Of a stretch of 64,000 nt of DNA, positions 1 through 64,000 are shown piece by piece. The notes under the pieces are model-generated. The model did no database searches. It saw only the letters and a program-made list of their open reading frames with translations, and was not told where the DNA came from. The number at the start of each line of letters is the position of its first letter. The stretch's first letter is position 1. The stretch spans positions 132,534 through 196,533 of the forward strand of contig CAWIBR010000008.1 in NCBI GenBank assembly GCA_963834425.1, read 5' to 3'. The DNA comes from an uncultured Actinomycetota bacterium (GTDB lineage: Bacteria; Actinomycetota; Actinomycetes; Actinomycetales; CAVURS01). The translations under genes and the position numbers were made by a program.

Positions 1-613
1 AGATGCAGGATCGGCAGGACCGCGCCGTCGCGCCTGGCGTTCAGGAAGGCGGGCAGCTTCCAGGACGCCGCCAGCGGGCCGGTCTCGGCCTCGCCGTCGC
101 CGACGACGCAGGCGACGATGCAGGTCCGGGTGGTCGAACGCGGCGCCCGCGGCGTGCACCAGGGCGTAGCCGAGCTCGCCGCCTTCGTGGATGCTGCCCG
201 GGGTCTGCACGCTGACGTGGCTCGGGATCCCGCCTGGCGTCGAGAACTGGCGGACCAGGACGTCCAGTCCGGCCAGGTCGGCCGAGACGTGCGGGTAGAT
301 CTCGCTGTAGGTGCCGTCCAGGTAGGCGTTGGCGACCAGCGCCGGGCCGCCGTGACCGGGACCGGTGACGTAGACGACGGCGTGACTCGGTCCGGCGGAT
401 CAGCCGGTTGAGCAGGGTGTAGATCATCGACAGTCCCGGGCTGGTGCCCCAGTGCCCGAGCAGTCGCGGCTTGATGTGCTCGGCCGAGAGTGGTTCGCGC
501 AGAAGCGGATTCGACTTGAGGTAGATCTGCGCGACGGTCAGGTAGTTGGCGGCGGCCCACCAGCGGAGGTCGTCCTGCAGGTCGGCATCGGCGTACGCCT
601 CGATCTGGGACAC
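1..613 (-). pseudogene. xfp: Phosphoketolase (XFP family), 5' part of the gene; runs off the left edge; at least 2 frame breaks (near 120 and 390)
   Basis: ORF 41..613 starts [60 protein letters not shown]. Other minus frames continue with [46 protein letters not shown] and [17 protein letters not shown], all typical phosphoketolase blocks. Confidence 0.8.
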
Positions 614-616
614 CCG

Positions 617-1531
617 TCAAGGTACCGCGACGGCAGCAGGCGACACCGAGGCGACGGACAGCTGGAAGTCGGGGTCGTGCGCACGCGCGTGGTGCGGTGT
701 CGGGACCACGAGGACCGGGCAGGTTTCCTCGGCGAAGGAGACGTAGTGCTCGCATCCCGAGGGAACGACGAGCAGGTCGCCCGGGCCGGTCCGATCCAGC
801 AGGAGGGCGTGGGCCGGGCCTTCGACCACTTCGGAGGTCAGCGGTGCTTCGTTGCCGATCACGGTGCGCAGCGCCGCGACCCACCGTGCACTCTCGTCCA
901 CGACGGCGGCGTGGATCTGCTGGGGGCTGTCCGCGAACATGAGCTCTGGCAGCTGGGGGCTGAGGTCGTAGGACGTCGATGACGTGCACGGGGATCGGGT
1001 GCTGGCCCAGCCACTCTGCGACGTAGGGGTAGGTCTCGCCGTCCGGATCCAGTGTGGCGCTGAGGACCAACCGCTCGGCAGCATTCGGTTGCGCAACCGG
1101 ACCCACCACGACGACCGGACAGTGCGCGCGGTGCAGGCAGTATCGGCTGACACTCCCGCCGAGCAGCCCGACCAGGCCGAGATGTCCGGCCGATCCGATA
1201 ACCAGCAGATCCGCGGTGTGCGACTCATGGACGAGCACCCGGCCCGGGCTCCCCTCGACCGCGATGCCCTGAACCATGACGCGACCGCCGACGATCGAGC
1301 GCATCTTGGCAACTGCGAGCTCGGCGCCGGCCCGAGACCTGGCTTGCCACGCGGTCAGTTCGGGCAGACTCCACGGAGGGATGGGGCTCGGATCCCAGGC
1401 GGTCACGACATGGAGCCCGAGGCCCCGCGCCCTGGCCTCGGCCGCGGCCCAGCTGACCGCGACCCGCGCCGTTGCCGAGCCGTCGTACCCCACGGTGATG
1501 TGGGCTGGACCGGTCCGTCATCGGGCGTCAT
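617..1531 (-). pseudogene. Universal stress protein, two UspA domains; frame breaks near 1510 and 990
   Basis: Minus-strand pieces read [58 protein letters not shown], then ..[43 protein letters not shown] lies 6 nt before the ATG at 1531. The exact start is uncertain. Confidence 0.65.
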
Positions 1532-1592
1532 CGGTGGCTCCTGCTGCGTAACGGCACAGTCAGATCTGGCGTCGGGCGTGCGCGGCCAGGCA

Positions 1593-1606
1593 GGGTCGAA
1601 GGTCCC
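1593..1606. promoter_or_regulatory. Candidate DosR/DevR box GGGTCGAAGGTCCC, 62 nt upstream of the USP-phosphoketolase unit
   Basis: Palindrome-like 14-mer in the gap between the ADH stop and the USP start. It is one of five related sites and resembles the M. tuberculosis Dos box core GGGACTWWAGTCCC. Confidence 0.45.
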
Positions 1607-1624
1607 GAGCGCAACGGCCGGTGG

Positions 1625-2630
1625 TCAGGCGTGCAGGACGGCGGCCCCGTCGTAGGCGCCGTGGGCGAGATCACGCAAGGCGCGGTCGGCCTCGTCCATC
1701 GGGTAGGCGTGGGTCGTGGCCCGCACGCCGAACCGGTCGGCCAGCCGCAGGAACGTCTCCCCATCGTGGCGCGTGTTGGCTGTGACGCTACGAAGTCGGC
1801 GCTCCTGGAACAGGTCGGCGTCGTAGTTCAGGGCCGGGATGTCGGAGAGCCAGATGCCGGCCACCGCCAAGCGTGCCGCCGCGCTCGAGTGCCGCGCAGG
1901 GCGGCCGGCACAAGCTCGCCCGCCGGTGCGAACAGGATCGCGCCGTCGAGCGGCTCCGGGGGTGCGGCGTCGGCGGCCGCCGACCGAGTCGACCCCGAGA
2001 GAGGCGGCCAGGTCGCGGTTGGCCGGTCCGCGGGTCAGGACGTGCACGCGCATGCCCGAGGTGCGAGGGCGACCTGCGCGGTCAGGTGAGCGCTCCCGCC
2101 GAAGCCGTAGATGCCGAGGCGCGCCCCCCGGTGGCACCGCAGCGGCAGTCAGCGCGCGGTAGCCGATGATGCCGGCGCACAGCAGGGGCGCCGCCTGCTC
2201 GTCGTCGATCGTCGGCGGCAGGGCGTAGGCGAAACCCTGGTCGACCAGGCACTGGTCGGCGTACCCGCCGTCGACATCCCATCCGGTGAAGAGCGGTGCG
2301 AGACAGAGGTTCTCATCGCCACGGCGACAGAACCGGCAGGTGTCGTCGGTGCCGCCGAGCCAGGGCACGCCAATCCGCTGCCCGACCGCGAACCGGGCCG
2401 CCCCGTCGCCCCGCCCGATCGACGGTCCCGACGACCTCGTGGCCCGGCGTCACTCGCGGGCGCTTGGGCGCCAGGTCGCCCTCGGCCAGGTGGAGGTCGG
2501 TGCGGCACACGCCGCAGCAGCTGACCTGGACGAGCAGCTGGCCCGGACCGGGCGCGGGCGGCTCGCGGTCGACCCGCACGAGCGGCGCGCTGTCGATCGG
2601 TCCCGGCCGGTCCACGACCCAGGCCCTCAT
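1625..2630 (-). pseudogene. Zn-dependent alcohol dehydrogenase (MDR family); at least 2 frame breaks
   Basis: N-terminus MRAWVVDRPGPID..LLVQVSCCGVCRTDLHLAEGDL..VTPGHEVVG. Middle GGTDDTCRFCRRGDENLCL..AAPLLCAGIIGYRAL. C-terminus RSVTANTRHDGETFLRLA..PMDEADRALRDLAHGAYDGAAVL. The pieces lie in three minus frames. Confidence 0.8.
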
Positions 2631-2761
2631 GCCGCGCTCGCTCCGGACCTCATCAGTCCAGCATCCTCCGTCTGGCTGCGCCAGGCGTCGCGGTACCAGC
2701 CCGGTTCCCGCACCACTGCCGCCGCCCTCGGCCCGAACTTGGGCCATTGGGCTGGCCGGCA

Positions 2762-2775
2762 GGGACCAAAGACCG
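2762..2775. promoter_or_regulatory. Candidate DosR/DevR box GGGACCAAAGACCG in the ADH / CBS-USP divergent region
   Basis: Weaker member of the five-site family. It lies between the ADH start (2630) and the CBS start (2846). Confidence 0.35.
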
Positions 2776-2845
2776 TGTCCTTCCACTTGTGCATCCGCAC
2801 GATGGAGGTGAGGCAGGCGACCGAAGTCGACGCGAGGAGCCCACT

Positions 2846-3264
2846 GTGCTGGTCCGAGAGATCATGACCCAACCGGTCGTCACGGTGACACCCGAGACTT
2901 CAGTGGCCGATGCGCTGGCGCTAGTAGCCGTCATCAGATCAGCGACCTGCCCGTCGTCGTAGACCACGTGGTCGTGGGGATGGCCAGCGAGATCGACCTG
3001 ATCCGCTTTGCCGTGCCCCTGGACCCCCGCTCGAGGCATGCGATCGTGCCGTCCGGATCGGCCAAGTACAGCAAGTTGGTCAAGCAGGTGATGAGCGCCA
3101 AACCCTATGTGGTCCAGGGGGACTCCGATGTGTCCGATGTCGTGCGCACTCTGGACCTGATGCGCTGGAAGTCGGTGCCGGTCGTCGAGAACGGCGAGCT
3201 TGTCGGAATCGTCACCCGGGGTGACGTCGTACGCGCACTGGTGCCCGAGGAGAGCAGCCCATGA
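2846..3264 (+). pseudogene. CBS-pair domain protein; frame break near 2920
   Basis: GAGGAG lies 6 nt before the GTG at 2846. VLVREIMTQPVVTVTPETSVADALAL, then after a +1 shift HQISDLPVVVDHVVVGMASEIDLIR...MSAKPYVVQGDSDVSDVVRTLDLMRWKSVPVVENGELVGIVTRGDVVRAL. Confidence 0.7.
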
Positions 3265-4167
3265 CCGGGCGCCCGCTGCGGACCGAGACGCAGCCTGTCG
3301 TTGTCGGTTTCGACGGATCGCAGGCCGCAGCCCGGGCAGTCGAGGTCGCCGCGGACGAGGCCGGCCGGCGTGGAACCAGCCTCGTCGTGCTCGTCGTCGC
3401 CGGCTCCTCGCACTTGTGGTCCGACAGCGTCGAGGAGCTCTACGGCGATGCTCGTGCGGCCCTGCGCTGGGCGACCGCGACCAGCGCGATGCGGCGGTGC
3501 GCCAGGCCGCGCAGCGGTGTCCCGAGCTGCTGGTCGATGCGGTGGTCTGTCAGGAGTTGGAGTCGCCGGAGATCGTTGCGCCTTGGCGATCGCGCTCAAC
3601 TGCTGGTCCTCGGCGGCAGGGGGCGACGTGGCCAGATGTGTCTGCAGGCAGGCGCGACCAGCGCCGAGTTGGCGCTCGCCTTCGGGTGTCCTGTCCTGGT
3701 CACCCATCACCGGGCGAGTCCGGCGCGCGAGCGATCCGGAGGATCGCAACGGTTCCGCGACAGACCGACCAGGTGGGCCGGTAGTCGCGGCGGTGGACGG
3801 CCGGGAGAGCTCGGTCGCCGTGCTCATGGCGGCGGCCAGCGAATGCCGCCTCCGCGACCAGGCCCTCGTCGCGGTCCACGCAGTGGGCACGTCGCCGACG
3901 GCTCCGCAGCATCTGGCCGACAAATGCTCGGCGGCTGTTCGACGACGCCGTGACCTCCATGGGTCCCGGGCGCTCCGACCGGCTGTTGTTTGCAGCCGGA
4001 ACGTCCGGCGACGCGCCCTGACCGGTAACACGCGGCCGGAGGACCTCCTCGTTATCGGGACCCACTCCCGTGGGCGGATGCGCGCCGGCGACTCGGGTGG
4101 GGTGATCCGGCAGGTACTTGATCAGGCGCCCTGCGATGTCCTCGTCGTCCCGTCGGCCCTCGCCTGA
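3261..4167 (+). pseudogene. Universal stress protein, two UspA domains; frame breaks
   Basis: ATGA overlap with the CBS gene. N-terminus PVVVGFDGSQAAARAVEVAADEAGRRGTSLVVLVV. C-terminus in another frame VVAAVDGRESSVAVLMAAA...LLVIGTHSRGRM..GGVIRQVLDQAPCDVLVVP. Confidence 0.7.
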
Positions 4168-4179
4168 CCGGTCTGGCAC

Positions 4180-4843
4180 CTACGCCGAGGACGGCGAGCC
4201 GCTCTGGTCGCTGTCCTTGAGGCCGGCGGCGAAGACCGCCGCCTGCGTCCGGCTGGACATGCCGAGCTTGGCGAGCAGGCTGGAGACGTAGTTCTTCACC
4301 GTCTTCTCGGCCAGGAACATCTCCTCGCCGATCTGCCGGTTGGTCTTGCCCTCGGCGATGTGGTCGAGGATGCGGCGCTCCTGGTCGGTGAGCCCCTTGA
4401 GCCGCGGGTCCATGCTCGGGCCCGTTGCGCAGCCGCTCCAGCACCCGGGCCGTGACCGCCGGGTCGAGCAGTGACTGGCCGGCCGCTACGCGCCGTATGG
4501 CGTCGACCAGGTCGGTGCCGCGGATGTCCTTGAGCACGTAGCCGGACGCGCCGGCCATGATCGCCGCGAACAGCGCCGCGTCCTCGTCGAACGACGTCAG
4601 GATCAGCGCGTGCACGCTGGGGTCGATCGAGCGCACGTCGCGGCAGACGTCGATACCGGATCCGTCGGGGAGCCGGCCGTCGAGCACCGCGACGTCGGGG
4701 CGCAGCGCCGGGATGCGCCGCGTGGCCTCAGCGGCCGACCCCGATTCGCCGACCACCTCGATGTCGGGTTCGACCTCGAGCAGCTCTCGTAGCCCGCGCC
4801 GGACCACTTCGTGGTCATCGAGCAGGAAGACCTTGATGGTCAT
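4180..4843 (-). pseudogene. dosR: DosR/DevR-type response regulator (NarL/LuxR family); single frame break near 4415
   Basis: MTIKVFLLDDHEVVRRGLRELLEVEPDIEVVGESGSAAEA..RPDVAVLDGRLPDGSGIDVCRD..LILTSFDEDAALFAAIMAGASGYVLKDI, then [61 protein letters not shown]. Near-colinear with the M. tuberculosis DevR sequence as I recall it. Confidence 0.85.
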
Positions 4844-4890
4844 GCGTTCTCCTTCGTCACGTCAAAGCGGAGGCCCGGGCGCTGCTGTCG

Positions 4891-4933
4891 GCACCACTCT
4901 GCCCTCCCGGAGGCCGGGAGGGCAGAGTGGTGC
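4891..4933 (-). terminator. Perfect 20-bp-stem hairpin between the USP stop (4941) and the dosR start (4843)
   Basis: GCACCACTCTGCCCTCCCGG agg CCGGGAGGGCAGAGTGGTGC. No clear U-tract. Confidence 0.55.
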
Positions 4934-4940
4934 GGGCGAA

Positions 4941-5881
4941 TCAGTCGGAGTGGTGCTCACCGTGGACCACGGCGATCGTTCCGGGTCCGTGGCTCACCAG
5001 CTGCTGGCTGACCGACCCGAGCATCAGGCCACGGAAGCCGCCTGCTCCCCGGGAGCCGACCACGATCAGGTCGGGATGCACCCGATGTGCGGCGACGAGC
5101 AAGCCGTCGTAGGCGCTGACGTCGTTGATGATGACGGATTCCATCGACACCTCGGGATAGCGCTCAGCCAACCCGGCGACGGCCTCGGCCACCACCCGTT
5201 CGGCGTCCTGCTCTATCCGGCGCGCCCACTCACCGGCGTCCACGCCCTTGGGCATCCGCCCGCTGAGGGCGCCCAAGTCCTTGGGGCCCCAGGCCGACGT
5301 CGCGACCACGGGTACGCCGCGCCGGCCGGCTTCGGCGAACGCGAAGTCCACTGCGTTCCGCGAGAAGGTCGAACCGTCCACTCCGACCAGGACCGGCCCC
5401 TTGCCGGGGAGCTCGACCGGCGCCGAAGCGGGCCGGTCGCCTTCCTGGGGCGGCCGGACGACGATGACCGGGCACATGGCGTGCGCCGCGGTCTGGGCGG
5501 CCACCGAGCCGGCGAAGAGCTGATGGACCATCCCGTGCCCGCGTGAGGCCACCACGACGAGGGCCGCGGTCTGCGAGGCGTCGACCAAGGCGCGCCGCGC
5601 CGGACCAGCGCCGGACGCGGCCGGTCACCAACAGGTCGGGATGTGCGGTGCCGACCTGCTCGCAGAGCTCGGCCAGCTTGGCCTCGGCCGCGTTGAGCAT
5701 CGCGGTGTCGTAGCCGGTGATGGCCGGTACGCCGCGGCTGGCCGACTTCGTCGGAGCCGTGGATCAGGTGCAGGTCGCGGTGCTGCTGCTCCGCCTGCCA
5801 CGCGCCGTAGTCGATCGCGGTCTGGCTGGGGGCGGAGAAGTCCACCCCGACCACTACCGGACCGCTGGTGTCGTGTGCCAT
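4941..5881 (-). pseudogene. Universal stress protein, two UspA domains; at least 2 frame breaks (near 5740 and 5600)
   Basis: N-terminus GPVVVGVDFSAPSQTAIDYGAWQAEQQHRDLHLIHG. Middle MLNAAEAKLAELCEQVGTAHPDLLVTG. C-terminus ALVVVASRGHGMVHQLFAGSVAAQTAAHAMCPVIVV...VLVGVDGSTFS...LIVVGSRGAGGFRGLMLGSVSQQLVSHGPGTIAVV. Confidence 0.7.
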
Positions 5882-5882
5882 G

Positions 5883-6404
5883 TCAGTTCCTTCCGTTTCG
5901 GTTGGGGTGGTGCGGTTCTCGGAGCGGACCCGCTCGAGTCGTCATTCGGGGGCAGCGCGTCGCGCCGAGGTCACCGCGGTGTCCCATGCGTGCGGTATCC
6001 GCGACGGTGAACCGCCGCCCGGTGATCTCGCTCGGGGTGATCCGGGCCACTCGGTCCTTGTGACCAGCCTGCTCCGGATGGAGGGGGAGTTCGGCCACCG
6101 CGAGGCTGTCGTAGAGGCCACTGATCTCCCGGGCGGCGCCCTTGACGATGACGCTCCAGGCGAGCCCGTCGGTGTGGCCGTCGACCTCGAAGGCCACCGG
6201 GCGGCCGTCGAGCGCCGAAGCGATCCTCGAGTGCACGCCGGTGCGGAAGACGACCGTGCCCCCATCGGTGACGTAGTTGATCGGGAAGATCTCCGGCTGG
6301 CCGTCGACCGCGAAGCTCAGTCGGCCGAGGTTGGTACTGCGAAGTGCGGCCCAGCACTCCGGAGGCTGAATCTGTGCGATCTGCGGCGAGTCGTCGATGG
6401 GCAT
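5883..6404 (-). CDS. Pyridoxamine 5'-phosphate oxidase-like (PPOX/FMN-binding split-barrel) family protein
   Basis: MPIDDSPQIAQIQPPECWAALRSTNLGRLSFAVDGQPEIFPINYVTDGGTVVFRTG..VAFEVDGHTDGLAWSVIVKGAAREI...ITGRRF. Paralogue of 11656..12102. The start is 4 nt after the upstream USP stop. Confidence 0.7.
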   Translation of the reverse strand: MPIDDSPQIAQIQPPECWAALRSTNLGRLSFAVDGQPEIFPINYVTDGGTVVFRTGVHSRIASALDGRPVAFEVDGHTDGLAWSVIVKGAAREISGLYDSLAVAELPLHPEQAGHKDRVARITPSEITGRRFTVADTARMGHRGDLGATRCPRMTTRAGPLREPHHPNRNGRN

Positions 6405-6408
6405 GTCC

Positions 6409-6876
6409 TCAGCCGTCCTTCGCGACGCCGCGGTCGCCATGGACGACGAGCACCGGGCAGGTCGCGTGTTCCGCGACGCTCGAGCTGACCGATCCCAGGA
6501 GGAGTCCGGCGAACCCGCCGTGCCCGCGGCTGCCGACGATGAGCATCAGCGCGTCCCGGCTACGGTCCAGCAACACCTCAGCGCTGTTGCCCTGGCCGAC
6601 CAGGAGCTCGATGCCGATCGGGCGGTGGGGCCCGAAGACCTCGTCGACGGCCTCGGTGAGTGCTTTCGTCGTGTCCTCGGCCGGGTCCCACGGGAAGGCG
6701 GAGCCGCTGATCCCGTAGCCGATCGGAATGTGCCACGCCGCGATTGCCGTGATCTCGGCGTCCAGCGCGCCGGCGATCTGACCGGCCCAGCGCAGGGCTT
6801 GCTTGGACGGCTCGGATCCGTCGACCCCGACGACAATGCGCCGCTGTCTCTGGGTGCTCTGGGTGGTGGTCATCAT
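6409..6876 (-). CDS. Universal stress protein, single UspA domain (intact)
   Basis: MMTTTQSTQRQRRIVVGVDGSEPSKQALRWAGQIA...LMLIVGSRGHGGFAGLLLGSVSSSVAEHATCPVLVVH. Confidence 0.85.
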   Translation of the reverse strand: MMTTTQSTQRQRRIVVGVDGSEPSKQALRWAGQIAGALDAEITAIAAWHIPIGYGISGSAFPWDPAEDTTKALTEAVDEVFGPHRPIGIELLVGQGNSAEVLLDRSRDALMLIVGSRGHGGFAGLLLGSVSSSVAEHATCPVLVVHGDRGVAKDG

Positions 6877-6922
6877 GCTCGCCCCTTCCTGGGGTTGTTC
6901 CTGTCTCGTTCCCTGTGAGTGG

Positions 6923-9648
6923 TCATCTGAGGTGCCGGACGCGGTCGAGCAGCACGGGTGCCGGCGCCGGACGGATCCGCACCCGGACGTCGACCGCGAG
7001 GGTCGCGTCCGGCCGGGCCAGCACCGGGTTGAGGTCGATCTCGGTGATCTCCGGCAGCTCGGCGACCAGTTGCGAGATCCGGACGGCAACGTCGGCCAGC
7101 CGGTCCAGGTCCGCGGCCGCGCGGCCGCGGCGGGCACCGAGCGATGGCAGGCAGCGCAGCTGGCCGATCATCTGCCGGGCTGTGGCGTGGTCGAGCGGCG
7201 CCATGGCCCAGCAGCGGTCGGGATCGACATCACTGTCCACGCCACCGCGGCCGACCATCAGCAGGGGTCCGAACCGGGGGTCGCGGGTCGCGCCGATGAT
7301 GATCTCCACGCCCGAGCTCACCTGGCTCTGGACGATCACTGCCGTGCAGCCGGTCGCCAAGTGTGGCGGCCATGTCGGCCACGGCGACCCGCACCTGGTC
7401 GGGGTCGGTCAGGCCCAGTCGCACCGCGCCGACGTCGGACTTGTGGACCAGCTCCGGGCCGTCGCCCTTGGCGACGACCGGGAAGGTGAGCAGGCTGCTC
7501 GCCTCGGCTGCGGTCTCGGCGTCGTCCGCCGTCACATAGGGCGCGGTCTCGACGTCCACCGCATGCAGCAAGCGGTACGCCGCGAGGGCGGGCATCCAGC
7601 CCTCGCCCTGTTGGCCCAGGACGACCTCCACCTCGTCGCGGGCCGCCTGGATCTGGCTGGTGGTCAGTGCGTCCCCGGTGTGGGCGGTGTCGCGGCGGGT
7701 CGCGTAGCCGTGCAGCAGGGCGACCGCTCGCACGGCGTCCTCGGGCTGGTCGAAGTGCGGCACGGTGCCCCGCCACTGCGTGTCGTCACCGAAGACGCAC
7801 GCGGCCATCGTCGTGGTCGGGTGGTCGGCGCACACCTGGTCGAGCGCGGAGACGAGATCGGGACCGGGCACGTTGCCCAACACGGTCAGGACCGCGACCA
7901 CCACGTCCACGCCCGGATCCGCGGCCACGAGCTGCATGGTCTCGGCCAGCTCAGCCGGCGAGGCGGCGGCCGTGACGTCGACCGGGCCGCCGACGGCGGC
8001 TGTCGGCGGCAGCAGCGCTCGGAGCCGGTCCTGGGTCTGCGGATCGAGCCGCGCGACCTCGAGCCCGTAGGTGCCGCAGGCGTCAGCCGCTAGCACGGCC
8101 GGACCGCCTGAGTTGCCGACGATCGCGACCCGAGCGCCGGTCGGCAGCGGCTGCATGCCGGCCAGTGCAGACACGTCGGCCAGCGTGCGCAGGTCGTCGA
8201 CCCGGATGATGTTGGCGTTGCGGCACAGGGCATCCACGGCGGCGTCGTCGTCGGCCGCGGCGGCGGTGTGGCTGCTCGCGGCGGCTGCTGCAGCGGCTGT
8301 GCGCCCGGCCTTCAGCAGGACGATGGGCGTGCTCGCCGAGACGGTCTCGCGCCAGCCGGGCGAAGGCCATCGGCTCGGCGATCGACTCGAGATAGGCGGC
8401 GATGACCCGGGTGCGGGCGTCGTGCTGCCACCAGGGCAGGACATCGTTGCCGCCGACGTCGGCCTTGTTGCCGACGGTCACCAGGCTGGAGACTCCCGCT
8501 CCCCGGCTCCGCAGCGCCTCCAGCATCGCGACGGCGGCGGCGCCGGACTGGGAGAGCACGCCGGTGGTGCCCGGCTGGAGGGTCTCGGGCAGGAAGGTCG
8601 CGTCGAGCCCGATCGCGGGGTCGGTGTTGGCGACCCCGATGCAGTTGGGCCCGACCAGTCGCATGCCGGCGTCGCGGCAGATGCGCACGCAGGTCGGCCT
8701 GATCGGCGCGGCCCTCGGGGCCGGCCTCGCCGAAACCCGCGGTCAGCGCCAGCAGCGCGCGCGTCCCCGACGCAGCGCAGTCGAGCGCGACCGAGCGCAC
8801 GGCGGAGGTGTTGACCGCCACGACCACCAGGTCGACGGGCTGAGGGATCTCGCGCACGGAGCTGAATCCCGGCACCGAGCCGACGGACACGCCCTGCGGG
8901 TTGACGGCGAACAGCCGGCCGGTGAAGCCGGACCGGAGCAGGTGGTCGAGCACTTGGCGCCCGACGGTGTGCCGATGCTGGCCGGCCCCGACGACGGCGA
9001 TGGACGTGGGTGCCAGGACATGGTGGAGGGAGGCGACCTCGGCCCGGGACTGGCGATCGGCGACCCGGTCGATCACCTCGTCGACCGCCCGGACAGCGCA
9101 ATGAACTCGCACCTCGCCACTGTCGAACTCGTTGGCCACCACGAAGCCGGAGTCCTGGAAGACGCGGAGCATGGCGCGGTTGGCCGACATCACCAGGGCG
9201 ACGACCGTGTCGAAGCCCAGCAGGCGAGCCCGACTCAGCAGGTCCTCCAGGACCAACGTGCCCAAGCCGTCGCCGTGGCGACGGTCGGCGACCAAGAGGC
9301 CGAACTCGGCCTCGCGAGGCCCGCCATCGGTCGCCGGACAGGGGTGCAGAGAACCGATCGCGACCACCGACCCCCGGTCCACGACAACGACCGCGGCACA
9401 GGTCTCGTCGGCGTCTGCGAGGAGCTCGACGTAGGCCTCGCCGGCTCGCCGCGAGACAGTGAAGAACCGGTAGTAGGAGCTCTGCTCGGTCGCCTCCGCG
9501 AGCAGCGCCCGGACCGCAGGCGCGTCGGTGTCGACGTACGGCCGGAGCTCGACGGCCAGGCCGGACGCGGTCAGTGCGTCGTACGCACCGGCCGGTCGCG
9601 CCGGGGGACGGCTGGCCGTGCTGGGCCGGTCGACGGTGCTGCTGGACA
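6923..9648 (-). pseudogene. GNAT acetyltransferase fused to an ADP-forming acyl-CoA synthetase (Pat-like protein acetyltransferase architecture); at least 3 frame breaks (near 8690, 8345, 7350)
   Basis: GGAG lies 7 nt before the GTG at 9648. GNAT part LRPYVDTDAPAVRALL..YYRFF..FGLLVADRRHGDGLGTLVLEDLLSRAR..GF. CoA-binding part APTSIAVVGAG...LFAVNP. Then MRLVGPNCIGV, SQSGAAAVAMLE, VTVGNKADV, IVLLKAGRT, VAIVGNSGGPAVLAADA. ATP-grasp tail FPVVAKGDGPELVHKSDVGAVRLGL...IIIGATRDPRFGPLLMVGRGG. Confidence 0.8.
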
Positions 9649-9707
9649 CGGTGGAACTCCGTTCGCTGAGGTGCCTCCAGCCTCGGCCGCGCCGCGACGT
9701 CCGGCGA

Positions 9708-9721
9708 GGGCCGAAAGTCCT
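9708..9721. promoter_or_regulatory. Candidate DosR/DevR box GGGCCGAAAGTCCT in the divergent region between the GNAT-ACS operon and a USP gene
   Basis: Lies between the starts at 9648 (-) and 9828 (+). Member of the five-site family. Confidence 0.4.
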
Positions 9722-9827
9722 GTCCACGGGGGCACCAAGCCCGCTCCGCGATGGCCCACCGGCACCTAGCGTCGAAGTCGTCAACCAGTGCTGACCCAGT
9801 GCTGGCCGCGGAGACATCCGCAGGACC

Positions 9828-10780
9828 ATGCAGCAGAAGGAAGGGCCGGCCATGACCGCTCCAGCAGATCCGCAGGGCGCCGTGCTCGTCGGAGTCGACG
9901 GGTCGAATGACGGCGCGCACGCCGTGACGTGGGGGGCGCGCGAAGCCGCCCGCACCGGCACCCAGCTGCGCATCGTGCACGCTTCGCCCTGGTCGATGCT
10001 CGACCGAGGAGCCGCGTCGGGCAGATCGGGCCTGGGACGAGGCCGGCCTGGCCTCGCCGAGCTCGGCGGATCGTCGAGGCAGCTGCCCGGCACGCGCGCG
10101 AGGTCGAGCCCGACCTCACCGTCGACGCCGAGCTGGTGTGTGGTGTCGGGCCCGCCGCGCTCGCCCAGACGTGCAGTGGCGCCGCCACCGTGGTCGTCGG
10201 CCGTCGCGGTCTGGGGACCCAGGGCACCCGCCAGGTCGGCTCCGCCGCCGCAATCCTCGCCGAGCAGATCGATGCGGCGGTGGTCGTCTGCGGCTACGAC
10301 GCGCAGCACAGCCACCTCGGCGGCCACGACGGCCCCGTGGTCGTCGGCGTCGACAACCCCGTCCGATCCGACTGCAGCTCCGACCAGCGGCGCGTCCTGG
10401 ACACGGCGTTCGCGCTCGCCGACCGGCTGTCCGCAGGCCTACGCGTCGTGCACGCGTGGAACGACGCCGACTGGGGTCCAGGTGACCCCCTTGCCGAGTA
10501 CATGAGCGACTGGCCGACCGCAAAGAAGGACGCCCAGGTCTCGCTGGAGGACCTGTTGGCCGAGTGGTACCAACGCTATCCAGAGGTTGCGGTCACGGTG
10601 TCAGTCGTCGACAGCCGGCCGGCCCACGCGCTCGTGGGCGCGTCGACCGGCGCGACTGTCGTCGTGGTGGGTGGCTGCGGTCGGGCCAGCCTGCCCGGCA
10701 GTCGGTTCGGGCCGGTGGCCCGGCGGGTCACCACAGGTGCGAACAGCCCGGTGCTCGTGGTGCCCACCAGCGACTGCTGA
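9828..10780 (+). pseudogene. Universal stress protein, two UspA domains; frame break(s) near 10000-10080
   Basis: AVLVGVDGSNDGAHAVTWGAREAARTGTQLRIVHA, then in another frame TVVVGRRGLG...GPVVVGVDNP...LRVVHAW...VVVVGGCGRASLPGSRFGPVARRVTTGANSPVLVVP. Alternative start ATG 9852 (AAGGAAGGG upstream). Confidence 0.7.
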
Positions 10781-10917
10781 GCGGTCGATCGGCGACGACC
10801 GAGCTCCCGTCCGGCCGCGTTGCTCCGCTGAGGCCGGTGATCGCGCGAAATCAGCGCCCGATCACCGGCATGCAGGGAGTACGGCGGCCGAGTGGGAGCA
10901 CGCGGCACAGCGTCGGG

Positions 10918-11524
10918 TCAGGGTTGCGACGGCTCGATGTGGACGCCGACCACGCCTTCCGTGGTCTCCGCGACCGCCTCGGCGATCCGAGTCGTCAGAG
11001 GGCTGTCGGTGTCGGTGACGGTCACGACCCCGTCGTCGACGCTCACCGTGCCGAGCGGGTGGGACTCGCCGTACTCGAAGAACCGCTCGCGCAGGGTGCG
11101 CGCGATCTCGGCGTCCGAGTGGGTGTGGCTGCGCAGGATGTCGGTGACGCTGATCATGCCGACCAGCTCGCCGTGCTCGAGCACGGGCAGACTGGCCAGG
11201 CCGTGCTCGAGCATGATCCGGGCCGCGTGAGCGTCGTCGTCGATCGGGGCGATGACGATGACGTTTCGGGTCATGACGTCGTGGACGAGGTGCGGCGGCT
11301 CCGGCGACGTCCCCGTGGGCAGGGATCAGGTGGGCGCGGGGGTCGTCGATCTCTCGCCCCGCCAGCAGGTCGCGGCGGCTCACGATGCCGATGACGTGAC
11401 CGTCGTCATCGACCACCGGAGCGGCCGTGATGTCGCTGTCGAGCAGCAGCTCGCCGGCGCGGCTGATCGTCGTCTCCGCGCGGACTGTCGCAACGCTGCG
11501 GGTCATCAGCTCCTTGACCAACAT
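10918..11524 (-). pseudogene. CBS-pair plus BON-like domain protein (hypoxic-response-protein-like); frame break near 11290
   Basis: MLVKELMTRSVATVRAETTISRAGELLLDSDITAAPVVDDDGHVIGIVSRRDLL, then MTRNVIVIAPIDDDAHAARIMLEHGLASLPVLEHGELVGMISVTDIL...VSVDDGVVTVTDTD..AEAVAETTEGVVGVHIE. Confidence 0.7.
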
Positions 11525-11584
11525 GGCGTCCTCCTCAGATGGGTTGTCCCTTAGGACGCTAGGTATGAGGTGGGCAGGCGGTCA

Positions 11585-11598
11585 GGGTCGAAAGTCCC
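11585..11598. promoter_or_regulatory. Candidate DosR/DevR box GGGTCGAAAGTCCC between the CBS-BON gene (-) and the PPOX-like gene (+)
   Basis: Best member of the family. A second partial palindrome, GTCCCTTAGGAC, lies at about 11546-11557. Confidence 0.5.
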
Positions 11599-11655
11599 GC
11601 CCGCCCGGGCCTCTGGCCTCACCCGCCCACGCTGAAAGGCGCGGATGCTCGGGAC

Positions 11656-12102
11656 ATGGACGACACGACGAACGAACTCACCCCGGCCGAGAGCTGGCAG
11701 CTGCTCGGCACCAGCGACCTCGGTCGGCTGGCGATGTGTTTCGACGGGGAGCCGGAGATCTTCCCGGTCAACTACGTGATCGCGAACGGCACCGTGGTCT
11801 TCCGGACGGCGGCCGGACTCAAGCACGTCTCGGCGCGGCTCGGCCAGCCGGTCGCGCTCGAGGCCGACGGCGTCGACAGCGACGCGGGTATCGCGTGGAG
11901 CGTCGTGGTGAAGGGGCAGGCGCGCGACGTCACGTCGCAGACCGAGCTCGACTACGTGCGCAAGCTTCCGCTCCGGCCGGCCCATGCCGGTCCGAAGTAC
12001 CTCTTCGTGCGGATCGAGCCGGACACCGTGACCGGCCGCCGGTTCCCGATTGCCGCGGCCGACCGATGGGTGAGCGCCGATCAGGTCTCGACCCGCGAGT
12101 GA
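11656..12102 (+). CDS. Pyridoxamine 5'-phosphate oxidase-like family protein (intact)
   Basis: MDDTTNELTPAESWQLLGTSDLGRLAMCFDGEPEIFPVNYVIANGTVVFRTAAG..ALEADGVDSDAGIAWSVVVKGQARDV...VTGRRF. Clear paralogue of 5883..6404. Confidence 0.8.
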   Translation: MDDTTNELTPAESWQLLGTSDLGRLAMCFDGEPEIFPVNYVIANGTVVFRTAAGLKHVSARLGQPVALEADGVDSDAGIAWSVVVKGQARDVTSQTELDYVRKLPLRPAHAGPKYLFVRIEPDTVTGRRFPIAAADRWVSADQVSTRE

Positions 12103-12195
12103 CCCTCCTGGGAGCCGGGCGGCGGTCGGGTGTCAGCTACCCGGCACGACGAGCCGCACGTGCCGTCGCGAGTGGGCTCCCTGATCGAGGTGCTG

Positions 12196-13045
12196 TCAGC
12201 CGGGGTCCAGGCCGCCCGCGTGGTCGGGCACCGAGCGGAAGAGCTCGCGCGGCGGGCGCTCGTAGTCGGTGGCCACGGGTCGGGCTGGGCAGGTCGACGG
12301 GCGGCCGGTCCACCGCGACGTACGGCACGGTCGAGAGTAGGTGGGCGATCATGTTCAACCGAGCCCGGCGTTTGTCGTCGGCCTCCACGACCCACCACGG
12401 CGACTCGTCGATGTCGGTGTGCACGAACATCTCGTCCTTGGCCCGCGAGTAGTCCTCCCAGCGAGCGATGGACTCGACGTCCATCGGGGAGAGCTTCCAT
12501 CGGCGCATCGGGTCGTCGCGCCGCGACCGGAAGCGGCGCTCCTGCTCGGCGTCGCTCACCGAGAACCAGTACTTGCGCAGCAGGATCCCGTCGTCGACGA
12601 GGAGCCGCTCGAAGACCGGGCACTGGGCGATGAAGCGCCGGTACTCCTGCGGCGTACAGAAACCCATGACCCGCTCGACGACCGCGCGGTTGTACCAGGA
12701 CCGGTCCATCAGCACGATCTCGCCGCCGGCGGGCAGGTGGGCGACGTAGCGCTGGAAGTACCACTGCTGGCGCTCGCGCTCGGTCGGTGCGGGTAGCGCC
12801 ACGATCCGAGCGACGCGAGGGTTGAGGTACTCAGCGACCCGTTTGATGGCGCTGCCCTTGCCGGCTGCGTCGCGACCCTCGAAGAGCACCAGCAAGCGCG
12901 TCCCGGTCTCGCGGACCCACTCCTGCATGATCACGAGCTCGGCCTGCAGGCGGCGCAGCTCGGCTTCGTACGTCGCGCGGCGCAGTCGCGGTCGCGGTTG
13001 GGGTTCCGGCGCTGGTTCAGTCGGCGTTCGCGGCACGGCTGCCAT
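12196..13045 (-). pseudogene. ppk2: Polyphosphate kinase 2 (PPK2); frame break near 12275 close to the 3' end
   Basis: YEAELRRLQAELVIMQEWVRETGTRLLVLFEGRDAAGKGSAIKRVAEYLNPRVARIVALPAPTERERQQWYFQRYVAHLPAGGEIVLMDRSWYNRA...KLSPMDVESIARWEDYSRAKDEMF..TDIDESPWWVVEADDKRRARLN. After the shift the tail reads ARPVATDYERPPRELFRSVPDHAGGLDPG, with the stop at 12196. Confidence 0.85.
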
Positions 13046-13112
13046 TATCCGATGCTGAGACGGGCGGCCTGGGTTACCTGGCCGCCATGTCGGGACCTTC
13101 ACGGGAGGACGC

Positions 13113-13126
13113 GGGACTTTCGGCCC
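13113..13126. promoter_or_regulatory. Candidate DosR/DevR box GGGACTTTCGGCCC (reverse complement GGGCCGAAAGTCCC) between ppk2 (-) and a membrane-protein gene (+)
   Basis: Lies between the starts at 13045 (-) and 13215 (+). Member of the five-site family. Confidence 0.45.
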
Positions 13127-13214
13127 AGTCCCCGGAGACCGGCGGCGACCCAGGATGAAGTCAAGGCACCAGCCACCTCGGCCCGCGCCTCTCACGACAT
13201 CTAAGGAGAAGACC

Positions 13215-13814
13215 ATGAAGCGCACCACCGTCGACAAGCTGGCCGCCGCATCGGGTTCACGATCACCGCGGTCCTCATCGTGTCCGGAGTGCTGCTGACC
13301 TGGGCCCACAACTTTGTGGGCGACCAGGTCAAGACCCAGCTCTCGGCTCAGAAGATCTTCTTCCCGCCCAAGGGCAGCCCGGCCATCGCCGGCCCGAACT
13401 TCACGGCGATGCAGAAGTACGCCGGCCAGCAGCTCACCACCGGCGCGCAGGCCGAGACCTACGCCGACCACTTCATCGCCGTTCACCTCAAGGAGGCCGG
13501 CGGCGGTCAGACCTACGCCCAGCTGAGCACCAAGGCCCAGGCCGACCCCACGAACACCGCGCTGGCCGGACAGGTCGCGACCATGTTCAAGGGTGAGACC
13601 CTGCGCGGCCTGCTGCTCAACGCCTACGCGTTCGGCACGATGGGCACCATCGCCGGGATCGCCGCCATCTTCGCCTTCATCGCCGCCGGACTGATGTTCG
13701 TCCTGTCGGCGCTGGGCCTCTGGCACAGCGGCAAGGCGAAGAAGAACGAGTCGGTCGTCGCCCTGCCGAAGGACAGCAGGCACCGCCACCCGCGAGCCGG
13801 TCACCGTCGCCTGA
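13215..13814 (+). pseudogene. Two-TM membrane protein of unknown function; frame breaks near 13250 and 13780
   Basis: AAGGAG lies 6 nt before the ATG at 13215. MKRTTVDKLAAA, then FTITAVLIVSGVLLTWAHNFVGDQVKTQLSAQKIFFPPKGSPAI...TMGTIAGIAAIFAFIAAGLMFVLSALGLW. The likely true tail ..TREPVTVA ends at the TGA at 13812-13814. Confidence 0.5.
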
Positions 13815-13833
13815 CCGCCAGCTCGACCACTGA

Positions 13834-13861
13834 GCACGGCCCCGCTCACGCGGGGCCGTGC
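13834..13861. terminator. Perfect 12-bp-stem hairpin between convergent genes
   Basis: GCACGGCCCCGC tcac GCGGGGCCGTGC, 20 nt after the stop at 13814 and 26 nt after the convergent stop at 13887. Confidence 0.6.
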
Positions 13862-13886
13862 TTGCGTGGCTCGCGGATCTCCAGGG

Positions 13887-14525
13887 TCAGGCCGCGCGCG
13901 CGAGGTCCAGCGCCGACTGCAAGCTCTGCACGTAGCCGGCACTCGTGTATGACGCGCCGCTCACCGCGTCGATGTGGGATGACTGGGCGGCCAGGGCCTC
14001 CCGGCGCAGGATCGGTGCGGCCTGGGCACTGATCGAGACTGAACGTGAGGAGCTGTCGGTCAGCCGGAGCGCTACGACGTCCGTGATCTTCGTACCGGTC
14101 ATGACCACCCGCACCTGCACGTCGCCGTACGGCGTCTGCACCGTCGCCCCGTTGTAGGACCGCGGTGAGCTGCTGGAGGTGTGCGAGCTGGACGGGCTCG
14201 GCGCGTGCGGGGGTGTCGGGCGGGAGGTTGGCCTCTGGGTGGCCGTCGCCTGAGTGTGCGAGCACGGAGTTGCAGCGCCCGACCGTGGGCCGGACGGAGT
14301 GCTCGATGGTGACCTCGACGACGTTGGCGACGCTGAGATCGGCGAGCTGGATGGTGTGTCCGGCGACGTGCTCGATGGTGACGTTGACGTGCTGTCGGCC
14401 GTGGGCGGCGCGACCACCGTGAGCCCCAGGGCCGTGGTTCGACTGGGGCCCTCGCCAACCTTCCATGCGCCTACCAGCGCGGCGCTGCTCGCCAAAGCCA
14501 CGGCGAAGCCGCTGCCGCGCCTCAT
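13887..14525 (-). CDS. Secreted FMN-binding-domain protein with a Ser/Pro/Thr-rich linker
   Basis: Signal-like N-terminus MRRGSGFAVALASSAALVGA and a long S/T/P linker. C-terminus YNGATVQTPYGDVQVRVVMTGTKITDVVAL...SISAQAAPILRREALAAQSSHIDAVSGASYTSAGYVQSLQSAL matches the FMN_bind pattern. Confidence 0.7.
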   Translation of the reverse strand: MRRGSGFAVALASSAALVGAWKVGEGPSRTTALGLTVVAPPTADSTSTSPSSTSPDTPSSSPISASPTSSRSPSSTPSGPRSGAATPCSHTQATATQRPTSRPTPPHAPSPSSSHTSSSSPRSYNGATVQTPYGDVQVRVVMTGTKITDVVALRLTDSSSRSVSISAQAAPILRREALAAQSSHIDAVSGASYTSAGYVQSLQSALDLARAA

Positions 14526-14573
14526 CGCAGGGACCGCTCGTCGTGCGGGGTCATGGTCATGGCTGGACCGTCG

Positions 14574-14607
14574 GCTCGCATTCTCAGAAGGTTCTGAGAA
14601 TGCGAGC
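14574..14607. promoter_or_regulatory. Perfect 16-bp inverted repeat (candidate operator or RNA hairpin) between the FMN-binding gene and the kdp-linked genes
   Basis: GCTCGCATTCTCAGAA gg TTCTGAGAATGCGAGC. Locally AT-richer than its surroundings. It is 49 nt upstream of the minus-strand start at 14525. Confidence 0.5.
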
Positions 14608-14766
14608 GAGGATGGTCAAGCGTGTCGGTGGTCCCCGCCCGTCATCGCGCGCAGGGTGGCCGGCTTGACCGGGAGGCGTTAGGAAACCGTCAAGGTTGCC
14701 GGTCGACCCGTCTGTTTTCCGTCAAGACCGGTTCTCGGCGTGGCGTCGTCTGGATTCACTCGAGCC

Positions 14767-15222
14767 ATGAAGGTTTTCGCACTCTCCCAGCCCGATCGCA
14801 GGGTCGCCATGTTGAAGATCAGAACCGAGCCAGTCCGAGGGTCGGCCGCTCGAGATGGGACGCCGACGGGGATTGCCGTTGCCATCGGAGCCGTCGTCAT
14901 CGTCGCGGCCGCCATGGTGGCCGCATTCGTGCCGTCGAGCGATCCGGCAGCTCGTTTCGCCGTCATCGCTTTCGGTCTGGCTTCATTTGCGCTGGCTGCT
15001 TCAGACTGGATGGCTGCGGCTGCGGTCGTGCCGCTCGCGTGGCTGGTCTACAACGGTTTCATCCAAGACCGGTTCGGCGTGCTGGTCTGGCACGGCTGGA
15101 GCGACCTGGGCCGACTGGGGCTGCTGGTCGCCGCCGCGGCAATCGGGCTGGGCATCGGGGCCTGGCGGCGCGACGACGCGAAGCGTGAGTCGCTGACGGC
15201 GACCGGGGTGCGTCGTGGCTGA
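14767..15222 (+). CDS. Integral membrane protein of unknown function, immediately upstream of kdpF (start uncertain: 14740, 14767 or 14811)
   Basis: IAVAIGAVVIVAAAMVAAFV, FAVIAFGLASFALAASDWMAAAAVVPLAWLVYNGF and LGLLVAAAAIGLGIGAW give 3-4 hydrophobic spans. Its stop overlaps the next small ORF. Confidence 0.5.
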   Translation: MKVFALSQPDRRVAMLKIRTEPVRGSAARDGTPTGIAVAIGAVVIVAAAMVAAFVPSSDPAARFAVIAFGLASFALAASDWMAAAAVVPLAWLVYNGFIQDRFGVLVWHGWSDLGRLGLLVAAAAIGLGIGAWRRDDAKRESLTATGVRRG

Positions 15223-15298
15223 CCTGATCTTCGTCGTCCTGACCGTCGCGCTGTTCGGCGTACTGGCATTGGTACTCAAGGGAGTAGAGCGGCTGTGA
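15215..15298 (+). CDS. 27-aa hydrophobic peptide ([27 protein letters not shown]), coupled to kdpF by a GTGA overlap
   Basis: The GTG at 15215 overlaps the end of the upstream ORF. Its TGA at 15296-15298 overlaps the kdpF GTG at 15295. Single TM-like peptide. Coding status is unproven. Confidence 0.35.
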
Positions 15299-15384
15299 GC
15301 GCAGCAAACCTGGTCGGCCTGGTGCTGGCCGTCGTCATGACGATCTTCCTGATCGCGGCGCTGCTCTTCCCGGAGCGGTTCTGA
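15295..15384 (+). CDS. kdpF: K+-transporting ATPase subunit F
   Basis: [29 protein letters not shown] has the typical KdpF length and the ..ALL.PE.F ending. Its TGA overlaps the kdpA ATG (ATGA). Confidence 0.7.
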
Positions 15385-17046
15385 TGAGCAACACCGCAGC
15401 CGGCGCGCTGTTCATCGGGGCGATCGTCGTCGCGCTCGCGCTGGCCTACCGGCCGTTCGGCGACTACATGTACCGCGTCGTCTCGGGCACTCGGCACTCT
15501 CGGGTCGAGCGCGGGGTCTACCGGGTGATCGGCGTCAACCCGGACGGCGAGCAGTCGTGGACGGTCTACGCCCGCAGCGTGCTGGCCTTCTCGGCCGTCT
15601 CGATCCTGTTTCTCTATGTGTTCCAACGGGTTCAGAGCCACCTGTTGCTCTCGTTGGGCTTCAGCAACGTCACTCCGGCCCTGTCCTGGAACACCGCGGT
15701 CAGCTTCGTCACCAACACGAACTGGCAGGCCTACTCGGGTGAGTCCACCATGGGCTACCTGGTGCAGATGGCCGGCTTGGCGGTGCAGAACTTCGCCTCG
15801 GCCGCCGTCGGCATCGCCGTGGCCGTGGCGCTGGTGCGCGGTTTCGCGCGCAAGCACACCGAGCACCTCGGCAACTTCTGGGTCGACCTGACCCGCATCG
15901 TCTTCCGCATCCTGATGCCCATCGCCGTCATCGGCGCGATCATCTTCGTGGCCGCGGGGATGATCCAGAACTTCTCCTCCGGCACCGACGTGCACACCCT
16001 CGCGGGGGCGACCCAGCACATCACCGGCGGCCCGGTGGCCAGCCAGGAGATCATCAAGGAGCTCGGGACCAACGGTGGTGGCTTCTACAACGCCAACAGC
16101 GCGCACCCGTTCGAGAACCCCACCTCGTGGACCAACGGGCTGCAGATCTTCTTCCTGCTCGTGATCAGCTTCAGCCTGCCGCGCACCTTCGGCCGGATGG
16201 TCGGCAGCAACCGGCAGGGCTACGCGATCGTCTCGGCGATGGCGATCATGGCCGTCGGCAGTGTCATCGTGCTCAACGTGCTCCAGGGGGTGCACGGCGG
16301 GACGGTGCCGCAGGCGGTGGGCGCCGCGACCGAGGGCACCGAAACCCGTTTCGGGGTGCTGAACTCGGCGACCTTCGCGAGTGCCACGACGCTGACGTCG
16401 ACCGGAGCTGTGGACTCGTTCCACGACTCCTACACGGCGCTGGGTGGTGGCGTCACGATGCTCGACATGCAGCTCGGCGAGGTCGCTCCGGGCGGCACCG
16501 GGTCGGGTCTCTACGGCATCCTCATCCTGGCCGTCGTGACCGTCTTCGTCGGCGGGTTGATGGTCGGGCGAACACCGGAGTACCTCGGCAAGAAGATCGG
16601 GGCCCGGGAGATGAAGTTCGCCTCGCTCTACTTCCTCACGACTCCGACCCTGGTGCTGGTGGGGACCGGTACGGCGATGGCGCTGCCCAAGGAGCGGGCC
16701 TCGATGCTCAACACCGGAGCCCACGGGCTCTCCGAGGTGCTCTACGCCTTCACCTCGGCGAGCCAACAACAACGGGTCGGCGTTCGCGGGGATCAGCGTC
16801 AACACGACCTGGTACAACACCGCGCTCGGCCTGGCGATGCTGCTGGGCCGGTTCCTGCCCATCCTGTTCGTGTTGGGGCTGGCGGGCTCGCTGGCCCGGC
16901 AGAAGCCGGTGCCCGAGTCCACCGGGACGCTGAAGACCTATCAGCCGCTCTTCGTCGGGATGCTCGTCGGCGTCACGCTGATCGTCGTCGCGCTGACCTA
17001 CCTGCCCGCGCTGGCCCTCGGTCCACTGGCCGAAGGCGTGCACTGA
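15384..17046 (+). pseudogene. kdpA: K+-transporting ATPase subunit A; single frame break near 16762
   Basis: [32 protein letters not shown]...[27 protein letters not shown]...[20 protein letters not shown]...[32 protein letters not shown]. After the shift: [47 protein letters not shown].. Confidence 0.9.
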
Positions 17047-17095
17047 AAGCCATGACCATCAACGTGATTCACCGATCCACAGAGGACGGAAACCG

Positions 17096-19291
17096 ATGAG
17101 CGCCATGAGCGCCATGACCTCCATGACTGCCGGTACGGCGCCGGTCGAGCGGCCGGGCAACGATGCTGCGTCGCAGCGCGGCCGGGTCGGCGGCGGTCTG
17201 CTCGACCCGAAACAGCTGCTGACGTCGACCCCGGGCGCACTGCGCAAGCTGGACCCGCGCACCCTGTGGCGCAACCCGGTGATGTTCATCGTCGAGGTCG
17301 GCTCGGTCTACACGACCGTCCTGGCGATCGGACATCCGACCGTCTTTGCCTGGCTGATCACCATCTGGCTCTGGCTGACGGTCATCTTCGCCAACCTGGC
17401 CGAGGCGGTCGCCGAAGGGCGCGGCAAGGCTCAGGCCGAGTCGCTGCGCCGGGCCAAGCAGGACACCATGGCCCGCCGGGTCGCCGGCTGGACGCCCGGT
17501 GCGACCGACCTGGCGGAGGAGCTCGTCCCGGCGCCCGTCCTGCAGCAGGGCGACTTCGTCGTGGTCGAGGCCGGCCAGGTGATCCCCGGGGACGGCGACG
17601 TCGTCGAAGGCATTGCCAGCGTTGACGAATCGGCCATCACGGGGGAGTCCGCGCCGGTGATCCGCGAGTCCGGCGGTGATCGGTCGGCCGTCACGGGCGG
17701 CACCCGCGTGCTGTCCGACCGGATCGTCGTGCGGATCACTCAGAAGCCGGGGGAGAGCTTCATCGACCGGATGATCGCGCTGGTCGAGGGGGCCAACCGG
17801 CAGAAGACCCCGAACGAGATCGCCCTCAACATCCTGCTGGCCGCGCTCACGCTCATCTTCATCCTGGCGGTGGCGACCCTGCAGCCGTTGGCGATCTACT
17901 CCAAGGCGGTCCAGGCGTTCGCCCCGGACAGCCAGGCGCTGAACGCCCACGGCGTGACCGGCATCGTCCTCGTCTCGTTGCTCGTCTGTCTGATCCCGAC
18001 CACCATCGGCGCACTGCTCTCGGCCATCGGCATCGCGGGCATGGACCGGCTGGTGCAGCGCAACGTCCTGGCCATGTCCGGCCGCGCGGTCGAGGCGGCC
18101 GGTGACGTCAACACCCTGCTGCTCGACAAGACCGGCACCATCACGCTCGGCAACCGGCAGGCCAGCGAGTTCATCCCCGTGGGCGACGTCACGCCGATGG
18201 AGCTGGCCGATGCCGCCCAGCTGTCCAGCCTGGCCGACGAGACCCCGGAAGGGCGCTCGATCGTCGTCTTCGCCAAGACCGAGCACGGGTTGCGCGAACG
18301 GCACCCGGGCGAGCTGGGCCACGCCACCTGGATCCCCTTCACCGCCCAGACCCGCATGTCCGGGGTGGACCTCTCGGCCGACGACTCCGGCCCGGCGCGC
18401 GAGCTGCGCAAGGGCGCGGCCGCCGCGGTGGCCGAGTGGGTCCGGACCCATGGCGGCGCCGTGTCCGACCAGGTCGGGCAGGTCGTCGACGGCATCTCCG
18501 CCTCTGGTGGCACCCCGCTCGTCGTTGGCGAGCGGGTCGGCGGCACGGCCCGGGTCCTCGGGGTCATCCACCTCAAGGACGTCGTGAAGAGCGGCATGCG
18601 CGAGCGGTTCGACGAGATGCGCCGCATGGGCATCCGCACGGTGATGATCACCGGCGACAACCCGCTGACCGCTCGCTCGATCGCCGAGGAGGCGGGGGTC
18701 GACGACTTCCTGGCCGAGGCGACGCCCGAGGACAAGCTCGCGCTCATCCGGCGCGAACAGGAGGGCGGCAAGCTGGTCGCGATGACCGGTGACGGCACCA
18801 ACGATGCGCCGGCGCTGGCCCAGGCCGATGTCGGCGTCGCCATGAACACGGGGACGTCGGCGGCCAAGGAAGCCGGCAACATGGTCGACCTCGACTCTGA
18901 CCCCACCAAGCTGATCGAGATCGTCGAGATCGGCAAGCAGCTGCTGATCACGCGCGGTGCGCTGACGACGTTCTCCATTGCCAACGACATCGCGAAGTTC
19001 TTCGCGATCATTCCGGCGATGTTCGTCGCGGTCTATCCCGGGCTGCATGTCCTGAACGTCATGCATCTGTACAGCCCGACCTCGGCCATCCTGTCCGCGG
19101 TGATCTTCAACGCCCTGGTCATCGTGGCGCTGATCCCGTTGTCCCTCAGGGGGGTTCGCTACACGCCGTCGAGCGCGTCCGCCATGCTGCGCCGCAATCT
19201 GTTGATCTACGGAGTCGGTGGCCTGATCTCGCCGTTCATCGGCATCAAGGCGATCGACCTCCTCGTCCAGTTCATCCCAGGGATCCGCTGA
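17096..19291 (+). CDS. kdpB: K+-transporting P-type ATPase subunit B (intact, 731 aa)
   Basis: [21 protein letters not shown] and [21 protein letters not shown] are P-type ATPase signatures. Confidence 0.95.
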
Positions 19292-20194
19292 TGCGTCTAC
19301 CGTCCTGGCTGGCCCAGCACACCACCGCGCTGCGTCTGCTCCTCGTCCTCACCGTCCTGACCGGTCTGGCCTACCCACTAGCGATCACCGCCGTAGCCCA
19401 GGTGCCCGGCCTGCAGCACAAGGCCGACGGCTCCCTGGACCACGTGGACGGCAAGCCGGTCGGATCGTCTCTGATCGGGCAGTTGTTCACCGACAAGGAC
19501 GGCAACGCGCTCGTGCAGTACTTCCAGACCCGCCCCTCCGCGGCCGGCGATGGCTACGACCCGACCGCCACGAGCGCCTCCAACCTGGGCCCGGAGAGCG
19601 TCGTGGACACCCTCGGCGACCCGGCCAAGGCCAAGGATCCGGACGGCGACGGCAGCAAGCTCGCCCTGCTCAGCCAGGTCTGCGCGCGCAGCCTGGCCGT
19701 GGGACAGCTCGAGGGAGTCAGCGGCGCCCGTCCCTACTGCACCGCCGACGGCGTGGGCGCGGTCCTCGCGGTGTTCCGCGAGAACGGCAGCACCGGCCCG
19801 ATCACCCAGGTGGTCAGCCTCAACCAGGAGTGCCCGGCTACGCCCTTCATCACGTCGTACAAAGGCGTCGCGGTGAAGTGCGCGACCTTCGGCGCGGACT
19901 ACTCCAAGGGCATCGTGACGCCGATCCGCGGCGATGCCCCGGCCAAGTCGGCGGTTCCGGCCGACGCCGTGACCGCGAGCGGCAGCGGTCTGGACTATCC
20001 AGATCTCACCGGCGTACGCCGAGTTGCAAACGCCTCGCGTGGCGAAGGCCCGCGGGGTCGCCGTCGCAGCCGTGAGTGCCCTCGTCAAGCAGTACACGAC
20101 CGGGCGCGCCCTCGGCTTCATGGGCGAGCCGGGCGTCAACGTGCTGCAGCTGAACCTGGCGCTGGACCGGAAGTACCCGTACCACTCCGGCTGA
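19291..20194 (+). pseudogene. kdpC: K+-transporting ATPase subunit C with a long internal insertion; frame break near 19998
   Basis: [46 protein letters not shown]...SASNLGP...VTASGSGLD. After the shift: [53 protein letters not shown] overlap with the kdpB stop. Confidence 0.85.
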
Positions 20195-20236
20195 GGTGAT
20201 CATCAGATGAAGACCGACCGAGGGAGGTGAGGCGTG

Positions 20237-22771
20237 ATGGCACAGCAGGGCCAGCTCCGCGTCTACCTCGGTGCTGCCCCGGGCGTCGGGCAAGACCTAC
20301 AAGATGCTCGAGGAGGGTCATCGGCGCCGTGACCGCGGCACCGACGTCGTCGTCGGCTACATCGAGACGCACGGCCGCCGGCACACCGAGGAGATGCTGG
20401 CGGGCTGGAGGTCGTGCCCCGCCAGCAGATCAGCTATCGCGGCACGACGTTCGAGGAGATGGACGTCGATGCGGTGCTCGCCCGGGACGCGGAGGTCGTC
20501 CTCGTCGACGAGCTGGCCCACACCAACATTCCGGGCAGCCGCAACGCCAAGCGCTGGCAGGACATCCAGGAGCTGCTGGCCGCCGGTATCACGGTGATCA
20601 CGAACCTGAACATCCAGCACCTGGAGTCGATCAACGACGTCGTCCAGCAGATCACCGGTGTGCCGCAACGGGAGACGGTGCCGGACGAGCTGGTCCGCCG
20701 AGCCGAGCAGATCGAGCTGGTCGACATGGCTCCCGAGGCGTTGCGCCGACGGATGGCCCACGGCAACATCTACCGCCCGGAGAAGATCGACGCGGCCCTC
20801 GGCAACTACTTCCGGGTCGGCAACCTGACCGCCCTGCGCGAGCTGGCGCTGATCTGGCTGGCCGACAAGGTCGACGACGAGCTGGACAGCTATCGGGAGC
20901 AACATGAGATCTCGGCGACCTGGGAGACCCGCGAGCGGGTCGTGGTCGCGCTCACCGGTGGCCCCGAGGGCGACACGCTGATCCGCCGGGCCGCGCGAAT
21001 CGCCGCGCGGGCCAAGGGAGCCGAGCTGCTCGCCGTGCACGTCACGCGCAGCGATGGCCTGGTCGGCACCAACCCGGTGGACCTGGCCCGTCAGCGCACC
21101 CTGGTCGAGAGCATCGGTGGCACCTATCACCAGGTCGTCGGGCCCGACATCGCAGGTGCGATGCTCGACTTCGCTCGCGGTGTCAACGCCACCGAGCTCG
21201 TGCTGGGCGTCAGCCGCCGCGGCCGGCTGAGCCAGGCGCTCTCGCCCGGGGTCGGGCTGACCGTGACCCGCGAGTCGGGGCCCATCGACGTGCACCTGGT
21301 GACCCACGAGGAGGTCCGCCGCGGCCGCCGGCCGGTCGGCGCTTCCAGCTCACTCAGCGCATCGCGGCGGATCGTGGGCTTCGTCCTCGCCGTGATCGGC
21401 CTGCCGTTGCTGACCTTCGGCCTGACCCGCCTCCGAGGGGACCTGTCGCTGCCCAGCGACATCCTCCTGTACCTGGCGTGGGTCGTCGTCGTGGCGTTGG
21501 TCGGCGGCCTCTATCCGGCCCTGTTCGCCGCGGTCGCGGGCTCGCTGCTGCTCAACTACTACTTCACGCCACCGATCTACCGGTTCACCATCGCCGACCA
21601 CGACAACGTCCTCGCGTTGGCCGTCTTCCTGGCGGTCGCCGTCGCGGTGAGCGTGACGGTCGACCGAGCTGCGCGTCGTACGCGGGAAGCGGCCACCGCG
21701 CGCACCGAGGCCGAGACGCTCTCCACGCTCGCGGGCAGCGTCCTGCGCGGTGCCCGGCCGCTGCCGGCGTTGCTCGACCAGCTGCGCGAGACGCTGGGCT
21801 TCACCAGCGTGACCCTGCTGGAGCGCACCGACGGGCCGCCGGGCCCGGACGTCTTCCACGACGAAGGAGCCTGGCGGATCGCCTGCGCGGTCGGCGACCG
21901 CCCGAGCCTGACGCCGGCGCAAGGTGATGCCGAGATCCTGGTCGATCCCGGCCTTTCCCTTGTCCTGCAAGGGCATCCGCTGGCTGCGGCCGACCGGCGG
22001 TTGACGCAGGCCTTCGCCGCTCAAGCGGCGGTCGCGCTGAAGCAGGAGCGGCTCGCCGAGCAGGCCGCCGCGGCCGGTCCGCTCGCGGAGGTGGATCGGT
22101 TGCGCACGGCCCTGCTCAGCGCGGTGAGTCACGACCTGCGCACGCCGCTGGCCTCGGCCAAGGCGGCGGTCAACGGACTGCGCAGCGAGGGCGTCGTCTT
22201 CAGCGACGCGGACCGGGACGAGCTGTTGGCGACGGTCGAGGAGTCACTGGACCGGCTCTCGCGGCTGGTCGAGAACCTGCTCGACATGAGCCGGCTCCAG
22301 GCCGGGGCGCTGGCCATGTCGCCCCAGGCGATGTCCATGGCCGAAAGCATCGCGACCGCACTCGATGAGATCGGGCCGATCGCACGCCACATCGACGTGC
22401 GCGTGCCCGACGAACTGCCGGAGGTGCATGCCGATCCGGTCCTCGTCGAGCGCGTGCTGGTCAACATGGCGCAGAACGCGATCCGATACAGCGCGCCGGA
22501 CAGCCCGCCGATGATCTCGGTGAGCGAGCACGGTGGCCAGATCGAGACGCGGGTCGTTGACCGAGGCCCCGGCATTCCGGTCGCGCAGTGGGACAGCGTC
22601 TTCCTGCCGTTCCAACGGCTCGGGGACCGCGACAACGGCACCGGTGTGGGTCTCGGGCTGGCCTTGTCGCGCGGCCTGGCCGAAGCGATGGGCGGCAGCC
22701 TGACGCCGGACACGACGCCCGGCGGCGGGTTGACGATGACCCTGCGCCTGCCCTGCGAGGGTTGTCGATGA
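20237..22771 (+). pseudogene. kdpD: Sensor histidine kinase KdpD; two compensating frame breaks near 20288 (GGG vs GG) and 20400 (C vs CC)
   Basis: MAQQGQLRVYLGAAPGVG-KTYKMLEEGHRRRDRGTDVVVGYIETHGR..(shifted)..QISYRGTTFEEMDVDAVLARDAEVVLVDELAHTN. USP-like domain. TM block. H-box LLSAVSHDLRTPLASA. ATPase VVDRGPGIP..GTGVGLGLALSRGLAEAMGG. Confidence 0.9.
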
Positions 22772-23451
22772 GCCGGATCCTGGTCGTCGATGACGAGCCG
22801 CAGATCCTGCGGGCGATGCGGATCAACCTGCTCGCCCGGCAGTACGCCGTGGTGACCGCGGCCACCGGTGGCGAGGCGCTCACGGCCTCGCGCGAGCAGC
22901 ATCCCGACCTGGTGGTGCTCGACCTCGGCCTGCCCGATCTGGACGGGGTCGAGGTCATCCGCCAGTTGCGGGCCTGGACCCGGGTGCCGATCATCGTGCT
23001 GTCCGGCCGCAGGGACAGCCGCGACAAGGTCGATGCGTTGGATGCCGGTGCCGACGACTACGTCACCAAGCCGTTCAGCCTGGACGAGCTGCTGGCCCGG
23101 ATCCGGGTGGTCATCCGGCGCCGCACCGACGACGAGCGACCGGCCAACGTCATCATCGGCCGCTACACCGTCGACCTGGCCGACCATCGGGTCCACGCCA
23201 CCGATGACCCCGTCGAGGTCGTGCACCTCACCCGCACCGAGTGGGAGCTGCTGGAGGTCGTCGTCCGCGAGCCGGGCAAACTGGTCAGCCAGCGCTCGCT
23301 GCTCGAACAGGTCTGGGGCCCGACGTATCAGGCCGAGACGCAGTACGTCCGGCAGTACATGGCCCAGCTCCGGCGCAAGCTGGAGAGCGATCCGGCTCGG
23401 CCGCGCCACCTGCTCACCGAGCCTGGCCTGGGCTACCGCTTCCAGCCCTGA
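22768..23451 (+). CDS. kdpE: OmpR-family response regulator KdpE (intact)
   Basis: MSRILVVDDEPQILRAMRINLLARQY..HPDLVVLDLGLPDLDGVEVIRQLR..PIIVLSGR..DKVDALDAGADDYVTKPF...YVRQYMAQLRRKLE..PRHLLTEPGLGYRF. ATGA overlap with kdpD. Confidence 0.9.
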   Translation: MSRILVVDDEPQILRAMRINLLARQYAVVTAATGGEALTASREQHPDLVVLDLGLPDLDGVEVIRQLRAWTRVPIIVLSGRRDSRDKVDALDAGADDYVTKPFSLDELLARIRVVIRRRTDDERPANVIIGRYTVDLADHRVHATDDPVEVVHLTRTEWELLEVVVREPGKLVSQRSLLEQVWGPTYQAETQYVRQYMAQLRRKLESDPARPRHLLTEPGLGYRFQP

Positions 23452-23527
23452 CTGTCCGGACTCTCGCGTCCCGGGGTGCGGCCACTGCGGTGCGCTGGCT
23501 GGTGCGCGAACGAGGCAGGATGTTGGC

Positions 23528-24557
23528 GTGCCATCGTTGCTTGCCGACCTGGGTGTCCGGACGCCTGTGCTCGCGGCGCCAATGGCCGGTGGGCCGGGCA
23601 CGCCCGAGCTCGTCGTCGCCGCGGCTGGTGCCGGGAAGTCTGGGCTTCCTGGCCGCCGGCTATCGATCTGCCGAGGCCCTGAAGGCGCAGATCGACGTCG
23701 TCCGAGCGGCCGCAGTGCCGTTCGGGGTCAACGTCTTCGCGCCCAACCCGGTGCCGGTCGATCCCACGGCCTACCGGTCCTACGCCCTGGCGATCCAGGC
23801 CGAGCTGGATCGCTACGACCTCGAGCCGCCGCCGGCGCCGCTCGAGGACGACGACCACTGGCGGGCCAAGATCGACCTGCTCGTCACGGATCCGGTGCCG
23901 GTCGTCAGCTTCACCTTCGGACTGCCTTCCCGTGACGTCGTCGTCTCGCTGCGAGCCGTGGGCACCATCGTCGTACAGACGGTCACCTCCGCCGCCGAGG
24001 CCCGCGTGGCCGCCGACCTCGGCGTGGATGCCCTCGCCGTTCAGTCGGCTGCCGCGGGAGGTCACTCCGGAACCCTGACGCCGCAACAGCTTCCGACGCC
24101 TACGCCGCTGCCGGAGCTGGTTGCTCAGGTCCGGGCCGCGGTCCGTCTCCCGTTGTTGGCGGCAGGTGGTGTGGCGGCATCGGCGGATGTCACCGCCGCC
24201 TTACGGGCCGGCGCCGAAGCGGTGATGGTCGGGACGGTGTTGTTGCGTACCGACGAGAGCGGCGCCTCGGCGCCACACCGGGCCGCGCTCGCCGACCCGA
24301 ACCGGGGCGCGACCATCGTGACGCGCGCCTTCACCGGCCGGCCGGCGCGGGCCTTGCGCAACGAGTTCACCGATCGGTACGACGCGCTCGCACCCTCCGG
24401 CTACCCGGCGATCCACCACCTAACCAGTCCATTGCGCCGGGCGGCCGTGGCCGCCGGCGATCCCGAGCGGATCAACCTCTGGGCCGGCACCGGTTACCGG
24501 GCCGCACAGCCCGGGCCGGTGGCTGGTGTCATCGCCGCGCTGGCGGCCGGCGCCTGA
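23528..24557 (+). pseudogene. Nitronate monooxygenase (2-nitropropane dioxygenase family); frame break near 23636 (AA vs A)
   Basis: VPSLLADLGVRTPVLAAPMAGGPGTPELVVAAAGAG, then LGFLAAGYRSAEALKAQIDVV..PFGVNVF...VVSFTFG...VDALAVQSAAAGGHSG...LPLLAAGGV...GAEAVMVGT. Confidence 0.8.
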
Positions 24558-24623
24558 AGGACCGGCCGTCGATCCAGGCGCCGTCGAATCGCGGGTCGGC
24601 TCGGCGGCTCCTAGTCTGCGCCG

Positions 24624-24999
24624 ATGGACGAAGCGCCGATCGGATCAAGCCCCGATCGAACAAGCGGCGGAGGGCGCGCTCGTCGAGCGGGCGTTCCGCC
24701 TCTACCGGGAGCAGGACCGGCAACAGGCCTGGCCGCTGTACGCCGAGGAATTCACGTTCACCAGCCCGCAGGATGACCACATCGACAAGGCGGCGTTCTT
24801 CGAGCGCTGCTTCCCGACGGCGGCGCGGTTCGCCGAGCAGGAGTTGCTCGCCGTCACCCCGGCGGGAGGCGGCCTCGTCTTCGCCTACTACGAGTACGAG
24901 CTGTCGACCGGCGCCCGGTATCGCAATGTCGAGGCAATCACGGTGCGGGACAGTCTGATTCGCGAGGTCCAGGTCTTCTTCGGGGGGCAAGTCAACTAG
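24624..24999 (+). CDS. NTF2-like / SnoaL-like small protein (start uncertain; possible frame break right after the ATG at 24624)
   Basis: ..ALVERAFRLYREQDRQQAWPLYAEEFTFTSPQDDHIDKAAFFERCFPTAARFAEQELLAVTPAGGGLVFAYYEYELSTGARYRNVEAITVRDSLIREVQVFFG has the shape of a nuclear-transport-factor-2 fold. No in-frame start codon lies near the conserved part. Confidence 0.45.
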
Positions 25000-25018
25000 C
25001 GAAAAGCCCACTCGCTCG

Positions 25019-26709
25019 TCATCCAGTATCGGGCAGCCAGCCTTCCGGGACGGCGATGTCTTGGTCGTTGCCCTTGGTCTGGGACGTGGTGCCGGACGTG
25101 GTGCCGGACGTGGTGCCGGACGGGGTGCCGCACGTGGTCTCGGACCCGGCCCCGGTCGCGACGCCGACGTCCGGCGCGACGCTCGGGTCAGCGCCGGGCT
25201 GGTCGGCGTCGCTGGGTTGGTCGGCGGGTTGGTCGGTGGGTTGTGGGTGGGTGGGCAGGGTGAAGTGTCGGGTGTTGCGGATGGGTGTTCGTGTGGGGTC
25301 GAGCCAGGCGGGTGGTCGCCAGTGCGGCAGCCCGTTCAGCATCACGCATTCCCAGCCGCGTTTGGCGTGTTCTCGGTGGTGGTAGCCGCAGAGCAGGGTG
25401 AGGTTGTCGATGTCGGTGGGGCCGTCGTTGGCCCAGTCGGTGATGTGGTGTCGCTGGCAGTGGCTCGGGGGCCGGTCACAGCCGGGGAAGGAACAGCCGC
25501 GGTCTCGCGCGGCTAGCGCGACGGTTTGGCCGGGGGTGGCGATCCGGGTGGTGCGGCCGAGGTAGAGCGGGACGCCCTTGCTGTTCTCGATCAGCACGTA
25601 CAGCTGGGACTGGTCGCAGGCGTCGGAGGGCGTCGCCGACCGGGAGCAGGGTGCCGTGCTCGGAGACGGCGAGGCCGTGCCGGTCGCGGAGCTGGGTGTC
25701 TTTGATGTGCCAGACGATGGCCGCGGGGGTGCCGCCGCAGGCGGGCAGGTCGCCGGAGTTGAGGATGGCTTTGAGGACGTCACCGAACGCGTCGTGCATC
25801 CGCACCTGGTGCGGGCGGTCGTCGCGGGTGCCCGGCATCTCCACCACGCCACCATCGCCCGGCCCGGCTTCGGACTCGTCGCTGGGCTGGTCGGGCTGTT
25901 CGGCCCATCCGCGTTCAGCCGCGTGGCGGGGGTGGCGGGCACGGCGGGGGCGGGTTTGGACCAGGCGTCCAGCACGACCCGGGCGGCTTCACCGGTTTCC
26001 TGGTTCAGGTCGGCCTGCAGGGTGTACCCGGCCTGCCCGCGTTTCTTCCACAGCCGCAGCCCGCGGTGCTTGTGCGGCGTGGGCGACCTCGCGCAGGGTC
26101 CCGTCGGGGTCGGCCCGGACCATCACCTCGGTGGCCAGCACCTCCAGGTCGGCCGGGGTCACCTTGGCCGCGGCGGTGGCCATCTCGGCCTCCACCACCG
26201 GTCCGGACTCCTCGCCGGACCGGGCCGGGCAGCTTGCCGATGGTGTCCAGGATGATCCGGGCATGCTCGGCCGGAGACCTCACCCGCGCTGATCCCGGCC
26301 GCCAGGCTCGGACACGCCGCCGGGAGGACTTCCCCGGTGAACGCCACCTCCGGGGTGATCGCGTGGGCCAGGTCGACCCGCCGCTTGGCCTCACCGGGTC
26401 AGCCGCAGCTGCTCGCGCAGGAAGGCCGCCGTGGAGGGTCGGGCGTAGCGGGCCGGCTCGTCGCCGACCTCGACCGCGGCCACGTAGTGGGAGTCGAAGA
26501 CCGCCAGCCGCCGGCGCAGCAGCTCCAGGTTCCGGGCCGCCGCGTGCAGCCCGGTCGAGGGCGAGTCCAGGCGGACCAGGGCGGTCAGGTCGTAGGTCGT
26601 TGAGCTCGGCCACACCTCGCCGGCCAGGCGCGCGAAGAGCTGCGTCCAGGGCCGGGTCGCCGGTGGACTCCAGCCCCGTGTCGTCGGGGTGAACGCTGCC
26701 CTCGTTCAT
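25019..26709 (-). pseudogene. DUF222 / HNH endonuclease family gene (13E12-repeat type); at least 5 frame breaks
   Basis: C-terminal HNH: LAARDRGCSFPGCDRPPSHCQRHHITDWANDGPTDIDNLTLLCGYHHREHAKRGW. N-terminal DUF222 pieces lie in several frames: LDSPSTGLHAAARNLELLRRRLAVFDSHYVAAVEV..RPSTAAFLREQLRLT, ISAGEVSP.EHARIILD. Confidence 0.75.
25081..25140. repeat. 12-bp tandem repeat, 5 units (3 perfect): GGACGTGGTGCC
   Basis: Read directly. Encodes the TSGTTSGTTSGTTS tail of the HNH gene on the minus strand. Confidence 0.9.
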
Positions 26710-26716
26710 GTGTTCG

Positions 26717-26746
26717 ATTCTAGACCTATCGTCCGACATCGGTCAA
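26717..26746 (-). promoter_or_regulatory. Candidate sigma-70-type promoter TTGACC-N18-TAGAAT ending 7 nt before the ATG at 26709 (leaderless-like)
   Basis: The minus strand reads TTGACCgatgtcggacgataggtcTAGAATcgaacacATG. The hexamers are unusually AT-rich for this sequence. Confidence 0.4.
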
Positions 26747-26840
26747 CCCCGACAACCACCCGAATCCCGTTGAATAGCAACTATTTTCGGCAACCTTGAG
26801 CGACTCTGCGTGACCGGTTCTTCAGAACCGCCGAAAGGCG

Positions 26841-26970
26841 ACCCGCGAGCAAGACCCAGCCCGCGCGCGCGCCGACCAGCGCGCGCCGGTACCGCGAGCC
26901 GACCCGTCTGAAAACCCAGCCCCGAGCGGAACCAGCGCGCCGTACCGAGCCGCTTGAAACCCAGCCCCGC
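26841..26970. repeat. Imperfect 45-60-bp tandem repeat (about 2.5 units) in the ybdK / HNH intergenic region
   Basis: The core A(A/G)ACCCAGCCC(C) recurs at 26852, 26912 and 26957. ACCAGCGCGC(GC)CG(G)TACCG(CG)AGCCG recurs at 26875 and 26931. Confidence 0.7.
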
Positions 26971-26979
26971 GCAATCCCT

Positions 26980-28122
26980 CTACGCGCGCGGCACGGTCCA
27001 GGCAACTGCCTCGGCGATGACGTCACCCAGCCGACTCCGCCGCTCGAAGGCCCGGCGTTGGCTATCGGCACCGTTGCCCTCGGCCAGCAACCGCCGCACA
27101 CCCGCCTGCACCACCGCGAGGTCGCCCGCGTCAACCAGCGCCGAGTGCACATGCGACAGCAGCTCATCGACAACCGTCGCCGCCGGTGCGAGCTCGTCCG
27201 TACCGGGGCGCACCAGGTCCGAGCCCAGGCCCCATCGCGCCGCACGCCAGCCAGCCGCCCGCAACGCAGCCCGGCGTACGGCAGGTGCGGCGACCCCGCG
27301 CCGCCAGTCGGCCACCGCCGTCTCGACCAGCGCGCGGCACAGACCGGCGAGGACAGCGGCGATGTCCGGTGTGGGGGTGACGTCCATGACCCGGATCTCG
27401 ACCGTCGGGAACGACGCGGAGAGCCGGGCGTCGAAGTAGATCATCCCCTCGTCCATCGCCGCCCCGGAGGCGACGAGCGAGGCCACGTCCTGGTCGTAGA
27501 CCTCGAGGGTGCCGAAGATCTCGGTCGCTCCCGCGGTGGGCCACATCTCCTGACGGACCGTCCGGTAGCTCGCATAGCCCGTGTCCGCACCCTGGTGGAA
27601 CGGCGAGTTCGCCGACAGGGCAAGCAATACGGGCAGCCAGACCCGGATCCGGTCGATGACGGCCACGCCCTCGTCGCGGGAGTCGACGGCCACGTGCACG
27701 TGCATCCCACAGGTGAGCTGCCCGGTGGCGACGGCCCCGAAATCGTGGGCCATCCGCTCATAGCGCGGGTCCTCGGTCGTCGTCGGTGCGGCCGCGGCCG
27801 GATTGGTGCCCAGAGCAACGGGTACGGCGTGCAGCTCGGCCGCCCGGGTGGCAACCTCGCGGCGCCGTTCGGCGATCTGGTCCCGCAGCTCCGCGAGGTC
27901 CTGGTGCGGGCTGGTGGTCGTCTCGATCTGTTGCCGCTTGAACTCATGCTCGATCGCCGGAGCCGGATCGCTATCGCGGATCCTCGGCGTCGGATCGCTC
28001 GGATCGCTCGGATCGCTCGAATCGTCGGGCTCGGCCGGCTCGTCGTCGGCCAGGTCCTGCCCGACCCGCGACAGCCGGATGCTCCCGGCGGCGAAGACGA
28101 GCAGTTCCTCCTCGACCCCCAC
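26980..28122 (-). CDS. ybdK: Carboxylate-amine ligase, YbdK / GCS2 family (the longest ORF would start at 28308)
   Basis: VGVEEELLVF...EFKRQQIETTTSPHQDLAEL...GQLTCGMHVHVAV...RIRVWLPVLLALSANSPF..G.DTGYASYR...MIYFDARLS..FPTVEIRVMD. GTG 28122 gives about 380 aa. The 28123-28308 extension has poor third-position GC and contains the 12-bp repeats. Confidence 0.8.
   Translation of the reverse strand: MGVEEELLVFAAGSIRLSRVGQDLADDEPAEPDDSSDPSDPSDPTPRIRDSDPAPAIEHEFKRQQIETTTSPHQDLAELRDQIAERRREVATRAAELHAVPVALGTNPAAAAPTTTEDPRYERMAHDFGAVATGQLTCGMHVHVAVDSRDEGVAVIDRIRVWLPVLLALSANSPFHQGADTGYASYRTVRQEMWPTAGATEIFGTLEVYDQDVASLVASGAAMDEGMIYFDARLSASFPTVEIRVMDVTPTPDIAAVLAGLCRALVETAVADWRRGVAAPAVRRAALRAAGWRAARWGLGSDLVRPGTDELAPAATVVDELLSHVHSALVDAGDLAVVQAGVRRLLAEGNGADSQRRAFERRSRLGDVIAEAVAWTVPRA
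27992..28027. repeat. 9-bp tandem repeat GGATCGCTC, 3 perfect units plus 1 imperfect
   Basis: Read directly. Encodes SDPSDPSDP within ybdK. Confidence 0.85.
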
Positions 28123-28130
28123 GGTCCGTC

Positions 28131-28190
28131 GCTCAGTCGCTTGCTCAGTCGGTTGCTCAGTCGATTGCTCGGTCAGTTGCTCGGTCAGGC
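28131..28190. repeat. 12-bp tandem repeat, 5 units: GCTCAGTCG(C/G/A)TT, degenerating to GCTCGGTCAG(TT/GC)
   Basis: Read directly. It lies just upstream of the preferred ybdK start, inside the ybdK / GGDEF divergent region. Confidence 0.9.
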
Positions 28191-28306
28191 GCGGTTGGGA
28201 CAGCAGGGCCACCTCCAGCGGTGAGGTCCCCAAGGCTAAGGCCCAGCTCGGCCGTGCCGATGGATGAAAGAGGGGGTTAGCCGGCATCCGACGACCGAGG
28301 TGTGCC

Positions 28307-29359
28307 ATGACGAGCACCACCCCTCTGACCGACCATGACTCGAATGAGTCGTGGTTGCACTCGTGGTTGCAGTCCGTGCTGCCCGCTCGCGCGCAAACGG
28401 GTTCCGAAGCCGTGCGTCTGGGCCGCGGCCTGCTGCTGGTCACCGGCCTGGTCGTCGCCGCCGCGATGCCCCTCCTGCGCCCGAGCCCGCAGGACCTGAC
28501 CGTCGTCCTCGCCGTCAGCGCGGCCATGACCGGGTTGTTGCTGCTCAGCCTCTTCCTGCCCTGGCACCGCTGGTCGGACCGGGCCACGCTGATCTTCCCG
28601 ATCGCGGTGATGGTCGCCCTCGCCTGCGTCGGTCACTTCACCACGCGCCAGATCGGCAGCTGTTTCACCGGCCTGTTCGTCCTCTGCTTCGCCTATCTGG
28701 GCGTGTGCGAGCGACCGCACGCGGCGTTCTGGGTGCTGCCGATCGCCCTCCCGTCGTACGTCTTGTCGATCAGCACCTGGGACACCTCGACCGTGATCCG
28801 GCTGACCGTCGCATCGGCCGTCTGGGCCTTGCTGGCCGAGCTGCTGGCTCACCTGATGCGTCGTCAGCACATGGTCGCCGAGATCCTGCAGGCCGCCTCC
28901 CGCACCGATGAGCTGACTCGTCTGGCCAACCGGCGCGACCTGGAGGCCCGCCTGTTGCGGGTGCGGATCGGCGACACCGTCGTGATGTGCGACCTGGATC
29001 ACTTCAAGCGGCTCAACGACACGTCCGGGCACGCAGCAGGCGACACGGTCCTGCGCGACTTCGGCGCGGTCCTGCTCGGCTCGTTGCGCGGCGACGACTA
29101 TGCAGCGCGTTACGGCGGCGAGGAGTTCGTGCTGATCCTGGCCGAGACCGACGCCGTGCAGAGCATCGACGTACTGGCCCGGCTGCGCCGCCGCTGGGCC
29201 GAGACGCACCCGGAGATCACCTTCTCGGCCGGCTTCGCGACCTACACGGGCGAGCGCAGCATGCAAGCGGTCATCGAGGCGGCCGACCGAGCGATGTACG
29301 CCGCGAAGGCCTCGGGCCGGGACTGCTTCCGCGGCGCCGTGACCCACACCGCAGCCTGA
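28307..29359 (+). CDS. Membrane-anchored diguanylate cyclase (GGDEF domain, GGEEF active site)
   Basis: About 5 TM spans, then DELTRLANRRDLEARL....VVMCDLDHFKRLNDTSGHAAGDTVLRDFG..LR..D.AARYGGEEFVLIL...RAMYAAKASGRD. Confidence 0.85.
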   Translation: MTSTTPLTDHDSNESWLHSWLQSVLPARAQTGSEAVRLGRGLLLVTGLVVAAAMPLLRPSPQDLTVVLAVSAAMTGLLLLSLFLPWHRWSDRATLIFPIAVMVALACVGHFTTRQIGSCFTGLFVLCFAYLGVCERPHAAFWVLPIALPSYVLSISTWDTSTVIRLTVASAVWALLAELLAHLMRRQHMVAEILQAASRTDELTRLANRRDLEARLLRVRIGDTVVMCDLDHFKRLNDTSGHAAGDTVLRDFGAVLLGSLRGDDYAARYGGEEFVLILAETDAVQSIDVLARLRRRWAETHPEITFSAGFATYTGERSMQAVIEAADRAMYAAKASGRDCFRGAVTHTAA

Positions 29360-29428
29360 CGGAGTTGTCAGACTCCGCGTCCGCTTTTGGTGTCGCTCGG
29401 TCTGACCCGTCGGAGCGAGCCGGAGGGG

Positions 29429-29884
29429 TCAGCGGGCGCCGGCGAGCAGCGGAGCCCGTAGCGGCAGGTCGCCGTCGGCCTGCAGCGCCTGGACCGCCTG
29501 ACGAGTCCGCGCGTTGACCAGGATCGGCGCGGCCAGGTTGGCCGTGGCATCGGCCAGCCCGCTGCCGGGGTTGACCACCAGCAACACCAGCGGCTGCTCC
29601 TCGGGGAGCAGCTCCAGCACCTCGCCGACCTCGTCGGCCACGTCGGTGCTGTAGTCAGGGAAGAACGGTCCCGGCGCCACGACCAGGAGCCGCAGGTCGG
29701 GGTCGGCGATCGAGCGCAACGCGAAGACGTGGGCGTCGTCATCGAGCGCGACGAGCACGCACCGAGACAGTCCGGGCAGGCCCGGCACGTCCTCGACGAA
29801 CGAGATGACCGGCAGGTCGTCCTCGGCCACTGCTCCTCCGGATGCCTCGGCGCTGCGCGCCGTGCGGTCGGCGAGCATGCTCAT
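29429..29884 (-). CDS. fliW: Flagellar assembly factor FliW
   Basis: ISFVEDVPGLPGLSRCVLVAL...VFALRSIADPDLRLLVVAPGPFFPDYS...LVLLVVNPG......ATANLAAPILVNARTRQAVQ. Confidence 0.85.
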   Translation of the reverse strand: MSMLADRTARSAEASGGAVAEDDLPVISFVEDVPGLPGLSRCVLVALDDDAHVFALRSIADPDLRLLVVAPGPFFPDYSTDVADEVGEVLELLPEEQPLVLLVVNPGSGLADATANLAAPILVNARTRQAVQALQADGDLPLRAPLLAGAR

Positions 29885-29891
29885 TCGATGA

Positions 29892-30800
29892 TCACTGTAG
29901 GAAGTCCAGGAGCGATGGTTGCACGACCTTGGCCGTAGCCCCTAGCGCCGCCTGGTAGGCGACCTGCTGGCTCTGCAGCGCCACGATGGTCGACGGCATG
30001 TCGATGTCCTCGACGTCGGTGAGCCGCGTGGTCAGGTCCTGGACCCGGTTGGTGACCTGGGTCGAGCCGTCCTCGATCCGTTGCTGCCGCACGCCGACGT
30101 CGGTCTGCTGGGTCCGCACCGCCGTGGCCGACGCGTCGATCGCGTCCAGGTCGCCGGACAGGGCCGACGGGTTGTTCTGCAAGTGGTCGATCACCGTGGC
30201 CAGCACGTTGAAGACCGAGCTGCTGCCGGAGCCGAAGGTCGCAGTGCCGCTGCTGTCGACGCGCACCGTGGTGCCGTCGGAGATCCGCCGTTGCACGGTG
30301 CCCGAGTCGCCGACGTACGACACGTCCGGCTGGCCGCCCACTGTCGAGGTCGAGCCGGTGGCGAACGCAGCCGACCCGGCCGTCGTGCCGCCGAAGACCG
30401 GCCGGCCGTTGTACTGCGTGTTGGCCAGGCTCAGCAGCTCGGACCGCAGCTGGGTCATCTCGGTCGCGACGGCCTGGTTGGAGCTCGCGTCGTTGCTGCC
30501 GGTCGAACTGGCCTGTACGACGAGGTCGCGCGCCCGGCCGAGCAGGCTGTTGACCGACGTCAGCGTGGTGTCGAGCGTCGTGAGCCAGGCGTCGCCGTCG
30601 GAGGCGTTGCGGGAGTACTGGTTGTTGCGGTCGATCTCGCCCTGGAGCGAGAGCGCGTCGACGGTGCCACTGGGGTCGTCGGAGGCCGTGTTGATCCGCT
30701 TGCCGGAGGACAACTGTTGTTGCAGGGTCGCACCGCGCTGAAGGCTGGCCTGCAGGTTGGCCAGCGTCATCGACGTGATCGAGCTGTTGGTGACTCTCAT
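29892..30800 (-). CDS. flgL: Flagellar hook-associated protein 3, FlgL
   Basis: MRVTNSSITSMTLANLQASLQRGATLQQQLSSGKRINTASDDPSG...C-terminus DIDMPSTIVALQSQQVAYQAALGATAKVVQPSLLDFL. The ORF-track ORF 29892..31838 is an upstream over-extension. Confidence 0.85.
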   Translation of the reverse strand: MRVTNSSITSMTLANLQASLQRGATLQQQLSSGKRINTASDDPSGTVDALSLQGEIDRNNQYSRNASDGDAWLTTLDTTLTSVNSLLGRARDLVVQASSTGSNDASSNQAVATEMTQLRSELLSLANTQYNGRPVFGGTTAGSAAFATGSTSTVGGQPDVSYVGDSGTVQRRISDGTTVRVDSSGTATFGSGSSSVFNVLATVIDHLQNNPSALSGDLDAIDASATAVRTQQTDVGVRQQRIEDGSTQVTNRVQDLTTRLTDVEDIDMPSTIVALQSQQVAYQAALGATAKVVQPSLLDFLQ

Positions 30801-30802
30801 GG

Positions 30803-32212
30803 TCAGCCTCTCCCCGCCACGCCGGTGTGGTTGATCAGCGTGTCCAGGTCCTCGTCGATCGTGGTCAGCACCCGCGACGCGCCCTGGTAGGCCCGCTGGA
30901 AGGTCAGCATGTTGGTGAGCTCCTCGTCCAGGCTCACGCCGGAGGCGGAGTCGCGGTCGGTGTCGGAGTTCGTGGCGACGGTGGTGGCCGTCGTGGCCTG
31001 GGTCGTGGCCCGGGCCGAGGCGACGCCGACGTTCGCGACCGCCGTCTTCCAGGCGTTGTCGGCGCCCGTCGTCGAGGTCGCGATCTGCGCGATCTGGTCG
31101 GCCAGGCTGCCGTCGAGGTTGGCACTGCCGGCCAGGACCGCGGAGGCCACCTTGCGCGGGTCGGTGATGGCGACCGAGATGTTGGCCGCGGTCACCGTCG
31201 CGCTGCCGTCCGCCGTACTGAAGAAGTCGGTAGCCGGGTTGCCGTCCAGGTCCATCCCGGTGTCGTGCACCGCGTTGACCGAGCTGGCGAGAGTGGCTGC
31301 GACGTTGTCGTACGCCGCGAGCGTGCCCGGGATCGTGGTGTTCAGCGCCTGCAGCGAGGCGGCCAGGCGGCCACCGCTGACGCTGGCCGGACCGCCTCCG
31401 GCCCAGCTGAACGAGACCGGCGTGCCGGCGACCTGGCTCTCGCCGGTCGCGCCGCCGAGGACGAGCTGCTCGGCGTGCGGGCCGTGGACGAGCGGGCTGC
31501 CGCCGACCATCACATCGACGCTGCCGTCGGCGTTGGCCCGCGAGGTCGCGCCGGTGAGCTCGGACAGGTGCAGCACCAACGCATCCCGCTGGTCGGCCAG
31601 CTCGTTGACCTGGCCTCCGGTCAGCTGGGCCGAGACGATCTGCTGGTTCAGGGCGGCCACCGACTGGGCGGTCGTGTTGACGTCGCTGACGAGCGAGGCC
31701 GCCTGGTCGTGCTGGCTCGACCAGTACGCCGTGAGCTGCTGGGCCGAGGAGTTCAGCGTGCCGGTCACCGTCTGCGCCTTGGCCAGCAGGGCCGCGCGGG
31801 TCGAGGTGTCGCCGGGGTTGTTGGCCACGTCGTGCCACGCCGACCAGTAGGCGGTCAGCTGGCTGGACAGGCCGTTGTCGCTCGGCTCGTTCACGACCTG
31901 CTCGATGGCCGACATGGTCGTCGACACGTCATTGAGGTTGGCCTGGTTGGCATGCGCCGTCCGCTGCCGGGCATCGGTCAGCGCATCCGCGAGCCGGGCC
32001 ACGTCAGTGACCATCACGCCGTTGCCCGGCGCCTCGGCGTTGGAGTAGAGCCCGGCCCGGCCGACGCTCGAGATCTCCTGCAGGTCGGCCCGCTGGCGGG
32101 TGTAGCCAGGGGTGTCGACGTTCGCGATGTTCTGACCGGTGACGTCGAGCGCCTGGCGCTGGGCCATCAAGGCGTTGACCGCGGTGGAGATCCCGCCGAA
32201 GGTGCTGCTCAT
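30803..32212 (-). CDS. flgK: Flagellar hook-associated protein 1, FlgK
   Basis: MSSTFGGISTAVNALMAQRQALDVTGQNIANVDTPGYTRQ...SGVSLDEELTNMLTFQRAYQGASRVLTTIDEDLDTLIN. Confidence 0.9.
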   Translation of the reverse strand: MSSTFGGISTAVNALMAQRQALDVTGQNIANVDTPGYTRQRADLQEISSVGRAGLYSNAEAPGNGVMVTDVARLADALTDARQRTAHANQANLNDVSTTMSAIEQVVNEPSDNGLSSQLTAYWSAWHDVANNPGDTSTRAALLAKAQTVTGTLNSSAQQLTAYWSSQHDQAASLVSDVNTTAQSVAALNQQIVSAQLTGGQVNELADQRDALVLHLSELTGATSRANADGSVDVMVGGSPLVHGPHAEQLVLGGATGESQVAGTPVSFSWAGGGPASVSGGRLAASLQALNTTIPGTLAAYDNVAATLASSVNAVHDTGMDLDGNPATDFFSTADGSATVTAANISVAITDPRKVASAVLAGSANLDGSLADQIAQIATSTTGADNAWKTAVANVGVASARATTQATTATTVATNSDTDRDSASGVSLDEELTNMLTFQRAYQGASRVLTTIDEDLDTLINHTGVAGRG

Positions 32213-32219
32213 CGCCGGC

Positions 32220-32699
32220 TCACAGGGCCTGGTCGACGACGCGGGGTGCGGCGGTCTCGGTCAGCCGGCCCTGCCGGCCGTAGGTCCCGACCGACTGCTC
32301 GAGACCGAGCAACGCCTCCCGGGTGGCCCGGGCGCCGGCGGCGAGCAGGTCACGGTTGGCCTCGGCCATCGCGCTGATCTCGGCGGTCAGGGCCAGGAAG
32401 GCCTGGCGGTGGGCCCGCAACAGGTCCGGCCACGGCTCGGGCGCGCGGGAGGCCAGCGTGGTCAGACTCGGCGCCGACCCGACGCCGATCACGGCGGCGA
32501 GGGCCTCCACGGTCAGGGCCCGATGCAGCTCCTGCTCCCGGATCTCGGCGAGCACCACCTCGACCTCGCGGGTCGCGTGGGCCAGCCAACGGGTGCGGCC
32601 GCTGGCGAGCACGAGCTGCTCCTCCTCGATCTTGAAGAGCAACAGCTCGAGGAGCTCGCGCTCCTTCCACAGCAGGGTGGAGAGGTCCTCCCAGCTCAT
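32220..32699 (-). CDS. flgN: FlgN-like flagellar export chaperone
   Basis: MSWEDLSTLLWKERELLELLLFKIEEEQLVLASGRTRWLAHATREVEVVLAEIREQELHRA. Position directly upstream of flgK. GGAGGAGGA lies before the ATG. Confidence 0.6.
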   Translation of the reverse strand: MSWEDLSTLLWKERELLELLLFKIEEEQLVLASGRTRWLAHATREVEVVLAEIREQELHRALTVEALAAVIGVGSAPSLTTLASRAPEPWPDLLRAHRQAFLALTAEISAMAEANRDLLAAGARATREALLGLEQSVGTYGRQGRLTETAAPRVVDQAL

Positions 32700-32710
32700 C
32701 GGTCCTCCTC

Positions 32711-32772
32711 CAGGCCACCACTGGCCACCGCTGGCCACCAACTGGCCAATCAACTGGCCAACAGACTCGCCA
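32711..32772. repeat. Phased array of the palindromic hexamer TGGCCA (4 perfect, 2 degenerate copies; 10-12 bp spacing) in the flgN leader / fliA upstream region
   Basis: TGGCCA at 32722, 32732, 32743 and 32755. AGGCCA at 32712. TCGCCA at 32767. Confidence 0.85.
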
Positions 32773-32791
32773 ACCAGACACGCGACCAAAC

Positions 32792-32809
32792 ATCACGTGT
32801 CCATGTGAT
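32792..32809 (-). promoter_or_regulatory. Imperfect inverted repeat; as minus-strand RNA, a 5-bp stem with a GGA-containing loop (weak candidate CsrA site or operator)
   Basis: The minus strand reads ATCAC atggacac GTGAT. Confidence 0.3.
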
Positions 32810-32867
32810 CGGCTCCGCGACCGCCGACCTGAGCGGTTCCGCGCGTTGTCCGGAGTTTTTTCGGCCG

Positions 32868-32894
32868 TTCGCGGCTGGTGACTTCAGGTCCCGG
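32868..32894 (-). promoter_or_regulatory. Candidate sigma-28 (FliA)-type promoter for flgN-flgK-flgL-fliW: AGTCACC-N11-GCCGAAAA
   Basis: The minus strand reads aAGTCACCagccgcgaacgGCCGAAAAaa. The -10 resembles GCCGATAA. The architecture is almost identical to the fliC upstream element. Confidence 0.4.
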
Positions 32895-32917
32895 ACGATC
32901 ACGCCGAGCAACCATCC

Positions 32918-33937
32918 ATGGTGTTCAGACCCCTCATTCGTGCGGGAGAGCCGCTCGAAGACGTCACTGTCAGTGACGAGTCGGGGCACTCCGCACCAAA
33001 CCAGACAACCGAGGAACGGATCCGGCAGGCGATGCCGCTGGTGGGCTACGTGGTCACCGAGCTGCTGGCCCGGCTGCCCGCCCACATCCGCCGCGAGGAC
33101 CTCGAGTCGGCCGGCTACGAAGCCCTGGTCCGGTGCGCCCGCAGCTACGACGAGAGCGTCGGCACGACCTTCGCCCAGTACGCGCGGATCCGGGTGCGCG
33201 GCGCCGTCGTCGACGAGCTGCGCTCCGCCGACTGGGCCAGCCGCGGCACGCGGCGGGCCGAGCGCGCCTTGTCCGGAGCCGAGGAGCGGCTGACCCAGCA
33301 GCTCGGCCGCCACCCCAGCGCCGCCGAGGTCGCGGCCGAGGTCGGCAGCGACGGCACCGAGATGCTGCGCACCCGCGAGCGGGTCCAACGAGCCGCCGTC
33401 CTCTCTCTCAATGCCGTCGTCGGCGACAACGACGTGGACCTGGCCACGGGCCTGGCCGCCACCGAGATCGGCCACGAGGAGCGGATCGTCGCCGAGGAGC
33501 GGACCCAGACCCTGTACGCCGCGGTCGAGGCCCTGCCCGAGCGGCTCCGCATCGTCATCCAGGGCTACTTCCTGGGCGAGCGGCCGATGGCCGAGATCGC
33601 CCGCGAGCTGGGGGTCAGCGAGTCCCGGATCTCCCAGATGCGCGCCCAGGCCCTCGAGCTCCTGCGCGAGGGGATGGCCCGCGCCCTGGACGACACGGAC
33701 CCCAGCGATCCCCACGACGTCGCCGCTGCGGCCGCCCGGATCCCCGACGCGGCCCAGGTGGCTGCCGCCGGCGTCGCCGCGCGCCGCCGCGAGGAGTACT
33801 ACGCGCGGGTCGCCGCCCTGGCCGGCACGACCGGTCGACGCGACTCGGTCACCGCCCGGTCGTTCGCCGAGCCCACGGTGCCGGCCACGCCGGCCGGCCA
33901 CGGCCAGCACCCGTCGTACCTGTCGGCCCTGGCATGA
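32918..33937 (+). CDS. fliA: Sigma-28 family flagellar sigma factor (FliA/WhiG-like) with an extra C-terminal tail of about 75 aa
   Basis: RIRQAMPLVGYVVTELLARLPAHIRREDLESAGYEALVRCARSYDESVGTTFAQYARIRVRGAVVDELR..DW.SR; region 4 LPERLRIVIQGYFLGERPMAEIARELGVSESRISQMRAQALELLR. Confidence 0.85.
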   Translation: MVFRPLIRAGEPLEDVTVSDESGHSAPNQTTEERIRQAMPLVGYVVTELLARLPAHIRREDLESAGYEALVRCARSYDESVGTTFAQYARIRVRGAVVDELRSADWASRGTRRAERALSGAEERLTQQLGRHPSAAEVAAEVGSDGTEMLRTRERVQRAAVLSLNAVVGDNDVDLATGLAATEIGHEERIVAEERTQTLYAAVEALPERLRIVIQGYFLGERPMAEIARELGVSESRISQMRAQALELLREGMARALDDTDPSDPHDVAAAAARIPDAAQVAAAGVAARRREEYYARVAALAGTTGRRDSVTARSFAEPTVPATPAGHGQHPSYLSALA

Positions 33938-33978
33938 GCCGCATGGGGATTCGCACTGCTCGGTTGTCCGGCCCGGCG

Positions 33979-34004
33979 GTTCACCCGTTTGCCTCGGCCG
34001 AAAA
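33979..34004 (+). promoter_or_regulatory. Candidate sigma-28-type promoter for fliC: GTTCACC-N11-GCCGAAAA
   Basis: cggcgGTTCACCcgtttgcctcgGCCGAAAAcc, 85 nt upstream of the fliC ATG. Confidence 0.4.
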
Positions 34005-34044
34005 CCTCAGCCCGACGCCGGACCAGACGATCAGTCGTCCGGCA

Positions 34045-34081
34045 GCCCACGGACGGGCGTCAGTACACAGTTCACGGAGGA
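34045..34081 (+). promoter_or_regulatory. Candidate CsrA binding sites in the fliC leader: the hairpin GCCC-ACGGAC-GGGC, plus ACGGAGGA overlapping the Shine-Dalgarno
   Basis: GGA lies in a 6-nt loop closed by a 4-bp GC stem at 34045-34058. A second GGA lies within the SD at 34073-34081, 8 nt before the ATG. The 14-mer is repeated exactly at 48309. Confidence 0.5.
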
Positions 34082-34088
34082 GCACATC

Positions 34089-34953
34089 ATGAGTCTTCGC
34101 ATCAACTCGAACGTCTCGGCAATGAACGCGTACCGGAACCTCTCGGTCTCCGACAACGCGATGTCCAGCTCGCTGGAGAAGCTGTCCAGCGGTCTTCGGA
34201 TCAACCAGGCGGCCGACGACGCAGCCGGCCTGTCCATCTCGGACGGCCTGGAGTCGCAGATCGGTGGCCTGACCGTCGCCGTGCGCAACGCCCAGGACGG
34301 CATCAACGTCGTGCAGACCGCGGACGGCGCGCTGAACGAGTCGACCGCCATCCTGCAGCGCATGCGGGACCTGGCCGTCCAGGCCAGCAACACCGGTTCG
34401 CAGGACTCCAACGCGCAGGCCGCCGCCAACACCGAGGTCACCCAGCTGAAGGCCGAGCTCGACCGGATCGCCAACACCACGGCGTTCGGTGGCAAGCAGC
34501 TGCTCGACGGCACCTACAACGGCACGTTCCAGGTCGGCGCCAACAACAACGCCAACGACCAGATCACGGTGGACCTGTCGACGGCCAACACGACCCTGTT
34601 CGGTACCGGCTCGACGGTGACCGGCTTCGACATGCACCAGGCTGGGCGTCAACGCGGTCGACCTGACCACCGCCCCGCAGGCCGCGATCGACAGCATCGA
34701 CACTGCGATCAAGGGCATCTCGACCGCCCGGGCGACCATGGGTGCTTACCAGAACCGGTTCCAGCACACGGTCAACAACCTCAACGTCGCGGTGGAGAAC
34801 CTGACCGCGTCGGACAGCCAGATCCGCGACGTGGACATGGCTTCGGAGATGACCAACTTCACGAAGAACCAGATCCTGGTCCAGGCCGGCACGGCGATGC
34901 TCGCGCAGGCCAACCAGACCCCGCAGAACGTGCTCTCCCTGCTGAAGGGCTGA
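34089..34953 (+). pseudogene. fliC: Flagellin; single frame break near 34640
   Basis: MSLRINSNVSAMNAYRNLSVSDNAMSSSLEKLSSGLRINQAADDAAGLSISDGLESQIGGLTVAVRNAQDGINVVQTADGAL. After the shift: [103 protein letters not shown]. Confidence 0.9.
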
Positions 34954-34982
34954 GCGAACGCGGGACCGCAGTAACACCGGCT

Positions 34983-35024
34983 CTGCCGGTCCCGGGTTGG
35001 GATTGACCCGCCCGGGACCGGCAG
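34983..35024 (+). terminator. Perfect 14-bp-stem hairpin after fliC
   Basis: CTGCCGGTCCCGGG ttgggattgacccg CCCGGGACCGGCAG. An upstream CGGGACCG (34961-34968) could pair instead with 34987-34994. Confidence 0.6.
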
Positions 35025-35095
35025 CACCAGTGAGCCGGACCAGCACGTAGAGCTGGACACAGCAACGGATCGACCGCACGCGTGAGGAGGACGGG

Positions 35096-36492
35096 ATGAC
35101 GAGCACGTCGCCACTGACCAGTGTCAGCGGGTTGATCAGCGGGCTGGACACCAGCAGCATCATCACCCAGCTGATGCAGATCGAGGCCGAGCCGCAGACC
35201 GCCCTGAAGACCACGCTGACCAACACGCAGTCGGCCATCACGTCCTACCAGGACCTCAACACCAAGTTCCAGTCGCTGCTCACCGCGGCGCAGAACCTCA
35301 CGAACCCCAGCCACCTGGGGCGCCCGGACCGCCACCTCGAGCGACAGCTCGGTCGCGGCGTCGGCCACCGCGAGTGCGCTCACCGGCTCGGTGACCTTCA
35401 CGGTCAACCAGCTCGCCACGGCCCAGTCGCTGATCAGCACCACCTCGACGTCGTCGCTGACCGACACCTCGACCTTCAGCCTGACCGGCGGGTCGTTCTC
35501 GATCACCGGCGCCGACGGCACGGCCACCACGATCACCCCGGCCGACGGCTCGCTGCAGTCGGTCGTCTCGGCCGATCAACAGCTCCGACCGCCGGTGTCC
35601 GCGCCGCCGCCGTACAGGTCGCGCCCGGGCAGTACCGGTTGCAGCTCACCGGCGGCCAGCACCGGGCTCGGCCTCGACCTTCACCGTCAACGGGCTGGAC
35701 GGTCTGGGCGGCACCACCGTCGTCGCTGATGCGCAGGACGCGAGCATCCACGTGGGCTCCGCGACCCAGGGCTTCGACGTCACCTCGTCGACGAACACCT
35801 TCAACGGCGTCTCGCCCGGCCTGACCTTCACCGTCTCCCAGACCGGCGTCACCTCGACGGTCAGCATCGGCAACGACGCCAACAGCATCTCCACCTCGGT
35901 CAAGGCTCTGGTCGACGCGGCCAACGCCGTGCTCGCCGACATCACGTCGCAGACCGCCCAGGGCACGCTGTCCTCGGACGGGACGACCCGCACCGGGCAG
36001 GGCGCGCTCGCCACCGACACGACGGTCAAGAACCTCACCTCGTCGGTGTTGCAGGCCGTCACGAGTGCCGTCGGCGGCGTCTCGGCGGCCAAGTTCGGCA
36101 TCCAGAGCACCCAGGACGGCACCCTCACCTTCGACGCCGACACCTTCAACGCGGCGTACGCCGCTGACCCGGCCGGCGCGCAGGCGCTGATCGCGCCGGT
36201 CAACGGAACCGGTGTGGCGCAACGGCTTGCGGCGGTCGCGACGCAGGCGTCGGACCCGGTCACCGGGTCCATCACGAGCTCGATCGCGAGCCAGAACAGC
36301 ACGGTCACCCGGCTCAACGACGAGATCTCGGACTGGGACACCCGCCTGGCCGCGCGCCAGCAGACCCTGACCAACCAGTTCACCGCGATGGAGGTGGCCC
36401 TGCAGAAGCTGCAGAGCCAGTCGCAGTGGCTCTCCAGCCAGCTCGGCGGCCTGAGCTCCTCCTCGTCGTCCTCGAAGTCGAGCAGCTCGTGA
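35096..36492 (+). pseudogene. fliD: Flagellar filament cap protein FliD; 3 frame breaks (near 35310, 35585, 35655)
   Basis: MTSTSPLTSVSGLISGLDTSSIITQLMQIEAEPQTALKTTL...; SVTFTVNQLATAQSLIS; C-terminus ..ITSSIASQNSTVTRLNDEISDWDTRLAARQQTLTNQFTAMEVALQKLQSQSQWLSSQL. Confidence 0.85.
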
Positions 36493-36899
36493 GCCGCCCG
36501 GGCGCGACGGCCGCGCGCTACGTGCAGGACTCGGTCAGCACCGCCTCGCCCGGCCGGCTGCTCGTCATGCTCTATGACCGGCTGGCCCTCGACCTGGTGC
36601 AGGCCGGCGACGCACTCGCACGGGCCGATCGCAGCACCGCCCACCAGCGGCTGCTGCACGCCCAGCGGATCGTCACCGAGCTCTCGACGACGCTGGACCA
36701 CACGGCCGGCTGGTCGGGCAGCGTCGGCCTGGCCTCGCTCTACGCCTGGCTCGGTTCGGAGCTGGTGTGGGTCAACATCCACGGCGACCAGGCCCGTCTG
36801 CGCGGGTGCGTCGCCGTGGTCGAACCCCTGCGCGACTCGTGGCGGGCCGCCCTGGTCTCGACGTCCGCGATCACCGCCGACGAGCGTCTGGTCGGCTGA
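36489..36899 (+). CDS. fliS: Flagellin-specific chaperone FliS
   Basis: YVQDSVSTASPGRLLVMLYDRLALDLVQA.......AHQRLLHAQRIVTELSTTLD. GTGA overlap with fliD. Confidence 0.8.
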   Translation: MSRPGATAARYVQDSVSTASPGRLLVMLYDRLALDLVQAGDALARADRSTAHQRLLHAQRIVTELSTTLDHTAGWSGSVGLASLYAWLGSELVWVNIHGDQARLRGCVAVVEPLRDSWRAALVSTSAITADERLVG

Positions 36900-36901
36900 C
36901 C

Positions 36902-37282
36902 ATGACGCCCCCTGGTGCGGTGGAGTCGGCGAGCGCGACGGCCAGCATGACCGGACTGGCCGAGCCGATCGACTGGACGGCCGCCTGGGCCCAGGCCCTG
37001 GACCGGCTCGAGCTGGACGTCGAGGAGACCGAGCGGTTGCTCACCGGCAACAGTCCGTCCTCGGCCCAGACCCAGGCATCCCGGTGGGTGGCGCCGACCG
37101 ATCTCGGGCCGTTGCCGGAGTCACTCCAGGAGCGGGCGATCCGGGTGCACGCCCGGCAGATCGAGACCGGCCGACGGCTCGCGCTGGCCCTCGGCGCTAC
37201 GCGGCGTGAGAGCGATCTCGCTCACCGTCTGTCACAGGTCGGCACTCATCACTCACCGTTATACGTCGATCACCTGATGTAG
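36902..37282 (+). CDS. Hypothetical protein in the FliT position (possible export chaperone; unrecognised)
   Basis: 126-aa ORF starting 2 nt after fliS. No motif I recognise. Confidence 0.4.
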   Translation: MTPPGAVESASATASMTGLAEPIDWTAAWAQALDRLELDVEETERLLTGNSPSSAQTQASRWVAPTDLGPLPESLQERAIRVHARQIETGRRLALALGATRRESDLAHRLSQVGTHHSPLYVDHLM

Positions 37283-37392
37283 TTGCTCTCGAGCGGTTCG
37301 TGCTTGAGCGGCCGTCCCGGGTATCGCCCGATCGGCCGAACGCACCCCGGCGGCAGGCTCGTCCGAACGGGCAAGAAATCCGGCCTCCTCGC

Positions 37393-37419
37393 TACAGTCC
37401 GCTACACCTCTGCCGACAA
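37393..37419 (+). promoter_or_regulatory. Candidate sigma-28-like promoter upstream of flgB: TACA-N15-GCCGACAA
   Basis: gcTACAgtccgctacacctctGCCGACAAcaactgg, 85 nt upstream of the flgB GTG. Compare with TAAA-N15-GCCGATAA. Confidence 0.35.
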
Positions 37420-37503
37420 CAACTGGGAGCGACGGATCGCTCATTGTCGGCCATGGACTGGCCTCCAGCGCGGTTCCCCGGCCGCCACTTCAGGGAGCGA
37501 TCC

Positions 37504-37851
37504 GTGTTCGACAACGTCACGACAACGTCGCTGACGAGCGCCTTGGACAACCTCGCGCTGCGCCAGCGGGTCACCGCCGACAACATCGCCAATATCGAGA
37601 CGCCGAACTTCCACGCCAAGCGTGTCGAGTTCGAGTCCGCCCTCGCTGACAACGTCTCCAGCGGTGGGGACGGTGACGTCCAGGCCACCGTCGCCGAGTC
37701 CCTCGAGCCCACGCGGGAGGACGGCAACAACGTCAACCTCGACACCGAGACGATGTCCGACATCGACACCGGCCTGCGCTACCAGCTGGCGCTGAACGCG
37801 ATGAACTCGCAGTTCGCCGTGATGAAGACCGCGATCGGCAGCGGGTCATGA
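37504..37851 (+). CDS. flgB: Flagellar basal-body rod protein FlgB
   Basis: LDNLALRQRVTADNIANIETPNFHAKRVEFE...NNVNLDTETMSDIDTGLRYQLALNAMNSQF. Confidence 0.85.
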   Translation: MFDNVTTTSLTSALDNLALRQRVTADNIANIETPNFHAKRVEFESALADNVSSGGDGDVQATVAESLEPTREDGNNVNLDTETMSDIDTGLRYQLALNAMNSQFAVMKTAIGSGS

Positions 37852-38255
37852 GCATCTTCGAGAGCCTCGGCATCGCCGGCACCGGCGTCACCGTCTATCG
37901 CAAGTGGATGGACGCGGTCTCCGACAACATCGCGAACCTCAACACGGTCAAACCCACCAGCCAGTCGGCCTTCCAGGCGCGCTACGTCATCGCCAGCTCG
38001 ATCGAGGGCGGCGACTCCGGCGAGGGCGCGCAGGTCTCCGGCGTCGCCTACGGCAGTGCGACCGGCCGCCTGGTCTACGACCCGAGCAACCCGTTGGCCG
38101 ACAAGAAGGGCTACGTCCGCTACCCGGACATCGACCTCTCCTCGCAGATGACGCAGCTGATCATGGCCCAGCGCGGCTACCAGGCGAACCTGGCCGTCAT
38201 CGACCGGGCCAAGGACGCCTACAACGCGGCCCTCCAACTGGGGCGTGACGCATGA
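37848..38255 (+). CDS. flgC: Flagellar basal-body rod protein FlgC
   Basis: MSIFESLGIAGTGVTVYRKWMDAVSDNIANLNT...YVRYPDIDLSSQMTQLIMAQRGYQANLAVI. Confidence 0.9.
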   Translation: MSIFESLGIAGTGVTVYRKWMDAVSDNIANLNTVKPTSQSAFQARYVIASSIEGGDSGEGAQVSGVAYGSATGRLVYDPSNPLADKKGYVRYPDIDLSSQMTQLIMAQRGYQANLAVIDRAKDAYNAALQLGRDA

Positions 38256-38590
38256 GCGGCGTGAGCCCGATCGGCGCCGGCGTCGGCGGCATCGCGCCGG
38301 TCACCGGGGTCACTGGCGTCAGCGGAGTCACCTCGACCGACAGCACGAGCGGGGCGACCGGCGGTTCCGGCGCATCGTTCGCCAACGTCCTCGGCCAGGG
38401 CCTGCAGAGCCTGCAGTCCGCACAGTCGACGGCCGACAACCTTTCGGTCCAGGCCGCCACCGGCACGCTGACCAACGCGCACGACCTGATGATCGCGACG
38501 GCCCAGGCCCAGCTCGCGACCCAGCTCACGGTTGCCTTGCGGGACAAGGCTGTTGACGCCTTCAACGAGATCATGAGGATGCAGCTCTGA
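38252..38590 (+). CDS. fliE: Flagellar hook-basal body complex protein FliE
   Basis: SFANVLGQGLQSLQSAQSTADNLSVQAATGTLTNAHDLMIATAQAQLATQLTVALRDKAVDAFNEIMRMQL. Confidence 0.8.
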   Translation: MSGVSPIGAGVGGIAPVTGVTGVSGVTSTDSTSGATGGSGASFANVLGQGLQSLQSAQSTADNLSVQAATGTLTNAHDLMIATAQAQLATQLTVALRDKAVDAFNEIMRMQL

Positions 38591-40216
38591 TGCCCACGCA
38601 GCTCACGGCGATGCTTCGCCGGACGACGCGCACCGTCTCCGGCTTCACGGTCGGGCAGAAGGTCGTCTCGGTCCTCGTGGTCCTCGGCCTGCTCCTCGGC
38701 GGCCTGGCCTTCACCCGTTGGGCCTCCGCGCCGAGCTACACGCCGCTCTTCAGCAACCTGGCCGGCAGCGACGCCTCGGCCATCGTCGACAAGCTCAACA
38801 CCGACGGCGTGAAGTACCAGCTCACCGACGGCGGCCAGACCATCATGGTGCCGCAGAAGGACGTGTACGCCGAGCGGATCAAGCTCTCGGGCGACGGCCT
38901 GCCCTCGGCCAAGAACACCGGCTACTCACTGCTGGACCAGCAGGGCGTCACCGCCTCGCAGTTCCAGCAGCAGGTCGCCTACCAGCGGGCGATGGAGGGT
39001 GAGCTCGACAACACCATCGAGGCGATCGGCGGCGTCCAGACCGCGATCGTGCACCTGGCCATCCCGCAGCAGGACGTCTTCCTGGACGACTCGCAGAAGC
39101 CGAGCGCCTCGGTGCTGGTCAACACCTCGCAGGGCGCCCAGCTCACCCAGCAGCAGGTGCAGAGCATCGTGCACCTCGTCTCCTCGAGCATCGAGGGGAT
39201 GGACTCCTCGGAGGTCACCGTCGTCGACGGCCAGGGCCACCTGCTCTCGGCAGCGGGCGACGGCACGGACAGCGCGGTCTCGGCCGACCTGGCCAGCAAC
39301 GAGCGCACCAGTGAGACCGACCAGTACGACAGCCAGGTCGAGAGCTCGCTGCAGTCGGTCCTCGACCAGATCGTCGGCCCGGGCCACGCGGTCGCCAAGG
39401 TGACCGCCCAGCTCGACCTCGACGACACCAACACGACGACCGAGACGATGGTCGCGCCGAGCGCCACCGCGCCACCGTTGTCCTACAGCAAGACCAGCGA
39501 GACGCTCGCCAACGGGTCGTCGTCCAGCGCCACCGGCGTTCTCGGGCCGGACAACATCGCCGTACCGACCGGCTCGGCGACCGGGGGCACGCAGCAACAA
39601 CGGCTACGTCAAGACCTCCGAGACCGCCGACAGCCCCTACGGCAAGATCACCGAACAGCGGAAGTCGACGCCGGGCGCCGTGACCAAGCAGTCCGTCGCG
39701 GTCGTCGTCGACTCGGCCGTCAAGGGCGTCAACCTCACCACCCTGCAGCAGGCGCTGACCTCGGCGGCCGGCGTCGACACCACGCGCGGCGACACGATCT
39801 CGGTGACGAGCATGCCGTTCGACACGACCGCGGCCAAGACGGCCAAGCAGCAGCTCGCGGCCGCGGCGTCGGCCAAGACCCGCGACCAGTTCTTCGGGAT
39901 GATCAAGACCGCCGCCATCGCGCTGCTCGTCCTGCTGGTCCTCGGCGTCGCGTTCCTGATGAGCCGCAAGCGCACGACCACCGAGCGCGAGACGCTCGAC
40001 CTCGAGCTGTTCGAGAACGCCCACCGCCTGCCCGCGGCGATCGCGGCCGGGTCCTCGGCGGCGGCCAGCGGGCATGTGCTGCCTGCCGGCCCGGACCTGC
40101 AGGGTGGCACGCCCGAGCTGGTCGAGCGCCGCCACGCCGTGCACGCTCTGGTCGAGCGCCAGCCCGACGAGGTCGCCGAGCTGCTCCGCGGCTGGCTCGC
40201 GGACCGGAGGGGCTGA
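38590..40216 (+). pseudogene. fliF: Flagellar MS-ring protein FliF; single frame break near 39595
   Basis: YTPLFSNLAGSDASAIVDKLNTDGVKYQL.DGGQTIMVPQKDVYAERIKLSGDGLP....GYSLLDQQGVTASQFQQQVAYQRAMEGEL..TIEAIGGVQTAIVHLAIPQQDVF. After the shift: VTKQSVAVVVD...TAAIALLVLLVLGVAFLM. Confidence 0.9.
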
Positions 40217-40218
40217 CC

Positions 40219-41235
40219 ATGCCCTCCACGGACGCCGCGATCACCGGACCGCGCAAGGCGGCCGTGCTGCTGCTGCAGCTCGGCCGCGACGGCGCGGCTC
40301 AGGTGATGAACCGGCTCTCGCCCGGCGAGGTCGAGGAGATCACGACCGAGATCGTCCGGCTGCGCTCGGTCGACACCGAGACGGCCGAGACGGTGCTGAG
40401 CGAGTTCCAAGGCCTGATGACCAACGGGGGAGCGGGTGTCGGCGGGATCGGCGCCGCGCAAAGCATCCTCGAGTCGGCCATGGGCCACGACCACGCCTCG
40501 CAGATCCTCGGCCGGCTGGCCGAGGCGAGCGTCAGCCAGCCGTTCGCGTTCCTGGCCGACGCCGACCCCAAGCTGCTGTTGACCTTCCTGGTCGACGAGC
40601 ACCCGCAGACCATCGCGCTGGTCCTCGCGCACCTGCGCACCGACCAGGCCTCGGCCATCCTGTCCGGCCTCGATGCGCAGACGCAGGTCGCCGTCGCGCA
40701 GCGGATCGGCGCGATGGAGAGCGCGGCTCCCGACCAGGTGCGCCTGGTCGCCGACGTGCTGCGCCGCCGGGCCTCCTCGCTGCTGCAGCCGAGCAGCGCC
40801 AGCGCCCGGGTCGGCGGCGTCCAACCGCTGGTCGACATCATCAACCGGGCCGACCCGGCGACCGAGCGCACCATCCTGGAGAGCCTCGAGCAGCAGGACC
40901 CGGCGCTGGCCGAGGAGATCCGCAAGCGGCTGTTCGTCTTCGACGACATCGTCACGCTCGAGGACAAGGGCGTGCAGCTGGTGCTGCGGCAGGTCGACAA
41001 CGCGGTGCTCGCCGTGGCGCTCAAGGGCGTCTCGACGACCGTCCGCGACAAGGTGCTCGGCAACGTCTCAGAACGCGCTCGCGAGAACCTCGAGGAGGAG
41101 ATCGATCTCCTCGGGCCGCAACGGCTTTCGGCGGTGCAAGAGGCTCAGGCCGCCGTCGTGCAGATCATCCGCACGCTGGAGCAGTCCGGCGAGATCGTCC
41201 TGCGGCGGGGAGGCGACGATGAGCTCGTCGACTGA
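40219..41235 (+). CDS. fliG: Flagellar motor switch protein FliG
   Basis: TGPRKAAVLLLQLGRDGAAQVMNRLSPGEVEEITTEI...IRKRLFVFDDIVTLEDKGVQLVLRQVDNAVLAVALKG....RDKVLGNVSERARENLEEEI. Confidence 0.9.
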   Translation: MPSTDAAITGPRKAAVLLLQLGRDGAAQVMNRLSPGEVEEITTEIVRLRSVDTETAETVLSEFQGLMTNGGAGVGGIGAAQSILESAMGHDHASQILGRLAEASVSQPFAFLADADPKLLLTFLVDEHPQTIALVLAHLRTDQASAILSGLDAQTQVAVAQRIGAMESAAPDQVRLVADVLRRRASSLLQPSSASARVGGVQPLVDIINRADPATERTILESLEQQDPALAEEIRKRLFVFDDIVTLEDKGVQLVLRQVDNAVLAVALKGVSTTVRDKVLGNVSERARENLEEEIDLLGPQRLSAVQEAQAAVVQIIRTLEQSGEIVLRRGGDDELVD

Positions 41236-41893
41236 CGTCGTCAGCGCCTTCCACCCGGCCCGCTTCGGGCTGGCGGTGGAGGCCGACGACGTGCGCGCCG
41301 AGGCGCGAGCCACGGGCTACGCCGCGGGCTGGGCCGAGGGTCGCCGCGCGGCCGCCGAGCAGGCCGCCGCCGAGCTGGCCCGGCTGCGAGCCGAGGACGC
41401 ACGGCTGCGCCAGACCGCCCGCTCGCGGGCCGACGCCGCCATCACCGCGGCCGTGCAGGACTGGAACGACCGCACCACACCCGTGCTCGATGACCTGGCC
41501 GACCTCGTCGTCGACGCCACCCTGGCGCTGGCCGAGGCCGTCGTCGGTCGCGAGCTGGGCGCGGTCGTGGCGCCGGAGCGGGCCCGGCTGGCCCTGCGTC
41601 GCGCGCTGGCCCCACTCGCGCCGGGGGCGCCGATCCGGTTGCGGATGAACCCCGACGACCTGGCGGCTCTGGACGACAGCGAGGGCAGCGACGCCGTCGT
41701 TGGCGCCGATGACGCGCTGATGCCTACGGGCACGGGCGGCGCGCTGGCCGAGATCTTCGAGGGCCGACTGGTCGAGCTCGTCGCCGACGCCGGGTTGCGC
41801 AGCGGCGACGCCATTGCTGAGCAGGACGGCGCGACGGTCGACGCTCGGGTCGCCAGCGCACTGGCCCGGGCCCGGGCGGTGGCCCAGGGATGA
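41219..41893 (+). CDS. fliH: FliH-like flagellar export apparatus protein
   Basis: Position between fliG and fliI. RAEARATGYAAGWAEGRRAAAEQAAAELARL. The C-terminal domain is weakly FliH-like. Confidence 0.6.
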   Translation: MSSSTDVVSAFHPARFGLAVEADDVRAEARATGYAAGWAEGRRAAAEQAAAELARLRAEDARLRQTARSRADAAITAAVQDWNDRTTPVLDDLADLVVDATLALAEAVVGRELGAVVAPERARLALRRALAPLAPGAPIRLRMNPDDLAALDDSEGSDAVVGADDALMPTGTGGALAEIFEGRLVELVADAGLRSGDAIAEQDGATVDARVASALARARAVAQG

Positions 41894-43240
41894 GCTCCGT
41901 CGTCGCGACCCGGCTGCAGGCCGCGGTTCTTGCTGCCCGACCGGTTCCGACCGGTCGGGTGCGGGCCGTGGTCGGGCTGGTCGTGCACGTCGAGGGTTTG
42001 GCCGCCGCGGTCGGGGAGCTCGTGCGGCTGGGCTCAGCCGAGAGCGAGATCCGGTCGGGCAGTGGCGAGCTCGTCGCCGAGGTCGTCTCGGTGTCTGCTG
42101 GTTCGCTGGCCTGCATGCCGCTCGGGCCCCTGCGCGGACTCCGCGTCGGGGACCCGGCTGTCGCCCTGGGCCATGCCTTGCAGGTCCGGGCGGGCCGCGA
42201 CCTGTTGGGCCGCGTGCTCGACGGCCTCGGCCGGCCGATCGACGGCGGCCCGGCGCTGACCGGCAGCCTGGTCGATGTCGATCATGACGCGCCGGGACCG
42301 CTTGCGCGGCAACGGGTTCGTGAGCCGCTCACCCTCGGGCGTCCGAGCCTTGGACTCGCTCGTCGCCGCTGGCCGTGGCCAACGCCTCGGTCTGTTTGCC
42401 GGCTCCGGCGTCGGCAAGTCGACCTTGCTGTCCATGGTCGCCAAGGGCAACTCGGCTCCGGTCACCGTGCTGTCCCTCGTCGGAGAGCGCGGCCGCGAGG
42501 TGCGGGAGTTTCTCGAGGACGACCTCGGCCCCGAGGGCATGGCGCGCGCTGTCGCCGTCGTGGCCACCTCGGACGCGCCTCCGGTCGTGCGACTGCGCAG
42601 CGCCTTCGTCGCGACCCGGATCGCCGAGTGGTTCCGCGACCAGGGCCAGGACGTGCTGCTGCTGATGGACTCGCTGACCCGGGTGGCGATGGCCCAACGC
42701 GAGGTCGGACTGTCGGCCGGCGAGCCCCCGGCCTCGCGGGGTTACCCGCCGTCGACCTTCGCGCTGCTGCCCCGGCTGTTGGAGCGGTCCGGCCCCGGCT
42801 CGACCGCGTCGATCACGGGGATCTACACCGTGCTCGTCGAGGGGGACGACCACAACGAGCCGATCGCCGATGCGGCCCGGTCGATCCTGGACGGGCACGT
42901 CGCGCTGGACCGCCGCCTGGCCACGGCTGGGCATTTCCCGAGCATCGATGTCCTGGAGTCGATCTCGCGGGTCGCTCCTGCGGTCACGACAGCGGAGCAG
43001 CAGGCCGCGGCCCGAGCGTTGCGACGCCTGCTTGCTGCGCATCGCGACGCCAAGGAGCTGATCGAGGTCGGCGCCTACGTCGCCGGAGCCGACCCCGAGG
43101 TCGACGCCGCGCGCGCGCTCTGGCCGGAGATCGAGGCCTTCCTGCAGCAGGATCGCGACGACCGCTCGACCTCAGAGCAGGCCTGGGCCGGCCTGGCCGC
43201 GCTCGTCGGTCGGCTCGAGGCGCTGGGGGTCCTGCGATGA
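41890..43240 (+). pseudogene. fliI: Flagellum-specific ATPase FliI; single frame break near 42335
   Basis: GRVRAVVGLVVHVEGL.....AEVVSV......MPLGPLRGL..G. After the shift: RALDSLVAAGRGQRLGLFAGSGVGKSTLLSMV...VLLLMDSLTRVAMAQREVGLSAGEPPASRGYPPS...ITGIYTVLVEGDDHNEPIADAARSILDGH. Confidence 0.9.
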
Positions 43241-43677
43241 ACGGCCGCACCCTGTCCCGCCTCCTTCGGCTGCGTCAGCTGCAGCACGACGGCGCCAAGG
43301 CGACCCTGGCGAGGGCCAACGACGTCAAGCGATCCGCCGAGAACGACAGCGTCCAGCGGGCCGAGGTGCTCCAGTCGCTGCACCTGCCCGACCGGGCCGA
43401 TGCTGCAACCTTTCTGGCCATGACCGCCTCGCGGCAGTCGGCCGCGATCGCCGTACGCGACAGCGCCGAGCTCGTCCGCCTGGCGACCGCTGGGGCAGAG
43501 GCCGCGACCGCTGATTGGGCTCGGGCGCGGGCCGCGGCGCGCGGACTGGAACGACTCGAGGAGCGCCAGCGCGAGCTGCACGCCCGCGAGCTCCAGGCTC
43601 GCGAGCAGCGCGAGCAGGACGACCGCTCGGCGACCCGGGCCGGCAACGCGGCCCGGCACCCAGGGGAGCGGGCATGA
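43237..43677 (+). CDS. fliJ: FliJ-like flagellar export protein
   Basis: Coiled-coil, Arg/Glu-rich, 146 aa. ATGA overlap with fliI. Assigned by position. Confidence 0.5.
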   Translation: MNGRTLSRLLRLRQLQHDGAKATLARANDVKRSAENDSVQRAEVLQSLHLPDRADAATFLAMTASRQSAAIAVRDSAELVRLATAGAEAATADWARARAAARGLERLEERQRELHARELQAREQREQDDRSATRAGNAARHPGERA

Positions 43678-44831
43678 GCATCGACGTGGTCGAGAGCCGG
43701 ATCGCGACCCTGCAGAGCCAGCTGGCCGCACTCGCGGCCGGCCAGACTCCCTCGGTCGGCGCGGCGCCGGCCGATGCGGCCAGCACCCTCGCCTTCTCGG
43801 ACGTGCTCGACGCCCAGAACGGCGACCTGTCCAGCCTGCTCGACCAGGTCGGCGGCGGGGTCAGCGCGTCCGGCAGCCCCGCCGGCACGGACGGCACGGA
43901 CAGCGCTGCGCTCAGCGCTCTGGGTGGCGGCACCGACTCGCTGAGCTCGTTGCTGGGCGGCGCTTCGGCGACCTCCGGGACCGACCTGCCCGGGACCGAC
44001 CGGTCGGGGACGTCCGGCCCGACGGGCACCGACGTCGTCTCGGACGCCGAGCGCTACCTCGGCGTGCCCTACCAGTGGGGCGGCACCAACCCGGCGACCG
44101 GGCTGGACTGCTCCGGGTTGGTCCAGCGAGTGATGAAGGACCTCGGCGTCTCGATGCCCCGGACCGTGGCCCAGCAGCGCAATGTCGGCCAGCCCGTCGA
44201 CTCCCTCAAGGACGCCAAGCCGGGCGACCTGCTGGTCTTCGGCTCGCACCACATCGGCATCTACGTTGGCGGCGGCAAGATGCTGCACGCGCCGCACACC
44301 GGCGACCACGTGCGGATCTCCGACGTCTACGAGACGCCGACCCGGATCCGCCGGGTGCTGCCCAGTGGCAGCTCCACCGGGGCCACGGCCGTCAATGCGC
44401 TGGATAGCCTGCGCCCGGCGGCGTTGCGGCAGAGCACATCCACCGGGTCCAGCGGATCGGGCCACCAGTTCGACGCGCTCTTCGCGAGTGCGACCCAGAA
44501 GTACGACCTGCCCTCCGGCCTGCTGCGCGCGGTGGCCTCCGTCGAGTCGAGCTTCAACCCCAACGCCGTCAGCCCGGCGGGAGCGCAGGGCCTGATGCAG
44601 CTCATGCCCGGCACCGCCCGCGGCCTCGGCGTCAACGCGATGAACCCGACCCAGGCCGTCGATGGCGCCGGCCGGATGCTCTCCGGGCTGATCCACGAGT
44701 TCGGCTCGGTGAAGCTCGCCATCGCGGCGTACAACGCGGGACCCGGAGCGGTGAAGAAGTACGGCGGGGTGCCGCCGTACGCCGAGACCCAGAGCTATGT
44801 CCGCAAGGTCACGTCCCGGATGGAGAGCTGA
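43674..44831 (+). CDS. Bifunctional peptidoglycan hydrolase: NlpC/P60 endopeptidase plus SLT lytic transglycosylase domains
   Basis: P60: YLGVPYQWGGTNPATGLDCSGLVQRVM...GDLLVFGSHHIGIYVGGGKMLHAPHTGDHV. SLT: LLRAVASVESSFNPNAVSPAGAQGLMQLMPGTA...AIAAYNAGPGAVKKY. Confidence 0.8.
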   Translation: MSIDVVESRIATLQSQLAALAAGQTPSVGAAPADAASTLAFSDVLDAQNGDLSSLLDQVGGGVSASGSPAGTDGTDSAALSALGGGTDSLSSLLGGASATSGTDLPGTDRSGTSGPTGTDVVSDAERYLGVPYQWGGTNPATGLDCSGLVQRVMKDLGVSMPRTVAQQRNVGQPVDSLKDAKPGDLLVFGSHHIGIYVGGGKMLHAPHTGDHVRISDVYETPTRIRRVLPSGSSTGATAVNALDSLRPAALRQSTSTGSSGSGHQFDALFASATQKYDLPSGLLRAVASVESSFNPNAVSPAGAQGLMQLMPGTARGLGVNAMNPTQAVDGAGRMLSGLIHEFGSVKLAIAAYNAGPGAVKKYGGVPPYAETQSYVRKVTSRMES

Positions 44832-46270
44832 TGAGCCAGGCCGTCACGATGGAGCCGAGCAGCACCAACCGGGCGAATGCCGCCACGCCGCAGGCGCCTT
44901 CGGTCCACAGCAGCGACAGCGGTTCGGGCGAGGAGTTCGCCGCCCAGCTCCGGCAGGCGGACTCGGCGACCGAGCGGTCGACGACGGCGCGTAGCGAGCG
45001 GCGAAGCTCGGCGGCTCGGCCGATCCACGCCAAGACCGCGCGGCGGCCGAACGACAGCCGGCCCGGTGACGGCCCGACCGCGTCCGCCGACAACCAGGCG
45101 TCTGCACCAGCCACCGACCGGACCGGATCCGCCGCTGGCTCGCCAGGCACGGCCGACGGGAGCGTCCAGCCGCTCGTCGCTGACGCCTCCGGCGACGCGA
45201 CCACGGGAGCCGTCAGCGGTGCGACCGACCCGACAACCGACGCGACCCGACCGACAGCGACCGACCCGACAGCGACCGACCCGACCAATGGCGACCCGAC
45301 CGGCGGCCCGATCGTCGCGGCATCGGCGGCCTCCTCGCCTGGTCCCCAGGCAGGCTCGGCGGCCGTCACCGGCGCGCCGGACCCGGCCACCGCCATGATC
45401 GCGGGCGCGATCGATCAGTCCCGGCCGCCGGGGACCACGGGTCGCGGCTCCGTCCTGGGCGAGATGCACGGTGCGCCACTGGACGGTCGTCCGGGTGCGC
45501 ACCGGGCCGGGGTCGCACGGCCAGGCCTACCCAAGGGCGCGGGGGCGGCGGAGAACTACCCCGTGATCAGCGCCGACGCGCCAGCACGGATCGATCCCGG
45601 CGCCGTCAGCGGCGCGAGCACCGATCTGGCGTCCGCGCTCGCCGCCGCCGTCAACGCTGAGAACGGGGCCGGTCGTGCGGCTTCCGTGTCCGACCCGGCC
45701 GGCCAGAGTGCCGGCGTACCAACGGTTTCGGTCGTCTCAACCGTCGCAGCGGCAGCGCCGGTCGCCGGCTCGACCGCTCTTGGGGCGAGCGACGGGACGT
45801 CCGCCCAGCCCGGTGTGGCCGGTCAGCTGGCCGCCAGCCTGCAGTCCCTGCGCGGACGCGAGGACGGCGTGCACGTCCTCACGGTGCGGCTGCACCCGGA
45901 CGAGCTCGGCCCGGTGCGGGTGGTCGCGCGAATGACCGGAAACGACGTGCAGCTGCGCGTCACCACCAGCACGGTAGCTGCGGCAGCCGCGGTGACCGAA
46001 GCCGGCCCGCGCCTGCATGACGCGCTGGCCGGCGCGGGTCTGAGCGCGACCGGAGTCAGCGTCGACCACGACGCCGGCCTGGCCCAGCAGTTCGGGCAGG
46101 GCGCAGGCGCATCCGACCCGCGAGCCGGCGCGCACCACAACCCGGGCCACCCGGGCCACCCGGGCCACCACGGCGACCGGATCCGCTGTCCCGCAAGCCG
46201 ATCAGGGGATCGGTGTCGCCGCGAGCATCCCCATCCGGGCCCCCCGACATCCGGAGGCCCGATCACTTGA
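44831..46270 (+). CDS. fliK: Flagellar hook-length control protein FliK-like (low-complexity N-terminal two-thirds; the C-terminal tail may be frame-affected)
   Basis: Position before flgD. The C-terminal block HVLTVRLHPDELGPVRVVARMTGNDVQLRVTTSTVAAAAAVTEAGPRLHDALAGAGL is FliK/Flg_hook-like. Internal 15-bp (45221-45300) and 9-bp (46141-46167) repeats. Confidence 0.65.
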   Translation: MSQAVTMEPSSTNRANAATPQAPSVHSSDSGSGEEFAAQLRQADSATERSTTARSERRSSAARPIHAKTARRPNDSRPGDGPTASADNQASAPATDRTGSAAGSPGTADGSVQPLVADASGDATTGAVSGATDPTTDATRPTATDPTATDPTNGDPTGGPIVAASAASSPGPQAGSAAVTGAPDPATAMIAGAIDQSRPPGTTGRGSVLGEMHGAPLDGRPGAHRAGVARPGLPKGAGAAENYPVISADAPARIDPGAVSGASTDLASALAAAVNAENGAGRAASVSDPAGQSAGVPTVSVVSTVAAAAPVAGSTALGASDGTSAQPGVAGQLAASLQSLRGREDGVHVLTVRLHPDELGPVRVVARMTGNDVQLRVTTSTVAAAAAVTEAGPRLHDALAGAGLSATGVSVDHDAGLAQQFGQGAGASDPRAGAHHNPGHPGHPGHHGDRIRCPASRSGDRCRREHPHPGPPTSGGPIT

Positions 46271-46337
46271 TCTGCACGTCTGAACCCCGACCCCGACGCA
46301 CCCTCACCAGCCAGCCCGTAGACAGAAGGAGACCCGG

Positions 46338-46829
46338 ATGAGTTCCTCGATCCCGGAGGGCTACACGCCCATCTCGAGCCTGCCGCTCATCGGCGGCACG
46401 AGCACGACGACCACCAGCTCGGTCCAGACCGGCAGCGCGTCCGGCGCGGCCCCCTCGAACGGTTCGAACCTCGACGAGAACGACTTCCTCAACCTGCTGG
46501 TCGCTCAGCTGAAGTACCAGGACCCGAGCCAGCCGGTCGACAGCTCTCAGTTCATGTCGCAGACCGCCCAGTTCACCCAGGTCCAGCAGATGGACGAGAT
46601 GACCAAGGCCACCGAGTCGGTCCTCTCGCTGCAGCAGGGCCTGGCGGCGAGCGCGCTCGTCGGCAAGACCGTGCAGTACACGCTCGCCGACGGCACGACC
46701 GGCTCCGGGACCGCCGTGTCGGCCAGCTTCGGCGTCGCGTCCAACGCCGAGCCGACCATCCGGGTCGGCACGCAGGACATCCCGCTCTCCAGCATCACCA
46801 CTGTCGGCGAGCCCCGCACCACCCCCTGA
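46338..46829 (+). CDS. flgD: Flagellar hook capping protein FlgD
   Basis: NLDENDFLNLLVAQLKYQDPSQPVDSSQFMSQTAQFTQVQQM. GAAGGAG lies before the ATG. Confidence 0.85.
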   Translation: MSSSIPEGYTPISSLPLIGGTSTTTTSSVQTGSASGAAPSNGSNLDENDFLNLLVAQLKYQDPSQPVDSSQFMSQTAQFTQVQQMDEMTKATESVLSLQQGLAASALVGKTVQYTLADGTTGSGTAVSASFGVASNAEPTIRVGTQDIPLSSITTVGEPRTTP

Positions 46830-46890
46830 AACCAACCCTTGCCACCACCCATTTCCTGAACCAGCACCACTCAGCAGAAAGAAGTCAGCC

Positions 46891-48075
46891 ATGCTTCGGT
46901 CTTTGTTCTCCAGCATCAGCGGCATGCGTGCCAACCAGACGATGATGGACGTCGTCGGCAACAACATCGCCAACGTCAACACGATCGGCTACAAGTCCTC
47001 GTCCGCGATGTTCGAGGACACCCTCAGCCAGATGCTCCAGGGTGCCTCGGCGCCGTCGTCCACCGCAGGTGGCAGCAACCCGGCCCAGATCGGCCTGGGC
47101 GTCCGGTTGGCCGCCATCACGACCAGCTTCACCCAGGGCGCCGCCGAGTCCACCGGCCGGTCGACCGACCTGATGCTCCAGGGCGACGGCTTCTTCATCA
47201 TGCAAGAGGGCGGCCAGCAGGTGTACACCCGCAACGGCTCCTTCGGCTTCGACGCCAGCGGCAACCTGGTCAACGCCGACGGCGGCCTGGTCCAGGGCTG
47301 GCCGGCGATCAACGGCAACGTCGACACCAAGGGGCCGTTGAGCAAGATCAACCTGCCGCTGGGTACGACGGTGCCCCCGGTCGACACGACGACGGCCAGC
47401 TTCACCGGCAACCTGCCCTCTGACGTCGCCGACGGTTCGGTCCGGACGGCCAAGCTCGACGTCTACGACGCTCAGGGCAACGCGCGCTCGCTCACCGCGT
47501 CGTACACCAAGGTCGATGCGACGCACTGGAACGTCTCGCTCGACGACGGCGTGAACGCGCCGGTCACCGGGACGTTGGACTTCGGCGGCACGCCGACCGG
47601 CACCCAGGCCGCCGCCCTGACGCTGAACGACGGCGGCGTCGCGGTGAACCTCGGCAACGTCACCGGCTACGCGACGATGGACACCATCGCTGCCGACACC
47701 CAGAACGGCCAGGCGGCCGGCACGTTGCAGGCGTTCGCGATCGGCCAGGACGGCTCGCTGTCCGGCGTCTTCTCCAACGGGGTCAAGGAGGTCCTGGCCC
47801 AGGTCGCGGTCGCGACCTTCAACAACCCGGACGGCCTGACCAAGAACGGCGACAGCACCTACGGCGCGACGATCAACTCCGGCCTGGCCCAGATCGGCAC
47901 GGCCGGCACCGGCTCGCGCGGCCTGATGTCCTCGGGCGTCCTGGAGATGTCCAACGTCGACCTGGCCCAGGAGTTCAGCAACCTGATCATCGCCCAGCGC
48001 GGCTTCCAGGCGAACTCCCGCGTCATCACGGCCAGCGACGAGATCCTGCAAGACCTGGTGAACATGAAGCAGTAG
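46891..48075 (+). CDS. flgE: Flagellar hook protein FlgE
   Basis: MLRSLFSSISGMRANQTMMDVVGNNIANVNTIGYK...LEMSNVDLAQEFSNLIIAQRGFQANSRVITASDEILQDLVNMK. Confidence 0.9.
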   Translation: MLRSLFSSISGMRANQTMMDVVGNNIANVNTIGYKSSSAMFEDTLSQMLQGASAPSSTAGGSNPAQIGLGVRLAAITTSFTQGAAESTGRSTDLMLQGDGFFIMQEGGQQVYTRNGSFGFDASGNLVNADGGLVQGWPAINGNVDTKGPLSKINLPLGTTVPPVDTTTASFTGNLPSDVADGSVRTAKLDVYDAQGNARSLTASYTKVDATHWNVSLDDGVNAPVTGTLDFGGTPTGTQAAALTLNDGGVAVNLGNVTGYATMDTIAADTQNGQAAGTLQAFAIGQDGSLSGVFSNGVKEVLAQVAVATFNNPDGLTKNGDSTYGATINSGLAQIGTAGTGSRGLMSSGVLEMSNVDLAQEFSNLIIAQRGFQANSRVITASDEILQDLVNMKQ

Positions 48076-48128
48076 TAACAGCGCTCGTACGACGCCGGGA
48101 TCCCGCGGCGTACGGCGTGTGGTCCCGG

Positions 48129-48160
48129 ACGGGGCACCTGGCTGCGGCCGGGTGCCCCGT
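48129..48160 (+). terminator. 10-bp-stem hairpin after flgE
   Basis: ACGGGGCACC tggctgcggccg GGTGCCCCGT, followed by TCGTGTGT. Confidence 0.55.
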
Positions 48161-48177
48161 TCGTGTGTCCTCCGCGG

Positions 48178-64000: not shown

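Follow-up and report, generated by a model that had tools for sequence, protein, structure and literature searches.

Does the cluster of stress genes in the first 13 kb of this 64,000-nucleotide stretch of DNA (the window) belong to a DosR/DevR-type regulon with a recurring 14-base palindrome as its operator, and does its regulator lack a partner kinase, as the initial annotation proposed? The regulon and the operator are upheld by an identical recognition helix and by boxes that are clustered, confined to promoter gaps, and conserved. The compact 13-kb island and the orphan regulator are not. We consider it highly probable that the first 13 kb of the window represent the right end of a ∼51-kb DosR/DevR regulon island that functions by the mechanism proposed below.

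Extent and gene content of the island

The island occupies ∼51 kb (contig C8:94.5-145.7 kb) and carries 14 boxes, and the window holds only its right-hand 13 kb, i.e., the right quarter (Table 1). Its genes are of stress and fermentation types, plus a sensor kinase. Putative targets to the left of the window include a GAPDH-PFOR-GltD-like operon, a PpsA/PPDK-like enzyme, an aldolase, two more ADH genes, an A/V-type ATPase operon, and more USP and PPOX genes, and the divergent gap of the kinase also bears a box.

Within the window, Pfam or tblastn recovered the phosphoketolase, Zn-ADH, PPK2, two CBS-pair genes, two PPOX-like genes, GNAT/acyl-CoA-synthetase fusion (domains CoA_binding_2, Succ_CoA_lig, Ligase_CoA_2, and ATP-grasp_5), and DevR-like regulator named initially. 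USP genes number five (four tandem-domain and one single) rather than six, with nine Usp domain matches in 1 to 13 kb.

Frame changes interrupt most of the genes here and are almost certainly assembly errors. Frame breaks occur every few hundred bases in the assembly (83% complete, on 22 contigs), and rpoB is in at least five frame pieces; because the assembly is so full of indel errors, the broken genes, dosR included, are probably artefacts.

Table 1. Predicted DosR sites, genes, and hairpin at the left end of the window (window coordinates)
Feature	Position	Strand	PWM score	Context or remark
Phosphoketolase (xfp), N-terminal part	1..613	-		Gene extends to window -1800, then acetate kinase
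Tandem-domain USP gene	639..1531	-		First of putative USP-xfp-ackA operon
Predicted Dos box GGGTCGAAGGTCCC	1593..1606		24.0	Co-directional gap, Zn-ADH stop to start of putative USP-phosphoketolase-acetate kinase operon (-)
Zn-dependent alcohol dehydrogenase	1626..2651	-		Frame-broken
Probable weak Dos box GGGACCAAAGACCG	2762..2775		14.1	Divergent gap, Zn-ADH (-) / CBS-USP (+)
CBS-pair gene	2933..3270	+		Two CBS stretches
Tandem-domain USP gene	3291..4152	+		
dosR/devR orthologue, REC + GerE-type HTH	4193..4843	-		Frame broken at 4412
Hairpin, 20-bp stem, 3-nt loop	4891..4933	-		Between USP stop (4942) and dosR ATG (4843)
Tandem-domain USP gene	4942..5860	-		Directly upstream of dosR; frame-broken
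Pyridox_ox_2 (PPOX-like) gene	5992..6410	-		
Single-domain USP gene	6411..6876	-		
N-terminal GNAT + NDP-forming acyl-CoA synthetase fusion	6927..9592	-		At least 3 frame breaks
Predicted Dos box GGGCCGAAAGTCCT	9708..9721		22.4	Divergent gap, putative GNAT/ACS-USP-PPOX-USP-dosR operon (-) / tandem USP gene (+)
Tandem-domain USP gene	9882..10774	+		Frame-broken
CBS-pair gene, hrp1/Rv2626c-like	10925..11536	-		
Predicted Dos box GGGTCGAAAGTCCC	11585..11598		25.6	Genome's top score; divergent gap, CBS-pair gene (-) / PPOX-like gene (+)
Pyridox_ox_2 (PPOX-like) gene	11651..12099	+		
Polyphosphate kinase 2 (PPK2)	12203..13000	-		E 1.5e-104
Conserved half-site CGGGACCTT	13091..13099			Invariant in four-genome alignment
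Predicted Dos box GGGACTTTCGGCCC	13113..13126		23.5	Divergent gap, PPK2 (-) / membrane-protein gene (+, ATG 13215)
Membrane protein, no Pfam family	13215..14032	+		Target on oriented side of 13113 box

Distribution and conservation of the boxes

All five 14-mers reported initially (window 1593-13126) were correct in coordinates and sequence, and all five lie in promoter-capable gaps, four of them divergent. Four sites with ≤1 mismatch to GGGNCGAAAGTCCC (1593, 9708, 11585, and 13113) are present in the window, compared to 0.13 expected from dinucleotide shuffles, none of 100 of which reached four; the loose pattern GGGNCNNNNGNCCC by itself is not enriched (6 seen versus 6.4 expected). Genome-wide there are 12 sites with ≤1 mismatch, and nine fall in one 51-kb stretch representing 1.24% of the genome (binomial P, 1.5e-15). 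In an independent test without the window's own sites, five of eight fall left of the window, within 38 kb (P, 3.7e-9).

In a genome-wide PWM scan, the top matches were confined to island gaps. The 13 best matches in the 4.1-Mb genome are all in the island, in gaps upstream of genes, their rank being partly circular because these sites form the PWM training set; outside them, nothing in the genome scores 19 bits. Eleven are fully non-coding and two straddle a gap edge (Viterbi call), in an island that is 18% non-coding. In the window's convergent gaps and in the gap before dosR, the latter already described as box-free, no match exceeded ∼3 bits. Judged by sequence, the 14-base box is almost certainly the DosR/DevR operator.

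The site at 2762 has three mismatches to GGGNCGAAAGTCCC and a score within the genome noise range. The same 14-mer stands unchanged upstream of the CBS orthologue in G004, a genome of the same genus, within DNA that is only 69% identical; the site is weak but probably genuine. The half-site CGGGACCTT, whose centre when read as a full 14-mer is 21 bp from that of the 13113 box, is a candidate secondary DosR site.

High-scoring boxes are found at orthologous gaps in G001, G002, and G004, including the gap of the 11585 box, and the membrane-protein gap also has one in G003; the G002 orthologue of this membrane protein likewise lies behind a box. All nine G002 sites are in gaps, and a box orthologous to the 1593 box precedes USP-xfp-ackA there (C30:42464). 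The 13113 box forms a conserved block in an alignment of four same-genus genomes. Across Actinomycetota, 62 of 80 dosR loci carry the box (79 matches versus 7 in shuffles), 35 of the 79 matches being ≤250 nt upstream of dosR, and the boxes beside dosR in these diverse loci are most commonly of the GGGCCGAAGGTCCC type. In Streptomyces coelicolor, AGGGCCGAAAGTCCCG is a predicted OsdR site (PMC5069765). What the initial annotation implied to be a special variant is the usual box outside the mycobacteria.

A CA flank on one side gives the boxes an orientation, which indicates one target in six of the seven gaps with an unambiguous target, with one exception (G000 100575 versus G002 52272). It is therefore uncertain that five sites serve nine transcription units, as first proposed. 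On the oriented side, the box end is 44 to 94 nt from the start codon in the ten gaps where a start codon could be placed; for the 1593 box, the distance to the ATG at 1531 is 60 nt.

Regulator and sensor kinase

The same-genus orthologue of the window regulator matches DevR (PDB 3C3W) over its full length (E 1.4e-76) and conserves D54, Q153, K179, T180, K182, N183, Y184, R196, and R197, and the DNA-reading helix of the window copy is identical to that of Mycobacterium tuberculosis DevR. By these sequence comparisons, the window regulator is a true DevR orthologue. In the assembly, an extra base at 4412 splits dosR, leaving REC and HTH in two separate frames; five relatives lack this base and have an intact dosR. 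If the split were real, regulation would differ.

The kinase lies just left of the window (C8:127967-129585; window -4566 to -2948), 7 kb from dosR, and is preceded by a divergent gap that contains a perfect box. It was the one GAF-GAF-HisKA_3 kinase recovered in the genome search that had been recommended initially, and its domains are two GAF, HisKA_3, and HATPase_c. GAF-A of its same-genus orthologue matches DosT (2VZW) with E 1e-50, and the stretches HPPMRTFLGVP and NLYLTEK, which in DevS contain the proximal His and the distal Tyr, are retained. No second kinase of this type was found in the genome, which is 83% complete, such that a second kinase or further boxes may be missing.

The lack of a box at dosR is best explained, by analogy with Rv3134c-devR, by a transcript shared with the USP gene upstream of it, since dosR would be the last gene of a box-headed operon, directly behind that USP gene. 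The CBS-ACS-USP-PPOX-dosR genes of G002 are contiguous behind a single box. The hairpin described initially was confirmed as a perfect stem; it has no U tract and no second copy in the genome, and G004 has a homologous hairpin, whereas G002 does not. A hairpin acting as a full terminator could leave dosR without a visible promoter.

Proposed mechanism, alternatives, and known regulons

We propose that the DosS/DosT-type kinase, through its haem-GAF domain, would sense low O2, NO, or CO and phosphorylate DosR. A DosR∼P dimer would bind the 14 boxes (consensus cCA-GGGcCGAAAGTCCC-g), reading GGGAC half-sites via the K179/K182/N183 helix common to M. tuberculosis DevR, and may activate transcription from a class-II-like position with the box centre near -43.5. 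DevR uses these residues to read GGGACT, in a box centred near -43.5 (PMC13486717). Predicted targets in the window are USP-phosphoketolase-acetate kinase, Zn-ADH, the CBS and USP genes, the GNAT/ACS-USP-PPOX-USP-dosR operon, PPOX, PPK2, and the membrane protein; those to the left would be the putative targets listed above and the kinase gap. dosR could be autoregulated by read-through from its box-headed operon, which the hairpin probably damps or processes.

Could another protein bind the box? The genome encodes ∼25 NarL/LuxR-family paralogues, with many REC-GerE proteins at 30 to 41% identity to DosR (tblastn), and DosR might merely be among the targets of one of these. This is very unlikely: the DevR recognition helix is found only in the island's regulator, the box matches the DevR/OsdR operator, and it travels with dosR in the 80 loci of other genera, often within 250 nt upstream. 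An equally small chance attaches to DosR being mainly a repressor or roadblock. Several boxes lie between closely spaced divergent genes, where a dimer on the DNA could block one promoter, but no canonical -35/-10 promoter was found in 1 to 14.5 kb, as expected for activator-dependent promoters, the 44- to 94-nt distances fit the -43.5 activator position, and boxes of this kind are sites of activation by both DevR and OsdR (PMC5069765, PMC13486717).

Marginally less probable again is a true split of dosR at 4412, yielding one protein with REC alone and a separate HTH domain, with an island that would be constitutive or uncoupled from the kinase. The inserted T does create an in-frame ATG directly before the HTH domain, outside any homopolymer run; the poor state of the assembly described above (frame breaks, fragmented rpoB, completeness, and only 22 contigs) and the intact genes of five relatives nevertheless argue for an error. 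We regard as negligible the chance that a structural or mobile repeat (REP-like or a terminator hairpin), rather than a protein operator, accounts for the palindrome, even though it is a GC-rich inverted repeat and one G002 copy sits inside a 24-nt palindrome right behind the dosR stop. It does not occur in convergent gaps, the place of terminators, its arms (5 bp, around a 4-nt centre) are not long enough to form a stable hairpin, it is kept letter by letter while its flanks diverge, and it is limited to one island rather than spread across the genome.

The predicted DosR system shares with M. tuberculosis DevR(DosR)-DevS/DosT the orthologous regulator, a haem-type GAF-GAF-HisKA_3 kinase, a GGGAC-N4-GTCCC operator palindrome in front of stress genes, USP and CBS-pair (hrp1-like) genes among them, a USP gene immediately upstream of dosR, and box-to-gene distances that fit the activator position. 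Unlike in M. tuberculosis, one half-site is relaxed (GGGnCG instead of GGGACT), regulator and kinase lie on opposite strands, 7 kb apart, and outside any common operon, no separate box lies within 250 nt of dosR, and nearly the whole regulon lies in one island. Targets here, in contrast to M. tuberculosis, include phosphoketolase-acetate kinase, PPK2, GNAT/ACS, PFOR, the PpsA/PPDK-like enzyme, and the A/V-type ATPase; hspX, acg-type nitroreductase, tgs1, and nitrate genes were not found among them.

The OsdK/OsdR regulon of S. coelicolor (SCO0167-SCO0219; Urem et al. 2016, PMC5069765) is similar in having a non-mycobacterial DevR orthologue, a core regulon in one chromosomal cluster, and predicted targets that include USPs, Zn-ADH, pyruvate phosphate dikinase, and PPOX, and its operator AGGGCCGATCGGCCCT shares the GGGCCGA half-site (PMC5069765). 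There, however, osdR and osdK form one operon with a box at -81 (PMC5069765), and the nitrate reductase and developmental links of the Streptomyces island are not seen here. The box here combines a Streptomyces-type half (GGGCCGA) with a Mycobacterium-type half (GGGACTT). The island is a further, solid but unsurprising case of a familiar regulon.

Putative operators and the extent of the island

A stretch of contig C8 (94.5 to 145.7 kb) carries a predicted DosR/DevR-type regulon comprising a regulator, a kinase, 14 predicted operators, and about 45 clustered genes. The window, which begins at C8:132,534, covers the right-hand 13 kb of this island, whose full extent is about four times as great; the initial description as a compact 13-kb unit does not hold.

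The five 14-mers first proposed as a motif family, here treated as putative DosR operators (Dos boxes) and named by their window start (1593, 2762, 9708, 11585, and 13113), are all present. Four sites in the 64-kb window (1593, 9708, 11585, and 13113), all within the first 13 kb, have ≤1 mismatch to GGGNCGAAAGTCCC, while dinucleotide shuffles gave an expectation of 0.13 sites and none of 100 shuffles gave four. The loose skeleton GGGNCNNNNGNCCC by itself was not enriched in the window (6 observed versus 6.4 expected), and the signal therefore resides in the full motif. The predicted operator, a palindrome of the GGGAC-N4-GTCCC type, is found upstream of target genes and is enriched over chance. 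Site 2762 (GGGACCAAAGACCG) has three mismatches and a position weight matrix (PWM) score of 14.1, within the genome noise range, but its 14 letters recur unchanged ahead of the CBS orthologue in one same-genus genome, where the neighboring DNA is only 69% identical; we take it as a real but weak box. Within window positions 1 to 14.5 kb, matches were confined to four divergent gaps and one codirectional gap preceding an operon; nothing above about 3 bits was found in the convergent gaps, the gap preceding dosR, or the gap at 5855-5991.

Genome-wide, 12 sites have ≤1 mismatch, and 9 of these fall in C8:94,534-145,659, representing 1.24% of the genome (P = 1.5e-15). When the window's own sites are excluded, five of the remaining eight fall in the 38 kb immediately to its left (P = 3.7e-9). 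A 20-nt PWM trained on 13 island sites was scanned over 4.1 Mb; the 13 best matches were the training sites themselves, a ranking that is partly circular, and no other site in the scan reached 19 bits. Eleven of these 13 sites are wholly noncoding and two straddle the edge of a gap, in an island that is 18% noncoding. Regulon members outside the island were also considered, but none of the best outside matches is convincing: they fall inside coding DNA, within an rRNA region, or close to unrelated genes (haemophore, GGDEF, hemL, bioA/bioF, and kumamolisin). As the best sites are all in the island and convincing members are lacking elsewhere, the predicted regulon is essentially this one island.

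The consensus of the island boxes is cCA-GGG(c)CGAAAGTCCC-g. Its right half, read on the other strand, is GGGACTT, the half-site of mycobacterial boxes as in Mycobacterium tuberculosis, and its left half is relaxed to GGGnCG/C. The left-half form GGGCCGA is the half-site of the Streptomyces coelicolor OsdR consensus AGGGCCGATCGGCCCT, and AGGGCCGAAAGTCCCG is listed among the predicted OsdR sites (PMC5069765). By its letters, the putative operator is thus a hybrid of two known half-site types. It was compared with 80 dosR loci from diverse Actinomycetota (Micromonospora, Nocardioides, Dactylosporangium, Frankia, Knoellia, Acidimicrobiia, and others), whose DosR proteins are 70 to 84% identical. 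The core PWM matched 62 of the 80 loci, with 79 matches versus 7 in shuffled DNA, and 35 of the 79 were located ≤250 nt upstream of dosR. The commonest box sequence among these loci was GGGCCGAAGGTCCC. The candidate operator is, on this comparison, an ordinary actinobacterial Dos box.

Conservation is also evident within the genus. The complete genome G002 has nine sites, every one in a gap, and high-scoring boxes are retained in the four same-genus genomes (G001 to G004) at those orthologous gaps that were checked. In a four-genome alignment of the gap preceding the membrane protein gene, three conserved elements stand amid diverged sequence: box 13113, the Shine-Dalgarno sequence, and, at 21 bp from the box, the half-site CGGGACCTT. 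The half-site (window 13091-13099) is invariant in the four genomes and lies two helical turns (21 bp center to center) from the full box, an arrangement reminiscent of the paired primary and secondary boxes at mycobacterial DevR promoters. At locus L014 of G002 (C30:36445-36468), a perfect box, GGGACTAAAGTCCC, lies between dosR and cydABDC, embedded in a 24-nt palindrome, CCACCGGGACTAAAGTCCCGGTGG, directly after the dosR stop codon; this palindrome could serve cydABDC as a DosR site and also form a hairpin at the 3′ end of dosR.

Regulator, sensor kinase, and control of dosR

The dosR product has a Response_reg Pfam match, while its helix-turn-helix (HTH; GerE) lies in a shifted frame of the window copy. 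The G002 orthologue matches M. tuberculosis DevR (3C3W) from end to end (E = 1.4e-76), and the next-best families, VraR and NarL, are 30 to 40 orders of magnitude weaker. The window copy and G002 share an identical recognition helix with K179, K182, and N183, and the VLD motif of the phosphoacceptor Asp54 is conserved. We assign the predicted protein to the NarL/LuxR family of response regulators (REC plus GerE HTH), as an orthologue of DevR. In the DosR transcription activation complex, K179, K182, and N183 contact GGGACT, and the box is centered near −43.5 (PMC13486717).

The regulator had initially been described as an orphan, but a GAF-GAF-HisKA_3-HATPase_c sensor kinase is encoded 7 kb from dosR in the same island, and the divergent gap that its gene shares with a PPOX gene holds a perfect box. 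The G002 orthologue of this kinase matches the GAF-A domains of DosT (PDB 2VZW; E = 1e-50) and DevS (E about 1e-45) and the DevS ATP-binding domain (3ZXO; E = 6.5e-21). It retains the HPPMRTFLGVP and NLYLTEK stretches, which in DevS carry the proximal His and the distal Tyr. These features identify it as a putative haem-type GAF sensor kinase cognate to DosR, with haem binding predicted. A tblastn search of this 83%-complete genome found no second kinase of the DosS/DosT type and no second DosR orthologue. Unlike in the classical DosR/DevR system, regulator and kinase are unlinked.

Two features give the boxes an orientation: a CA flank, present on one side of most of them, and the asymmetric center GAAAG. 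Where a gap offers only one possible target gene, that gene lies on the CA/TG side in six cases out of seven; a strict orientation rule is broken by one pair (100575 in the genome under study and 52272 in G002), and such a rule is kept as tentative only. On the oriented side, the distance from box end to start codon is 44 to 94 nt in the ten gaps with a placeable start. This would leave room for a transcription start about 36 nt past the box and a leader of 8 to 58 nt, and the distances are compatible with a class II activator position centered near −43.5. No canonical sigma-70-type promoter was detectable in the region searched, which would fit activator-dependent promoters. In several box-flanked promoters, a GGATGA/GATG-like element recurs at a constant distance, about 20 to 28 nt downstream of the box end (e.g., window 13151-13157, C8:100545, and C8:94504), where a −10 element would sit with the box at −43.5. 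We do not claim this element, placed about 24 nt past the box, as a shared "−10-like" sequence, because it was recognized post hoc and is not canonical.

In contrast to most relatives, dosR has no box within 250 nt in this genome. Its gene order is box 9708, GNAT/ACS, USP, PPOX, USP, hairpin, and dosR; that of G002 is box, CBS, GNAT/ACS, USP, PPOX, and dosR, with only 4 nt ahead of dosR. The "USP then dosR" arrangement is the same as that of Rv3134c-devR in M. tuberculosis. Given the lack of a private box, the box-headed gene order, and this shared layout, autoregulation of dosR through read-through is the simplest reading. The 20-bp-stem hairpin reported upstream of dosR was confirmed as a perfect stem at 4891-4933 and lacks a U tract; the predicted folding energy of the 126-nt segment is −60 kcal/mol (z = −3.9). 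The hairpin occurs only once in the genome, arguing against a repeated element, and has a homologue in G004 but none in G002. Its role may be that of a partial terminator, of a processing site, or of an RNA-stabilizing end.

A broader scenario, which we consider rather doubtful, is that the genus gathered its DosR regulon into one island, wiring a low-oxygen energy module to Dos boxes, that dosR has shed both its own box and its partner kinase, and that read-through of a 5-kb operon is gated by the conserved perfect 20-bp hairpin as an attenuator or processing site. The module would consist of phosphoketolase-acetate kinase, GAPDH-PFOR-GltD-like proteins, a PpsA/PPDK-like enzyme, the GNAT-fused ADP-forming acyl-CoA synthetase, PPK2, and the A/V-type ATPase operon.

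Gene content and assembly quality

The genes initially listed for the window were recovered, except that USP genes number five rather than six. The island as a whole has six PPOX-like genes, two CBS genes, three ADH genes, PPK2, and others, and, of the 15 Usp domain matches in the genome, 12 are on C8:99.5-153.8 kb.

Predicted genes of the island. Coordinates are window positions unless prefixed by C8; calls within the window were confirmed by Pfam and tblastn taken together, and genes of the left part were identified by Pfam on read-through translations.
Feature	Position	Strand	Basis
Cytochrome-b-like protein	Island left part		Pfam
PitA/DUF3349 unit; DUF1206 and CHAD proteins	Island left part		Pfam
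Four further PPOX-like genes	Island left part		Pfam
Tandem USP and single USP	Island left part		Pfam
DeoC-type aldolase	Island left part		Pfam
PpsA/PPDK-like enzyme	Island left part; divergent from GAPDH-PFOR-GltD-like operon		Pfam
GAPDH-PFOR (gamma, alpha, beta)-GltD-like operon	Within C8:105114-110547 (including box)		Pfam
Two further Zn-ADH genes	Island left part		Pfam
ABC transporters and phosphoribosyltransferase	Island left part		Pfam
Acetate kinase	Island left part		Pfam
A/V-type ATPase operon (stalk subunit, C, I, K, A, B, D)	C8:116042-124171		Pfam and reading
Sensor kinase (GAF-GAF-HisKA_3-HATPase_c)	C8:127,967-129,585 (window −4566 to −2948)		Pfam
Phosphoketolase	...-613	-	Pfam, tblastn
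Tandem USP	639-1531	-	Pfam, tblastn
Zn-ADH	1626-2651	-	Pfam, tblastn
CBS pair	2933-3270	+	Pfam, tblastn
Tandem USP	3291-4152	+	Pfam, tblastn
dosR	4193-4843	-	Pfam, tblastn
Tandem USP	4942-5860	-	Pfam, tblastn
PPOX-like	5992-6410	-	Pfam, tblastn
USP	6411-6876	-	Pfam, tblastn
N-terminal GNAT fused to NDP-forming acyl-CoA synthetase	6927-9592	-	Pfam, tblastn
Tandem USP	9882-10774	+	Pfam, tblastn
CBS pair	10925-11536	-	Pfam, tblastn
PPOX-like	11651-12099	+	Pfam, tblastn
PPK2	12203-about 13000	-	Pfam, tblastn
Membrane protein	13215-14032	+	No Pfam family

The operon for GAPDH, 2-oxoacid:ferredoxin oxidoreductase, and a GltD-like NADPH oxidoreductase is preceded by the box GGGCCCAAAGTCCC (one mismatch; PWM score, 25.0). 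Assignment of C8:105166-110547 to cydABDC, as found beside dosR in G002, was ruled out by tblastn and Pfam, which identified GAPDH, PFOR gamma, alpha, and beta, and the GltD-like reductase; cydAB was not found in the island by tblastn. The first ATG of the A/V-type ATPase operon (C8:124097) is 60 nt after a box at C8:124158, and the operon is followed by a USP gene. If under DosR control, this ATPase would be an unusual target for an actinobacterium. In G002, two P-type cation ATPases (ctpF-like; L014, C30:25752-30892) follow the box orthologous to 13113; these have no counterpart in the island by tblastn, and island content therefore varies within the genus.

Reading frames, followed by a GC3 frame plot and a codon usage Viterbi path, shift every few hundred bases throughout the region. 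In dosR, the break comes from a single additional base at 4412 (T in the coding-strand reading), which is not in a homopolymer, is absent in five relatives, and creates an ATG able to start an HTH-only ORF; it is probably an assembly error. Broken genes could otherwise be read as pseudogenes in decay, but rpoB (C13:133567-136880) is likewise in at least five frame pieces, frames shift across the island, and dosR is intact in relatives. Because rpoB is similarly fragmented and the five relatives lack the extra base, we treat the frame breaks as assembly errors rather than decay. The genome has an estimated completeness of 83% on 22 contigs, and three of the four same-genus genomes are alike, with few contigs and 53 to 82% completeness; clean gene models were taken from G002 (contig C30, loci L013-L016). 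Both the gene calls and the interpretation of any gene as a "pseudogene" should be treated cautiously in this genome. Besides the copy on C13, part of rpoB recurs at the extreme end of contig C5 (C5:283364-284749), which is likely an assembly duplication or a trace of contamination.

Comparison with known DosR/DevR systems

The predicted regulon shows every defining feature of a DosR/DevR system that could be checked from sequence. Its regulator is an orthologue that keeps the DNA-reading residues, its kinase is of the predicted haem-type GAF class, its palindromic operator lies in promoter gaps and accompanies dosR across genomes, and its targets are rich in USP genes. The differences from known systems are of degree: an unlinked regulator and kinase, a dosR without a private box, a hybrid box, nearly the whole regulon in one island, and a different bias of the target set. 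As initially noted, gene content differs from that of the mycobacterial regulon: M. tuberculosis targets include hspX, nitroreductase, tgs1, and nitrate genes, whereas the predicted targets here tend toward fermentation and substrate-level energy metabolism (phosphoketolase-acetate kinase, PFOR, PpsA/PPDK-like, ADP-forming ACS, PPK2, and A/V-ATPase). A clustered OsdR regulon with USP, ADH, PPDK, and PPOX targets has already been described in S. coelicolor (PMC5069765), and no new kind of system is revealed here.

This analysis adds a well-documented, computationally complete example of a predicted DosR/DevR hypoxia regulon from an environmental, flagellated, high-GC actinobacterium and shows the "GGGCCGAAGGTCCC" box form to be the common one outside mycobacteria. 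The predicted targets (phosphoketolase, PFOR, A/V-type ATPase, PPK2, and GNAT/ACS) suggest a response that centers, in soil actinobacteria, on substrate-level ATP supply and ion pumping, in contrast to the nitrate, triacylglycerol, and chaperone theme of pathogens, and the target list could guide experiments on the anoxia survival of obligate aerobes.
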